64,000 nucleotides of DNA from Isurus oxyrinchus (Eukaryota). The DNA lies in the NCBI GenBank assembly GCA_026770705.1, contig JANJGN010000017.1:99634001-99698000 (forward strand). Reading direction: 5' to 3'. The translations under genes and the position numbers were made by a program. The notes under the pieces were generated by a model. That model was given only the letters and a program-made list of their open reading frames with translations. It was not told the origin of the DNA and did not search any database. Shown here one piece after another: positions 1 through 64,000 of the stretch (within the stretch, counting starts at the first letter, position 1; each line of letters begins with the position of its first letter).

Positions 1-670
1 GTAGATAAGGTGGTTAAGGTGGCATATAGGATACTTGCCTTTATTAGCCGAGGCATAGAATATAAGAGCAGTGAGGTTATGCTGGAACTGTATAAAATGC
101 TGGTTAGGCCAAATCTGGAGTCTGGCATGCAGTTCTGGAATCCGTATTATAGGAAGGATGTGATTGCACTAGAGAGAGTGCAGAGGAGATTTACCAGGAT
201 GTTGCCTGGGCCAGAGAACTTTAGTTATGAGAAGAGATTGGATAGACTGGGGTTATTTTCCCTGGAGCACAGGAGATTGAGGGGGGACATGATTGAGGTG
301 TATAAAATTATGAGGGGTATAGATAGGGTAGACCGGAAGGATCTTTTCCCCTTGGTGGAGGGATCAATAACCAGGGGGCATGGATTTAAGGTATGGGGCA
401 GGAGGTTTAGAGGGGATGTGAGGAAGAATTTTTTCACCCAGAGGGTGGTGAGAATCTGGAACTCACTGCCTGAGAGGGTGGTAGAGGCAGAAACCCTCAT
501 AACATTTAAGTAGTATTTGGATGTGCACTTGTGATGCCATGGCATACAAGGCTATGGACCTAGTGCTGGAAAATGGGATTAGAATAGTTAGGTACTTGTT
601 TGACCGGCACAGGCTCAATGGGCCGAAGGGTCTTTTTCTGTGCTGTCGGCCTCTATGACTCCATGACTCA
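1..670 (+). mobile_element. CR1-clade LINE 3' fragment (ORF2 RT C-terminus, 3'UTR, short repeat tail)
   Basis: ORF 10..513 has CR1 ORF2 C-terminal motifs (LVRPNLE..QFWNP, LERVQRRFTRMLPG, RRLRGDMIEVYKI, FFTQRVVRIWNSLP). It ends in the tail ctctatgactccatgactc. Confidence 0.95.
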
Positions 671-689
671 TCTGCCTGCCATAACAACC

Positions 690-870
690 ACACACTCTCA
701 GGCTGCGCATTCCAGATCTTAACTACTTGCTGTGTGAAAAAGCTTTCCCTCATGCTTCTACTGCTTCTTTCATCATTTGCCTTAAAACTGTGCCTTCCTG
801 TTTTCGATCTGTATTCCAATAGCAACAGATTGTTCCTGATCTACTCTGTCCATACCCTTCATTATCTTGT
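690..870 (-). mobile_element. Degraded CR1 LINE fragment
   Basis: Minus ORF reads FFTQQVVKIWNAQPESV, a diverged CR1 ORF2 end. Confidence 0.7.
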
Positions 871-1659
871 ATACCTCTTTTCTGTACCTCTTTTTATAGG
901 GTCATTGGGTAGGAGCAGGCGGGGGTAGGATTAATAGGATAGCTGTTCCAAAATGCCGGCACGGTACAATGGGCTGAATGGATTCTTTCTGTGCCGAATC
1001 ATCAGCGATTCTAGAATGGGCTCAGTTACAAGCGATGCTTTACTTGCACACTAACACACAGGACCTGACCTCACAAACCCCCAAATTATCAACCAAAAGA
1101 ACATTGGTTTGCGCTGCCATATTTTATGCAACATCCTCCTCCCTCTAAGTTCATTAGCAGTCATCAGAACTTGTGCAATCGTTGACATTTGCTCATTTTC
1201 GCTCCTTGTCAAGAGCGCCTTTTACACACCAATTAATCCTCTCCTGCATTAACAAAGCACTTTAGTGCCTGTTAATTGGCCTACTTCATCAAAGTAGAGA
1301 GCTCTTCAACGTATCATTTCCACCTCCAATTCCTCACATCTATTTGGATCAATAGTTTCTGCCCATTCATAGCCTGCATTATTGTTGTCTTCTCATGATT
1401 GAATTGAGACCTGGTTCAGCACATTGGCGTGAATTTATTTGAAAGCAGCAATGTGAATTCACGTACAATTAGCTCAAGAATCCACACCCCTTTCGCCCAA
1501 ACTACTGATGACAATAATAGCACCTCTAAATGCCACGCTGGTTGATAAGGGTTCTCTTAATATAGACAAGGGCATCAAGCCTGGAATCATCTGGTCTGTT
1601 TGGCTCCCCACTGCCACTGTAAACTGAAGCACTCGGAACAGCGGGTAAGGGTTTGAGTG

Positions 1660-2060
1660 GGTACCCCCGCTTTCAATTCGATGCTGTGCAATCCTCCCCT
1701 TGCAGTACTAATGGAGTGCAGCACGGTCAGGAGGTGCCTTCTGTTGGTTGAGACATTAACCGAGGCCCCTTCTGCACTCTCAGGCGTTCGTAAAAGTTCA
1801 CTATCCGGAACAAGAGTAGGGGAATTCTCTGTTGGTGCCCCTCAGCCAACACCACTGATAAAAGATGATCCGCTCAGCATCACACACTGCTGATCACGTT
1901 CCGAAGACGAGCCAGATTGGACTTGAGAGGTTAGCTCCGTTTCTTTTCCACAGACCTGCTGAGTTTTCCCAGCATTTTCTGTTTTCATTTCAGCCTTCCA
2001 GCATCCAGCGTGTTTTGCTTTATCACATGGCAGGTTGAGGGAGCTTTGCCACGGGTCTTG
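1660..2060 (+). mobile_element. Deu-domain SINE (SacSINE1/AmnSINE1-like), interrupted by a short Penelope-type element
   Basis: ggaggtgcc...gagacattaaccgaggcccc...aagagtagggga resembles the DeuSINE central domain and aligns with the 6157-6515 copy. Confidence 0.7.
1897..2022 (+). mobile_element. Short Penelope-type element (single arm) with degenerate hammerhead core
   Basis: cgtt-ccgaaga-c-gagcc..gactt-gaga-ggtt-agct followed by cagacctgctgagttttcccagcattttctg. Homologous to 34449-34674, 44929-45067 and 55961-56076. Confidence 0.7.
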
Positions 2061-2849
2061 GAGGTATGTAGAAAAACTTGACAGGATTTGGCACTTTTGC
2101 TGTGAAGCACATTTCCAGAAAGTTATGACTGCAATCTTTTGAAGGAAAAAGAAAGATGTATATGGCCTGTCTCGATGCTGACTTTGAGCAATTGGCGTCC
2201 TTTCATGGGAGTGGGAAGTACCGTAATTCAGCCACAAGTGACTTATGACAGCCTTTAAGCCTTGTGAGAGGTGCTCCGTAACTCACTGTCGCTGGCAAGG
2301 TATTCTGTTTATTCTATGGGAGTGAATGTTCCCAGGAATCTTAACTCAGCATTCCAATAAATCCCAGGAAGTTCAGATCTGACAACACTGAGGTGATAAT
2401 TCAGTGCAGTGGATAATCAGCATTGGGTGAATTATCACTTCATCAGGGCAGTGAATATATTGTTTGTTCAAACGCGGGCACATGAAAAGTGTCATTTCAG
2501 TTGAATTCAGTTTCTTACAGCCTACCTGGAGCCCTGGTGAACAGGAGCTGCCCTATAGCAGGAAGGACTTTTTAATTAAACACATTTATCTTGCTGTTTT
2601 GACCACTGAACTTTCACATCTTCATGTATTCCAATCCAGCCCAGACTGCCAAAATGAGAGACGAAAGCTGCCTCTCCTGTGAAATGGTTTTGGCAGCCAT
2701 CCTGTTACCAGTTCTTGTGGGTGGAAACTGCCGCTGCCATGGCATTCAGGGTTAATCTTGCCTTCGTAAGAGACCGCAAAATGTACAGTCAGAAATGTCA
2801 GGCCTGTCAGGAGGGGGTTAATTACGTAGGTTTGAAGTTAGGCTGAAGC

Positions 2850-4720
2850 ACGTTGTTGGGACAGTGCAGTGATAGCAGCTCTCAACTTCGAATTCATAAT
2901 GTACCTGTCCTGGGAGTGTTTGATGGGGACAGTGTAGAAGGAGTTTTACTCTGTATCTAACCCCGTGCTGTACCTGTCCTGGGAGAGTTTGATGGGGACA
3001 CTGTAGAGGGTGTTTTACTCTGTATCTAACCCTGTGCTGTACCCGTCCTGGGAGTGTTTGATGGGGACAGTGTAGAGGGAGCTTTACTCTGTATCTAACC
3101 CAATGCTGTACCTGTCCTGGGAGTGTTTGATGGGGACATTGTAGAGGGAGTTTTACTCTGTATCTAACCCCGTGCTGTACCTGTCCTGGAAGTGTTTGAT
3201 GGGGACAGTGTAGAGGGAGCTTTACTCTGTATCTAACCCTGTGCTGTACCTGCCCTGGGAGTGTTTGATGGGGACAGTGTAAAGGGAGCTTTACTCTGTA
3301 TCTAACCTTGTGCTGTACCTGTCCTGGGAGTGTTTGATGGGGACAGTGTAGAGGGAGTTTTACTCTGTATCTAACCCCGTGCTGTACCTGTCCTGGGAGT
3401 GTTTGACAGGGACAGTGTAGAGGGAGATTTACTCTGTATCTAACCCAATGCCGTACCTGTCCTGGGAGTGTTTGATGGGGACAGTGTAGAGGGAGCTTTA
3501 CTCTGTATCTAACCCTGTGCTGTACCCGTCCTGGGAATGTTTGATGGGGACAGTGTAGAGGGAGTTTTACTCTGTATCCAACCCCGTGCTGTACCTGTCC
3601 TGGGAGTGTTTGATGGGGACAGTGTAGAGGGAGCTTTACTCTGTCTCTAACCCAATGCTGTACCTGTCCTGGGAGTGTTTGACAGGGACAGTGTAGAGGG
3701 AGCTTTACTCTGTATCTAACCTTGTGCTGTACCTGTCCTGGGAGTGTTTGATGGGGACAGTGTAGAGGGAGCTTTACTCTGTATCTAACCCTGTGCTGTA
3801 CCCGTCCTGGGAGTGTTTGATGGGGACAGTGTAGAGGGAGTTTTACTCTGTATCCAACCCCATGCTGTACCTGTCCTGGGAGTGTTTGATGGGGACAGTG
3901 TAGAGGGAGCTTTACTCTGTCTCTAACCCAATGCCGTACCTGTCCTGGGAGTGTTTGACAGGGACAGTGTAGAGGGAGCTTTACTCTGTATCTAACCTTG
4001 TGCTGTACCTGTCCTGGGAGTGTTTGATGGGGACAGTGTAGAGGGAGCTTTACTGGGTATCTAATCCCATGCTGTACCTGTCCTGCGAGTGTTTGATGGG
4101 GACAGTGTAGAGGGAGCTTTACTCTGGATCTAACCAGGTGCTGTACCTGTCCTGGGAATGTTTGACGGGTTCAGTGTAGAGGGAGATTTACTCTGAATGT
4201 AACCCCGTGCTGTATCTGTCCTGGGAATGTTTGATTGGGACAGTGTAGAAGGAGTTTTACTCTGTATCTAACCTCGTGCTGTACCTGTCCTGAGAGTGTT
4301 TGATGGGGATAATGTAGAGGGAGCTTTACTCTGTATGTAACCCCGTGCTGTATCTGGCCTGGGAGTGTTTGATGGGGACAGTGTAGAGGGAGCTTTACTC
4401 TGTATCTAACCCCGTGCTGTACCTGTCCTTGGGGTGTTTGATGGGGACAGTGTAGATGGGGCTTTACTCTGTATCTAACTCCATGCTGTATCTGGCCTGG
4501 GAGTGTTTGATTTGGGGACAGTGTAGAGGGAGCTTTACTCTGTATCTAACCAGGTGCTGTATCTGGCCTGGGAGTGTTTGATTTGAGGACAGTGTAGAGG
4601 GTGCTTCACTCTGTATCTAACTCTGTGCTGCACTTGTCTTGCAATGGTTCATGGAATGGTGTAGAGGGAGCTTTTTTCTGCATGTAACCTATGCGGTACT
4701 TGATCTGAGAGTATTTGACA
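2850..4720 (+). repeat. 69-bp tandem minisatellite, ~26 copies, degenerate edges
   Basis: Unit ctgtacctgtcctgggagtgtttgatggggacagtgtagagggagctttactctgtatctaaccccgtg. Period 69 (tacctgtcc at 2902 and 2971). Confidence 0.97.
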
Positions 4721-5207
4721 CTCACACTGGATGACTGAAATTAAAAGTGATCTACTCCTCAGCAGTAATATCCTCGAGCAGGAAAAAAATGAAGCATCAG
4801 GCCAAAGCAGAACTGAATTTTCATTTCTCATGGAGTTCTCCACATATTCAATGGAACATAAATGCACACATCCCAATGTTTGCTGAATCATTGCATCAAG
4901 TGTATAGATTCAGGCAGGATGGGGATGTAACAGGGTCACCACTGATGTGCTGGAAGAATGGCTGGTTCAGTGGTGAAGCACCCCAGGGCTAATGAGCTCG
5001 GCAGATGTCGAGGAGATATTTTTCTGACCATTTTTGTCTGGCTTCAAGAGCTCAAATCTTGGTTTTACTTTTGCTTTGTTTCTTTGGAGAGTTGGCATCA
5101 TAGAAGGCCAAAGTGGGGGAGAGAGAAATATAGGCTTAGAATTTGCGAAATCTACATGTGCTTTTTGATATTTTGTGCTCCATTTTGGCAGAAATTTTAA
5201 CCCACTT

Positions 5208-5607
5208 GGGGGTGTGATGGAATACTTTCCACTTGCCTGGATGAGTGCAGCTCCAGCAACACTCATGAAGCGCAACGCCATCCAGGACAAAGCAGTCTGC
5301 TTGACTGGCACCCCATCCATCCTCTTAAACATTACCTCCTTCCAGCACCGATGCACAGTGGCAGCCGTGTGTACCACCAACAAGATCCACTGGAGCAACT
5401 CATTAAGTCTGCTTCAACATCATCTTCCAAACCTGCAACCTTTGAAGGGCAAGGACAGCAGGTGCATGGGAACACCACTACCTGCAAGTTCCCCTCCAAG
5501 TCACACACCATCCTGACTTGGAACCATATCACCATCCATTCCCGTGTCACTGGGTCAAAATCCTGGAACTCCCTTCTCAACAGCACCAAATGGACTGCAG
5601 TGGTTCA
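5208..5607 (+). mobile_element. CR1/L2-group LINE family B, 3' fragment
   Basis: MEYFPLAWMSAAPATL..IQDKAVCLTG RT C-terminal motif and the shared 3' region caagttcccctccaagtcacacaccatcctgacttgg. Confidence 0.85.
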
Positions 5608-5611
5608 AAAT

Positions 5612-6145
5612 AAGAAATTTACAAATGGATATGGACAGGCTAGGTGAATGGGCCAAAATTTGGCAGATAGAGTTTAACGTGGTTAAGTGTGAGATTATTC
5701 ATTTTGGTCAGAAGAATAAAAAGGCGACTTAGTATTTAAATGGAGAGAAACTTCAGAATGCTTCAGTGCAGAGGGATCTGGGTTTCCTCGTGCATGAATT
5801 GCTGAAAGCTAGTATGCAGGTAAAGCAGGTAATAAGGAAGACAAATGGAATTTTAGCATTTATTGCTAAAGGAATAGAGTATAAAAATAGAGAAGTGTTG
5901 TTGCATCTGTACAAGGCATTGGTGAGACTGTACCTGGAGTACTGTGCACAGTTTTAGTCCCCTTACTTGAGAAAGGATGTAGTTGCACTGGAAACGGTTC
6001 AAAGGAGGTTCAGTAGATTGATTCCAGAGATGCAGGGCTTGTCTTATGATGAGAGATTGAGCAGTTTAGGCCCATACTCGTTAGAGTTTAGATGAGAGGA
6101 GATTTAGTTGAGGTATATAAGATGCTAAAGGGGATAGACAAAGTT
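5612..6145 (+). mobile_element. CR1 LINE ORF2 fragment (frameshifted)
   Basis: LQMDMDRLGEWAKIWQIEFNVVKCEIIHFG, QRDLGFLVHE and LVRLYLEYCAQF motifs. Confidence 0.93.
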
Positions 6146-6156
6146 AACAGATCTTT

Positions 6157-6515
6157 ACTGACACTCCAGTGCAGACCTGAGTGAGTGAGTGCTACGCTGT
6201 CAGCGGCACTGTCTTTCAGGTGAGACTTAAAGCCAAGGCCTATCTACTCTCACAGGTGGACATCAAAGAGCACACAGCACACTTTTGAAGAAGAGCGTGG
6301 GAGTTATCCCTGGTGTCCTGGCAAATATTTGTCCCTCAACCAACATCGCAAAGGGCGAGATTATCTGGCCATTATCACATTGCTGTTTGTGGGAGCTTGC
6401 TGTGCACAAATTAGAGGCTGTGTTTCCTACATTCCAACAGTGATTGCACTTCAAAAGTAAGTCAATGGCTGTAAAGCACTTTAGGGAGTTGTGAAAGGTG
6501 CTATTGAAATGTACA
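6157..6515 (+). mobile_element. Deu-domain SINE
   Basis: gtctttcaggtgagac...gaagaagagc..ggagttatccctggtgtcctggcaaatatt...cacattgctgtttgtgggagcttgctgtgcacaaatt...tgtaaagcacttt..gaaaggtgctat (L2-type tail). Confidence 0.8.
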
Positions 6516-7152
6516 TTCCTCAATATCATATCCTTACCTTTCTTCCTCTTTGCTCTCCCACTTTTGGCATAATTTTTCTGTCCCTTATTTCAGTCCTTCT
6601 AGGGCGGAGGAGTTGAGAGCAAGGTGGGCTTTGCCCAGCATCCAGAGTGGTAACAGTCTACACTTTTAAGGGAGGGCATACATTGCAGTTGTGAATGCTG
6701 GGCTAGAACTCCCCCCATTGCCAGACCAATCATGGCACAGTCCATACATACCTGTGATTACAGGGCAGAAATGGGTAGATTGCAGTCTCAGTACATTGCG
6801 ATCTCAGGCACCAAACAGGGTTGTAGCAGCTGTCCTGGGGGTGCTTGAAAATGAAACTTAGGGCATTAATATCCCTCGTCACAATAAGTACACATAACCC
6901 ACCCCTTCCACTCCCCTCAAAGGGAAATGACCCTTGAGAACAAGACCCATCTTGTACAGGAATTTACTGAGCCTAGCCAGATCAGACTGATTCAATAACA
7001 GAGAGTGATGAACATGAGGAAATATGTGGATCTGTGCAAGCACCAATGGGAATATTGTGACCTGTGGCCAACTTAACCACTCTTCAGCCTACTCGAGTAG
7101 AAAATACCTTGGTTTACCATGATCTTAATCTATTGTACTTGCTGTTGTGGAC

Positions 7153-7513
7153 CAGGTTGCCAACTGTAATTAAATGTATCCCTGGAGGTTTCATTCCATG
7201 AATTGCCCCCAGGCTCCAGCCATTATTGGTCAACACTTCCGTCCTTTTGGCGCACTGTCTTCCTTAGCCAATTGTAAAGCAAAAAGACTCATTACCCAAT
7301 CGGGTGATACTTGACTGTCGGCCAAGCAGCCTTTTTCTCCCTACCCATTTTCAATATTTTGACATCGGGTAAAGAAAAATGTTCAAAGAACATATGAAAA
7401 AATCTTTTTGAATGTCCCAACGATTTTTCTCCAGGGTTGCACACGGCAAGGTCCTGGAGATTGACCTTCAGTTCCTGGAGACTCCAGGTCAATCCTGGAG
7501 GGTTGGCAACTCT
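7153..7513. mobile_element. Non-autonomous DNA transposon (MITE) with GGTTGCCAAC terminal inverted repeats
   Basis: Left caggttgccaac, right gttggcaactct. No coding capacity; TSD not clean. Confidence 0.65.
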
Positions 7514-7774
7514 TAGCGCTGTGGCCTAATATTTGGAGTCTTTGTCACAATGTTAAAGGTGCTATTTAAATGAAATTTGTTTCCATCATTATTGGAGCGA
7601 ATTTCAAACGGGGTACTCGAAGAGTGAGGGACTCTGTCGGGTGTCGGTGGGAAGGGGTGGGCATGGGGCAGGGTGACCCATGAGAATATCTGATATGGTC
7701 AGCCACAAAAATGGTGCAAATATGGCACTTTCCATGGCAGGAGGGCTGCATGCACAACCTGTGTTGGTATTCAG

Positions 7775-8420
7775 GTCATGGTGAATGACAACTATGTTTC
7801 AGGAATAAATGGAAATGGTAGGAGCACCAGTGGAGCAGGAGCAGGAGGGACAACAGGAGCAGATGGAACAGGACGAGGATCTGAACCAGAATCAGTTGCA
7901 GGATCTAGATCATTAGCAAGAGCAGGAGCAGAGGAAGCAGGAACAGTTGGAGAGGCAGGGTCTTGACAGACAGAATTAGGAGAGGGATCCGAATAAGGAT
8001 CAGGAGCAGGATTAGGATCAGGGGCTGGATCAGGTGCAGGTGGAACAGGATCTTGAGGCGGATCTGAATTAGAATCAGATATACGATCTGGATCAGGAAC
8101 CAGAGTAGAAATTCGAACAGGCGTAGAGGAAATTCGGACAGAACCGGGAAGGACAGAATTTGAAGGAAGATCTGAATCAGAGCCGGCATCAGGATCAGGC
8201 ACTGGGATCAGGAGCAGGAGCAGGAGACGCAGGGACAAGGGGAGCAGGGGCAGAAGGGATTGAATCAGAATCAGGATCCTGGGTAGCAGGAGCAGGAGGA
8301 GCAGGAACACAGGGAGGGACAAGAGGAGCTGGGGGCTTGGGGGGGGTGTTGGAAGAGGAACAGGATCAGGATGATAATCGGGATCCCAGTCAGAGGCAGG
8401 ATCAGGAACAGCTGGAGCTC
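7775..8420 (+). repeat. Purine-rich GGA-NCA low-complexity tract, reading as decayed Gly/Ser/Ala-rich sequence
   Basis: Repeated ggatca/ggagca/ggaaca hexamers. The plus frame reads GAGAGG..GSGAGLGSGAGSGAG with internal stops and two frameshifts. Confidence 0.8.
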
Positions 8421-9184
8421 GAGAGAATTTCACAACCAGCACTTTCTTTTGACACCAACAGCTTGGGCTGAATTTCAGTCTAGGTTCCAGGAATTCAATT
8501 CTTCCAATTCACAACATGCCTCCATGCACCCAGAAAGCTAAGGCATTGTGTATTGTTTGAACTCATGTCATATTCTAAGATGTAATTGCCTTGTGCTCTG
8601 GTGGTGTCCAGGGTAATTATGCGCTGTTCAGCACACCATTACTTATTCATGTGAATTTTTACTTTGCATTATTGATGCTAATTATTATGACTAGTTAAAC
8701 ACTGCTGTAGGGAACTGAGAAAAAGCTGTTAATGTGGCATCACAGCAGACTGTTTGATGCCACTTCATCCACCAAGGTAAATTAAGTTTGTTCGTGTACT
8801 TTTCTTTAATGTCTTTTGACAGATTGAGTATGAAGGGATAGAACACGATAAGACCCTAAGGCTGCTCCCCAGGGTTACACATCCAGTGGTGAGATGAAGG
8901 CATGATACATTCAGGTTCTACACCTTTTGAAAAGAAGAGATGTCACAGAAGATGCGAAAACGGAAGTGGAAAGGTGATCCAGGGCACCCTTTTTTTAAGT
9001 TAACCTTTGAATGTAGGACAAGCAGGCACTGGTAGAAATCAGAAAAAGGCCAAGTTCAGGGCTAAGGCCAGAAAGCAGCCATTGCAAGCAGTCTGATTAA
9101 TACCTGCAGGCATTTTCTGTGTAAAGAGTGGAGCCAGGAATTCTGGAAGGAGTCGTGATTCACTGGAATGGTATAAGGGCAGCT

Positions 9185-9300
9185 GCTTAATTGAAGAGGT
9201 AGGTTTTAAGCTGCGCCTTAAAGGAGGAAAGTGAGGGAGAAGGGCCTAGAGGTTTAGGGAAGGAATTCCAGAGCTCAGGGCTTTGGCCATTCGTGATTAA
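9185..9300 (-). mobile_element. L2-type LINE 3' end
   Basis: Minus translation PELWNSFPKPL..SLSSFKAQLKTYLFN, the L2 ORF2 terminus. Confidence 0.8.
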
Positions 9301-9718
9301 AATCAGTGATGGACAAGAAACTAAAGCGATGTATAAAGTTCCTGTTGTTGGTGAAAGGCTGTGATGTGACAGCTGGGTAGCGTGGATGCGAACAATTAGG
9401 TTTCCATCAAAGGGTGAGCAAGATTGGTAAAAATGGCCTTCCTCAGCCCTGCTTGTCTTTATGAATGCAGACCACAAGGTGCAACATGAATCCTGGACAA
9501 TATCTGTTGCCCTTGCTCTTGAGTTGTCTCTGGTGGAGGTGCTGACTCCTAGCTGGAAGGTAACCCAAGGATGTCACCTCCGTCAGGCACATCTCTGCAT
9601 TATTCATGTGCCAGGTTAGACAATGCGTTGGCACACAATTCAACCATGTGGTGCACCGCAGGTCAGTCTGTCCACACACACACACACAGGCCGCAGTTTC
9701 CTTTTCGAGCGGGGCTGG

Positions 9719-10290
9719 TGTTGGATCCTAGTCACCAGTTTGTTGGATCCTGTTCATGTGCTTGTTGTGAGGGGTGGCCGTGTTAGTACTAATGATAGAG
9801 TTGAGTAGCAAACACTTCATAGATAGAAACTCTGTGCTTATTTACAAAGGTACTCAACAGTAACTAAACATGTGCTTACACTTCAAACTCTATTTCTACA
9901 CTCCTCTGCTACTAACTACTGACTACTAACTGCAAAGGTAGCCCACGCTACTCTGCTATTGGATACTGAGATCATGTGATCTTCCGTTATAACATTTTTA
10001 AAGGTGTATTTAATGTCTTGGGTAAATTAGTTCATTGTCCAACCGAACTCTGCTTGCAATCAATAAGGGGAGAGACTGATGTAAGAATAAATTGTGGTGG
10101 TTTATTGAGACATAGGGGAGAGCATCAGATCACATGTGCTCACTCCGAAACCTCCAGACTAGACATAGTTCCCAGTTGCCTGTGCTGTACAGTGATTCGT
10201 CACTGCTGTCACATGATCAGTACACTTGCATTATCTTAAAGGGACAGGGTACCTTACTTTACCACCGTACATTACACATCAGATTACCAC
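9719..10290 (-). mobile_element. Solo LTR (family A) split by a nested ~255-bp insertion (~10010-10265)
   Basis: Reverse complement aligns with the 47683-48000 LTR (agatcacatgatct, ccaatagc, gggctacc). The terminal piece acattacacatcagattac resumes at ~10269. Flanks gctgg/ggtgg may be a decayed 5-bp TSD. Confidence 0.75.
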
Positions 10291-10719
10291 TGGTGGTCGG
10301 GGGAGGCAGTGTCACAGCAGGAACGGATTCTCTGCCCCAATCTTCCAACTCCACCACAGTCTATTTCCCTGGCTCAGGAGATCATTCATGATTAATTTAT
10401 CATGCCTCTCCTTTCCACTTCCAGCAATGCAATTCCCATTGCCAAGAGAGGAGAGCATCCCACCCCCATCCCCAACTCCCAAGTGCAACCTGCCGCTCCT
10501 GAGACGGGGGATCTCCCAGTGGGGGAAAGGGTCCCGAAGGAGTGGCAGCTAATTGGAGGCCTTGGGACAAAATTCAGCCCCCTCTCCACCCCAAGTGTCC
10601 ATAGGTCTACACTTTCAAGATCTAGGATGGAAGGTGGGCTTCCTTCACCTGCAGTTTAAGGCTACAACTGTTGGCACCTTGGTTCATATGGACATCCTGG
10701 AACATTGAGGGAAATTAAA

Positions 10720-11065
10720 GTTTACGATTATGAAAGGATTTGCTAGGGTAGACATGGAGAAGATGTTTCCACTTTCAGGGGACACTAGAACTCGGGGCCG
10801 TAAATCTCAGACAACAGCTTATGAATCTCATAGGGAACTCAGGAGGAACTTCTTTATCCAGAGGGATTTTAGAATGTTCAACTTACTCCCACAGGGAGTA
10901 GCCAAGGCCAATAGCATTGGAGGGAGAGCTGGAGAAGTACGAGGAGGAATGGGATGGAAGGGTTATGTTGATGTGGTGGGAGAGAGAGTGGGAGAAGGTT
11001 CAGGTGAGCATAGACACTGGTACAGGTTTGTTGGGTGAATAACCTGTTTCTGTGCGATAAATTCT
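10720..11065 (+). mobile_element. CR1 LINE 3' fragment
   Basis: MKGFARVDMEKMFPL..RRNFFIQRDFRMFNLLPQ plus 3'UTR. Confidence 0.85.
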
Positions 11066-12524
11066 ACGTAAAGTACTATCTTGTGTTTACCTCTCTCTCG
11101 CTCTCTCTCTTCTGAAAGCCAATATCCAAAGTACAGGGTTCAAGGAGAGATAGAGTCGTAAACTCTTGTTACTATCCTGGTAAATTAGCTCTCGCTTCCC
11201 TCCATTCTACCACCCGTGGTGATTGGTTCAGTCCACACACAAACTCCCTTTCTAAGCAGCTCTGTCTCACCGCTTCCCACCTTCCTTCCTAGCACCCTGT
11301 CTTAGTCCTCACAACCTGCTATGAACCACTCCATCTGTCCTGCTCGCATTCCGTCTTTAACCCTCCGCTCTGTAAAGCACTCCTGGAATTCTTCATTTCG
11401 TGGGGTGGGGATCTGCAGGAACGGAGAACTGGTCCCTGTGGAACGTGCTCGGATGGGCCTCCTCTCACGAATTTCCATTGAAGTCGAACAGATGTCTCGT
11501 CACTTAATACCCACTGGAAAAAAAACCCGTCAAGATAAAGCAGGGACAGGAAATTTCATTCACAAGGGAAACAAAACATGATGAGCTTGGGATAACATTT
11601 TCCTGTCACTAAAGTCAATATCTGCTCAATCAACAGAAGAAAACTAAAATACCTCCAAACCATCAATAAAATATTTTCTAAGAAACAGCAGGATGACACA
11701 GTTGAATGAATTTGTAATCTCCTGCATCACTGACTAGTTATCAATAGGTTATTGTACCACACATGCTAGGTAGACAGAGGTTAAATTGTAAGAGAGTCAG
11801 GCCATCCCTGGAGGCTCTGTTTGATCTACAAATGTCTGACTGCAATTACATTCCTTTGCTCGAGCGTTCGGCGGTGATGCAACATGCTGAATTTAAACAT
11901 CTTGGCTGTACAACTTCCTGGCTTGGCAGCAGCAAGGAGGCCAAATGCACCCTGAGCAGGTTGCGAGTGCAATAAAGCTGACGGTTTTTCACTGGCTGCC
12001 TTAAGGTTGTTGGCAGGTGTTCCGAGTTTGAGCATGTGTCAGCAGGCATCCGCATTCACGTGGGCCCATGCGCGACAGGTCGATCGTTCTGTGCAGCTGA
12101 ACCGCTAGCCCCATCTTGTGAACAACAGCAGGCAAACCCTCCTGCCTGAGCTTTTGACTTATAGGGAGGGGCCCTTTGCAGCAGGCAGTATTCATTCCGT
12201 TTGGCAATCAGCTGTATGGCCCTGGTCACAGAGTAAAAGGCGCATTTGGAACTCTCCGCTGCTGGATTATGTTGAAATCTCGTAAAAATAAATGGGGCGG
12301 ATGCGGGTGGGGTGGGGAAGATCTTGATTTGCAGCCTGGAAAATAACCTGTGGCCTCAGTCCTGGGATTGCTGCAGCCTGCACAATCTTACCCCAGACCT
12401 AACAACGGAAGGCTCAGCAAGGGGGTAGAGTCTCCTTTAAACATCCAAATGAGGACTTCCCCGTTGTTGTGCAATGGAAAGCATCGACTGACTGGAATAT
12501 TCCCACTTCATTGTCAATTCGGAC

Positions 12525-12740
12525 ATAAGAACTTAAATTGGAGCAGGAGAGAACCATTGAGCCCTTCAAGCCAGCTCGACCATTCAACAAGATCATGGTT
12601 GATCTTCTACCTCAACTTGTTGTGCACTATCCCACATCCCTTGATATACAGAAGTCTATTGATCTCAGTCTTGACTATACTCAATGACTAAGCATCCATT
12701 GGCTCCTTTGGGGCCAAGAATTCCAAAGATTCATAGCTCT
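12525..12740 (-). mobile_element. CR1 LINE 3' end
   Basis: acataagaac..ggagcagga..ccatt..gcccttcaagcc..ccattcaacaagatcatgg is the reverse-strand CR1 3'UTR, repeated at 41376, 45535, 51755 and 52805. Confidence 0.8.
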
Positions 12741-12829
12741 TGTTGCCATATGTGGGAGCTTTGGGCGCGAGTAGTTTACAGATGGGTGAAGCTACGCTAA
12801 ATCATATTTTATCTAATCACCAATCTTGG

Positions 12830-13030
12830 AAGCCTGCAGGGCAGGTTGATAAGGCAGTTAGCATAGTGTATGGGATCCTGGGCTTTTCAAATGGGAGTAT
12901 TAAATAGATAAACAAAAAAGACCTTCACAAGCCATGGGTTCGGTTTCAACTGAAGTAATGTTGACAGTTTTGGGCAGCACACTTTAAGAAGGATGTCAAT
13001 GGCTTAGAATGGGTGCAGGAGAGGTTTACC
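12830..13030 (+). mobile_element. Degraded CR1 ORF2 fragment
   Basis: cagttttgggcagcacactttaagaaggatgtc..ttagaatgggtgcaggagaggtttacc (QFWA.HFKKDV..LE.VQERFT). Confidence 0.75.
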
Positions 13031-14369
13031 CCCCTCACCCCCCAACCTACACCTCTTGCCCCCCACCCTGAACCTGCACACCACCACCACCCCCCCCACC
13101 CCGTAGTAATTCGCTGTATCTATATCTGTCTAAGCAACTCAGCTACAAATACATCCATTAATTTTAACCAGAGTTTAACACATTTACAGCATGGGATTGA
13201 CTGCTTTTCTGTCAAGATAGGAGAACATGGGAAGGACAGCCCACTTAGATCTCCAATGTATTGTACTCTGCAGTGACACATTGTTCTGAGACATGCCAGC
13301 ACACACTCAGCCTTAACAAAGATACACCTTTCGATTCAGAAGAGACCTGGTCTGCTTATGAAAACTGTCAATCTTCCGAGAGCACTGGACAAAATAATTT
13401 GAGGAGAAGGACCAGGCTCTGAAATGATACACTCCAGCAGTGATTTCGCTTGCCTGCGACGTAACACCTGCAAAAGTTAAGACTATCCTGGGACCAGTTT
13501 CAAAATTTGATATACTCTTGTCCGAACGCCTGAAAGACCCTGTCAGCCACCTAACAGAAAGCAGTGCTGTGCCATCATGGAACAAGGTTCAGCTATTCAG
13601 CCCAGCGAGCCTGTTATGCCATTCAGTTAGATCATGGTTCAGCTGCACCTTAACTTCACCAATATGTCTTGGTTCTGCCTCCCTTTTCTCTATCAATCTC
13701 AGTTGTGAACTTTCATTTGCCTTCACCCTACCTTCTCCCCACCTCAACCCTCATCATCATTTTTAAGGGGTGGAGGGTGTGCGGAATTTCACTAGGCCTT
13801 TGTGTGAGAATGTGCCTCCTCACATCACCAGTGAATGACCTAGCTCCAATTTCTGAAATATGTCCCCTTGCTCTGGGCCTCCCCTTCCAGGGTATTTCTG
13901 ATTGGTTGCAATGCAATGAACTGAAAATCTCCAACTTATGCACTGAAGTGAATTCCAGGAAATTTATAACTGCATTAAAAATCATCCAGATTGCAAGCAT
14001 CTAATCATGATACAGAACAGAATTGTTCAATGCTCTAATGCTTTTTGAGATGAAAACATTGCTGGCGACTCTACTCAAGCGATTAATCTTTCCATCAGCA
14101 ACAGTAATTGCGAACCAAAGTTTTTCCAATAATTTAGGCTTCTTAAATGACAAGGGAATAGCAATTGTCAGAACTATGACTCCAAAATGAACAACTTCCT
14201 GCTTTTATTCTGATGGATCAACAGAACTGTCAGTTTCCCCAGCAGTTCTGCTGAGTAGTTCCTAAAATTGGAGCTGGGTCATTCATTGGTGATGTCAGGA
14301 AGCTCTTCCTCACACAAAGGTTAGTGGAAATCTGCACACCTTCCCCTCATAAAAATGATGGCGAGTAGT

Positions 14370-14820
14370 TGCTGCAATTGAATTGGGCTTTGGTGAGAAC
14401 ACATCTGGAATGCTGTGCACAGTTTTTGGTCTCTTTACCAAAGGAAGGATCTACCCGCTCTGAGAGGAGGGGTTGGGGAGGGGGCGAGGAGCCAACAAAG
14501 GTCCATTGATCCCTCGGATGAGATGGCTGTCCCAGAAGGGAGATTGAGGAGAATTTGCCAACCCTCCCCACAGGTTAGAAGAATGAAAGCGAACCTCATT
14601 AAAACATGTAAGATTATGAAAGGGCTTGAAGGGGTAGATACCGAAATGAGGTTTCCCCTGGTTGGATGGCCTAGGACTAGGGGGTCACAGTCTCGGGACA
14701 AAAGGGTCGGCATTTAAATTTGTGTTGAGGAGAAATTCATTCACTCAAGTAGTTGCAAATCTTTGGAATTCTTTATCCCAGAGATCTATGAATGCTCAGT
14801 TGTTGAGTCTATTCACAGCA
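14370..14820 (+). mobile_element. CR1 ORF2 3' fragment, followed by (GA)n at 14824-14852
   Basis: LIKTCKIMKGLEGVD and RRNSFTQVVANLWNSLSQR motifs. Confidence 0.85.
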
Positions 14821-14852
<32 letters not shown>

Positions 14853-14855
<3 letters not shown>

Positions 14856-15245
14856 TGGCATAGTGGATGTCACTGGACTAGTAATTCAGAGGACCAGCTT
14901 CATGTTCTGGGGACACAGGTTCGTATCCCACCAGGCAGCTGTAGAATTTAAATTTAACTGATAATCTGGAATTGAAAAGCTAGTTTCACCAATGGTGACC
15001 ATGACACCATCATCAATTGTTGTAAAAGCTCATCTGATTCACTAGTGTCCTTTATGGAAGGAAATCTGCCGTCTTTACCTGGTCTGGTCTACATGTAACT
15101 CCAGATTCACAGTAATGTGGTTGACTCTTAACTGCCTTCGAAAATGGTGCGGCCAGCCACTCAGTTCAAGGACGACTGGGGATGGTCAGCAAATGCTGGC
15201 CTTGCCAGAGACGTCCAAATCCCATAAAATAATAACTTAAAAAAA
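14853..15245 (+). mobile_element. tRNA-derived SINE with family-B LINE tail
   Basis: Pol III A box TGGCATAGTGG (14856-14866) and B box GGTTCGTATCC (14918-14928). The 3' tail gggatgg..aaatgctggccttgccag is shared with family B LINE ends. Confidence 0.88.
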
Positions 15246-17052
15246 ACTAAGGTCAATAGATTTTTGGACTGTAAGCGATTCAGTTGGAGATGGGGTGGGA
15301 ATTTGGAGTTGAAGTCCAAGATCTGCGATGATCTTTTTGAATGATGTAGCATCCTTGGACCATAGACCCAACTCCTGTTCAGGGTTCTTGTGTTTTCCTA
15401 TATTTCAGACTTTAAAGACTTTGTCTCATCATTGGGGAAAAGGTGAATGGCTTCTTTGTTTGGGATCTAGTCATCATACACCAGAATATGTTGCCTTTCC
15501 TCAGTCACAACAGTTTGCAAGATAGGAAGCCTTGCACTGTTGCCCAGAGATAATTATACCTGACTGGCTATCAATGGCATTTTGAAAAGCCTGAGTTGTA
15601 GAAAAAACTGAAAATGTACACGGAACAGCAACGAGGGTAAGGCAGGAACAGAAGTGACATTAAAAGGAGATTGTGATTGTGGGTTCGTAAGCTCAAATCC
15701 AAACACAGAGTGAAAAGGTATAAAACTGACAACACTGTGAGCTGAGAAAGCTGAATATAGAATGTTAAATGAGAGCATCGTGCTAATTTGCCAACAAGAG
15801 GTGATAAAGCCTCAAGGATGAACAAATGCTTGAGTGTCCTAAGAGATAAGAAAGCACTGACCGACCTGAACAACCTCACATTGAAAACAAAGAACAGATG
15901 GAATCACAGTGCATATGTGCACAAGAGGAGGGGAAGTGTTTGAGACTGTTGCTGTCCTTATGTATTAACCTTGGATACGATGTCAGTGTTCAGGTACTAA
16001 ACTTACATACGGAACTGCATAAAGTTAGAAGACACAGGGAACCTGCAGGGCCTCTAACATGTCTTGAAGAGGCTCCCAAGAATGGTAGGAGAGTTTAGTG
16101 ATCAAATCCCCGATGCTTCTGTTACAGCAAAGTGCCATCTAACAAGCACTGGAAATGTAGAATTTGTATTGATTTCATAAAATTATTGATCAGATGACTG
16201 ACTCCCTGGTCTCTTGAGTCCATCAGGCTGCAAGGTATTAAAAGGACACAGATTGTCCTAACACTGCACTCTATTCCTGTTATGCTGTCAATGTGGATAC
16301 ATCTTTGTATCCCCCTCATCCAAGACTGTTACAGCCATTCTGAGCTGGAACAAAAGTAATATTTACAATAAACTTGAATCCCTCTCTGTGATGCCTGAAC
16401 ACATCATGCGAGTTATACAGAGCAGGTCCACCGGGTTCTCTGCTCCTTTGTGTGATCCAGTAACCCATGCTAGAAAATGCAAGAGTGGAGAATCGGCCAC
16501 TGGCTGAGACAGTGCAGGAGAGGTGACACTGTGGATGATGAGTAGGAAGAAAACCTTGCATCATCTCAAGACATCCCAAAACACTTTGTAACCAATGAAG
16601 TAATTTAGTCAATCAGTGAAACATGAAGGGGCTTGACAGGCTAGATGCTAAGGGTGGAATTTAATCCAAGTAATAGGGGCAAGAGAGCCGGTGAGAATCC
16701 TGCATTGCCTCCTTTGGGGGAGGCCTGTTGTATCAAGTGCCTTAGGCTCTTCCTCAGGATCAAGAACCCCAGGGGCTAAAATCTCCTCCCCCACCCCACC
16801 TTTGCCATCCATCAAGGGCAACTGGCCAATCAGAGACCGGCAGCTCCTCATTGCTGTCAGCACCTCTTGAGGGAGCGGCGGTAGCTCTCCGCAATGCACC
16901 CAAGATCAGCAAGGGGCCGAGGCCACTGCTGAGTGATGATGGGATGTGGATCACGTGGAGCTGGATGCTGGCTGGGGAGGGGGGCAGGGCAGAAGGAAGA
17001 AGGGCAGTGGGGTTGCTGTCAGCAAGGCCCCCCCCCACTTCCTGATGATGGG

Positions 17053-17301
17053 TATTGCAATATGCCTTTAAGAGATAGCAGCATACCATAAGAGGAAGTA
17101 AGTGTGTCATGGGATCCAGTCTTCACTTTGGCCTGTGAGCAGAACACAGCACACGCTGCCTTGCTCCTGGTGCATTCAAGCTTTCTATTCAGGCATAAAT
17201 ATATCTCATGTGCCTAGTCTAAATAAATGAACCCATAACGTGTTTACACAATCCTTTATGAGTGATGGCATGCTACTATCTCTTAAAGGGATATTACAAC
17301 A
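17053..17301. mobile_element. Family B LTR (plus) fused to the 5' end of a second family B LTR (minus) that keeps its PPT
   Basis: 17053-~17265 aligns with the LTRs at 21204 and 41468. 17260-17301 is the reverse complement of the LTR start. The minus-strand purine run aggaaaaagggga (17302-17314) abuts TGTTG. Confidence 0.8.
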
Positions 17302-17424
17302 TCCCCTTTTCCTGCCATCATCCAGGCCAAGGAGTAGACAGACCAAGCAAGAGCTACACCTTGCAGCATTACATCTGAGAGCGATGCCTTCATGAGCCGC
17401 TAATCCATCACCGGCAGAGATCAC

Positions 17425-18074
17425 GGGCAGAGTTGAGCTCATGTTGAGCGAGGGAGGGCGAGGGTGGTCGGGAAGCAGCAGACCCGCACCCACGACTGAG
17501 GCCGGAAGGTGATCCCGCGCTGGCTCAGCTCCGCCTGTGCGGGCGGGAGGAGGAGTGCGAGTGGGGAAAGCGCGAACTTCGTACATATGCGCGCTTCGGA
17601 ATTCCCCCCCCGGCACAGAGCTGCCTCAGGGAAATGATGAGCTTAAAAAAAAAAATGAACAATGGAAGAATGTAATGGACCATATCCCCTCATGCGGCTC
17701 TGTCACAGGGATCAAGGACATGTTATCAATTCAATTTTAAAACATTGACTTTATTTTTATTTGCTTTTGGAAACTTCATCCCGCCCCTGGATAAGGTTTC
17801 CAAAAGAATGCAAAGGCCCACTTGGCCTTCACGCCTGCCCACTGACTGTAAGGTTGGACAGGCATTGCAAAATTGAACTTAATTGATTCTTTCATGGCCT
17901 TAACAGACCTTTTAATTGTCGGTGGGCGCGCTGCCAAGTCCGGCGCGTTCCCACTGACCGAATTATCGCGCGACTATGCGTTGACATTGGGACACTTGCC
18001 TGATGTCAACGCACGTCATTTCACGCTTGAGCAGGTCGGGCACATGCCTGCCCGCTGAGCTAAAAATTTTGCCC
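17425..18074. mobile_element. GC-rich non-autonomous TIR element (PIF/Harbinger-like MITE family)
   Basis: Ends gggcagagtt...aattttgccc with flanks cac/cat. Internal core shared with 43277-43896 and 46420-46893. Confidence 0.7.
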
Positions 18075-18329
18075 CATGTTTGACAGACCAGTGCATACCA
18101 AATTACCTCCTCTCACCCCATCTACTCTCAGAAACTAGAGAGCAGCCTTTCAAGCTGCAAGAGAAGGTGATTAACATTGCACGATAAAAATGCAGGTACA
18201 GAATTGCCAGGTTTACAGTTGGGACGAAGATTTCCAGGATCCCACAGAAGGCACATGGCAACCAGCTGAGGTGACAAGTGATTTGTTCAGAATTAAGGTG
18301 CCGTGAAGTCATTACGTGCAAAGTTGCAT

Positions 18330-18862
18330 TGGTGAGACGTCAGTAAGGACAAATCAGGTCCATTCCAGCTCCTCAACCACTATGCAGTCCTATGGCATCA
18401 AGGACAATTGCTCAGCCAGCCCATGCTCACAAACTCAGAACACAGTGTCTAGCGTTAATTGTGATTCCACGATTGGACAGCACTTACTGAGCAGTTCCGA
18501 ATGTGCTAAGAATTACACAAACAACCCAATTTGAGATTATCAGTCAGGCTTGAAACATTGGCTCACTTATAGCTGGAGGCTGCATGTATTCATGGGCGGG
18601 GCCCTGTCCTCTGCAGACGGAGGGAGCATGTCCAGGCATTGCGCCTTTTTCAATTGTGTGAAGGGATGAGGGCAATTGTTTTCTGGTGCATTTTTCCATG
18701 GCAACACCTCAACCAATTAGTGTCCAGCTGCCAACCAATCAACACCCTTTTCTCGTGCAGTGTAGGTTGTTATTCACTTTGAGGTGTGGTATTCTTGCGT
18801 CTGTCCTGGTGAGTACAGGATGAAGGGCTTGGACAGTATGTCTCTTTTTTTTCTGCAATAAT
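18330..18862 (+). mobile_element. Penelope-like element 3' remnant (GIY-YIG endonuclease C-terminus plus pseudo-LTR)
   Basis: Frameshifted CDSTIGQHLLSSSECAKNYT/FEIISQA/LEAACIH..GPVLCRRREHVQALRLF matches Penelope endonuclease tails. The pLTR has a decayed hammerhead at 18802-18835. Confidence 0.82.
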
Positions 18863-19519
18863 CAATGTTCTCCTGGCTTCTTCTGGATCCAGTATTAAGA
18901 TCACTATTCCTGTCGCTTCACTGGCAGCTCCCTCGGGAGTTTCTTTCCCCTGCAACTTGAACCTTGGCCATCAGCTACCATCTTGTGGTCTTTCTCCACC
19001 CACCCCAAGCTCCTATTTAAGTTCTCCTGATTCAAATAGTGGGTGCGTTTTAACCTAACTACGAGTTGACACCGAGTTTAGAGTTACCCTGGCTATTCCT
19101 GTTGTTTGTCTTCATCAGCGAATACTGGATCTTTGCTTGAATTTGGCTTCCAACTCCTGTTGAGCCCACACCTCTCCATTGGCTTACACGCTGCTGTGTC
19201 TCTGACCTGCTACTCAGTTGCCTACAGTTTGAGGTAACTTTGTCTAGCCTTCAGTTCGTCACCACTGCTGCTGTTGCCCACTGACTTAATGGCTGCCTGA
19301 CAGATGTCTTGGCCCCAACTGCTGATCAGGAATTAATTACCCTGAGCTGAAGCCCATTTCTCCACCACCTCCGCTTCCTGTGCTGCCGTTTTCCTGTCCT
19401 GCAGTCAATCCTGCACGTCTTCGTTGCCATGGGAGCCCTTCCTGCAAGTGTGTCCATCCATACTCTACTCTTCTAAGCTCACTGGCCCTCGCTGCTGATC
19501 AGCCTGGACAACACTCTGT

Positions 19520-19930
19520 CCATGTTCTAAACTGACTCCCTTCCTCCCAACGCCAGCCTCATCTCACCGTGACTCTCCGGCATGATTTTTAAAGAAATGT
19601 TTTCAAATCCCTCCCTTGGCCTCATCACGCTCCCATCTAACTCCAGCCTCACAATTTTGCGAAATGCTTGGAATCTGGGGCCATCATGAGCATCTCTGAT
19701 TTTTAATCACTGCCCACCATTTGTGGCGGAGGCCCTAAGCTTTAGAAACCCTTCCCTAAATCTCTCCACTTCCCCACTTTAACTCCTGTAAACTTCCTCT
19801 TCCACCGAGGCTTTGTGCAGCTGTCTTAGAATCTCCTCGTGTGGTACCGGTGTCAAATGTTGTTGATAACTGATAAGATGCCTGTGTGGAGCCTCGGGAT
19901 GTGTTACTTTGCAAAGATTTGCTGCTGTTG
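19520..19930 (+). mobile_element. L2-type LINE 3' fragment
   Basis: aaatccctcccttggcctc, ggccctaagctttagaaacccttccctaaa, ggtgtcaaat..gataagatgcctgtgtggagcctcgggatgtgttac match the L2 3' end. Confidence 0.75.
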
Positions 19931-19984
19931 CCCCTTTTGTGGTTTCAAGAAGCTGCTTCACCTTGAGCAGCTTCCTGTCTGCAG

Positions 19985-20152
19985 GAACTGGCGGCAATGC
20001 CTGTTACATGGAAGTGATGAAGAACGTGGAGATGGTGGAAGGCGATGAGGGACAGATGTGCATTAACATGGAGTGAGGAGCGTTTGGACGATGTCAGGAC
20101 AGAGTTCGACCGTGACGTGGACCAACTTTCGTTGAATCCTGGCAAGCAGGAG
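19985..20152 (+). pseudogene. HK1: Isolated disabled hexokinase exon (C-terminal half; HK1/HK2-like)
   Basis: After ttcctgtctgcAG (phase 1) it reads (G)[33 protein letters not shown], then after a frameshift DDVRTEFDRDVDQLSLNPGKQ. This matches the hexokinase GTGSNACYME..CINMEWGAFGDNGCLDD..SLNPGKQ exon. TGA at 20074-20076 replaces Trp, DNGCL is deleted and the donor is degraded. The paralogue assignment is tentative. Confidence 0.92.
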
Positions 20153-20398
20153 GGATGGTGACTCCGGGGAGCATTCCCAAACTCCCGACCGTGTCCGATC
20201 CCGCTCGGCGCTAGTCGCCGTCATTCTGGTTGGTGCTGACAATACAGGAGCTGCAGCTTTGCTGCACCAGGGAAGTGAAACCAGTTGGAGGCGCCCAGGA
20301 TTCTTGCCTGGTGACCTGGGACTGGGAGGTGTGGAATGTCAGCTGGTTGGGTTCAGTTCATATATAAGCGATGGTTGGATGTCTTGTTGACAATGTAG

Positions 20399-20510
20399 AA
20401 ATTGCTTACATTTTGAAATAATTCTTTTACATAAGTATATAAATTGCTTATATTTTGAAGTAACTCTTTTACATAAATATATAAATTGCTTATATTTTGA
20501 AGTAACTCTA
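20399..20510 (+). repeat. 42-bp AT-rich tandem repeat, ~2.7 copies
   Basis: Unit aaattgcttatattttgaagtaactcttttacataaatatat starting at 20399, 20441 and 20483. Confidence 0.92.
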
Positions 20511-20597
20511 TATAAACAATAGTTGCTTGGGATAAGGCATTAGAAAGTCATCAGGGACCAAGCAGCAGCAAGATTCAGAGAGTTCAGGAAAGGAGGG

Positions 20598-20950
20598 GAG
20601 ATTATGAGGGGCATAGACAAGGTGGATAGGGAACAGCTGTTCCCCTTAGTTGAAGGGTCAGTCACGAGTGGACATAAGTTCAAGGTGAGGGGCAGGAGGT
20701 TTAGGGGGGGATGTGAGGAAAAAGTTTTTTACCCAGAGGGTGGTGACGGTCTGGAATGCGCTGCCTGAGAGGGTGGTGGAGACAGGTTGCCTCACATCCT
20801 TTAAAAAGTACCTGGATGAGCACTTGGCACATCATAACATGCAAGGCTATGGGCCAAGTGCTGGAAAATAGGATTAGGTAGGTAGGTCAGGTGTTTCTCA
20901 TGTGTCGGTGCAGACTCGATGGGCCTCTTCTGCACCGTGTGATTCTGTGA
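20598..20950 (+). mobile_element. Young CR1 3' fragment
   Basis: Nearly identical to 22280-22660; tail gtgtgattctgtga. Confidence 0.92.
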
Positions 20951-21484
20951 CAAGATCCCAAATGCAACCAGGAACAACAACGCAGAGTGACAATCCCACA
21001 TATCACTGTGAGCAATTAAAGAAACCTCCAGGCAAGGTTACCATGATAAGATCTGGGAATGCCAACAGATTACCTTTATGCTTCAGAGACTCCTAGATTC
21101 ACCAGTCCTATACACTTATATAATGGTAACTAAACATGAACACGCATTGTCAATAGTCATACTTCTTTGGAAGGGGGAAAGTATCTTTAAAAAGAAAGGG
21201 AGGTGTTGCAAAATGCCTTTAAGGGATAGCAGCATGACATCACTAGAAGAGAAGTGTGTCATTCAGTCCAGTCTTTGTTTTACTTTTGCCTGTGAGCAGA
21301 ACACACTTACACACACACACACCTCTGCAGTTGATGCCTTCAAGATTCTTACCTCGGCATCTATGTTCTCATGTGCCTATTCTAAATTAATAAACCCAGA
21401 ACATGTTTACTCAATCCCTGATGATGTTTACAACAGTATTACTAATAATGTTTATATCAGTATTCTAAGCTGACAGTGACTACA
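20951..21484 (+). mobile_element. Gypsy-type LTR retrotransposon 3' remnant: pol C-terminus, PPT and 3' LTR (family B)
   Basis: IRSGNANRLPLCFRDS* (stop at 21096) resembles the RSGRxxRPPxRxxD integrase tail. PPT aaaaagaaagggagg (21189-21203) lies directly before TGTTG at 21204. The LTR has AATAAA and ends ..ACTACA at ~21484. Confidence 0.78.
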
Positions 21485-22214
21485 ATGGAACAATAAGGCA
21501 GCCCACCACCACCTTCTTTGGTCAGTGATGGATGGGGAATAAAATGCCAATGTTAACCATCAGACAAGGATAAATAAAATAATTTAGAAGCTTGAATTTC
21601 AATCAGAATATCAAATGCTTTTCCTCGGTAAATTTCCTATTCCCCAAGATGACCCACCCATTAAAGAAATTCAACCATGAATTGAAAAGCGCAACAGATG
21701 ACCTTTCTTCCCCAAATGCGCAGGCAGATTTGCAAAGGGTATTTGGTTCCAACTGAAGGGGTAAAGTGGACAAGGCAGGGAGAGAATGCTGATCCACAAA
21801 AGGACAGACTTGCACAAGACTTAACATTCTAATATTCCTACTGCTGCACAACAATTTCCTTGCACTCAAAACAATTTGGTCCCTCAGAGGGTAAAATACC
21901 AGACACCACAGAGACATAAATCTTCATAGTGAGCTAATTTTAAAGATGTGAAATAAGGCTTAAAACATGTTTGGAGGATAATAGATGAGACTATTTAACA
22001 CAACAATGCAAGCATGTAACTGGAGAAATGTGCAATTTAGCTCACCGCATGAGACATCTCATTGATTTACACCCAGTTAAACTACAAAACAGGGTCTTTA
22101 TTTTCTCTCCTCTTGATCGAAGTAATTTTTTTTACTGGAATATGACTCCACTCGCACAAGCAACCCTTTAGAATCTCATCTAAAGTAGTCATTCAATCCA
22201 CTTTAGCCTAGGCT

Positions 22215-22663
22215 TTAAGTTATGAAGAGAGGTTGGATAGACTTGGGTTGTTTTCATTGGAGCAGAGAAGACTGAGGAGCAACCTGATCGAGGTGTACAA
22301 GATTATGAGGGGCATGGACAGGGTGGATAGGGAGCAGCTGTTCCCCTTAGTTGAAGGGTCAGTCACGAGTGGACATAAGTTCAAGGTGAGGGACAGGAGG
22401 TTTAAGGGGGATGTGAGGAAAAACCTTTTTACCCAGAGGGTGGTGACGGTCTGGAATGCACTGCCTGGGAGGATGGTGGAGGCGGGTTGCCTCACATCCT
22501 TTAAAAATTACCTGGATGAGCACTTGGCACATCATAACATTCAAGGCTATGGGCCAAGTGCTGGTAAATGGGATTAGGTAGGTAGGTCAGGTGTTTCTCA
22601 CGTGTCAGTGCAGACTCGATGGGCCGAAGAGCCTATTCTGCACTGTGTGATTCTGTGATTCTG
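22215..22663 (+). mobile_element. Young CR1 3' fragment
   Basis: ORF 22233..22577 LDRLGLFSLEQRRLRSNLIEVYKI..FTQRVVTVWNALP; (gattctgt)n tail. Confidence 0.95.
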
Positions 22664-23089
22664 TGTGTTTGCAATGATGACAGAACTGTCAGCATTCAGC
22701 GTGATTACTCCCCTGAAACTGACAGCAACTTCTTGAGAATGCACATGTGCAGGTAAACATGGAGATCCAGAAGATGCAGTCAGTGATTCTACCCTCCTCC
22801 ACAGCAAACTCCGTTGGAGTCCACCTCCACCGCACTGCACCCCACCCCTCAACCCCCACTCCCAGCCAATCCTCCTCCAGGAAGCAATCACGTAGAAATC
22901 ACTGGTGTGATGAGCATTTGGTCTTTTATATGGCTTGTCCCACCGTGAAAACCCTTGAAAAGGTTACACCTTTTTGAATGAGGTATCATTGTTCATAATT
23001 ATTGCTGAAGAGACTCACTTGGCCTCGAAACGCCACATTTTCCCAATGTTTCACATTTGTGGGATGTCGGATATCTTTATTTTGAGGAA

Positions 23090-23270
23090 ACATTGCCTGG
23101 GAACCCTTCCATTCACCTGTGGGTCAAATGGAGCCTCGGCTTGACGCCTGATGAGAGATGGCACCTCCAACAGTGCCGCATTCCTTTGGTACTGCTGGCT
23201 GAGATAATCCACTCAAGTCACTGGGGTGAGACTTCAACACACAACTTCCTGACTGAGGGTGCTACTCACT
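23090..23270 (-). mobile_element. Deu-domain SINE 5' portion
   Basis: gcctcggcttgacgcctgatgagagatggcacctccaacagtg..ctcaagtcactggggtgagacttcaacacacaac is the reverse of the SINE head and Deu domain. Confidence 0.65.
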
Positions 23271-24179
23271 AATCCCCTGGCATTTGCAAATCAGACTCTG
23301 TCCCATTAGTTTAGTCTAAATCTTCTCACCCAAATCATGAGTGAGAGCGATGAACAGCCTGACAGAACCCCAGAGAGATCCATTCCCAGTGATGGCATCC
23401 CTCCACTTACATACATGGTGAAACCTCTGTTCATTTGCCACTGATCCTCCCACTGAAAACCCATTTTTAAATATGAACGAATACTACGCTTATCAAAACC
23501 AATTCATACTCTGATCTGTGACCTGCTCAAGGATACTGCACACAAAGCACAGAGGTTCCAGGTTGTAAGGGATGAGATTCATTCAGGGAAATAAGCGTGA
23601 AATAGTCGAAGGCATCTCAGTCCTTTAAAACCTTCAGTTGCAGCAGGAAGCTTCTCCCCTGTAATATTTAGCATTCTGCAGGTGACAGCTTGCATTTAAA
23701 TGTGTATTTAAAAATAAATAGCGCGACCCTGAAAACATACTGCGGTGATAACCTGTAAGGTCTGTTCAAATCGGTGTCAAATATCCACTTGCTTTCTCCT
23801 GAGGTTGTATTAATCAAGATTCACATCTGACCATCTTTTTATTTCAAAGGTGCTTGGATATAGCTGTGCTGTCAAATGCATTTATCCAAGAAATTTACAT
23901 TGCACTAATGTCAAGCAATAGGCATGTGCACAATATTTCATCTTGAAGGGATGGATCTATGACTTCAAAAGTCAAATCCTTTTCACTTAATTGGGTTGTG
24001 AGCGTTGCTTTACAGATTCAGCCTTTGCTCAGTTATCAGAGTTTCTTCATCTGATGCTGGAAATGTCACCATTGCACCCACAAGACAGCTCAAAACCAGA
24101 ACAAAATGGGGTGAAATGAAAATAATTTAAGTTTATCAGTCGTGCCTAACACTTGCTAGAATCTACATATATTCAAACA

Positions 24180-24410
24180 TGGGAAACATGTCCAGATATT
24201 GCTTCCTTTTTTGAATTTAACAGAAGCGTGGGGGTGGGGTGCGGGGGTGTGGGTGGTAAAGTTCCTTGGTGCATTCTCCATGGCAACACCTCAACTTGCC
24301 CACCAATCAGTACCCTTTTCTCATGAGGTGTGAATTGTTGCTCCCTTTCGAAGTTTATCATTCTTGCGTCTGTCCTGAAGAATGCAAGACAAAAAGCTTT
24401 GGCACTGTAA
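24180..24410 (+). mobile_element. Penelope pseudo-LTR fragment (same family as 18330-18862)
   Basis: ggtgcattctccatggcaacacctcaac..caccaatcagtaccctttt..ttcttgcgtctgtcctgaaga aligns with 18625-18835. Confidence 0.8.
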
Positions 24411-24684
24411 TTACTAGGTGTATTGTCCCTCCCTCCTGTCAATCACTCATCATGTGATGCGATTGCGGGGGCTTTGACCAATAAGCTTATTACGTGGGTA
24501 AGCCTGTGGGGCAGGGCTTCTGATGGAGAGATTGTGTCTGGTGCGCAAGCACCTCTATCTGTCTCCTAAATCAAGCTTAGCCTTTTCTTCATCAAACCTG
24601 CTGCTCCATCAAGTTATTGCAGACAGAGGAGTCTCTTTTCCCCACAACAGGGAGAAAATACTGGGATCATGTTTTACTGAGTTT

Positions 24685-24975
24685 GAATCATCGGAATCAT
24701 CAAAATTTACTGCACAGAAGGAGACCATTCTTCATGCCCATGCTGGTCGAGTATGAGATGTTCAACCAATTTTAACTTGCCATTTCTTAGTCTGTAGTCC
24801 TTTAAGTTCGGGCATTTCAAGTGAATATCCAAGTCGCTTTCAAATGTGAGTTGGGTTTCTGCCTCTACCAGCCTTTCAGGCAGCAAATTTCAAACCCCCA
24901 CCGTTCACTGGGCAAAAAGGTTCTTCTCAATTCCCCTCTACTCCCTTGATCAAGTACTTTCCATCTATGCCCTTA
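24685..24975 (-). mobile_element. CR1 3' fragment
   Basis: gaatcatcggaatcat tail, then atatccaagt..gggtttctgcctctacca..ctttcaggcagc (reverse CR1 end). Confidence 0.85.
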
Positions 24976-24979
24976 CCTA

Positions 24980-25680
24980 GGAAGTACAGAGGATCAGAGG
25001 GACCTTGGTGTGCATGCCCATAGATCTTTGAAGGCAGCAGGACAAGTAGATAAGGTGGTTAAGAAAGCATATGGGATACTTGCCTTTATTAGTCAAGGCA
25101 TTGAATACAAGAAGGGAGGTTATGATGGAGCTGTATAAAAGGTTATGATGGAGCTGGAGTACTGTGTGCAGTTCTGGTCGCCACACCATAGGAAGGATGT
25201 GATTGCACCGGAGAGGGTGCAGAGGAGACACACCAGGATGTTGCCTGGGCTGAAGTGTTTCAGCTATGAAGAGAGACTGGATCGGCTGGGGTTGTTTTCC
25301 ATGGAGCAGAGAAGGCTGAGAGGGGACCTGATAGAGGTGTACAAAATTACGAGGGGAATAGATAGGGTAGGTAGAAAGAAACTTTTCCCCTTAGTGGAGG
25401 AGTCAATAACCAGGGGGCAGAGATTCAAGCTAAGGGGTTGGCGGTTTAGAGGGGATTTGAGGAAACATTTTACCCAGAGGGTGGGGCTATCTGGAATTCA
25501 CTGCCTGAAAGGGTGGTAGCAGCGGGAACTCTCACAATATTTAAGAAGAAATGCCATAGCATATAAGGCTACAGGCCAAGTGCTCAAAAGTGGGTTTAGA
25601 GTAGATGGGGGCTTGATGACCAGCGTGGACACGATGGACTGAAGGGCCTCTTTCTGTGATGTAAAGCTCTATGACTCTAA
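24980..25680 (+). mobile_element. CR1 3' fragment
   Basis: LEYCVQFWSPHHRKDVIA..RRLRGDLIEVYKI; tail ctctatgactcta. Confidence 0.93.
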
Positions 25681-25789
25681 ATTTACAAATTCACATGACT
25701 ACTACCAACTGAGACAAACCACAACCAAAAGTGCTAAGCAAAAGAATAATTTGCTTTAAATTATTGAAGGCGTTATTACTATGGTCTCA

Positions 25790-26690
25790 CTTTATTCATG
25801 GGATGTGGATATTGCTGGCAAGGCCAGCATTCATTGCGCATCCCTAATTGCCCTTGAGGATGTGGTGGTGAGCCACCTTCTTGATCAACACCAATCCATG
25901 TAGGGTGTAGGTACACCCACAGTGCTGTTACGAAGGGAGTTCCATGTTCTTCACTCAGTGACAGTGAAGGATCAGTGATACAGGTCCAAGTCAGGATGGT
26001 GTGTAGAGGGGATTTTGCAGGTGGTGGTGTTCCCCTGTATCTGCTGCTCTTGTCCTTCTAGGTGGGAGTCATGGGTTTGGAAGGTGCTGTCGAAGGAGAC
26101 TTGGGGCATTGATCTTGTTGAAGTAACACACTGCTGCCACTGTGTGGCTGGTGGAGGAAGTGAATGTTTAAGGTGATGGATGGGGTGCTGGACAAGCGGA
26201 CTGTTTTGACCTGGATGGTGTCGAGCTTCTTGAGTGTTGTTGGAGCTGCACTCATCCAGGCAAGTGGAGAGTATTCCATCACACTCCCGACTTGTAGATG
26301 GTGGACAGGATTTGGGGAATCAGGAGGTGAGAAAAATCACCTCAGAATTCCCAGCCTCTGACCTGCTCATGTAGCCACAGTATTTACGTGACTGGTCTAG
26401 TTAAGCTTCCGGCCAATGGCAACCCCTGGGATATTTACACTAAGGGGTTCAGCAATGGTTATGCTAGTGACGTCATGAGAAGATGGGTTGGATTCTCTCT
26501 TAATGGAGGTGGTCATTGTCTGTCGCTTGTGTGGTGCAAACGTTATTTGCCGCTTCTCAATCCAAACCCAATTGTTGTCCAGGTCTTGCTGCATGTGAGT
26601 TGGGACTGCTACATTATTTGAGGAGTGGTGAATGGAATTAAACACTGTGCAATCATTAATGCACACCCCCACTCCTGACCTTATGACTGT
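25790..26690 (-). mobile_element. CR1/L2-group LINE family B 3' fragment
   Basis: MEYSPLAWMSAAPTTLKKLDTIQ and INDCTVFNSI..MQQDLDN..W..K.QITFAPHK (RT domain). Confidence 0.9.
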
Positions 26691-27214
26691 ATTCTGATCG
26701 TGTGCGTGGAGAAAAGTATGAATCCTGTTGCATGGAACTGCATACGAAACACTTACTGTCAAGAATTAAGGGAGACGCACTGCACAAGGCAAGTACTCTT
26801 GAAGTTTAGAAGGACCAAGAGATCAAAATTCAAAGGCTTACTGATCACAATCAATAAAATTGGGAAAAGTAGAAGAAAGGTCTTCTGTACATTGTGGTTT
26901 GTAAAATCCTGAGTAACTATTGCCCTGGATCAAACACTTTTCTTTTTATTATCTTTCATGCAGGGGGCAGCAGAGATCAGTACACGAGACTGTGGAGGAC
27001 AATTTTACTCACCTTGTTTATAAAAAAATAAGACAAAGAACTCTTGCAGCAGTCCTCATGTCACAATCAATCAAAGGTCAAATTCATTCTCTATTACCTC
27101 TGCAGTCCAAAGCAAGATTTTATTTTTCAAGTGGAATGGATTTCAGCACTTTACCTGCGCACTATAATCTAATTTCTGGTCAGTACAATGTATGAGGTGA
27201 TGGGTCACGACCCA

Positions 27215-27595
27215 TTCTGCTTCATGTATGCTGATGGAATCCAGCTGGAATTCCCCTCCGCTATCTCAAGACTGCCTGTCTGACATCCATCACTGGATGA
27301 TAAGGAATTTCTTCCAGCTAGATATTGGGAATACAGAAGCCATTTGGACCTTGGGCCCCATCACTGCCTCACCACTGACTCCATTGCTCTTCCTCACAAT
27401 CCATCCTGAGGCTGAACCAGACTGTTCACATCCCTGGTGTCATATTCCACCCAGGGATGAGCTTCTATCACATACCTGGACCAGCAATGAACGCTAGTTT
27501 CCAACTCCTCAACATTGTTCGACTCTGTTCTTGTCTCAGCTTATTTGCTGCTGAAACCCACATTCACGTCTTTGTTACCTCTGGACTTGACTATT
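27215..27595 (+). mobile_element. L2-type LINE RT fragment
   Basis: ttcatgtatgctgatg (YAD), CLSDIHHWMIRNFFQLDIGNTE, cacgtctttgttacctctggacttgactatt (H.FVTS.LDY). Confidence 0.82.
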
Positions 27596-27962
27596 TCAGC
27601 ATTTGTTGCCCCTAATTTTCCTTGAGAAAGAGCTGGTGAGCCACATTTTTGAACTGCTACAGTCCACCTGATGGTTTGGCACAATTAAGTGGTTTGCTAA
27701 GCCATTTCCAAGGGCAGTTAAGAGTATCATGTTGCTGTGGGTCTGGAGTTGCATGTAGGCCAGACTGGGTAAGGACAGCAGATTTTCTTTCCTAAAGGAC
27801 ATTAGTGAACCAGATGGGTTTTTAACAAAAATGGTCATGATCAAGAAAAGCTTTTAAATGAATTTAAATTCCAACAGCTCCATACAGTGGGTTTTGAACC
27901 CATGGCCCCACAAATTGCCTAGAGCTGTGGATTACTAGGGTTGTGACATTACCACTACATCA
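27596..27962 (-). mobile_element. tRNA-derived SINE (same family as 14853-15245)
   Basis: Reverse complement shares aaggaaatctgc..cttacc..gtctggcctacatg..actccagac and the gtagtggtaatgtcac head. Confidence 0.82.
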
Positions 27963-28736
27963 CTGACGATCCAATGATAAATAACAAGGAAATCTGTCAA
28001 CGTAACCTCACCTGGCCACTTGGCCTTCATACGTTATGCCATTGGGAGGTTGTGTGGAAATAGAATATGTTTTTGAAGGACTTTCAGAGCAAAATGGTTG
28101 CAATAGCACTGGGTGGGGGAGATGTAAATGGAATGAATCTCTGGTCAATTGTCCTCCCCTCACCTGCCTAGGTTACACCAAAAATTGAGGACAATAGCAG
28201 TGGGAAATTTTCCAAGTGATTTTACAGCCATGTTCTGTCGTGTGCATGCAATATTGTGGTTACAGTTCACAGAGAGAGCAATTGTGCATTTCATTTTCAA
28301 TGACCCCATATTCTCAATTTGGTTTGAGGAAATGGGAAGAAATAGCAATGAAGGAGAAACTATCCCTCTGATAAGATCATCAATTCCTGAATTCTGAATT
28401 CTTTCAGATGGGCATTGTCTGTCCCCTTAACAAATAACATTATGACTAACAGCTCACTCACTGAATGGCACTTGTTATATAGTGTTGGAAAGATAGGAAC
28501 AACTGAGCTGAGAACTAATGTGTTACGAGGTGTTCCAAGGGGCCACATTTCACAGCTGTGCTGGAGACTCATGTCATGTTCAACAGAGCCAGTTTAATCT
28601 GGACCTTCTATTGTACAAGGCAGCATGACAATATGAAACATAGAGAGTTCTGATCTTAAAGCCTAAAGTGCGATTATTAACAACATTGGGATCCAAAATG
28701 CAACAAGAATTCATTTCAGTACTTAAACCCCAAAAC

Positions 28737-28755
28737 TCTCGCCCTCTGCTGGCTC
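28737..28755 (-). promoter_or_regulatory. Candidate CTCF binding site
   Basis: Minus strand GAGCCAGCAGAGGGCGAGA fits the CTCF core CCASYAGRKGGCR and lies in non-repeat DNA. Motif match only. Confidence 0.45.
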
Positions 28756-30369
28756 CAACGACAGGTTTCATTTCTTTTGCCACTCCTCACAGTTCCAAGT
28801 GCCTTAATTGCAGGGTGTGGAAATTGGCACCTGTAAGGTCCTAAAAAATACTATAACAAGGAGTGGTGTCACCGAGTTTGGATCCAATCTCAGTGGCCAT
28901 GAACAATGACTCAAGTGATACCATCTGCTGATGACACCTATTGATTATGGCCATTTTAGCACAAGACAACTCTTACTACGGTATTAAATTCAATGAAAAG
29001 GGAAGGTCAGAACAAGTGCTTACTTTGACAATTTTCTACCCTTCTTTCCTGAAAGAGATGACTGATGGGGAGCTTCAGTTTGGCAGATGTTCAGTACCCT
29101 TCAGTACCTTTCCAAATAGCCACTCCAGGAAGTAATTACCTTGCCCCCACCCAACCCCCAAATCTTTGACAGAACATCATCACAACATGGTCTGATGCAT
29201 TCTTCAGCTTATAGCCAGACATTTTGCATATGCACCTTGCAGTAGCAGTCAATAGCTAGTGATTGGTAGCAGTAACCTTGGCAGACTTCTCTCCCCTAAG
29301 CCTAGGCATAGATAGGGCAAATGCAGGAATGCTACGGTCAATCCAATGAAAAACCAGCTGACTCAACGTGGGTTACAATGTCACTTGGTTATTGGCAAGA
29401 AATGTTTCAAATCTAGAGTCCAAATTGCAGCCCTAGCAATTTGAGAAAGAAATCTCTTTAAAGAGAAATCTTTTAAACTAAGTTATAAAGAAGAAAGATT
29501 ACATTTTCCAATTCCTCCCTCTTCTAGAAGGTGTTGGATCCTGCTAGGTTACAGTTCTACCAGGTGTCAGTACTAGTCCTCTACCATGTCCTAAGTGGCT
29601 ACTTGTCATTTCAGCAACAGCAAGATATTCAACTATATGGAGAATCACAGCCAGTTTGTTTCCTGTACTTGCCCAACGTCCAGACGATGCCCTTCTGCCA
29701 GAGGTCACCGGACAGTGATCAGGAGCAGGAACCCTGACTCTACGAGTTCAAACACACCGAGCGCAATTTGAACAGCATTGCCGAGTTCCTTGAACAAACT
29801 AAGCAGGATGCTACAGGGATGGAATGCCTCTGCACACTGCTTACTGATTCTAACTCAGGCCGCAGGTATGATGGAATCTCGTCAAGTCCACACTCTGCTA
29901 CGTGCACAAAATTCTAATACACTAAACCACCTCCCTTTCAGCCCCATTACATCAAATTACTGACCCAGACATGACACTCCAATGTATAGTCCAGGCATGA
30001 AACTATCCCCAGTGATCAATGTTTTCAATGCTCAATGTGTCCAATGCTTTAAGGTTCAGTGAATCAACTTTTGAATTTCTGCGAAGGACCCGAACTCAGG
30101 TTTGGCCTTTTGTACTTCAACAATTCAAAGTGACCGATCAGTGACTTGTTCATTCAAAAACCTTTTCAATATTTTGATGCAGGCGCTTTGCTGTGAAACT
30201 GGTTCCTTCTGATAGGTAACAAAAGGCTTGTGTTTATGCCAAGTCCTTATGTTTCTCAGAAATCCCTCAAAGCACTTGAGCTAGAATTACATTGACTGAA
30301 AAGTATGAGATGCAAATGGCAGCTGTTTTGCCCAGAGCAGTCTACACTTGGGTGGTGCTCTTTCAGTAT

Positions 30370-30686
30370 TGTAATGGGATGTCAACTATGACAGCACCAG
30401 CCAAACCAGTGACCTCGACAACTGAGAGGAACAAGGGCAGCAGACGCATTGAAACACCACTGTCTGCAAGCTCCTCTCCAAGTCACACACTATCCTGACT
30501 TGCAACCATAACACTGTTCCTTCACGTCGCTGGGTCAAAATCCTGTAACTCCCTCCTTAGTGGACCTACACCACGTGGACTGCAGCAGTTGAAGGCGGCG
30601 ATTCACCACCACCTTCTCAAGGGCAATTAGGGATGGGTAATAAATGTTGGCCTAGCCGGCGATGCCTGCGTCCCGTGAATGAATAG
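30370..30686 (+). mobile_element. LINE family B 3' end
   Basis: ccaagtcacacactatcctgactt..ccaccttctcaagggcaattagggatgggtaataaatg..gtgaatgaat tail. Confidence 0.85.
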
Positions 30687-31317
30687 ATGAAAATAGCTGA
30701 AGAGAAGATCCCCAATTTCTCTAGCCTCTTGACAAAAAGGAAGATTATCAACCCTAGAAACCTTCTTGTAAACCTTCTTTCCACCATCAGCAGGTTCTTG
30801 TCAACCTTCTTAGGTGTGGTGCCCAGGATTCGAGAACACTCCAGTTGTGACCTATCCAATTATTTAGCATAGCCTTTTGGACTGAAGCCATGAGTTTGAA
30901 TTCTGCAGAGTTGCACAGCATGTGGGTTCTTATTATACTGACATTATACCCAGCAACATCACAATAATTTACGACATGTAGCTTGTATCTACATCAAAGA
31001 AGAGGCTACTTTTACAACCGGGACTTGGTGCCTTTATTTCTCTCTATTTCACATGCATAAGTTCCATGAATTACCATTGCATTACAACAGCGGATCCCTT
31101 TTCCACAGTAACGTTATTTAGATCTATATTCATCTACGCTTCCAGGAAAGAAATTACATTGCAGCTGAAGGTCCCTTTGAACAATTTCTGCCAGACATCA
31201 TTTTCTGCAGAGCCAGATCCCAGTCAGTTGCCAGAAAAGTCAGGCTTGAAGGGGAACTGGCGATGACATGAGCACTTCGCCACTTGAATCTGGGTTCAAA
31301 TCTAAGCAAGACTTAAG

Positions 31318-33000
31318 GTGCTGAATTGTTACTAACCTGACGTGCTGGGGAGTGGGAGCGGGGAGGGAGGGGAAGAGGTGAGGAGTTCTAAGAGACATGA
31401 GAAACCTGACCGTCAGGATTCACGCTGAGGAAATTTTGCCGCTGTGTTAACGAACAGTTTTCTTCTTGACAGAATGGCCTCCAGCCGGACAGAGAGTTGC
31501 TTAGTGAAGGCTTGCAGCATCAACTAAGGCGGCGAAAGGAGGGGGGATGATCTCAAAGGTGGTGGTGAGTTGCTGGGGGTGGGGGGGGGTGCGAGGGGAG
31601 TGCCGATGTGAGGAGGAAAGAGGAGGGGTGGGGGTGTTGATCAATCACAGGCGTTGGGGCAGAAGGATCCAAGGGGTGGACTGCCGATCCATGGTGGAAG
31701 AATCGGGCACCTGGTGGTGGAGGGGTGGTAGGTCTTCCAGTGGGGAGTGGGGAATCAGAGGCCTCATGATGTTTGGGGGTGGGGGGAATAATGGAAGGCT
31801 TGGGAGGGTTAACAGTATGTCATTGTGTTATTAAGGTTAAGGATGCGCAGTTGAAGGGCATTGATTGATTAGGTACCTTGAGCACATAGGTGACCAAACC
31901 AGCCAAAGGCAGGCTGCAAGAAATATCACAGGCACCACAAGGTTACCCAGTGCAAGAAGGGGAAGGATTGCTAATATGCACGGGGTAAGAGGCACTATGA
32001 CATAAAGCAGAGTGGTCCTGGTGGACAGACATAACCTATATTTCAGAAGAAAGCTGAGGCCACAAAGGAGATTGTGCTGAGACCGGAGTGTGCGGAGACC
32101 AATTGGTGATGAAGGAGAATGCCGGCCATCGAGAGATGCAAGCACTTTGAACTGGGAGGAGACGAGGACAGGAAGGGCCAAGTCATCCAATTTGAAGGTG
32201 CATTTTTTGTGTCTTTTAGATTCACAATAGAATTACTTATAAAGAAAGGTTACCTTTCATGGCCTGTGGGGACCCCAGGGGGTTGAGTGCACTATCTCCT
32301 CCCAAAATATTATTTCAATTTAATTTGTTAAGTTACCTTTTGAGTTTTATTTTTGATAAATGCCCCTTTAAGGGGCTGTGAATTTATTTAATCAGTTAAT
32401 TAGTTCAATAGTGTATGATCATCAGGTCTCAAAAGCGCATAAGGAAAGATTTCTGGGACGCAAGATGTTAGGAGGTAGGAGGCAACCAGATGTAATGCTG
32501 CATCCTGCAAATAAATCAACCATCAAGAAAAGGTTTCACATCTAGTTTCATACGTCACCATCTGGCTTGGGAGCCAGTTTATCAGGGAAGTGGGGATGAC
32601 AGAAGGGTCCGGGGAATCGTGGTGGGTTTGGAATCCTCAGGGCAAAGATCAATAGTGGGATGACCGGTCACAGGGGCACCTCAGGCAGCCAACTGAATCT
32701 GAGAGGTAGATGCACTCACCACCCGAATCCTTGCCTCGATGGAGCAGCACAGGAAAGCCAGCTGACAGCAGCTAAAGTGGTAAACCTGAATAACAATGGG
32801 GCTTACAGACTCCTTATCATAATTCAAGTTCCAACTTGATTCTTTGGAGGGAGTTGATTATTTCTCCACCTTCTGACCTCAGTTCAAATTGGGAATGAGC
32901 AAGTTGGAGGTGGGTTTGGGTCCAGAAATTTCTTTCTTCAGACATCCAGCCCCCGACCCCTTACCCAAACCACCTCATTTTTTTGGTTAAAATTCAGCAC
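31318..33000. mobile_element. ~1.7-kb non-autonomous TIR element (Harbinger-like)
   Basis: Left gtgctgaattgttactaa; right ttggttaaaattcagcac (reverse complement gtgctgaattttaaccaa). 3-bp flanks aag/aat. Confidence 0.6.
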
Positions 33001-33019
33001 AATGTGTAGAATCTAAGTT

Positions 33020-33850
33020 ATTTATTTAGTCTTTCAAGGGGTATGGGCATCGCTAGCTAGATCAGCATTTATTGCCCAATTCCTAATGGCCCTTGAGAAG
33101 GTGGTAGTGAGCTGCCTTGTTGAACTGTTTCACTTCATGTGATGTAGGTACACTCACAGTACTGTTCGGAAGGGAGTTCCAGGAGTTCAACCCAGCGACA
33201 CTGACGGAACGGTGATAAGGTTCCAAGTCAGGTGGGTGACTTGGAGGGGAACTCCCAGGTGGTAGTGCTCCCCTTGTCCTTCTAGGTGTTAGAGGTCATG
33301 GGTCTGGAAGGTGCTGTCAAAGAAGCCTTACTGAGTTGCTGCAGTGCATATTGTAGATGGTACACACTGCTACCACTGTGCATTGATGGTGGAGGATAGA
33401 TAGTGTACTGATCAAGTGGGCTTCTTTGTCCTGGATAGTGTTGAGCTTCTTGACTGTTCTTGGGGCTGCACTCACCCAGACAAGTGCAGAGTAATCCATC
33501 ACACTCCTGACTTGTGACTTGTGCCTTGTAGATGGTCGAAAGGCTTTGGGAAGTCAAGAGGCGAGTTACTTCCCGCAGAATACCCAGCCTCTGACCTGTT
33601 CTTGTAGCCACAGGAACAGGTAGATCCCAAGCCAGATGGTGACGTATGAAACTAGATGTGAAACCTTTTCTTGATAGTTGGTTTATTTGCAGGATGCAGC
33701 ATTACATCTGTTTGCCTCCTACCTCCTAACATCCTGGGTCCCAGAAATCTTTCTTTATACTCTTTGGAGACCTGATGGTAAACCTTTTGTTTATACTAGT
33801 AGCTGGTCCATTTCTGTTTCTGCTCAATGATAGCCCACAGGACATTGATA
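33020..33850 (-). mobile_element. LINE family B fragment, interrupted at ~33614-33800
   Basis: GQRLGILREVTRLLTSQSLSTIYKAQV and DYSALVWVSAAPRTVKKLNTIQDK. Homology to 26360-26440 resumes after the insert. Confidence 0.88.
33625..33777 (-). repeat. 153-bp inverted duplicate of 32420-32572
   Basis: tcccaagccagatggtgacgtatgaaactagatgtgaaacc..ggagacctgatg is the reverse complement of catcaggtctc..caccatctggcttggga, with scattered substitutions. Confidence 0.95.
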
Positions 33851-34448
33851 GAAAGTTAGCTGAAAGTATCCAATATTGAAGCATTTTCAATCCGTATCCA
33901 AACAGGCAGTGATCTACCGCCTAAACTGTTCATGATTTGGCAGTTCTGCATGTTTCTTCATACTCAGAAACAGCCTAAGGCTCTTTAATTTCAGCCTGCA
34001 TCCACTTTTCTCTATCCCTCAATAAGATCCCAGTCTGTTCAGTAGCTCAGTTCTCAATATCCATTATTTGATATATAACCTGAAATCCCTCAATTGGGTT
34101 GCAGCCTGTAGCTCACTCCGTGGTATCCATTCTCCTGTATATAATTCATCTGAACGCCCTTAATTTGAAAGCAGTTTTACCTGGAATATTCTCTTGAATG
34201 TGTGAATCAACAGAGGATATAGTTGAAAGACGGTGATTATAAGTTCATTGAAAAGTCATCACTATCTGTGGCTTGCAGTTAACATCCCATCTGTCGCTCC
34301 ACAGGTTAAGCACCAGCTGTTAACTCATTGAAAAAAATAAGTCCATCACTGACACGGATGCAAAATTTGACATGGGCACTCCTGGTCCCACAGAGAGCTA
34401 CCAATATCAACGAGAGAATGGTTGCTTGCACAATAGAGGCACACCCTG

Positions 34449-34674
34449 ATAAAAGTAAAACAATGCGAATGCCGGGAAATCTGAAATAAAAACAGAAAAT
34501 GCTGGAAAAACTCAGCAGGTCTGACAGAACCTGTGGAGAGAGAAAAACAGAGTTAATGTTTCAAGTCAGCTCTGAAGATGAGTCACACAGACTCGAAGCA
34601 TCAACTCTGTTTCTCTCTCCACAGATGCTGTCAGACCTGCTGAGATTTTCCAGCATTTTCTGTTTTTATTTCAG
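34449..34674 (+). mobile_element. Fold-back short Penelope-type element with a hammerhead motif at the centre
   Basis: Inverted arms tctgaaataaaaacagaaaatgctggaaaaactcagcaggtctgacag.. and ..ctgtcagacctgctgagattttccagcattttctgtttttatttcaga. Core AGCT-CTGAAGA-T-GAGTC-ACACA-GACTC-GAAG-CATC-AACT (34568-34606). Flanking direct repeat agaggcac. Confidence 0.85.
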
Positions 34675-34894
34675 AGGCACGTCCCGTCCTTGTTCATCCA
34701 CAATTTTTTTTTCCCAGAAATTAAAGCATGACTTTACACAGACTGTCTACAGGGCACCTTCAAGAAACATGGGTGATGTGAGGAGGTAAAATGGGGTCTT
34801 GGATTTGCAATACTAATTGGCCATCAAACTGTCAACATCTGCCACCTTCTCTCAAACTGACAACATTTTCTGGAAGGCCCAGATGCTCAGTTAA

Positions 34895-35007
34895 AGGTAG
34901 AAATTCAAACGTTTCAGTCAGTGATTCTGTGTTTCTTCAGATGGTCCGCTGTTGAACCCTGGACTGCAAACAATTAGAAATCACTGAACTGACGAGAATT
35001 TCCACCT
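34895..35007. mobile_element. 113-bp MITE with ~30-bp imperfect TIRs and TTAA on both sides
   Basis: ttaa|aggtagaaattc..cagtgatt ... aatcactg..gaatttccacct|ttaa. Confidence 0.7.
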
Positions 35008-36239
35008 TTAAGTTCTTAGTCTCGCTACAAAGACCTTGTTATACCTTGTTGAGTCAAGTGTAACTGGGCTTTAAATGGTGCACTAATGCATAATTATTAC
35101 TAAACAGCCTCACTGGTTATGAAAGAGCAATTTTATATTTATTGAATGTCAAATGTCTCCATTTATGCTAAGAAACTCCATGTAATTTTAAAAAATATTT
35201 TTAAATGATATTTTAGCTCTAAATTAATTCCATTCGTGTGTTCCACTCATTTATTCCACTGTCTGTGAAATGTAAAATTATAAGTGAAGGAATTCAGTGG
35301 TATTTATACTTGCAGGTTTGCTGTCTGTGAGAAGCCTTCAATGTGATTGGCTGTTAGCCTGCTTGATGACATCACAGCTGTTGTCTGCCCTGAAACCCCT
35401 TGACTTGCCGATTCAAACTGATGCCAGGAGAGGGAAAATCCATGTGGGTAGCTTTCTTCGAGGTCAGTGGTTGAAGTCGTGGCTTCGCCCCGGTTGCGAA
35501 ATTCGACTCAAGGAAACAACGTTAAGGTAATGCTTAGCAAGGATTTGAAAATTGTGGAATTGAGGGAGGTTTCAGACCGGCGTAGATCCTGACAAGTTTC
35601 CGGGTCCCGGGAAAGACTCAGGAGACCGAGCTGTGAAACTTTATTTTAGTGAAGGGAGGCGACTTTGGAGCTGAGGTAGAGCAAGGGGCAGTGCTCAGTG
35701 GGAAAGTTGACCTTACCAATATCAATATCAATACAAGAGAGAAAAAGAGATTGCAATGGGTGGAAAGGGGATTGATCGGACAACAACATTTCCCTGCTAA
35801 CCTAATCGAATGCCAGATTCTTCGGCTCATTCCCTCACAGCAAGACGCAAATATTTCCGTTTAGTTAAGAGTTTAATGAGGCATTTGTCAAAAATACAAT
35901 GTGAGTAGACAAAACAGTATGAAGTATCTGAGGATGCAAAATAACTTCACTGCTTCACGCAATATTGATTGCCCCAAAAGCCTAGCCACTATTTTTAATT
36001 GGATCTTCAAAACAATTTTACTTGGCCGTGAGGGATCTAACTATAAATACAAAGGCACCTTTTGCATCTTAGGGACAAGATTTCAGTCATTTTTATTCAT
36101 CGTTCCACTTCTGGAAATGTTCAATTATTTGTTTTTTTCCCCCCTAAATTCTATGCTTAAACATGTGATGAATGTTAGTGCTAGATAAGAGGATGATTTT
36201 TGTTTCAGGAAACCCAGCTTCGGGATAACATAGCTTACT

Positions 36240-37520
36240 CACAGAATGAAGCTCCCTCTGCACAAGCTTATAAAACATTCTCACTCAGCTACAGAATGAA
36301 TTCGATGCAGATAAGGCTCTCTCTACATTGCCCCATCAATCATGCCAAGGGTAGTCACAGCACAGGTTAGATAGAGAGCAAAGCTCCCTCTACACTGTCA
36401 CCATCAAACACTCCCAGGACAGGTACAGCACGGGGTTAGATACAGAGTAAAGCTACCTCCACAATGTCCCCATCAAACACTCCCGGGACAGGTGCAGCAC
36501 GGGGTTACATACAGAGTAAAGCTCCCTCTACACCGTCCCCATCAAAACACTCCCAGGACAAGTACAGCATGGGGTTAGATACAGAGTAAAGCTCCCTCTA
36601 CACTGTCCCCATCAAACATTCCCAGGACAGGTACAGCACGCGGTCAGATACAGAGTAAAGCTCCCTCTACACTGTCCCCATCAAACACTCCCAGGACAGG
36701 TACAGCATGGGGTTAGATATAGAGTAAAGCTCCCTCTACACTGTCCCCATCAAACACTCCCAGGGCAGGTACAGCACGGGGTTAGATACAGAGTAAAGCT
36801 CCCTCTACACTGTCCCCATCAAACACTCCCAGGACAGGTACGGCATTGGGTTAGATATAGAGTAAAGCTCCCTCTACACTGTCACCATCAAACAGTCCCA
36901 GGACAGGTACAGCACGGGGTTAGATACAGAGTAAAGCTCCCTCTACACTGTCCCCATCAAACACTCCCAGGACAGGTACAGCATGGGGTTAGATATAGAG
37001 TAAAGCTCCCTCTACACTGTCCCCATCAAACACTCCCAGGACAGGTACAGCATGGGGTTAGATATAGAGTAAAGCTCCCTCTACACTGTCCCCATCAAAC
37101 ACTCCCAGGGCAGGTACAGCACGGGGTTAGATACAGAGTAAAGCTCCCTCTACACTGTCCCCATCAAACACTCCCAGGACAGGTACAGCATGGGGTTAGA
37201 TATAGAGTAAAGCTCCCTCTACACTGTCCCCATCAAACACTCCCAGGGCAGGTACAGCACGGGGTTAGATACAGAGTAAAGCTCCCTCTACACCGTCCAC
37301 ATCAAACACTCATAGGGCAGATACAGCATGGGTTTGGATAAAGATAAAGCTACTTTTATACTGTCCACATTAAACACTTGCAAAGCAGGTACAACATAGT
37401 GTTAGATACAGAGTAAAGCTCCCTCTACACTGTCCCCATCAAACACTCCCAGGACAGGTACAGCATGGGGTTAGATACAGAGTAAAGCTCCCTCTACACT
37501 GTCCCATCAAACACTCCTCA
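36240..37520 (-). repeat. 69-bp minisatellite in reverse orientation, ~18 copies, degenerate edges
   Basis: Unit gggttagatacagagtaaagctccctctacactgtccccatcaaacactcccaggacaggtacagcacg is the reverse complement of the 2850-4720 unit. Confidence 0.97.
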
Positions 37521-38859
37521 GCCAAGTTCAACACAGAGTGAAAGTCCATGTAAGAAGCGAGGAAAAGAATAGGGGAAGTGAGATTAATTGGATAGCTTTT
37601 CAAAGAGGTGGCAAAGACTGAATGGGCCGAATGGACTTCTTCTTCTGCCCTGTAATATTCTAGGATTGGATGAACTTATGTGAGGTAAATGGGAACTTTG
37701 ACCCTGGCTGCATGTTTGAAGGAGAGCAGGTATCATGCAAATGTCCTCACCATCAAAGAGAGCAGGCGACTGGGTCCAGGTTATGTTATCTCGGCTGGAG
37801 GACAGGTGTTGCCCATCTAGCTCATTACGAAAAGCAATCTTCTTGCTTTCATCCAGATGTCCATACTGACCGAAAGGACTCTTTTTTTTTCATGATCACT
37901 GCGGGAAATCCTCTTCAACTTAAGTTAGTAATTAAAAATGGCTTGGCCTTTGAATTGGGGCCAATTGTGCATGACGCACTTTTAATTAAATTCTCTGCTT
38001 ACCTTCAGAATTGCTGCTTCAGTCTCAGGAGGTAAAAGTTAAGGAGAGAAGTGAAGCTGTTTCATGCCTGCGCTGTGAGCCGCTGTGAGAGTGTGGAGAC
38101 ATGAGCCAAGCCTGTTACCCAGGGTGCTAATCAAACAGAGGCCTGAAATAGCTTCAGAGCCTCACCCTGTGTTCATGGGGGCTCCCATGGCCTGTAGCTG
38201 TTGGGAGTGACGTCAATGAGTATGGCTATGTTGAGTATCACAGGGCCTCTAACTTTGCACTGGCCTGATAACCCTGAGCTACATTAGCTCCCTGCTCGCA
38301 GTCATGGCAACCAATTCCAGACAGTAGATCTATTCATGTTGCATCTCATTAAAGGCCTCATTGGGATGATCTCAATTAAGAGAAAATCCAACACAGTGGG
38401 GCTGATTAAGTTGAGAGCTATGAGAATTCTAGAGGAAATTCCACAGTAATATTTTTCTGATTACACCATAGGAGAAGTGCAATGATTATCCAAGTTACAT
38501 CGCTTACCTCTTTCGTCTTTCAGTCAAAATTATTGCACACCTGCATTTAACACCTTGCCCCAAAACGTTGAAAGCCACTTACACACATGATTCTCTTCCC
38601 CCTACTCTTGAATCAATCAATCCTGCCTCAGCATTGGACTGACTGTGCGATTCCACCCTTGGTTGATCAGTGCAGCCGCATGGCAAGCGTTGGTTTGGAT
38701 GTTCAGCTCCATGACCGGAGAAACCTAACGAAGGCCAGATTTTCCTTTTTTTCCTGCCCGGAGGTGCCGGGATGGGTTGGGAATGACAAATGGCACATTG
38801 ACTCGTCATGCCCGGAGACATCAGCCATTCCTTACATTTCCCAGTGACACGTGCATTGG

Positions 38860-40030
38860 ATGGCCAGTTGTGACCAACTTGGTTGAGTTTTTTGATGAGG
38901 TAACAGAAAGGGTTGATGAGCGTACTGACGTTGTCTTAATTGACCTCCAAAAGGTGTTTGATAAAGTGGCACATAACAGACATGCCAGCAAACTTCAAGC
39001 CCATGGAATAAAAGGGACAGTGGCAGTATGGATACAGAGTTGGCTGACTTACAGGAAATAGAGAGCGGTGATGTGCAGTTATTTTTCAGAAGGGGGAGGA
39101 TGGTATACTGTGGTGTTTACCAAGAACGGGAGGGGGACCACTGGTTTTCTTGGTATATATAAAAATGAAGGACCTAGACTTGGCTGTGCGGGGCAACATT
39201 TCAAAATTTGCAGGTGACACAAAATTTGCAGGTGTCAGCTCTGAGGAGACTAGTGACAGACTTCAGGAGAACATAGACAGGCTGGTGACAGATGACATCT
39301 AATGCAGAGGAGCATGAAGTGATACATTTTAGTAGGAAGAACAAGGACAGAGGATACAAAATAAGGAACACAATTCTAAAGCAGGGTGCAGGAGCAGAGC
39401 AACCTGGGGGGTACATGTGCACAAATCATTTCAGGTGGCACAGGAGGTTTGGGAAGTGGTTAATGAGTCATGTAGGAGCTTGGGCTCCATAAATAGGGGC
39501 ATTGGGTACAAAAGCAAGGAAGTAATAATGAACCTGTTATAAAACTTCAGTCCAGCCTCAAGTGGAGCAGTGTGTCCGGTTCTGGATGCCCAACTTTAGG
39601 AAGGATGCGAAGACTTTACTGACAGTGTGGAAAAGATTCACGACAATGGTTCCAGGGTCCTGGGATTTCAGTTATGTGGATTAGAGAAGCTGAGGTTGTT
39701 TTCCTTGGAGAAGAGAAAGCTGAGAGGAGATTTGGTCGAGGTTTTCAAAATTAGTCTGGACAGAGTCGGTGGAGAGAAACACTTCCCACTGGAGAAAGAG
39801 TCAAGAACCAAAGGATATCGATTCAAAGAGAGTGGCACAAGAATTAATGGCGATGAGGAAAAACTTATTTGTGTAACGAGTGGTCAGGATCTGGGATGCA
39901 CTGCCTGAGGGTGGGGTAGAGATAGTTGTTTTCAAAAGGGAATTGGCTAAGCACTATAAGTGCAAAGATTGACAGGGCTCGAGGGGAAAGGGCAGGTGAT
40001 GTTAGGGTTGGGATTGTGCTACAAGAGAGT
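38860..40030 (+). mobile_element. Degraded CR1 ORF2 (RT) fragment
   Basis: TNLVEFFDEVTERVDE..DLQKVFDKVAH, SKFAGDTK and LEKLRLFSLEKRKLRGDLVEVFKI; many frameshifts. Confidence 0.92.
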
Positions 40031-40729
40031 GCATGCTTTAAAATTGGTCATCAGGAGCTGCTGTCCCCAACTGGGGAAGAATGAGGGCTTCATTACAAGA
40101 GTTTAAAAAGGTGGGTGTTGCGGGGAATCGGAATTGTCTGTGTCTTTAACCTGCAGGTTTGTAAATAAACCTAGCTTCTGGTACAGGCTGGCTTCAGTCA
40201 TTCTTTCCTCAGCAGATGAGTATTGGGATTTAACAGGCGAGTGGGATTCGGTGAGTTGCTCGTGCAGTGAGCTGGCATAGAAACGACAGGCCGAATGGCC
40301 TCCTGTGCTGTAACCATTCAATGACTCCTGCGCAAATGGTTGACAGTCATTGAAATCAGCTGAGTAATCTAAAGCAAAGAGAAATGGTTTGTGAGCTGAA
40401 TACAAAACTATCAGGTACAGTAAGAGTTATTCAGGCCTACTGTTGGAACACTGGGAGAAAGTTTTACTCGATTTCTGCCACAAGATGCATGTAGCTGAGA
40501 CGACGTGATGCTGACCCTGGGCAGCTGAAATCTGACGCACTGGGTTCTAAGACATTCAAATTGTGGAAGAATAACAAGGCATCCCAACGACTCAGGATCC
40601 AGACCTGCATTATAAGGATTGGTGCCCACAGAGTCTCTGCCAAAATCAAGAAGAGTCAATAAATTCTACGAAATGAGTGTGTCACACAAGCTATAACTAT
40701 AGCAGCAGGACTACTGGTACAATGTGTAC

Positions 40730-41050
40730 AATCTATAAGGTGCATTGCAGTAACTCGCCAATCCTCCTTCGACCAGCACCTTCCAAACCCACAAACTCTA
40801 ACACCTGGAAGGGCAGAGGCAGCACAATGTGGGACTATCACCACCTGTAAGTCGCCCTTCAAGCCACCCCATCATCCTGGATTGGAAATGTATCACTGTT
40901 CCTTCACTGTCATTGTGTCAAAATCCTGGGACTCTCTCCCTAACAGCACTGTGGGTGTAATGACACCATACAGACGATAGTGGTTCAAGAAGGCGGCTCA
41001 CCAACACCTTTTCAAGGGAAATTAGGGATGGGCAACAAACGTTGGCCTTG
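40730..41050 (+). mobile_element. LINE family B 3' end
   Basis: cagcaccttccaaacccac..caaaatcctgggactctctccctaacagcactgtgggtgt..caagggaaattagggatggg. Confidence 0.85.
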
Positions 41051-41375
41051 TTTATCTTTTATCTTGTAATGGATATTTCCAGAATCTGTATAAATCACCA
41101 GAGTGAATACGATACCATCAGTCAGATGACACAGTAGTTGGAATGTGTTCATTGACCAATTGACCCAGCAAGACGTAACAGTAAGAGCTCTCCAGCCATG
41201 TGTATATCCTGGAATCTTTCAATAAATCATTTACCAGTCTTACTTGAGCGATTGGTGAGTTTGAAGGGTAGAAGGAAATGCAACACCTCTGATGGTACAG
41301 CACTCCCTCTGCACTGGAGTGTCAGCCTTGACTTTGTGATTGAGTCTCTGGAGTGGGATTTGAACCTTCTGACTC

Positions 41376-42040
41376 TAAGAAATAGGTGCAGGAGTAGGCC
41401 ATTCAGCCCCTCAAGCCTGCTCCACCACTCAATAAGAACATGGCTGATCAGATTGTGGTCTCAACTCTGTTGTAATATCCCTTTTAAGGGATATCGGCAT
41501 GACATCACTTAAAGGGAATTATGCCATGTGATCCAGTCTTAGTTTCACTTTGCTTTCAGCAGAACACGTGCACAACTCTGATGCCTTCAAGCTGTATACA
41601 TATGTTGAACTGTTCTCATGTGCCTTGTCTTAAATAAATCCACAACATGTTTATCTAATGCCTTATGAGTGATTGGTACCTTGTGTCTTGTACAGTAAAC
41701 AAGCCTAAGGTACTATATAATTATAATAACACGACAAGCTCCACATTCCTCCACATCCCAATAATCCTTGACTCCCTATCAATCAAAAATCTGTCTCACT
41801 CTGCCTTTAATGTATTCAATGACCCACCCTCCGTTGCTCACTGTGGAAGAGAATTCCACAACCTGATGACCCTCGTCATCAAATTCCTCCTCATCTCCAT
41901 CTTAAATGGGAGATATTTTTAAACCTTGCCCCCTTGTTCTACATTCACCCACAAGGGGAAACACCGTCCCAGCACCCACCCTGTCCAGTCCCCTCAGAAT
42001 GTTAGAATTCTCGATCTTCTGATCTCAGTTGAGTGCAGCC
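41376..42040 (-). mobile_element. CR1 3' fragment interrupted by a solo LTR
   Basis: taagaaataggtgcaggagtaggccattcagccc.. continues as ctccacattcc..ctctgcctttaatgtattcaatgaccc after the LTR. Confidence 0.88.
41468..41736 (+). mobile_element. Solo LTR family B
   Basis: TGTTG...CGACA termini, AATAAA, 5-bp TSD aactc/agctc; splits a CR1 3'UTR cleanly. Confidence 0.88.
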
Positions 42041-42434
42041 CTTCCTCATGAGATGATTCTCCAGTCAACACAACGGGAGAAGTCGACATGGGGGCAGAGG
42101 GCTGGGCTGTGGTCAGGATGATCAACTCTTTAGAAAAATATAACAGGCAGCTGGACCAGGCATGAGAAGAAACGGAAACCAAGCCTGAAGGAGCGAATCA
42201 ACCAGGGCAGGGGACGGGTGTGAGAGACAAGGGGCCACCACCCCCTCCTCGCGCTACGATGGGGAGTTGCAGCATTTTTCACCTTCAACTGGTGCTGTCT
42301 GCTGCATTCTTTTTCCCTATTTTTATTTGAAAATAAATATTCACTGAAATCTTGAAAATATGTGAAAAAATACCCTCTTCTCACACAAATTCTTGCTTAC
42401 GTAATTCAAGGGGACCAAAATCATTTTGATGTAG

Positions 42435-43028
42435 NNNNNNNNNNNNNNNNNNNNNNNNNNNNNNNNNNNNNNNNNNNNNNNNNNNNNNNNNNNNNNNNNN
42501 NNNNNNNNNNNNNNNNNNNNNNNNNNNNNNNNNNNNNNNNNNNNNNNNNNNNNNNNNNNNNNNNNNNNNNNNNNNNNNNNNNNNNNNNNNNNNNNNNNNN
42601 NNNNNNNNNNNNNNNNNNNNNNNNNNNNNNNNNNNNNNNNNNNNNNNNNNNNNNNNNNNNNNNNNNNNNNNNNNNNNNNNNNNNNNNNNNNNNNNNNNNN
42701 NNNNNNNNNNNNNNNNNNNNNNNNNNNNNNNNNNNNNNNNNNNNNNNNNNNNNNNNNNNNNNNNNNNNNNNNNNNNNNNNNNNNNNNNNNNNNNNNNNNN
42801 NNNNNNNNNNNNNNNNNNNNNNNNNNNNNNNNNNNNNNNNNNNNNNNNNNNNNNNNNNNNNNNNNNNNNNNNNNNNNNNNNNNNNNNNNNNNNNNNNNNN
42901 NNNNNNNNNNNNNNNNNNNNNNNNNNNNNNNNNNNNNNNNNNNNNNNNNNNNNNNNNNNNNNNNNNNNNNNNNNNNNNNNNNNNNNNNNNNNNNNNNNNN
43001 NNNNNNNNNNNNNNNNNNNNNNNNNNNN
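42435..43028. other. Assembly gap (594 N)
   Basis: Run of N. Confidence 1.
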
Positions 43029-43276
43029 TCCACCTGTGAGTTGATCATGGTGATTGTTTTACAGCTAGCGTTCAGTTTAAACCAAATTTAGTTACCTTTT
43101 CATGTGTGCATAATTTGCATTGATGTACCATTTTGTGTGATTCATACAGTTCACGCTATAGTTGATCCTAATGACAGGCTGATGCAAATGTGAAATTTTG
43201 CAGCCAATGTTCCTCCGTTGTGGCCTTTTTGGATATGGTTAAAATGGCTGACAGCAAAAAACTGTGCAAACCCCAC

Positions 43277-43896
43277 GGGCTAGAAATTTCCCCTCATTAT
43301 GGGGGGGCGGGGGGCTTGGGCGAGGGTGGGCGCAAACTCGATTGGCGCCCCTGATTGGGGACGTGCCGCCATTTTATGTGGGCGGGGCCAGTTAAGGCCC
43401 CCCCCACCCCCCATGGTGAAGCACACCCAGAAGCGCTGAGCGCTCCCCTGGGGGATGGGGACATTCCCTGAGTGGCTGGTTCGCACGTGTGCGCGAAAGA
43501 GCACAGGCGGGTGCCTCAGGGAGATCAGTTTAAGGTTTTAAAATTCAAATAAAACTTTTAAAACCTGTCCCCTCATGTGACAGCGTCACATGAGCTGGGG
43601 CAGGTCAATGAATTTTTTAATGAATAAAACCCTCGTGAAACTTCATCCCGCCCGTGGACGAGGTTTCGTCGAAAAATGCAAAGGCCGCCTGGGCTCTTCT
43701 CCTGCCCGCCCAACCTTAAGGTTAGACGGGCAACTCGGTTAAGTGCTTCAATTAGTCTTTAACAGGCCTTAATAGGCTTTTGATGGTTCGGCGGGTGCGC
43801 CCACTGAACCGAGGATCAGAACGACGGGCGGTGATGTTGGGACTCCCGCCTGACATCACCGCGCGTCATTACGCGCATCGGCGTGCAATGTTGCCC
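43277..43896. mobile_element. GC-rich Harbinger-like MITE family copy
   Basis: gggctagaaattt...aatgttgccc ends; internal gcctcagggagat, aaccttaaggtt palindrome, tgacatc..gcgcgtcatt shared with 17425-18074. Confidence 0.72.
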
Positions 43897-44928
43897 ATGG
43901 TTTTTGATTTGGTTGGGAGAGGCCTAGGTGTCCTCCCTGGTACTGGACCAGTCTTGCTGGTGCCACTCCTGTTCTCCCCGCGGAGCCTCACCTCATTGTC
44001 CCCGCTCCTTCGTGTGGCGGGAGCACCAGGCCCGGTATGCTCACCACCCCCCAGCGACAGAGAGCCCAAGGCGACAGCAAAGGGGAGACTCCCACATCGC
44101 CGACCTGGAGGCCAGGACTTTTCAGCTTGTCGGCGGTGCCGCACTTTGGGTGTCAGATGGAAATACAGGACAAATGGCACCCCAGAGAGATGTCCTAGGG
44201 GATGCGGGGCAGATGTTAAAAATACCGGACAATGGTCATGCTGGTTGTGAAGCCCTTACAGGTGAATAGTTTGCAGAGACTTCTTGTCCCGGACAAGAGG
44301 GAGAGATGCCAAGATCCAATGCCTCCAGGAGTGGAAGAGCGACAAGGCAGGTGGAAAAAAGGCAGACCCTTCATGTGAAGCATATACTAGTGTGAACGTT
44401 TTAGGCCAAATGGCCTGTTTCTGTGCTACAAATGTAAAGGCCGCCAATAATATGGTTAAAACTTTGGCTTTGGTTTGAGCTGAATAAGTTACTGTCTTCA
44501 AACACACGCTTACACATCACCTCGTCTTGTTCCCAGCTGCAGGTTCACTTTGCCATTCCCCGATACATCTCAGATACACCTAAGTTACCATAGCGTCATG
44601 GAATGAGTCAAGACACCAGGAGATTGTTCAGCCCATCATGCCTGTGCTGGTTAAGGTACTGGTTCATGTGTCCTTGACGGCGCACATTTAAAAATGCAAA
44701 GCATTCAGGAAAAAGTCCAGAGAAACAAAAGACATTCAACAAGAGATGATTGTTTAAAAAAAAAAATTTCTGCATCCACTCAAATTTTCTCTGGCCTTCT
44801 GAAAATTCTGAATCTTGCTGCGGTGAGATTCCAGGGGTGCTAACTAACTAGCCTCAAAGGGCCACTGTCTATGTATAGGCTGAGCTGGTGAACAACTATG
44901 ACCAACAGCATGACTGAGTTTGACGCTA

Positions 44929-45067
44929 AGATAAAAGCAAAATACTGCGGGTGCTGGAAATCCAGAACAAAAACAAAAATACCTGGAAAAACTCCGCCAG
45001 TCTGACAGCATCTGCGGAGAGGGACACAGTTGACCTTTCGAGTCCATGTGACCCTTCGTCAGAACTA
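44929..45067 (-). mobile_element. Short Penelope-type element (single arm) beginning at a hammerhead motif
   Basis: Minus strand agttctgacgaagggtcacatggactcgaaaggtcaactgtgtccctctccgcagatgctgtcagac..ttccagcacccgcagtattttgcttttatct; flanking agtttgac direct repeat. Confidence 0.85.
45028..45066 (-). ncRNA. Minimal type I hammerhead ribozyme motif (near-intact)
   Basis: AGUU [CUGACGA] A GGGUC-ACAUG-GACUC [GAAA] G GUC^AACU. Stem I AGUU/AACU, stem II 5 bp, both core boxes intact. Position 15.2 is G instead of C. Confidence 0.65.
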
Positions 45068-45534
45068 AGACATATGAGTTTCAGTTTGACACCGTCTTGA
45101 ATGGACACAGGCACTCTTCAACAGTGTCGCTGGGCAGCAATCAGCTTTGAGAATCCTCCCTCTTGCTCGCTGAACAGGAATTAATCCTGACATTTTCCTA
45201 CTGTGCAAAGGTTGATCGAAGTGTAGAACTCTCACACACAAAAAAAAAACCACTCGATGCTCACTCAATTCATCATTTTCAATCCGGAAGAGTTAAGAGT
45301 TTTGCCTGACAAAAGGATACAAAGCAAAGCAACGTGTTCCATTCAATTTTCGTTCTGTGTGCGGCCAATTTTTCAGTACATGAAGTCTTTAAATAACTTT
45401 TATCTTGGGAAATTAAGACAGGAACAAGGTCTGCATGGTACTTTCCAGGCTGCTGTTCAGCCTTGCACACACGCAGCTTAACAGCAATGGGTGAATGGAA
45501 TGAGAAAATAGACCGGCCAGTATTGAACTCAATA

Positions 45535-46419
45535 CGAACATTCAGGGAGCAGGAGGAGGCTATTCAGCCCCTCGAGCCTGCTCCGCCATTTAATAAGATC
45601 ATGGCTGATCTGACAGTAAACTCAAACCTGCATCCCACCTACCCCCGATAGCCTATCACCCCACCATGTTCACCAAGAATCTATCCACCTCTGCCTTAAA
45701 AATATTCAAAGACTCTCCTTCCACCACCTTTTCAGGAAGAGGGTTCCAGAGACCCACGAGTCTTTGAGTGAAAAAAATTCACCTCCTGGATGACGCCTTA
45801 TTTTTAAACAGTAACCCCTAGTTCTTGTAGTTCTCCCACAAGAGCAAACACCCTCTCTCCGTCCACCCTGTCAAAGCCCCTCAGCATCTTATATGTTTCA
45901 GTCAAGTCGCCTCTTACTCTTCTAAACTCCAGTGGATACAAGCCAAGTCCGTCCAACCTTTCCTCATAAGGCAACCCACCCATTCCAGGTATTACTCTGG
46001 TAAACCTTCTCTGAACTGCTTCCAACACATTCACATCCTTCCTTTAATAAGGTGACCAATACTGTACACAGTACTCCAAATCTAGCCTCACTAGTGCCCT
46101 GTACAACTGGAGCATAACTTCCCTACTTTTCTATTCAATTCCCCTCGCAATAAATGATAACATTCTATTAGTTTTCCTAATTACTTGCCATATCTGCATA
46201 CTAGCCTTTTGTGATTCATGCACTAGGACACCCAGATCCCTCTGCACCTCAGAGCTCTGCAGTCTCTCACCATTTAGATAATATGCTTCTCTTTTAATCT
46301 TCCTGCCGAAATGGACAATTTCACATTTTCCCACATTATACTCCATTTGCCAGATCTTTGCCCACTCACTTAGCCTATCTATATCTTTTTACGGCCTCTT
46401 TATGCCCCTTTCACAACTT
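45535..46419 (-). mobile_element. CR1 3' fragment
   Basis: MEYNVGKCEIVHFGRK..QRDLGVLVHESQK and LEAVQRRFTRVIPGM..RRVRGDLTETYK. Confidence 0.94.
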
Positions 46420-46893
46420 GGGCGGGCCAATTAAGGCTAGTTAAGACAATTGAGGCAACAGAGGTGCCTCAGGGAGATAAGGTTTAAGTTTTAAAAATTT
46501 TAATAAAGAAAAAAAAAATTTAAGACATTTCCCCTGATGTGACAGTGTCACAAGAGCTGGGACATGTCAATGAACTTGAATGAAAAAATGTATTTAATTT
46601 ATAAACCCTTTAGGAAACCTCACCCCGCCTGTGGATGAGGTTCCATGAAAATTGCGAAGGCCGCCTGGGCTCTTCACCTGCCCGCCCGCCAACCTTAAGG
46701 TTGGAGGGGCAGCTTTCCCAATAGGCTTAATTAGTTAACTAATGGCCTTAACAGGCCTTTGACAGTTCAGCGGGTGTGCAGCCGACTAATTAAAACTGAA
46801 AATCTAAATGACACGCGGTGACATCGGGACGCACGCTCGATGTCACCCCGCATTTTATGTCCCGCCCCCACTCGCCAAGCCGAAGATTCAGGC
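46420..46893. mobile_element. Harbinger-like MITE family copy, left-truncated
   Basis: gggccaattaagg..gtgcctcagggagat..aaccttaaggttgga..aagattcaggcc aligns with 43277-43896. Confidence 0.72.
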
Positions 46894-46934
46894 CAGTGTG
46901 TTTCCCACCTTTCAGTCCATTTCTAATTTCACTA

Positions 46935-47185
46935 TGACCCTTGGTCCCGCGCCATGATTCTGTGTCCCGCGGCTTTGACCACTCAACCCTAAAACATGAA
47001 CCTTGGGCCCACACTGTGACCCTCATCACTGCGCTTTGAGCCCTGACCCCATACCGTGACCCTGGGCCCTGCACCATGACCCTCGGCCCTACACTGTGAC
47101 CCTTGGGCCCTGCACCGTGACCCTCGGCCCCATGCTGTGACCCTTGGGCCCTGCACCGTGACCCTCGGCCCCACGCTGTGACCTT
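46935..47185 (+). repeat. 20-21-bp C-rich minisatellite
   Basis: Units such as tgaccctcggccctacactg and tgacccttgggccctgcaccg. Confidence 0.85.
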
Positions 47186-47521
47186 TGCATGAAGAAATTT
47201 CTCCTCAGCTCAGTCCTAAATGGCTGACTCTTAATCTAGGCTTTGTCACCCCTAGTTCTTGATGCTCCAAGCAGTGGAAGTATCATTCTTCAAAAATTCC
47301 AGCGAATATAGGCTTATTCTAGTCAATCATCCCTCCAAAGACAATACTTTGACTTCAGGAATCAATCTTGTTAACCTTGGTTGCACTTCTTTGTTAGGAT
47401 AAGTAGATCCTTCCATAGATAAGTCTCCTTAGTTATGGAAACCATGGGCCATAACTCTACTTCAGGAGAGGGCAAGACAGGACTCAGCTATGATTCTCAA
47501 CATGGGTTGAACAGCTTCTCA

Positions 47522-48230
47522 ATAAAGAAAGAGAGGCTCACATTTCTTGAGTATTCACAACCTCACGATGTCCCCAAGTGCTTCACAGCCAATGAGGTGC
47601 TTGTCGAAGTACAGTCACTTGTAAACCAGGAAATGCAGCAGTCATTTTGCACTCAGTAAGCTCCCGCAAACAGCAATGTGACTGTAGTAATCTGATGTGT
47701 AATATACCTTTAAGACAAATGTTGTAATGTAAGATCACATGATCTTGATACCCAATAGCTGAGTAGCGCGGGCTACCTCTGTAGTGTAGCCTTGAGTTAG
47801 ACTCTGAAGAGTGAAGACAGAGTTTTGAGCTGTAAGTGCACACAAGTGGGGCTGCTGAGTTCCTTTTGTAAATAAACAGAATGTGTTTCTTCTAAAGAAC
47901 AGTCTACAGATCTTTGTCTTGGTGCCAACTCGGTCACCCCAAAACAAGCGTGCAATCCAGATCCATTAGCCCCAACAAACCAAGGGCACTGGGTTAAACA
48001 GTGACAATAACTAGATAACCTGTTTTTGTGATGTTGATTGAGGACCAGGTATAGGGCAGAACTCCAGGGAGAATGCCCCTGCTCTTCTTTGAGATGGTGA
48101 CATGGGATCGTTTACACCCAGCTGGGAGGGCAAAGTGAAAGGTGGGCCTCCTTTTGGCATCTCATCTAAAAGTAGGCAGTGCAGCACCCCCTCTGTACTG
48201 CACTAGAATATCAGTCAGTACCAGGAGTGG
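47522..48230 (-). mobile_element. Deu-domain SINE split by a solo LTR
   Basis: caagtgcttcacagccaatgag..ctcccgcaaacagcaatgtgac [LTR] gtgacaataactagataacctgtttttgtgatgttgattgagg..cctgctcttctttgaga. Confidence 0.82.
47683..48000 (+). mobile_element. Solo LTR family A (318 bp)
   Basis: TGTAG...AAACA termini, perfect 5-bp TSD GTGAC (47678-47682 and 48001-48005), internal agatcacatgatct, CCAAT and AATAAA. Confidence 0.92.
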
Positions 48231-49649
48231 GACTTGCTGCAGGGTTCCCGTGGGACTGTATCCCGGAAGAAGTGAGCACCCTCAGATGAAGAGGAGGGAA
48301 ATCAGAAACATAGAGTACTATATTAAATAGGAAGGGACTCGAAGCAGAGCACAAGGAGTGATCACAAGTGGCTAATGCATATTTGAATATAAAAGATTGA
48401 GATAACAACTACGTTAAGTGCAGGCATTATTCATGTATCACCTTCTTAGCTCCACAAATCATGCATGTCAATAAGGTTAATCTGATTTCTAGGGATCAAT
48501 GAAACCAGCCATCATTCACTCGAAATCTCGTTGCCAATTAACAGCAAATGAAATTAAAATTTCCACTGACACAGCATATCAAAAGCACTGTGATTTTCTA
48601 CGAATGCAGGAAATGAAAGGAGTTAAACCTGCTGTGTAATCTCCCCAGGCACACACACACTTCTCAGCAATGGACAAAACACTCAGGAAAGCACACCAAT
48701 TATACCTCTAATGGACGCATTAAAAATATCATTAAGATGCAGTTATCGAGTTTTGTTTGGGTTCACAGCTCTCCCTGGCCTTGGTATCTACAGTTGTTAG
48801 GAACAGGAAAACACCCATTTAGCCAACGACATTATCCCTTTTAAATACCTACCCACCTTCTGGCAACATGGCTTATGTTCTTGGAATTGCGAGGCTTAAA
48901 ACGACCATATGCCATGCAGTCCACCTTCTCAGGCCCACAGTGCAACAGTAATAGAGTTCTTGATGTTAATTGTACGTGTTGAAATGAAATGCATTCAGGA
49001 GGGACACTCAGTGGATGATGGCTTGGAAATTCCCTCCGTTCCATTCTGCCCCGCACAGAGGGGTTTTGCGTATAGGCTGCTGCTGCTGCCCACCCTCCTC
49101 CATGCCGTCCGGACATGCCGTGGCAATCTGTAATGCCATCGGGGGAGGGGGGTGGGTGCAGGGAAGCCTGGTGGGAGGCCTATTACGTGGCAGCGGGTGG
49201 GGGGTTGGGGGGGGGGGTCAAAGGGGTCCTTTGACCGACTGCCTGCCTCTCTTCTGTGGTTATGTCCACACCCGGGTGTCCTTGAAGAGGTGGCACACGG
49301 TGTCCACTGGTACGTCTGAGGCCTTCTGCGACTAGTGGGCACCGCAGTGGCTGGAATGCATCACCAATCCTGGCAACATTATTTTAATTTGATAAGCTTC
49401 CTTTGCAGTTTTTTGCTTTAGCTACAGTGCCCCTTTAACGGGGCTGGTCATTTACTCATTGGTACTCCAAAGAGTATGAAGCGACTCAGACTGATGCTGG
49501 TGGTGGGTGGCAGAGATAGGAGCCATACAATTCTAATGTCACACTTCATGAATAAATCTAAAACTGAGTAAAGATCGAATTCTGGTCTCCTCCTTCACCA
49601 ACTGGCTGGAACAACTTTAACAGTTGACTAATCACCTCTCTCAGAAACA

Positions 49650-49928
49650 TATTTAATTGCCCTGTGAACCCATTTGCAAAGTGTTGTAGGGTGGCTGAGT
49701 TGTAGAATTAGTGATAGAGTTGATCTGCGGACACTAATTGGGTGGAAACATTAAGTTTATTTACACTATACTCAGCAGCAACTACATGTGTGCTTTCACC
49801 TCCAACTCCATCTCTATGCTGACTGCTGAGGTAGCCTGTGCTACGATCCTATTGGCTACTACAGATCATGTGATCTCCCTGAACAAGTGTTATCCTTACA
49901 AGTACATTGCACACTAAATAAAACCACA
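49650..49928 (-). mobile_element. Solo LTR family A (diverged)
   Basis: Reverse complement tgtggttt..agatcacatgatct..ccaatagg..gcacaggctacc..aataaa aligns with 47683-48000. Left boundary approximate. Confidence 0.75.
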
Positions 49929-51754
49929 ATTGCTACACAAAGCTGGCTTCAAATTTTACTCCTGACAACTTATCCCTTGACATCAACCTTCCTTTTCTCT
50001 TTAGAGTTATTGATGAACCTGTTTCGGGAGCCCGACATTTGCAATTATTTTCTTCCATTCAAAGAGCTGGCAGGGACACGATGGGCCAAACGGTCTTCTT
50101 CTGTGCTGTAACTGTCCTATGCTTCTATGTCTGGATTGCAGGGAAATTCTTTTTAGTATGTATGGTAATTCACTCTTTAAAAATAAAGTGGTAACCTTTG
50201 AAGCCCGTTATTACAAGCATGGTACCACAGGAGGCCCTTCAACAAAAACATTGCTTGGGTCCACTTGAGATCTGGAATATGACTCAGGCATGCAAGCAAT
50301 AAGCAGCAGGAGAGGCTGTAGGCCAGTCCTGAGTGCTGTCCTGCTGGTTTGGAAAGCAGGGAACAATCTGACAGCTAGTCTCGCAATACCTCTCAAGACC
50401 TCTGCCACAATACACCATGCATGTAGAAGGGTCACACTGCACTGACTCACTGACTAAGCTTTTGGACACCTGCCTTCATCCTGCTTCTGCTTTACTTGTG
50501 TCAGCATCACTGATATCCGTATTCCACTGACATTTATAAGGGGAACTGTGTCTCAGTGTCAAATTTTTGTTTGATGAGGAACCTTGCGAAGCACCTCGGG
50601 GTGTTTCGCGATTTAAAGGTGCGATGCAAATACGTGTTCTTTGTTGGACCAGTATCCTGAGCTATCCGGGAGGATCCCAGATCACCTGCGATGGTTCCCA
50701 GTGGCTCAGGTCTGCTCTGCTGCGTTGCCTGCATTGCATTGCGTCCCCTGCTGCCTTTCGAAAGCCATTGTCAGAAGGTTTGTCTGAGAATTGGGGCTTG
50801 CCACATGGTGCTCCAGTCTCCAGCAGGACGCATAACTGTCCCCTTGGTGCCTGTTATCCCTGATTTGTGTTACGACTCAGGTTTGGTTCTAGCATTGTCA
50901 GTACAGAGAGGGTAGGCAAATAATTCCTCTGTGAGTCGGCGCCTCAGTGGGCACTTAAAGACTCTCACGCTCAGACAGCTTCCACTGCCACGCTGAATCA
51001 TAGGACTGTACAGCAGAGGAGAAGGCCATCCAGCCTGTCAAGCCTGTGGAAGGTTTTCCCTTATCCCCTGCAAATTCAGCCTCGTCAAATACATGTCCAG
51101 TTACCTTTTGAAAGTTTCTGTGGAACCTGCTTTCTCCACCCTTTCATCTTGTCCATTCCAGCTCTTAACAGTCCTGAGTGAAGATGCTTGTCTCCGACCC
51201 TCCCTTGACAGCTGTGGCCTTTGGTTGTTTAACTGTTTCGTGTTTGCTTACGTGTCTCCAGTATCTGTTCTCGGTGTGTGATTAAGCATGGGTGCGGTTA
51301 CTTCAAAATAGAATCTGAGGCAAGCTGCTGTGAGCAGGCATGATAAAACACTGAATGAACCTCCTGTTACACACACATAAAGACTGGAGTGTGTCATCTC
51401 TGCATGTTTCCAAGGCACAAAACCAATTATTTTATAAGCTTGACCACTGGTTACCAACCAGAGGAAAGAGTTTCTCACTGCTTTCTCAATTAAAACTCTC
51501 ATTCTTTTGGATACTTCAATGAGGTCTCCCCTTAACCTTCTCTGCTCTCAGCAGAACAATCCTAGTTTCCCTAATCTCTCTACAGGCATGGTCAGGGTAG
51601 AATCACAAGGCAAGTCAGGCACAGTCCTAACAGGCGCCAAAATAGGATGAAAACCCACAGGTCATAGAATGGTTAGGGGACAGAAGGAGGCCATTCAGCC
51701 CATTATACCCATGTGCCAGCTCTCGGCAGCTCAGCTAATCCCATTCATAATAGC

Positions 51755-52315
51755 ATAAGAAATAGGAACAGGAGTGGGCCATTCAGCCCTTTGAACCCGC
51801 TCTGCTATTCAATGAGATCATGCCTGATCTTCTACGTCAACACCATTTTCCTGCACTATCCCTGTGCCTCTTGACATTTTTAATATGCGCAAATCTATTG
51901 ATCTCAATCTGGCACTTGCTCAATGACTGTTCATCCACAGCTCTCTGTGGCAGAGAATTCCAATGATTCACCCACCTCTAAGTGAGGAAATCCCTCCTCA
52001 TCTCAGTCCTAAATGGCTTGCCTCTTATTCTGAGACTGTGTCCCCTGGTGCTGGACAAAGCAGCCAAGGGAAACATCCTTCCTGTGTCTACCATGTTGAG
52101 CCCTCTAAGAATTTTGTATGTTTGAACAAGATTACCTATCATTCCTTGAAACTCCAAAGAATCAAGGCCCAGCCTATTTAATCTTTTCACAAGGGGCCAA
52201 AACCCACAAGTCACCTTTCCTCCATCCCAGGAATCAATTCAGTGAAATTTCGATGATTACCTCTATGTCAATTAGATCTTTCCTTAGGTCCGGAGACCAA
52301 AACTGCACAAAATTC
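51755..52315 (-). mobile_element. CR1 3' fragment
   Basis: RLNRLGLDSLEFQGMIGNLVQTYKILRGL..FRTEMRRDF; cataagaaatagg tail. Confidence 0.9.
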
Positions 52316-52319
52316 TGCT

Positions 52320-52655
52320 GACCCTACCTTTTCCCTGTAGATCTGCAATTTTTTTCCCTTCAGATAATTATCCAATTTTTGAAGGCCTCGATTGAATCTA
52401 CATCCACCATATCCCAGGCAGAGTATTCCAGATCCTCACCACTCATGTCACCATTGATTCTTTGGCCAATCATCTTAAATCTGTACCACCTGCTTCTCGG
52501 CCCAGTTTCTCCTGGTCTACTCTGTCCAGACCCCTTCTGATTTTGAATATCCTCAATCAAATCGCCTCTTAATCTTCTCCTCTTTATGGAGAACAGTCCC
52601 AGCTTCTCCAATCTGGTTACGTAACTGAAGTTCCTCATCCCCGGAACCACCCTCA
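52320..52655 (-). mobile_element. CR1 3' fragment
   Basis: VPGMRNFSYVTRLEKLGLFSIKRRRLRGDLIE. Confidence 0.88.
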
Positions 52656-52804
52656 TGAAGTATAAACAGAAGGATCTGGAGATGCGCAGCAATGGTTGCT
52701 GTTTCGAGATGGAAGCTCTCAAAGCTTGACTATTGGTCACCCTATTGATGGCCAATACCCTTGTCACACAGCACCTTTGCAACAGCATTCAACTTTTGCA
52801 TCCT

Positions 52805-54300
52805 CATAAGAACATATGAATTAGGAGCAGGAGTAGGCTTCTCGGCCTTCGGAGCCTGCTCTACCATTCAATAAGATCATGGCTGGTCCTACTGTAACCT
52901 GAACTCCACATTCCGGCCTACCCCCAATAACCTTTCACCCCCTTGCTTTTCAAGAATCTATCTAGCTCTGCCTTCAAAATACATTTGCTTCCACCGCCTT
53001 TTGAGGAAGATTTCCAAAGACCCACGACACTCAGAGTAAACACTTCTCCTCATCTCTGTCTTAAATGGGAGACCCATTTAAGATTATTTTTAAACTGTGA
53101 CCCCTAGCTCTAGATTGTCTCACAAGAGGAAACATCCCCTCCACACCCACATCCACATCCACCATGTCAAGACCCCTCAGGATCTTAAATGTTTCAATCA
53201 AGTCACCACTTACTCTTCTAAACTCCATTGGATACAATCCTAGCTTGTCCAACCTTTCCTTTTCAGCAACCTGCCATTACAAGTATTAGTTCACTAAACC
53301 TTCTCTGAATTGCTTCCAAACATTCACATCCTTCCTAAAATACAGAGACCAACACTGTAAACAGCACTCCAGATGTGGTCTCACCAATGCCCTGTATAAC
53401 TGAAACATAACCTCCCCACTCTTGCATTCAATTCCCCTCAACAAAAAATAATGTTCTATTGGCTTGACTATTACTTGCTGTACCTGCATACTAACCTTTT
53501 GCGATTCATGCACTAGGACACCCAGATCCCTCTGCACCTCAGCGCTCTGTCGTCTCTCACCATTCAGACAATAAGCTTCTTTTTTCATTCTTCCTACCAA
53601 AATGAACAATTTCACAATTTCCCACATTATACTCTGCCAGATGTTTGCTCGCTCACTTAACCTAGCTCTGTCCCTTTGCAGCCTCCTTATGATCTCTTCG
53701 CAATTTTCTTTCCTACCTATCTTTGTGTCTTAAGGAAACTTAGCAACCATTCCTTAGGTCCCTTCGTCCAAATCATTCACATAAATTGTAAAACGTTGAG
53801 GCCCCAGCACTGATCCCTGTGGTACACCACTTGCTTTATCTTGCCAGCCAGAAAATGATCCACCGATGCCTACTTTCTGTTTCTTGTAAGCTAGCCAATC
53901 TTCTGTCCATGCCAATATGTTACTCCCCACACCATGAGCTTTTATTTTCCACATGAATCTTTGATATGACACCTTCTCAAATGCCTTCTGGAGATCTAAC
54001 TATAGTACATCCACCGTTTTCCTTTATCCACAGCACGTTACTTCAAAAAACCCCAATAAATTGGTTAAACATGATTTCCCACTCACAAAACCATGTTGAC
54101 TCTGCCTAATCACCTTGAATTCTTTCTAAGTGCCCCGCTATAGCGTAGTGAATAATGGCTTCCAACATTTTCACGAAGATAAATGTTAGGATAACTGCCC
54201 TGTAGTCACCTGCTTTCTGTCTCCTTTCCTTTATGAGCAAAGGAGTTACACCCGCTATTTCCAATCGAATGGAAACTTCTCCAAAACTAGGGAATTTTAT
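52805..54300 (-). mobile_element. Longest CR1 fragment (~1.5 kb of RT region, disabled)
   Basis: GDYRAVILT..KMLEAII, SGVPQGSVLGPQRFTIYVNDLDEG, QRDLGVLVHESQK and RRVSGDLIETFKIL, spread over several frames. Confidence 0.95.
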
Positions 54301-54729
54301 GACATAATTCAACCCATTAGGGTTGACCATCAAGAAGCTTAAATTATTTTACAGTTTTGACCTCTGGTACCTAATCACAGGAAAGAGTTTCTCACGACTT
54401 GCTCAGTCAAACCTTCATCAATTTGAACACCTTTGTGAGATCTCCCATGAGCCTTCGCCATGCTAAGTGGGAGTAATTCCTGCTTCTCCGCTCCCTGCAC
54501 AAATGCAGTCAGGGCAAACCAGGCACAGTCAGAACAGGCGCCAAAATGGGAAACAATCCATAAATCATGGGAATGGTTACAGCGCAGAAGGAGGCCACTT
54601 GGCCCACTTTCCATTTCATATCCCAGGATGCATCTTCCCTCCTCCAGGGGTGGCTTCCAACGTCTGCCCTTCCCACTAAAGTAGTGGCTCCTTTTAATTG
54701 ATACCCAAACTCCTTTGTGTCAGGCATAG

Positions 54730-54940
54730 ATGGAGACGAAACAATAAAAACAAATTGCAGTAAAATGTCCCAAGATGCTTCACAGGAGCAAGCGTCAAAC
54801 AATATTTGACAGTGAAGGCACATGAGGAAATATCATGATAAATGATTAAAAGATTCGTCAACGAGGGAGGTTTTAAGGACCATCTTGAAGGGAGGAGGGA
54901 GAGGCGGAGAGGTCTGGGGGGAGGGAATTCTAGAGCTCAG
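54730..54940 (-). mobile_element. L2-type LINE 3' end
   Basis: aaaatgtcccaagatgcttcacaggagc..tcaaac..ggttttaagg..catcttgaagggagg..gggaattctagagctcag. Confidence 0.75.
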
Positions 54941-55711
54941 CGTCACTACCTCCCGTTCTCAGTTGTGCTACGAGAACATGAGAGTACACAGGAGGAAGGG
55001 CGATGTTCTGCCATTCTCGGGGATGATACACAGTAACATTGAAGTCCTTGCGAGTGCTTTCAGTTTCACCTCGCCCATTTCTCACTCCTCTCCTTTAGGG
55101 GCTGAATTGTCACGGTGGAGGATTCCCTCATGCACCTAGGGTTATCTGATCTCAGTCGATAGACAAAGAAGGATGAGTGCAGGGAATTATGTCACGTGAC
55201 CAGAGGAAGAAAAGCTCCATGTGGAAGGTTCTGCTGCCGGCAGCTCTGGCAGATCCTCTTCATGCAAGCTCTTCTCCTCTGCGCACTTTTAATATGTGGC
55301 TTCAGATAGATCAAAATATGCCAAATTTTACAAAGGAAAGCGGCTACAGTGAGCAGCACTCCTAAGGAAGAGTTGCGCTGTGTATGTGGAAGCAAAACAT
55401 AAATACTGCCCGGAGGAAAGTTGAGTTTTAAAGAGCAGGTAGTCTGCTTTTGTTGGTGAGAGGTTCTGATCAGAAACTAGACAGATCAAGTTGTTCTTTT
55501 GACCTGCCTGCTCTGGTGTTTGAAATGCTGTTAAGCACAGAAAAGAGCTGGGGCTTAAAAGTACTTTGCTTTAGACCGTTTGCTGGTTGAACAAGGGTTT
55601 CAGCATTTGCTGGCGATATCCCTGAAGGGAAAGATTGATCAACAGCATAACTTTCCGATGAATGAGACACAACATCTCTGATCTCCAGTGCTAAAGCCAG
55701 CCTTGCGTGTT

Positions 55712-55865
55712 CTGCTGCTGCTGCTGCTGCTGTCTACTCTGTGTCTGTGTGTGTATTTATTCACAAGTGTCTGTGTGTGTATTCACGTGTGTGTGTGTGT
55801 TTGTGTGTGCGTGCGCGTGTGTGCATTCACGTATGTGTTTGTATGTAAGCAGTGTGTGTGCGCAT
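55712..55865. repeat. (CTG)n followed by imperfect (TG)n microsatellite
   Basis: ctgctgctgctgctgctgctg, then gtgtgtgt runs. Confidence 0.9.
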
Positions 55866-55960
55866 GCCCAGATAATCGGTGCCTATAACATCAGTCTGTG
55901 ACACTCCCTCATGGTCAGACTGATGTCACTCAGCACCACAGCCCACGCATGAAGAATGGC

Positions 55961-56076
55961 TTCAAAAACAGAAAATGCTGGAAAAAATCAGCAGGTCTGG
56001 CAGACCTGCTGATTTTTTCCAGCATTTTCTGTTTTAATTTCAGATTTCCAGCATCCACAGTGTTTTGCTTTTATCT
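55961..56076. mobile_element. Centrally deleted fold-back Penelope-type element forming a perfect palindrome
   Basis: 35-bp arms 55965-55999 and 56001-56035 are exact reverse complements around one G. Flanking 11-bp direct repeat atgaagaatgg (55949-55959, 56077-56087). Confidence 0.9.
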
Positions 56077-57804
56077 ATGAAGAATGGTTACTTGTGTGGA
56101 CTACTGGAGGCCAACTCAGGCCCACAGTACTGTACCTTGGCAATAGTCAGTGCCTGCGGAGAGATGGGGGACAATAAATACATTGAAATATCTAAAAAAA
56201 AACTACATAGGATGCATTAAATAACACAGTTTAAAATGAGTTTTCAGCAGAGCTGCTGTTCTCTATTTAATTGAGGCCCCCCTATCTGTTCTCTACAGGT
56301 GATTAATGATAGTGTATACATGTTCTACTGTACAGCAACGAGCACTTGTGGAAGACACAATACAGCGACTGTAAAGATGAACAGAATCTCTCTGCACAAT
56401 TGCCAGCATGATTGCAGAAAGTGTACACAATCCAAAAACAACAACAGTGAAACACAAAGGGCACTCTCCAGCACCAGGAGCCAACAACAGCTGCACATTA
56501 ATCTCACAGCGAGTGTAAACTTTCAGGGAGAAATGCAAGGGAAAAGGATACCCTGATTAAAGTCTCTGCCAGTGTACACATACTGCATAAATAAAAATTG
56601 GCGGCTTAAGGATATTGATTGACATTTCCAATCCTCCATGTCAGGCCTTCCTTTGTCAATAGTGACATTACAAATTGGGATGGCATTGCAAAGCAGCTCA
56701 TTGATTGGATTGGGACTGTGACCTTTGGTCTGAGAGCCAATCTCGAGTTGATAGAGCCCGTGAAAAGTGAGACAGGCTTACACTTTGTACTTATTTCCTG
56801 CATTTCATCAACACGTTCGTGCGGGTTTGAGGGAGGCGGGTTTGGCCACAGCTGTTGTGAAGGCTACTTGGTGTCCCTCGAAGAGGGGCCGGGTGGATCA
56901 TTCCCCCTGCTCTTCTTCCCATGGTTTCACTTAATGTTTTATGTTCGGTTTAATACCTCATCCAAGATGACGGGAGCTCCAACACTGCAGCATGCCCTCA
57001 GTAGTGCACTGAAGCATCTACCTCAGCTTTGATCCTCAAGACGCTGGAGGGGGATTTGAACCCACAATCTCCTGAATCAGGAAGCAAGAATTCCTACCTC
57101 CTGAGCCACAGCTGGAACATCAAGTTGCCTCTGCTCCATTCCAATAAACCGGCCTGAAGGTCAGAAGTTATGGACCATTGGAGTGTGAGTTCTACAACTG
57201 GGCGGAGCTGGGTGACTTGGAAGATGTGCTACCACTGGGGATGAAGTTCCAAACAAAAATTTTAGGGCCTATCTCTTTCAACAGCTAAATGCAGTTTCGA
57301 TAAGACTTACTGCCTCTGTGTTTTCTGTCTTCTTTAATGCATAACGTTAAACAAGTAACATCAGCTGCCGAGGTGACATTCAACAGCTGTTCCGAGACAT
57401 TTTTTTCTTGCATCTGCATTAAGATGCCCGCCCAGCCACAACTGAATCGAGGTCTGCAGCTTATCAATGTAAAAGCTCTGGAGGAACACGCCTTCTCACA
57501 AAGCAGGAGGAAACAGTGCCTGCTGCAGGTAATCTGGGCATATTTCTGACCCCATGCCCGAATTACTTCTCTTGAAAGTAGAGCATAGCTCCGTGGGCGA
57601 AATCATGCCCCCACCTCCCCCCAACCACCACACCCCCCCCCCACCCCCGCCACCCCCGCCCCAACCCCTACCGCACCCCACTCCTTCCCAGGACCTCACC
57701 CAATCAGCCACTGCTCATTGGTGCTTCCAAGGCTAGAAAGCCATCAACTCCCAAATGACAGGGTTGTTCCAGTGAACCGCAGCAGACGAGAACAGACAGC
57801 CAGA

Positions 57805-58120
57805 AGAAATAAGAGCAGAGGTAGGTCATTTGCCATTCAAGTCTGCTCTGCCATTCAATATCATGTCTGATCTTTGACCTCCATGCCACGTCCTACCCTA
57901 TCCCCATATCCTTCAATTCTCTCATTAACCAAAAGAATCCATCCACCTCTGTCTTGAACGTGCAACAACTAAGCCACCCACAGCCTTCTGCTGGCAATTC
58001 CAAACATTCACACCACCTTTGAGAGGAGAAATACCTCTTGGTCTCAGTCCCCTTCAACCTGAGGCTGCGACCCTGAGTTTTAGATGCACCAGCCATGGGG
58101 GGATCTGCCCTGTCCAGCCT
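57805..58120 (-). mobile_element. Degraded CR1 3' end
   Basis: agaaataagagcagaggtaggtcatttg..atccacctctgtcttgaac..gagaaatacctcttggtctcagtcc. Confidence 0.8.
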
Positions 58121-59744
58121 GTTACGAGTTTTATTTGCCAGGAGGCTTGTCTAAGTTTACCAGCTGACAAGCACAAAGACAGCCACCTCAAAGATTAGCA
58201 GAGTGGAGAGACAGACACGTCTAGACACCCCGCCCATTCACGTGCATTCCTGATTTAAAATGATCTCGAACCTCCATTTCAACGACAGCACTGCATGTTG
58301 CCTGTTTCTAGCAGTTTAAAGCCTTTTCACCAAAACCTTTCCAAAAATTACCGTAATAATCAGGACTATATTGGCATTTATGCAGGGCCCTACTGTAAAT
58401 CTTGGCTCTGTTTTTTACACCTTTGGTATCCCCAATCACTGTGTCTGACTGGGGTTCAGCTCAAATGAGTGCTGACTGACCTCTGATTCACCACCCATTC
58501 TTAACTCAGGAGCTCAGTAAGTTCTGGACACAGCCAGGCACTAGCCCCCACACACGGGCACTTTACACCAGACTGATTGGCAGCGGGAACACGAGTTGAT
58601 CTTCCATTCTCCAACCAAGGGTCCCAGTGTGGTCGATTATCCCATTCAAACCGGTGCCCTGGTCAAGATCAGATATCTGACCCGAGATTGGGGTTTGAAC
58701 TTGGGGCACTCTGGGCTGAACAGCTTAATAGTTCAGCTTTTTTTTTCTGAACGTTTGATTTTAATTCCTGCGTAAATAATTAAGTGCCTGAGAGTTTCCA
58801 GCAACCTGGACTCAAATATGTTATTTCTTATGTTTCAACGGGAAACAGGCACTGAATGGAGATGTGTTTCTTTAATTCCTGCTCTTGAAGCTGGTTAAAG
58901 CTGTCAAAGGGATTTGGCTGGGACTTTAGGAAATCGGCACCACATCAGAACTGAACTCAGGAGTATTAAGAGTCATCCTTTACAAATGCTGAACTCCCAG
59001 GTTGGAATTGTGCCTGCATTAAGATGAAAACCTCAATGCTGCTGTGAGTTGACCTCCAGCTTACACGCATCCTTGCTCCCAAGTACCCAGTGGATGATTG
59101 CATTCCAATTAGGCTGACACAAAGAGCCGAAAGAGATCCCAAATGGATTGTCTGTCAATAGAAAAAAGTTAAAGGCTAAGGATCTTGAACCAAAGATTTC
59201 ACCTGCACACGTAATTAGTTTTTATATCACAACGAATATTCCAGAAGATAAGATGTACACAGCTGGGAAAGGTAACATAATCACCAGCCAACTCTCATTA
59301 ACACTTGGATCCTTAAAGGGCTCCTCATTACAAATTGCGGAATCTAACAAATTGACGCTTGATTTACTGAAAATATCTTACGTTGGGGAAAAAAAACTAA
59401 TGCACCGACATTAAAGAACAAAATAAAATGGCCCAGGTTTCATTTCATATAAAGTCCTTACCTGAAGGAAATAACTGCAGAAATATCTGTCCTGACAATG
59501 TGAGGGCAGCGGTGGGGGGAAGGATGTCAGAAATTGAGAGATCTATAAAATATGCATTAGATTGCTTTAACACTTTTCTCAAGGTTAATGGTGTTTTAGC
59601 GTGGACCAGTTTATTGAGAGAAGGCAACTGTTGCTTGATGCCAGACACGTTTACTAGCTGCGTGTCGAAATTGTTGACATTCTGGTTAATGCAGGACCAC
59701 AACATTCAGTGGAAAGGCTGGAATCGGTTTCTCCCCCTTGGTAA

Positions 59745-62700
59745 ACACCAGGGTCAGCCCCTTGGGGCGGACACCGGAGTCAGTGTCATGGGGCGGACAG
59801 CGGGGTCAGTGTCATAGGGCGGACGCCGGGGTCAGTGTCATGGGGCGGACAGTGGGGTCAGTGTCCTGGGGCGGACGCCGGGGTCAGTGTCATGGGGCAG
59901 ACGCCGGGGTCAGTATCCTGGGGCGGACACCGGGGTCAGTGTCCTGGGGCGGACACCGGGGTCAGTGTCCTGGGACGGATGCCGGGATCAGTGTCATGGG
60001 GCGGACAGCGGGGTCAGTGTCCTGGGGCGGACACCGGGGTCAGTGTCATGGGGCGGACACCGGGATCAGTGTCCTGGGGCAGACACCGGGGTCAGTGTCC
60101 TGGGACGGACGCCGGGGTCAGTGTCCTGGGGCAGACACCGGGGTCAGTGTCCTGGGACGGATGCCGGGATCAGTGTTATGGGGCGGACAGCGGGGTCAGT
60201 ATCCTGGTGTGGACGACGGGGTCAGTGTCCTGGGGCGGACGCTGGGGTCAGTGTCATGGGGCGGACACCGGGGTCAGTGTCCTGGGGCGGACACCGGGGT
60301 CAGTGTCCTGGGACGGATGCCGGGATCAGTGTTATGGGGCGGACAGCGGGGTCAGTATCCTGGTGTGGATGACGGGGTCAGTGTCCTGGGGCGGACGCCG
60401 GGGTCAGTGTCATGGGGCGGACACCGGGGTCAGTGTCATGGGGCGGACACCGGGGTCAGTGTCCTGGGGCGGACACTGGGGTCAGTGTCCTGGGACGGAT
60501 GCCGGGATCAGTGTTATGGGGCGGACAGCGGGGTCAGTATCCTGGTGTGGACGCCGGGGTCAGTGTCATGGGGCGGACACCAGGGTCAGTGTCATGGGGC
60601 GGACACCAGGGTCAGTGTCATGGGGCGGACACTGGGGTCAGTGTCCTGGGGCGGACACTGGGGTCAGTATCCTGGTGCAGACGACGGGGTCAGTGTCCTG
60701 GGGCAGACGACGGGGTCAGTGTCATGGGACGGATGCCGGGATCAGTGTCATGGGGCGGACACCAGGGTCAGTGTCATGGGGCGGACACCAGGGTCAGTGT
60801 CATGGGGCGAAAACCGGGGTCAGTGTCCTGGGGCGGACACCGGGGTCAGTGTCCTGGGGCGGACACCGGGGTCAGTGTCCTGGGGCGGACACCGGGGTCA
60901 GTGTCCTGGGACGGATGCCGGGATCAGTGTCATGGGGCAGACAGCGGGGTCAGTATCCTGGTGCAGACGACGGGGTCAGTGTCCTGGGACAGACGACGGG
61001 GTCAGTGTCATGGGGCGGACACTGGGGTCAGTGTCATGGGGCGGACACTGGGGTCAGTGTCATGGGGCGGACACTGGGGTCAGTATCCTGGTGCAGACGA
61101 CGGGGTCAGTGTCCTGGGGCAGACGACGGGGTCAGTGTCCTGGGGCAGACGACGGGGTCAGTGTCATGGGGCGGACAGCGGGGTCAGTGTCCTGGTGCGG
61201 ACGACGGGGTCAGTGTCCTGGGGCGGACACCGGGGTCAGTGTCCTGGGACGGACACCGGGGTCAGTGTCATGGGGCGGACAGCGGGGTCAGTATCCTGGG
61301 GCAGACACCGGGGTCAGTGTCCTGGGGCGGACACCGGGGTCAGTGTCCTGGGGCGGACGCCGGGATCAGTGTCATGGGGCAGACGACGGGGTCAGTGTCC
61401 TGGTGCGGACGCCAGGGTCAGTGTCATGGGGCGGACAGCGGGGTCAGTGTCCTGGGGCAGACGCCAGGGTCAGTGTCATGGGGTGGACAGCGGGGTCAGT
61501 GTCCTGCGGCAGACTCCGGGGTCAGTGTCCTGGGGCAGACATCAGGGTCAGTGTCCTGGGGCGGACATGGGGGTCAATGTCCTGGGGCACACGCCAGGTT
61601 CAGTGTCCCGAGGCGGACATGGGGGTCAATGTCCTGGGGCACACGCCAGGTTCAGTGTCCCGAGGCGGAAGCTGGGGTCAGTGTCCTGGGGCGGACATGG
61701 GGGTCAATGTCCTGGGGCACACGCCGGGTTCAGTGTCCCGAGGCGGAAGCTGGGGTCAGTGTCATGGGGCGGACACTGGGGTCAGTATCCTGGTGCAGAC
61801 GACGGGGTCAGTGTCATGGGGCGGACGCCGGGGTCAGTGTCATGGGGCGGACGCCGGGGTCAGTGTCATGGGGCGGACGCTGGGGTCAGTGTCCTGGGGC
61901 AGACACCAGGGTCAGTGTCATGGGGTGGATGTGGGGTCAGTGTCATTGGGCGGACAGGTGGGTCAGTATCCTGGGGCGGATGCCGGGGTCAGTGTCATGG
62001 GGCGGACAGCGGGGTCAGTGTCCTGGGGCGGACACTGGGGTCAGTGTCATGGGGTGGACAGCGGGGTCAGTGTCCTGGGGCGGACGCCGGGGTCAGTGTC
62101 CTGGGGCGGACGCCGAGGTCAGTGTCCTGGGGCGGACGCCGGGGTCAGTGTCCTGGTGCAGACGACGGGGTCAGTGTCATGGGGCAGACAGCGGGGTCAG
62201 TGTCCTGGTGCGGACGACGGGGTCAGTGTCTGGGGCGGACGCCGGGGTCAGTGTCATGGGGCGGATGCCGGGGGTGTCCTGGGGCGGACGCCGGGGTCAG
62301 TGTCCTGCGGCAGACTCCGGGGTCAGTGTCCTGGGGCAGACATCAGGGTCAGTGTCCTGGGGCGGACATGGGGGTCAATGTCCTGGGGCACACGCCAGGT
62401 TCAGTGTCCCGAGGCGGAAGCTGGGGTCAGTGTCCTGGGGCGGACATGGGGGTCAATGTCCTGGGGCACACGCCGGGTTCAGTGTCCCGAGGCGGAAGCT
62501 GGGGTCAGTGTCCTGGGGCGGACATGGGGGTCAATGTCCTGGGGCACACGCCTGAGTCAGTGTCCCGGGGCGGAAGCCGGGGTCAGTGTCTTGGGGCGGA
62601 CACCGGGGTCAGTGTCCTGGGGCGGACAGCGGGGTCAGTGTCCTGGTGCGGATGACGGGGTCAGTGTCTGGGGCGGACGCCGGGGTCAGTGTCATGGGGT

Positions 62701-63821
62701 GGACAGCGGGGTCAGTATCCTGGGGCGGATGCCGGGGTCAGTGTCCTGGGGCGGATGTTGGGGGTGTCCTGGGGCGGACGCCGGGGTCAGTGTCCTGCGG
62801 CAGACTCCGGGGTCAGTGTCCTGGGGCAGACATCGGGGTCAGTGTCCTGGGGCGGACATGGGAGTCAATGTCCTGGGGCACACGCCGGAGTCAGTGTCCC
62901 GGGGCGGAAGCCGGGGTCAGTGTCTTGGGGCGGACGCCGGGGTCAGTGTTCTGGGGCGGACAGCGGGGTCAGTGTCATGGGGCGGATGCCGGGGTCAGTG
63001 TCCTGGGGCGGATGTTGGGGTCAGTGTCCTGGGGCGGACATGGAGGTCAATGTCCTGGGGCACTCGCCGGGGTCAGTGTCCCGGGGCGGAAGCTGGGGTC
63101 AGTGTCCTGGGGCGGACATGGGGGTCAATGTCCTGGGGCACACGCCGGGGTCAGTGTCCTGGGGCTGATGCTGGGGGTGTCCTGGGGCGGACGCCGGGGT
63201 CAGTGTCCTGGGGCGGATGTTGGGGGTGTCCTGGGGCGGACGCCGGTGTCAGTGTCTTGGGGCGGATGTTGGGGGTGTCCTGCGGCAGACTCTGGGGTCA
63301 GTGTCCTGGGGCAGATACCGGGGTCAGTGTCCTGGGGCGGACATGGGGGTCAATGTCCTGGGGCACACGCCGGGGTCAGTGTCCCGGGGCGGAAGCCGGG
63401 GTCAGTGTCCTGGGGCGGACATGGGGGTCAATGTCCTGGGGCACACGCCGGGGTCAGTGTCCCGGGGCGGAAGCCGGGGTCAGTGTCCTGGGGCGGACAT
63501 GGGGGTCAATGTCCTGGGGCACACGCCGGGGTCAGTGTCCCGGGGCGGAAGCCGGGGTCAGTGTCTTGGGGCGGACGCCGGGGTCAGTGTCCTGGGGCGG
63601 ACATGGGGGTCAATGTCCTGGGGCACACGCCGGGGTCAGTGTCCCGGGGCGGAAGCCGGGGTCAGTGTCTTGGGGCGGACGCCGGGGTCAGTGTCCTGGG
63701 GCGGACATGGGGGTCAATGTCCTGGGGCACACGCCGGGGTCAGTGTCCCGGGGCGGAAGCCGGGGTCAGTGTCCTGGGACGGACATGGGGGTCAATGTCC
63801 TGGGGCGGACATGGGGGTCAG
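59745..63821 (+). repeat. 26-bp G-rich minisatellite, ~155 copies, with a distal 78-bp higher-order repeat
   Basis: Unit ggggtcagtgtc(c/a)tggggcggac(a/g)cc; period 26 (gtcagtgtc at 59831 and 59857). Confidence 0.98.
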
Positions 63822-64000
63822 CATTACTTCATTCTACACTAGCAAGTGACTATTTTATGATGTAGTTTGAAAGATAACCAGACTGCTTCAGAGGAGGATG
63901 GGCTGTGTGACAAGATGCTGGAATCCTAAATATTGCCTTGATATTAAAGCTGTTGGGGTATGGTGTGTGGCTTCAGATCTCCTTCGCTGGCAAGGACTAC

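Follow-up and report, generated by a model that had tools for sequence, protein, structure and literature searches.

How does a single hexokinase exon, with intron sequence on either side, come to lie by itself in a stretch of DNA? The question was raised by a preliminary description of the window (the whole 64-kb stretch that was analysed), which offered two kinds of answer: the exon would be either the last trace of a lost hexokinase paralogue or a genomic fragment that was moved here by DNA-level capture or 3' transduction.

A broken exon and its parent gene

The hexokinase peptide is read on the + strand from 19985, right after the acceptor CTGTCTGCAG. It aligns to human HK1 680-708 (E 4.5e-22) and matches the Pfam family Hexokinase_2 with a score over the cut-off, and thus both the exon block and the good acceptor that had been described before it are confirmed. 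The acceptor is intact; the exon itself is broken. It carries a premature TGA (TGG>TGA) at 20074-76, as had been claimed, a 17-bp deletion just after 20084, and one extra G near 20149. The splice donor is lost at 20153-54 (GT>GG), where CAG AG/GT in the parent gene, with a slash at the exon end, reads CAG GAG/GG in the window. The frameshifting deletion that had been noticed earlier is real, but the residues lost are GDDGCL, not DNGCL, and the letters common to its two ends are TGG (3 bp), not the proposed TGGA. The CpG richness of the block is likewise real, with nine CpG in the 168-bp exon copy and five in the parent exon, and 57 against 38 over the whole copied block; it derives from the parent, with differential decay and gains by A>G adding to it.

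Contigs of run X1 (organism A) run across both the stop and the deletion with 0 gaps; the run is possibly the assembly's own sample and offers contigs rather than raw reads. The lesions are therefore not assembly slips, and assembly error is ruled out as their source. The exon copy is a dead pseudo-exon, with no sign of function. A tblastn search with 15 exon pieces of the parent found no second hexokinase exon in the 64-kb window, in agreement with the earlier remark on missing neighbours; the extra match that it returned spans only 17 residues (E 0.009). There is also no host gene among the 144 of 357 stop-to-stop frames of non-repeat window DNA that were compared with Pfam, none of which scored over the cut-off.

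Five matches came from a DNA search of the organism's own genome: the window itself, a 90% match (query 8-461), and three paralogous exons at 75-79%. The 90% match falls inside an intact two-domain hexokinase gene on the + strand at G000:C17:115.06-115.11 Mb, 15.4 Mb from the window copy, and the suggested search for a parent locus has thus found one. Frames are open within the exon bounds in all 15 parent exon pieces examined, exons 1 and 18 not being among them; the exon numbering used here presumes that a single exon precedes the first match and that the gene has an 18-exon layout. Two exons of the N-terminal half score highest on HK2 (187.9 vs. 171.2 bits, and 198.3 vs. 194.8), one exon of the C-terminal half scores slightly highest on HK1 (127.5 vs. 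124.9 for HK2), and HKDC1 is absent from the matches of the exons scored. Since two of the three exons score highest on HK2, the gene is labelled HK2-like.

Apart from exons on C8, all hexokinase-family matches are on a single chromosome-scale contig, C17, at 84.2-85.0, 102.57, and 115.06-115.11 Mb. The C17 loci comprise two two-domain genes in tandem on the - strand, one glucokinase-like gene, and the HK2-like parent; the loci other than the parent are presumably HK1, HKDC1, and GCK. On C8 (108881955-108882905; L028:4955-5905), three consecutive hexokinase exons with their introns show 50-71% amino-acid identity to the parent exons, and one conserved Gly is changed to Arg. No further hexokinase exons were found in 30 kb at this trio, no DNA-level parent for it was found in the genome, and C8 is without a Hexokinase_2 match. 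The trio is a better candidate than the window exon for the remnant of a lost paralogue.

Anatomy of the insertion

Window 18409-20948 is a 2.5-kb (2.54 kb) copy of parent exon 15 and portions of introns 14 and 15 (Table 1). When searched against the 100 kb around the parent, it forms a single collinear block in which window 18411-20948 equals parent 115105618-115108175. BLAST identity is 85.5% over 2626 columns; 226 substitutions at 2470 aligned sites give a p-distance of 9.1% (91% identical, introns included). DNA searches of the genome found no third copy of the block, and the only two full-length copies of the intron segment 18886..19984 that were found are those of window and parent. That a fragment left a parent locus for this site together with flanking intron sequence, as the preliminary description had considered, is therefore borne out.

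Table 1. Features of the insertion and of the repeat that it splits (window positions)
Feature	Position	Strand	Basis
5' half of older high-copy repeat, split by the insertion	18075..18402	+	halves joined at family loci
Left target-site duplication, GACAA (GACAAG in organism B)	18403..18408	+	empty sites
5'-truncated insert start, repeat arm from parent intron 14	18409..18885	+	equals parent 115105616-115106093
Remaining copied intron 14 with intact acceptor	18886..19984	+	alignment to parent
Broken copy of hexokinase exon 15 (C-terminal half)	19985..20152	+	alignment to parent, tblastn, X1 contigs
Copied intron 15 up to CR1 fragment	20153..20599	+	alignment to parent
3' piece of the CR1 of parent intron 15 (end of ORF2, 3' hairpin, octamer tail)	20600..20948	+	5' junction common with parent's CR1
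Right target-site duplication, GACAAG	20949..20954	+	empty sites
3' half of split older repeat	20955..21424	+	halves joined at family loci

The insertion interrupts an older high-copy repeat. At nine out of ten family loci, both halves of this repeat are joined and GACAA(G) occurs once (..GAG GACAAG AT..), which is the empty site. In the window, GACAA(G) stands on both sides of the insert as a duplication of 5-6 bp; organism B contigs have G at 18408, which makes the duplication 6 bp. The split repeat (window 17055-17423 and 18075-21424) contains inverted segments, and another incomplete copy lies nearby.

The 5' end of the insert lies inside a repeat that runs on upstream in the parent, as expected of a truncation. 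At the first insert bases, from 18409, parent TAC reads TGC in the copy (by eye). This repeat arm may be Penelope-like, judging from a motif; a Pfam search of the arm in three frames gave no family past E 0.05 and none of relevance to the RT and GIY-YIG domains of such elements. Further into copied intron 14, an old degenerate repeat occupies about 19680-19910, and copied intron 15 has a 42-bp stretch after 20409 that is missing from the parent. The old repeat is what had been called an L2 tail ending at ~19930 and directly preceding the exon block. The repeat is indeed there, but it is a passenger, because it sits in the same place in the parent intron, where the preliminary description had advised looking for it. 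L2-driven capture is thus ruled out, the repeat being part of the cargo.

At its 3' end, the insert stops exactly where a CR1 tail does (GTGATTCTGT/GA), and copy and parent diverge after GTGATTCTGT. The CR1 fragment, 349 bp in length, lies in parent intron 15 in sense orientation to the hexokinase gene. Its 5' junction is identical in window and parent, and the tail length matches as well; given the common junction, the window CR1 is the parent's own intronic copy. The insert end fits the terminal octamer of CR1, which is given as ATTCTRTG or TTCTGTGA in the available parts of two papers (PMC2612034, PMC8665684), and in the window the octamer TTCTGT-GA is completed by the first GA of the right target-site duplication. 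A hairpin precedes the octamer: the last 76 nt of the parent CR1 fold at -22.9 kcal/mol (raw energy). After its CR1 tail, the parent today reads CTGTT, not GA. The CR1 parts of copy and parent have only two shared-derived sites out of 347, the last at 20782, and the final 166 bp is without parent-specific markers and so not assignable to the parent.

Among 30 copies of the CR1 family, 16 were evaluable for target duplications; as raw counts, four have 5-6 bp, five have 4 bp, and seven have none. Family copies hold open frames of up to 315 aa. One of the three scanned gives a match to RVT_1 (E 9e-5), which falls under the cut-off because only the end of the domain is present. A young CR1 copy, 95-96% like many genome copies, lies at window 22207-22665, 1.3 kb downstream of the insert. 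It was considered as a source and rejected: although it is 94% like the parent's CR1, it extends further 5' and has other flanks, and is an independent copy of the family.

The block is not a classical processed pseudogene, as had been recognised, since it keeps sequence of introns 14 and 15, has no poly(A), and has exons that are not joined. The retention of introns here would reflect an unspliced RNA template rather than a DNA template. The 3' transduction that had been proposed is excluded: the captured DNA is 5' of the mobilising element, the parent sequence beyond the tail was left uncopied, and poly(A) is missing.

A strand-specific A>G cluster and its age

Within the first 425 bp of the alignment (the arm), 30 of the 127 parental A read G in the copy, while T>C accounts for five of 118. 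The other 2045 sites show no skew (A>G 30/459, T>C 35/611). Between arm and rest, A>G differs with p 4e-7 and T>C with p 0.66; GC-biased conversion is ruled out, as T>C is not raised. When the arm changes are polarised with 28 family copies as outgroup, 41 are copy-derived, 11 parent-derived, and seven ambiguous. The copy-derived changes comprise 25 A>G and two T>C (binomial p 6e-6), at 18415-18826. Against the family majority, the A>G rate in the copy is 31/122; the highest among 28 controls, on either strand, is 0.087.

The presumably edited positions have neighbours of a particular kind. A 5' G is found at none of the 25 edited A, compared with 16 of 100 other A (p 0.04), and a 5' U or A at 20/25 compared with 45/100 (p 0.002); a 3' G is seen at 8/25 vs. 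15/100 (p 0.08), which is a trend only. In the parent, a second copy of the arm repeat, inverted and 78-79% identical, lies ~0.5 kb upstream; exon 14 precedes it, which places it in the same intron 14 as the arm. A minimum-energy prediction folds the parent pre-mRNA into a hairpin with 476 long-range pairs, in which each of the 25 edited A pairs with the upstream partner, vs. 74/100 of the others (p 0.002). Since the partner was left uncopied, no transcript but that of the parent could have formed the duplex.

Clustered A>G changes in inverted-repeat duplexes, depleted of 5' G, are described as ADAR hyper-editing in the accessible part of PMC5663115. The preference for a 5' U or A also agrees with that description of ADAR. 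The cluster in the arm, being one-strand, duplex-confined, and depleted of 5' G, matches this footprint, and its restriction to one strand and to the hairpin suggests that the copy passed through RNA. There is counter-evidence. The upstream partner in the parent (C17:115104490-115105118, L006) shows A>G at 15/153 and T>C at 5/156 on the sense strand, a skew just above the range of the 28 controls (9.8% vs. 25% in the copy), and the parent's own arm has seven A>G vs. two T>C. A weaker sense-strand bias therefore exists there, and one might guess at transcription-linked mutation.

Both the copy and the parent version are present in organism B, a related species, where contigs span the 5' junction of the insert in three of four runs. 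At the 25 edited sites, 12 are readable in organism B and 10 of these have G; the exceptions are 18619 (A), a CpG-forming site, and 18656 (C). The remaining 13 are masked by other repeat copies, and the two covering contigs have only six and five unlisted differences. Organism B has six further A>G that are absent from the window, three of them CpG-forming, which may be edits since lost in the window lineage. Its copy is without the 17-bp deletion.

Outside the arm, copy and parent are at a distance of 0.087, and the copies of the two species differ by 0.03-0.04, which makes the insertion roughly two to three times older than the species split. With no more than two shared-derived positions among the 347 of the CR1, little time passed between the arrival of this CR1 in the parent and the making of the copy. 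The CR1 family was likely active at that time.

Routes to the copy

For this single locus, the best account, with a probability of about 0.82, is that 18409-20948 arose by CR1-primed 5' transduction of an unspliced, ADAR-hyper-edited HK2-like pre-mRNA. It would explain an observed anatomy, observed endpoints, duplication, and skew, the sharing across two species, and a predicted hairpin by supposing germline transcription, ADAR action, binding of CR1 protein in trans, octamer priming, and truncation in the duplex.

The starting material is present in the parent: intron 15 contains a CR1 3' fragment in sense orientation, and intron 14 has another repeat in two copies that are inverted to each other. 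Judging from the editing pattern, the parent RNA, to which the element is sense, would have been transcribed in the germline. The intron 14 repeats are predicted to fold into a hairpin of about 480 pairs, and there ADAR may have converted about a quarter of the adenosines of the 3' arm (31/122 A>G) in one germline transcript. A CR1 protein from an active copy would then have bound the intronic hairpin and octamer in trans and nicked the target, with priming at the octamer possibly aided by a 2-base match to the target, a match that rests on the family octamer. Reverse transcription would have run 2.54 kb upstream and halted inside the duplex, inosine being read as G. Afterwards, the insert is flanked by the 5-6 bp target duplication, and the exon has acquired a stop and a frameshift, while its donor has been broken. 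That an edited RNA intermediate existed, whichever reverse transcriptase or initiation was involved, is close to certain, because a template switch or another reverse transcriptase keeps the RNA and editing steps.

Such a switch is the first alternative. Reverse transcription would have begun with a normal CR1 RNA as template and, at the part homologous to the intronic CR1, would have moved over to the edited HK2-like pre-mRNA. The scarcity of shared-derived CR1 sites, with a final stretch not assignable to the parent, would suit this, as would a parent without the GA after its tail that would pair with the target. However, one more event is needed, the 5' junction and tail length of the CR1 equal those of the parent, and SINEs are mobilised in trans by a common tail alone, according to the available part of PMC3747384. 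A switch is thus unlikely. An insertion of an edited pre-mRNA piece by RNA-templated repair or by a relaxed L1/Tx1-type enzyme, with the end on a CR1 tail a coincidence, would account for the introns, the editing, and the short duplication without CR1 specificity. It is quite improbable given that poly(A) is missing, that a 2.5-kb block ends on the octamer with single-base precision, and that the duplication length suits the CR1 family.

Three features speak against the DNA-level capture of the preliminary description: an endpoint on the CR1 tail, a short target-site duplication, and an A>G cluster that is restricted to one strand and to the hairpin. In a fuller version, break repair or repeat recombination would have duplicated the DNA and A>G changes would have followed by transcription-linked mutation at the new site. 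Both ends do lie in repeats, the two loci share a chromosome at 15.4 Mb, a slight excess of sense A>G is present in the parent's repeats, and another piece of the window has 5 vs. 1. Yet what flanks the insert is a single unrelated repeat, cut in two and with a clean duplication, and not a pair of recombination partners; the skew is limited to 425 of 2470 sites and follows a hairpin whose other arm is absent from the window; and most readable edited sites are older than the split from organism B. This leaves a DNA-level duplication very improbable. The lost paralogue, suggested by an intron-flanked exon without neighbours, is hardly credible and is excluded by an intact parent that is 91% identical at aligned sites, in introns and young repeats too (paralogues reach 75-79%, in the exon only), and by sharp insertion ends within a repeat.

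The closest known relatives of a CR1-primed 5' transduction are those of SVA and, rarely, L1 in human, as described in the available part of PMC4859970. Upstream host sequence is carried, a target duplication is made, and the 5' end is truncated; the common mechanism is an element 3' end in a transcript begun further upstream. Unlike SVA and L1, the window element is a 349-bp CR1 fragment without a promoter or full ORF, recognition is proposed to be by hairpin and octamer rather than poly(A), and the cargo is unspliced, a coding exon plus both splice sites. Stringent LINE/SINE pairs, such as shark HE1/HER1 and eel UnaSINE/UnaL2, offer a second parallel in the part of PMC3747384 that was available, in which mobilisation in trans depends on the tail. 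There, too, a non-autonomous RNA is mobilised in trans via the 3' tail of a CR1/L2-type LINE. Here, in contrast to SINEs, it would be a protein-coding pre-mRNA that gained its tail by intronic insertion, leaving one copy and no amplification. Like retrocopies and partially processed retrogenes (PMC5470649, in part), the insert is an apparently RNA-derived gene fragment, dead on or after arrival; unlike them, it has no poly(A) and its exons are not joined.

The footprint has its own precedents. As in ADAR hyper-editing of intronic inverted repeats, a several-hundred-base A>G cluster is depleted of 5' G (PMC5663115, in part), but the changes are in genomic DNA and inherited in two species. APOBEC editing of DNA has been fossilised as G>A in LTR retrotransposons, and there the deaminase footprint is likewise recognised by its strand bias in genomic copies, with the family majority as a filter; the present case differs in being A>G, in a host pre-mRNA, and in a non-LTR carrier, and ADAR goes unmentioned in the available part of that paper (PMC4866542). 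No edited genomic copy or CR1 transduction is described in the accessible parts of PMC5192505 or PMC5381603. A search covering few subscription journals found no published CR1 5' transduction that carried a coding exon and no ADAR edits that had become fixed in this way; such absence is weak evidence.

CR1 is held to make few gene copies, as it needs its own RNA tail, and its sequence-specific recognition limits which cellular RNAs are copied (PMC5470649, in part). An intronic CR1 fragment provides such a tail. The case thus suggests a way round this limit, a route to exon shuffling that resembles DNA duplication in CR1-dominated genomes, and it is a datable instance in which RNA editing apparently became inherited DNA sequence. 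Whether any young, sense intronic CR1 tail makes a host pre-mRNA a CR1 substrate, as a general route in CR1-rich genomes, is a more tentative idea, somewhat less probable than its opposite. If true, the route would move exons with their splice sites and make ADAR edits part of the germline sequence; retrocopy screens that demand intron loss would have overlooked its products, which would jointly form a fossil record of germline RNA editing.

Several other repeats were encountered. Two loci on C4 (L085 and L087, at 196.42 and 202.22 Mb) are 99% identical over 3.45 kb in inverted orientation. They were considered as a second transduction, which is ruled out by 99% identity over the whole length; they are a recent segmental duplication or an assembly duplicate. 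Within the window, a 69-bp tandem unit forms two opposite arrays, at 2900-4700 (-) and 36300-37540 (+), with open frames of 450 and 273 codons, and the unit recurs near the parent gene and in L003. A degenerate tandem array with a GC content of 65-70% occupies window 59700-63865, where all three + frames are open for hundreds of codons, the longest for 1391.

What the first reader, a model, noticed from the sequence alone, without database searches (positions are those of the whole stretch)
45028..45066. Near-intact minimal hammerhead ribozyme at the 5' end of a short non-coding retroelement
Seen: the minus strand reads AGUU-CUGACGA-A-GGGUC-ACAUG-GACUC-GAAA-G-GUC-AACU. Both catalytic boxes (CUGANGA, GAAA), a 5-bp stem II, a GUC cleavage triplet and a closing stem I (AGUU/AACU) are present, and the ~140-bp element starts almost exactly at this motif. 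Known: Penelope-like elements carry minimal type I hammerheads whose stem III is reduced to a short palindrome thought to pair in a dimer. An extra A after A9 occurs in a natural viroid hammerhead (CChMVd). Inference: with the 34568 and 1897 copies the consensus is AGTT CTGANGA N GRGTC n5 GACTC GAAAC GTC AACT, a complete hammerhead with an ACGT palindrome. This copy differs only at 15.2 (C>G). The family looks like a retrozyme-like, ribozyme-processed non-autonomous retroposon, with four members in 64 kb.
Basis: partly seen in the sequence, partly recalled or inferred. Interest (0 to 1): 0.85.

Follow-up and report, generated by a model that had tools for sequence, protein, structure and literature searches.

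The report
Penelope-type hammerhead in retroelement fossil
The motif is a real minimal hammerhead ribozyme of the kind long known from Penelope-like jumping genes, sitting in an old, slightly damaged 149-bp end-fragment of a hugely abundant repeat, so it is an ordinary member of a known class and not a new kind of element.

Summary
The 39-nt motif is at 45028-45066 (minus strand). It has both core boxes, a bulged A, a 5-bp helix II, GUC and a 4-5-bp helix I. A hammerhead descriptor finds only this site in 64 kb and nothing in 300 shuffles.

It lies 106 nt upstream of the 3' end of a 149-bp insert flanked by a target-site duplication. That insert is one of four loci (six arms) of one family in the window. 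Contigs from public runs show the family is extremely abundant in this species and in a sister species.

This copy has G there, so it cannot form the dimeric helix III and is probably dead.

The insertion anatomy matches Penelope-like elements (PLEs). There are two alternative 3' ends 37-40 nt apart (the "tail"). Fold-back twin copies carry the tail on one arm only. Target-site duplications, AT-rich targets and 5' truncation are all present.

I found no PLE ORF link, no tandem array and no RNA ends, so "retrozyme-like, ribozyme-processed" is only partly supported.

This scan had already noted PLE hammerheads many times on other pieces of this genome. Verdict: new member of a known kind (Cervera & de la Peña 2014), modest interest.

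The parts
45028..45066 (-). Minimal type-I hammerhead motif. It comprises helix I (AGUU/AACU, plus a U.G at 45067/45027), CUGACGA, a bulged A, helix II (GGGUC/GACUC, loop ACAUG), GAAA, G15.2 G16.2 U16.1 C17. The predicted cut lies between 45032 and 45031.
44926..45074 (-). Whole 149-bp retro-insert: an 8-12-nt leader, the hammerhead, a 40-nt linker and a two-part tail.
   Evidence: Single-copy contigs of the sister species cross both junctions (records 25 and 32).
45075..45090 (-). Upstream copy of the duplicated target (GTCAAACTGAAACTCA).
44915..44924 (-). Downstream copy of the duplicated target (GTCAAACTCA).
44962..44991 (-). Tail sub-repeat 1. Its end corresponds to the alternative upstream 3' end used by the tail-less arms.
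   Evidence: (D4, spacing 37)
44926..44961 (-). Tail sub-repeat 2, the optional 36-38-nt 'tail'. Family 3' ends scatter over 44926-44929.
   Evidence: (loose ends: 294, 296, 176 and 196 contigs in X1)
34443..34565 (-). Inverted left arm of the 34.6-kb fold-back insert. It carries the full tail and is 5'-truncated inside the hammerhead 3' half (CTTGAAACATT/AACT).
34566..34672 (+). Right arm of the fold-back. It has a degenerate hammerhead at 34568-34606 (GAAG at 15.1, helix I mismatches) and ends at the first 3' site without the tail. The duplicated target AGAGGCAC lies at 34435-34442 and 34673-34680.
1893..2026 (+). Third hammerhead-bearing copy. The motif at 1898-1936 is decayed (CCGAAGA, GAGA, helix II broken), and there is a 13-nt gap after the motif relative to the other copies.
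55963..56076 (.). Fold-back insert made of tails only, with its centre at 55999/56000. The tail is on the right arm only. The duplicated target ATGAAGAATGG lies at 55949-55959 and 56077-56087.

Best explanation
This is a fossil copy of the 3'-terminal module of a Penelope-like retroelement (PLE) family, or of a short non-coding derivative that PLE enzymes copy. The module consists of a PLE-type minimal hammerhead followed by about 106 nt that carry the place(s) where reverse transcription starts.

Shown: the motif is real and family-inherited, the insertion architecture is as described, the family is highly abundant, and this copy is old and off-majority.

Inferred from published PLE work: the family's source RNA is transcribed from tandem or read-through copies. 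A PLE reverse transcriptase/GIY-YIG endonuclease nicks AT-rich DNA on one or both strands. It starts cDNA synthesis at one of two internal sites at the ends of two related sub-repeats and often stops early. This yields short 3' fragments, fold-back twins and a duplicated target.

The hammerhead has no helix III of its own. It would cut only when two copies pair through the ACGU palindrome (15.1-16.1), probably with protein help, trimming multimeric RNA. This particular copy has AGGU, cannot make that helix, and is most likely inactive. Published in vitro data on an anole PLE suggest that cleavage is not needed for insertion.
For: 1. The motif matches the features listed for metazoan PLE min-HHRs in PMC4209133 (parts 1-2 of 4 of the text read). 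These are a short helix I of 4-5 bp, an unpaired nucleotide between A9 and 10.1, a G10.1-C11.1 pair, helix III reduced to a palindromic 15.2-16.2, occurrence mostly as dispersed single motifs, and some pairs on opposite strands 100-700 bp apart. Evidence here.

2. The family majority restores the palindrome: C15.2 is 73-87% and G16.2 at least 90% in 4 of 4 runs. No variant at 5% or more is listed at A13, A14, A15.1, U16.1 or anywhere in 45049-45066.

3. Both fold-backs in the window (2 of 2) carry the 36-38-nt tail on one arm only. This is the signature drawn for PLEs in PMC8557442 (Fig. 2 legend, passage read) and called unique to PLEs in PMC11167929 (abstract and passages).

4. The tail is two related sub-repeats; only 3, 4 and 9 of 500 shuffles reach the observed alignment score in three copies.

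5. The geometry matches. The cut site lies 106 nt from the 3' end here. In the anole element PAc the cut is 26 nt after the ATG and RT starts 111-118 nt into the ORF, which gives 85-92 nt (PMC11167929).

6. The family's 3' ends are sharp at 44926-44929, with heterogeneous A/T-rich flanks (agreement 0.35-0.37; 962 contigs in X1 and 968 in X5). There is no poly(A).

7. Duplicated targets of 7-11 bp are present at 3 of 4 loci.

8. The summed contig depth is 1.2-2.7 million over the tail, 162,000 over the hammerhead 3' part and 12,700 over its 5' part, against 16.5 in the flanks (X1). This fits heavy 5' truncation. The tool warns that these figures are not a copy number.

9. Single-copy contigs of organism B cross both junctions. 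Organism B shares 0.36-0.39 of the 31-mers, so the insertion predates the split.

10. An earlier agent reached the same PLE fold-back reading on another window of this genome (s1-865399). I treated that as a lead only.
Against: - No RT or GIY-YIG ORF is linked to this tail. A crude motif scan of the window found none.
- Rfam has no hammerhead match, either at gathering score in 64 kb or at E<=10 in 401 nt.
- The 41-nt RNA does not prefer the hammerhead fold. Its MFE is -10.1 kcal/mol with the core paired to GGUC, against -6.9 for helices I+II. The z-score is -1.1, and 31 of 200 shuffles fold as well.
- Only 1 of 3 hammerhead-bearing copies in the window passes the descriptor.
- There is no compensatory change in 9 pairs across 3 copies.
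- Core variants exist in the family. G12 is replaced by A in 9-25% of depth. A CCGAUGA (U4C) form appears in 11 contigs of X20 and in the 1.9-kb copy.
- Variable positions are not clearly rarer in the motif (8 of 39) than in the tail (about 22 of 75). Soft-clipping and the 80% likeness cut bias that table towards this copy, and 3 rows were not shown.
- All three hammerhead-complete arms start only 6-12 nt upstream of C3. Plain random truncation of a long PLE does not predict this.
Confidence: 0.78

Rival explanations
1. The family is a discrete non-autonomous unit of about 139-150 nt (hammerhead plus tail), a very small retrozyme or PLE-parasitic SINE. Its RNA is cut to unit length by the hammerhead, possibly circularised, and copied slightly more than once around by a PLE enzyme.
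For: - In 3 of 3 hammerhead-complete arms the 5' end lies 6-12 nt upstream of C3. The few leader letters also mirror that copy's own tail end: TCTTAG / TCTTAG in the 45-kb copy (period 139), TCAG / TCAG in the 34.6-kb fold-back, and ATCAC / ATCAC in the 1.9-kb copy.
- One contig each in X1 and X5 joins 45076 back to 44925, which is a head-to-tail joint. One contig each joins 45030 to 45066 on opposite strands, so one arm starts at the motif's 5' edge and the other about 1 nt from the cut site.
- The all-depth figure falls 2.9-fold between 45025 and 45032, across the cut site.
- Solo monomers of PLE-derived retrozymes, with consensus lengths of 51-972 bp and including one cartilaginous fish, are described in bioRxiv 10.64898/2026.07.22.740005 (abstract, Results part 1 and passages read).
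- First-reader notes of this scan list tandem hammerhead arrays elsewhere in this genome (unchecked).
Against: - The leader/tail matches are only 4-6 nt long, come from three old copies, and for the 1.9-kb copy could be the target duplication.
- There is no tandem array in the window.
- Flanks of the family's 3' end are heterogeneous and AT-rich, not hammerhead sequence, so arrays are at most rare.
- 11 contigs of X20 continue upstream of 45069 with one consistent T-rich sequence (agreement 0.91), so some members are longer.
- Depth in the motif declines stepwise (358,662 at 45032, 116,181 at 45039, 47,786 at 45046). Alignment drop-off in short repeat contigs would produce this pattern.
- No RNA ends or circle junctions could be read.
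Confidence: 0.3
2. The hammerhead-like string is a chance feature of an unrelated SINE/LINE 3' tail and was never a ribozyme.
For: No Rfam match. The MFE is not the hammerhead fold. There are no compensatory changes. Two of three window copies have broken cores.
Against: The descriptor gives 0 hits in 300 shuffles of 64 kb. Four features not needed by chance coincide with the published PLE min-HHR (bulge after A9, G10.1-C11.1, palindromic 15.2-16.2 in the family majority, short helix I). The host element also shows PLE-specific insertion anatomy (PMC8557442, PMC11167929).
Confidence: 0.05
3. This particular copy has been taken over by the host as a working ribozyme, for example in processing an overlapping transcript.
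For: The copy is retained in two species. Its boxes are intact and it has the favoured GUC triplet, whereas most of the family has GUU.
Against: The palindrome needed for the dimeric helix III is broken and no second copy lies nearby. Sequence identity to the sister species is no higher here than in the flanks, as far as one search shows. The motif is predicted to be sequestered in the fold of the whole insert.
Confidence: 0.02

Closest known systems
Minimal hammerhead ribozymes of metazoan Penelope-like elements (Cervera & de la Peña 2014, PMC4209133)
   Same: Type-I topology, a 4-5-bp helix I, CUGANGA and GAAA boxes, an unpaired base after A9, a G10.1-C11.1 pair, and helix III reduced to a palindrome (in the family majority). 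The motifs are dispersed as single copies in truncated elements, sometimes paired on opposite strands. They are very numerous and variable within one genome.
   Different: This copy has G15.2, so it has no palindrome. Most of the family has U17 and not C. Helix II is 5 bp, against the 7-8 bp reported for schistosome families. No flanking PLE ORF has been shown here.
PAc, the Poseidon PLE of Anolis carolinensis (Frangieh et al. 2024, PMC11167929)
   Same: The hammerhead lies about 100 nt upstream of the internal reverse-transcription start that defines the genomic 3' end. There are two adjacent start sites that give an optional tail. Targets are AT-rich, and both DNA strands are cut and extended, which explains fold-backs.
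   Different: In PAc the ORF begins inside the hammerhead and the start sites lie in an AC-rich stem-loop within the ORF. Here the region after the motif is T-rich and made of two sub-repeats. I found no long protein starting with its translation.
Metazoan non-LTR retrozymes (de la Peña et al. 2020, PMC7229834; Li et al. 2026 preprint)
   Same: Short non-coding hammerhead-bearing retroposed DNA with duplicated targets and low GC. According to the preprint they derive from PLE terminal repeats and also occur as solo monomers.
   Different: Retrozymes were defined by tandem units of about 170-400 nt, canonical hammerheads with loop-loop contacts, and abundant circular RNAs. Here the copies are dispersed, the unit would be about 139-150 nt, the ribozyme is the minimal type, and no RNA evidence exists.
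The A6U (CUGUYGA) Penelope hammerhead families noted by this scan elsewhere in the same genome
   Same: Same genome, same kind of 39-nt minimal motif, and the same fold-back and duplicated-target inserts.
   Different: This family keeps the canonical A6, with no variant at 5% or more listed at 45059. I could not compare the sequences because the other windows are not readable from here.

Membership tests
Hammerhead ribozyme (minimal type I, PLE variant) | CUGANGA box | tested here: met
   CTGACGA at 45062-45056. The 34.6-kb copy has CTGAAGA. The 1.9-kb copy has CCGAAGA and does not meet it.
Hammerhead ribozyme (minimal type I, PLE variant) | GAAA box (G12 A13 A14 A15.1) | tested here: met
   GAAA at 45039-45036. 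The other window copies read GAAG and GAGA. In the family, G12 is replaced by A in 9-25% of depth, and no variant at 5% or more is listed at A13-A15.1.
Hammerhead ribozyme (minimal type I, PLE variant) | Helix II of at least 4 bp closed by G10.1-C11.1, with one unpaired base after A9 | tested here: met
   GGGUC/GACUC with the bulged A at 45055. In helix II, 14 of 15 cells are paired over 3 copies.
Hammerhead ribozyme (minimal type I, PLE variant) | Helix I closing the motif, and U16.1-H17 at the cut site | tested here: met
   AGUU/AACU plus one U.G pair, with GUC. The family majority has U17, at 68-84%.
Hammerhead ribozyme (minimal type I, PLE variant) | Palindromic 15.2-16.2, so that two copies can form helix III | tested here: not met
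   This copy has A-G-G-U. The family majority has A-C-G-U, with C15.2 at 73-87%.
Hammerhead ribozyme (minimal type I, PLE variant) | Match to curated covariance models | tested here: not met
   There were 0 Rfam matches at gathering score in 64 kb and no hammerhead family at E<=10 in 44800-45200. I did not establish whether Rfam models cover helix-III-less variants.
Hammerhead ribozyme (minimal type I, PLE variant) | Covariation in the helices | tested here: inconclusive
   With 3 copies, 24 of 27 cells are paired and 0 of 9 pairs change on both sides; 500 of 500 shuffles reach the observed values.
Hammerhead ribozyme (minimal type I, PLE variant) | Self-cleavage | not testable with these tools
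   All four runs were contigs, so no RNA ends could be read.
Penelope-like element (insertion products) | RT plus GIY-YIG ORF joined to this terminus | tested here: inconclusive
   None was found in the window by a crude motif scan. Protein searches with the tail's ORF were blank or irrelevant.
Penelope-like element (insertion products) | Optional 30-40-bp tail, often on one side of the insert only | tested here: met
   In 2 of 2 fold-backs the 36-38-nt second sub-repeat is on one arm only.
Penelope-like element (insertion products) | Inverted 5'-truncated copy adjoining, heavy 5' truncation, duplicated target | tested here: met
   Fold-backs occur at 2 of 4 loci and duplicated targets at 3 of 4 loci. 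Depth falls about 10-fold per 27-nt bin towards the 5' side.
Penelope-like element (insertion products) | Direct terminal repeats (pLTR) from partial tandems | tested here: inconclusive
   Only 4-10-nt leader/tail-end matches were seen, plus one head-to-tail joint per species in contigs.
Non-LTR retrozyme | Tandem units, each with a hammerhead | tested here: not met
   There is no array of the unit in the window.
Non-LTR retrozyme | Canonical type-I hammerhead with loop 1-loop 2 contacts | tested here: not met
   Helix I is 4-5 bp without a loop 1, and the motif is the minimal variant.
Non-LTR retrozyme | Unit-length circular RNA | not testable with these tools
   Only contigs were available, and the 'RNA' label of X20 and X21 is a guess.

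The most novel reading that the evidence does not exclude
The family's successful form may be a discrete mini-element of about 139 nt, consisting only of a canonical-core minimal hammerhead plus a duplicated reverse-transcription start module. It would be copied slightly more than once around from a circular or tandem RNA by a PLE enzyme. That would make it the smallest retrozyme-like parasite of PLEs. It would also be a natural case where the 5' ends (at the motif's edge and at the cut site) record ribozyme processing in vivo.
Probability: 0.25. Interest if true: 0.55.

Novelty: new member of a known kind. Interest (0 to 1): 0.3.

Why it matters
On its own this copy matters little. It is a decayed fossil of a class described in 2014, and this scan has noted that class many times in this genome.

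Two points give it some value. First, this family keeps the canonical A6 core, while other very abundant families noted in the same genome carry A6U. One genome may therefore offer a natural comparison of whether hammerhead activity matters for PLE spread. Second, the family shows the two-start-site 'tail' anatomy especially plainly, as a duplicated 31-37-nt module. Its short copies seem to begin at a fixed place just upstream of the ribozyme.

A genome-wide map of 5' ends could test whether hammerhead cleavage or circular templates take part in PLE or retrozyme copying in vivo. The anole in vitro work (PMC11167929) left that question open.

Tried and rejected
1. I first thought the inverted left arm of the 34.6-kb fold-back began exactly at the predicted cut site, which would have been evidence of cleavage in vivo. 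The alignment shows it extends 11 nt further, into GAAAC and helix II. I rejected the idea.

2. I considered that the 106-nt tail might be the start of a PLE ORF, as in PAc. The frame from the ATG at 45011 is open to the end of the insert in the window copies. However, a second frame is open too because the sequence is T-rich. The word-index search gave 1 short ORF (P0001, 78 aa). The full HMMER search gave 3 hits, all translations of unrelated tandem repeats. There is no support for this idea.

3. I looked for more copies of the family outside the window. There were 0 matches in JGI metagenome contigs, GTDB genome contigs and IMG/VR. A genome-wide consensus and a covariation test were therefore not possible. 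The contig pile-up stands in for them, with its biases.

4. The joints from 44645-44651 to 44926-44968 first looked like a second repeat abutting family 3' ends. (D5) shows that 44639-44650 merely resembles the CCAGCA motif of the tail. I do not use these joints as evidence for 3' end classes.

5. The weak nhmmer hits at 16726-16764 (E 0.46) and 22214-22245 (E 5) were read and are not hammerheads. A search for the A6U core with boxes only gave 5 overlapping matches at 3 sites against 2.17 expected, none with stems.

6. The depth ratio between tail and flanks is not used as a copy number, because the tool warns against that.

7. I did not verify the organism. 'Shark' comes from earlier notes of this scan and from my own recollection that this tail and the 69-bp satellite look like elasmobranch repeats.

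8. Supplementary files of the papers were not opened. The PLE hammerhead alignments (supplement of PMC4209133) and the species tables of the 2026 preprint might already hold this family.

Full report
**What is in the sequence.** On the minus strand, 45066 to 45028 reads AGTT-CTGACGA-A-GGGTC-ACATG-GACTC-GAAA-GG-TC-AACT (exact pattern unique in the window). Mapped onto hammerhead numbering, this gives the following:
- helix I of 4 bp, plus a U.G pair at 45067/45027;
- C3-A9 as CUGACGA;
- one unpaired A;
- helix II of 5 bp closed by G10.1-C11.1, with a 5-nt loop;
- G12-A15.1 as GAAA;
- G15.2, G16.2, U16.1 and C17, with the cut predicted between 45032 and 45031.

**Is it more than chance?** The two boxes alone are not rare. 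One search finds 2 matches against 0.22 expected, and the second match has no stems. A descriptor that also demands helices I and II and U16.1-H17 finds only this site on both strands, and nothing in 300 dinucleotide-preserving shuffles. Allowing one core mismatch still finds only this site, with a mean of 0.05 hits per local shuffle.

**What does not support it.**
- Rfam gives no match at gathering score in the whole window. No hammerhead family appears at E<=10 in 44800-45200; the two matches listed are snoRNA models at E 2.3 and 8.2.
- The 41-nt RNA folds to -10.1 kcal/mol with helix II formed but the core paired to GGUC. The z-score is -1.1, and 31 of 200 shuffles fold as well.
- The helix I+II structure alone scores -6.9 kcal/mol.
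- Because helix III is absent, a single copy cannot be an active hammerhead. This is the expected property of the minimal variants.

**The element around it.** blastn and a profile search find six arms at four loci, with E at most 8e-14. The next-best hits have E of 0.46 or more and are not related.
- *The 45-kb copy.* It runs 45074-44926 (149 bp) between repeated flank sequence. AAACTCA is exact on both sides, and GTCAAACT is also on both sides.
- *The 34.6-kb locus.* It is a fold-back between two copies of AGAGGCAC. An inverted left arm (34443-34565) carries the full tail. A right arm (34566-34672) carries a degenerate hammerhead and ends 38 nt earlier.
- *The 56-kb locus.* It is a fold-back of tails only between two copies of ATGAAGAATGG. 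Again the last 33-37 nt are on one arm only.
- *The 1.9-kb copy.* It has a decayed motif (CCGAAGA, GAGA).

The last 66 nt of the family are two related sub-repeats. D4 shows a spacing of 37, and only 3, 4 and 9 of 500 shuffles reach the alignment score in three copies. The two classes of 3' end fall at the ends of these two sub-repeats.

**Family-wide evidence.** The stretch 44600-45400 was laid with contigs of four public runs at 80% likeness or more. The runs were X1 (same species), X5 (a relative sharing 0.39 of the 31-mers), and X20 and X21 (labelled RNA by guess).
- *Depth.* The flanks have depth 16.3-16.5 in X1. The tail (44924-45031) has 1.2-2.7 million, 45032-45058 has 162,000 and 45059-85 has 12,700. 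In total 16,747 contigs of X1 were laid. The tool warns that this is not a copy number, but the family is plainly very abundant in both species.
- *3' ends.* They are sharp. In X1, 294, 296, 176 and 196 contigs end at 44926-44929, with heterogeneous A/T-rich sequence beyond (agreement 0.35-0.36). X5 shows the same pattern.
- *Variation inside the motif.* The listed variants (5% of depth or more) are as follows:

| Position | Change | Share of depth |
|---|---|---|
| 15.2 | G to C | 73, 78, 84, 87% |
| 15.2 | G to U | 22, 19, 14, 10% |
| H17 | C to U | 79, 83, 84, 68% |
| G12 | to A | 10, 9, 25, 14% |
| C11.1 | to U | 5-18% |
| G16.2 | to A | 3-10% |
| loop II | three positions vary | up to 82% in X1 |

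- *No variant listed.* Nothing at 5% or more is listed at A13-A15.1, at U16.1, in helix I, or anywhere in 45049-45066.
That part of the prediction holds.
- *Caveats.* The table favours contigs that resemble this copy. Alignments stop instead of showing mismatches near their ends. Three rows were not shown. The number of variable positions is not clearly lower in the motif (8 of 39) than in the tail (about 22 of 75).
- *A U4C form.* It is seen in 11 contigs of X20 and in the 1.9-kb copy.
- *Age of the insertion.* Single-copy contigs of X5 cross both junctions (records 25 and 32), so the insertion predates the split of the two species.

**What it is.** The motif has each of the features that Cervera and de la Peña list for metazoan PLE hammerheads (PMC4209133, parts 1-2 of the text read):
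- a short helix I;
- an unpaired base after A9;
- a G10.1-C11.1 pair;
- a palindromic 15.2-16.2 in place of helix III;
- mostly dispersed single motifs from truncated elements;
- some pairs on opposite strands;
- great variability within a genome.

The insertion anatomy is the one described for PLEs: heavy 5' truncation, an adjoining inverted truncated copy, and a 30-40-bp tail often present at one end only (PMC8557442, passages including the Fig. 2 legend). Frangieh et al. (PMC11167929, abstract and passages) explain that tail by two adjacent internal start sites of reverse transcription. They call it unique to PLEs and show cutting and extension of both DNA strands at AT-rich sites.

In their element the cut site lies 85-92 nt upstream of the start sites; here it lies 106 nt upstream. 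I therefore read the family as the 3' module of a PLE, or of a short derivative copied by a PLE enzyme. I read this copy as an old fossil whose broken palindrome makes it inactive. An earlier agent of this scan reached the same reading for fold-back inserts on another window. I used that only as a lead and derived the anatomy here.

**How it most likely works.**
- *Shown:* the sequence features, the insertion architecture, the abundance, the age and the off-majority state.
- *Inferred from the literature:* source RNAs with two or more units let two hammerheads pair through ACGU and cut, probably slowly and with protein help. In vitro activity of metazoan PLE motifs is low (PMC4209133), and the PAc motif cut only with protein present (PMC11167929).
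- *Also from the PAc work:* cleavage does not seem to be required for insertion. PAc core mutants still inserted, and no RNA ends were found at the cut site. The U4C and G12A forms seen here fit that picture.

**What stays open.**
- I could not link the tail to an RT/GIY-YIG ORF. There is none in the window by a crude scan. Two protein searches with the ORF across the motif and tail were blank or irrelevant.
- All three arms that contain the whole motif begin only 6-12 nt upstream of C3. Their few leader letters mirror the same copy's tail end: TCTTAG/TCTTAG with a period of 139, TCAG/TCAG, and ATCAC/ATCAC.
- One contig per species shows a head-to-tail joint. Another shows a fold-back with one arm starting at 45066 and the other at 45030.
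However, they rest on very short matches in three old copies.
- Against the idea, there is no tandem array in the window. Most family 3' flanks are unrelated AT-rich DNA. Some contigs continue upstream of the motif with a consistent sequence.
- I give this refinement about 0.25-0.3.

**Comparison with the known.** PLE minimal hammerheads have been in print since 2014. Dispersed solo monomers derived from PLE terminal repeats, including in one cartilaginous fish, are described in a 2026 preprint (10.64898/2026.07.22.740005; abstract, Results part 1 and passages read). This scan holds 298 notes with the words 'hammerhead ribozyme' in this genome, mostly on families with an A6U core. The present family keeps A6.

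It is a new member of a known kind. I did not verify the species; 'shark' comes from those notes and from recollection. I did not find this sequence in print (0 papers for a 17-nt piece of the tail). Supplementary alignments were not seen.

**Verdict.** Interest is modest (0.3). The most useful follow-up is a genome-wide map of 5' and 3' ends and of tandem joints for this family.

Noticed in passing
window 59745-63821: A 26-bp G+C-rich minisatellite with 157.5 copies and 82% matches. It explains the GC of 0.67 in the last 4 kb and the apparent 1375-aa ORF at 59738-63865, which is an artefact of the repeat.
   Followed up: partly
window 2900-4689 and 36304-37517: Two arrays of the same 69-bp satellite (25.9 and 17.7 copies, 89% matches) in opposite orientation, 32 kb apart. 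From memory the unit resembles a common elasmobranch repeat; I did not check this.
   Followed up: no
window 34435-34680: In the fold-back insert the degenerate hammerhead sits next to the centre of a hairpin of about 110 bp. One arm ends at the first 3' site and the other at the second. Another note of this scan covers it (s1-898413).
   Followed up: partly
window 44926-44991 (and the same part of the other copies): The family's tail is an internal duplication of a 31-37-nt module (TTTCCAGCA...TGTTTT...TAT.T.AG). Each module end is used as a 3' end, so the PLE 'tail' here is simply the second module.
   Followed up: yes
window 45065-45074 versus 44926-44935; 34566-34569 versus 34446-34449; 1893-1897 versus 2022-2026: The leader letters just upstream of the hammerhead repeat the same copy's tail end. 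This could be a terminal redundancy, a target duplication or chance.
   Followed up: partly
window 42435-43028: A run of 594 N (gap or masked). The two long 'ORFs' at 42341-43048 on both strands are artefacts of it. It was left untouched.
   Followed up: no
window 47006-47187: A short G+C-rich 20/41-bp tandem repeat.
   Followed up: no
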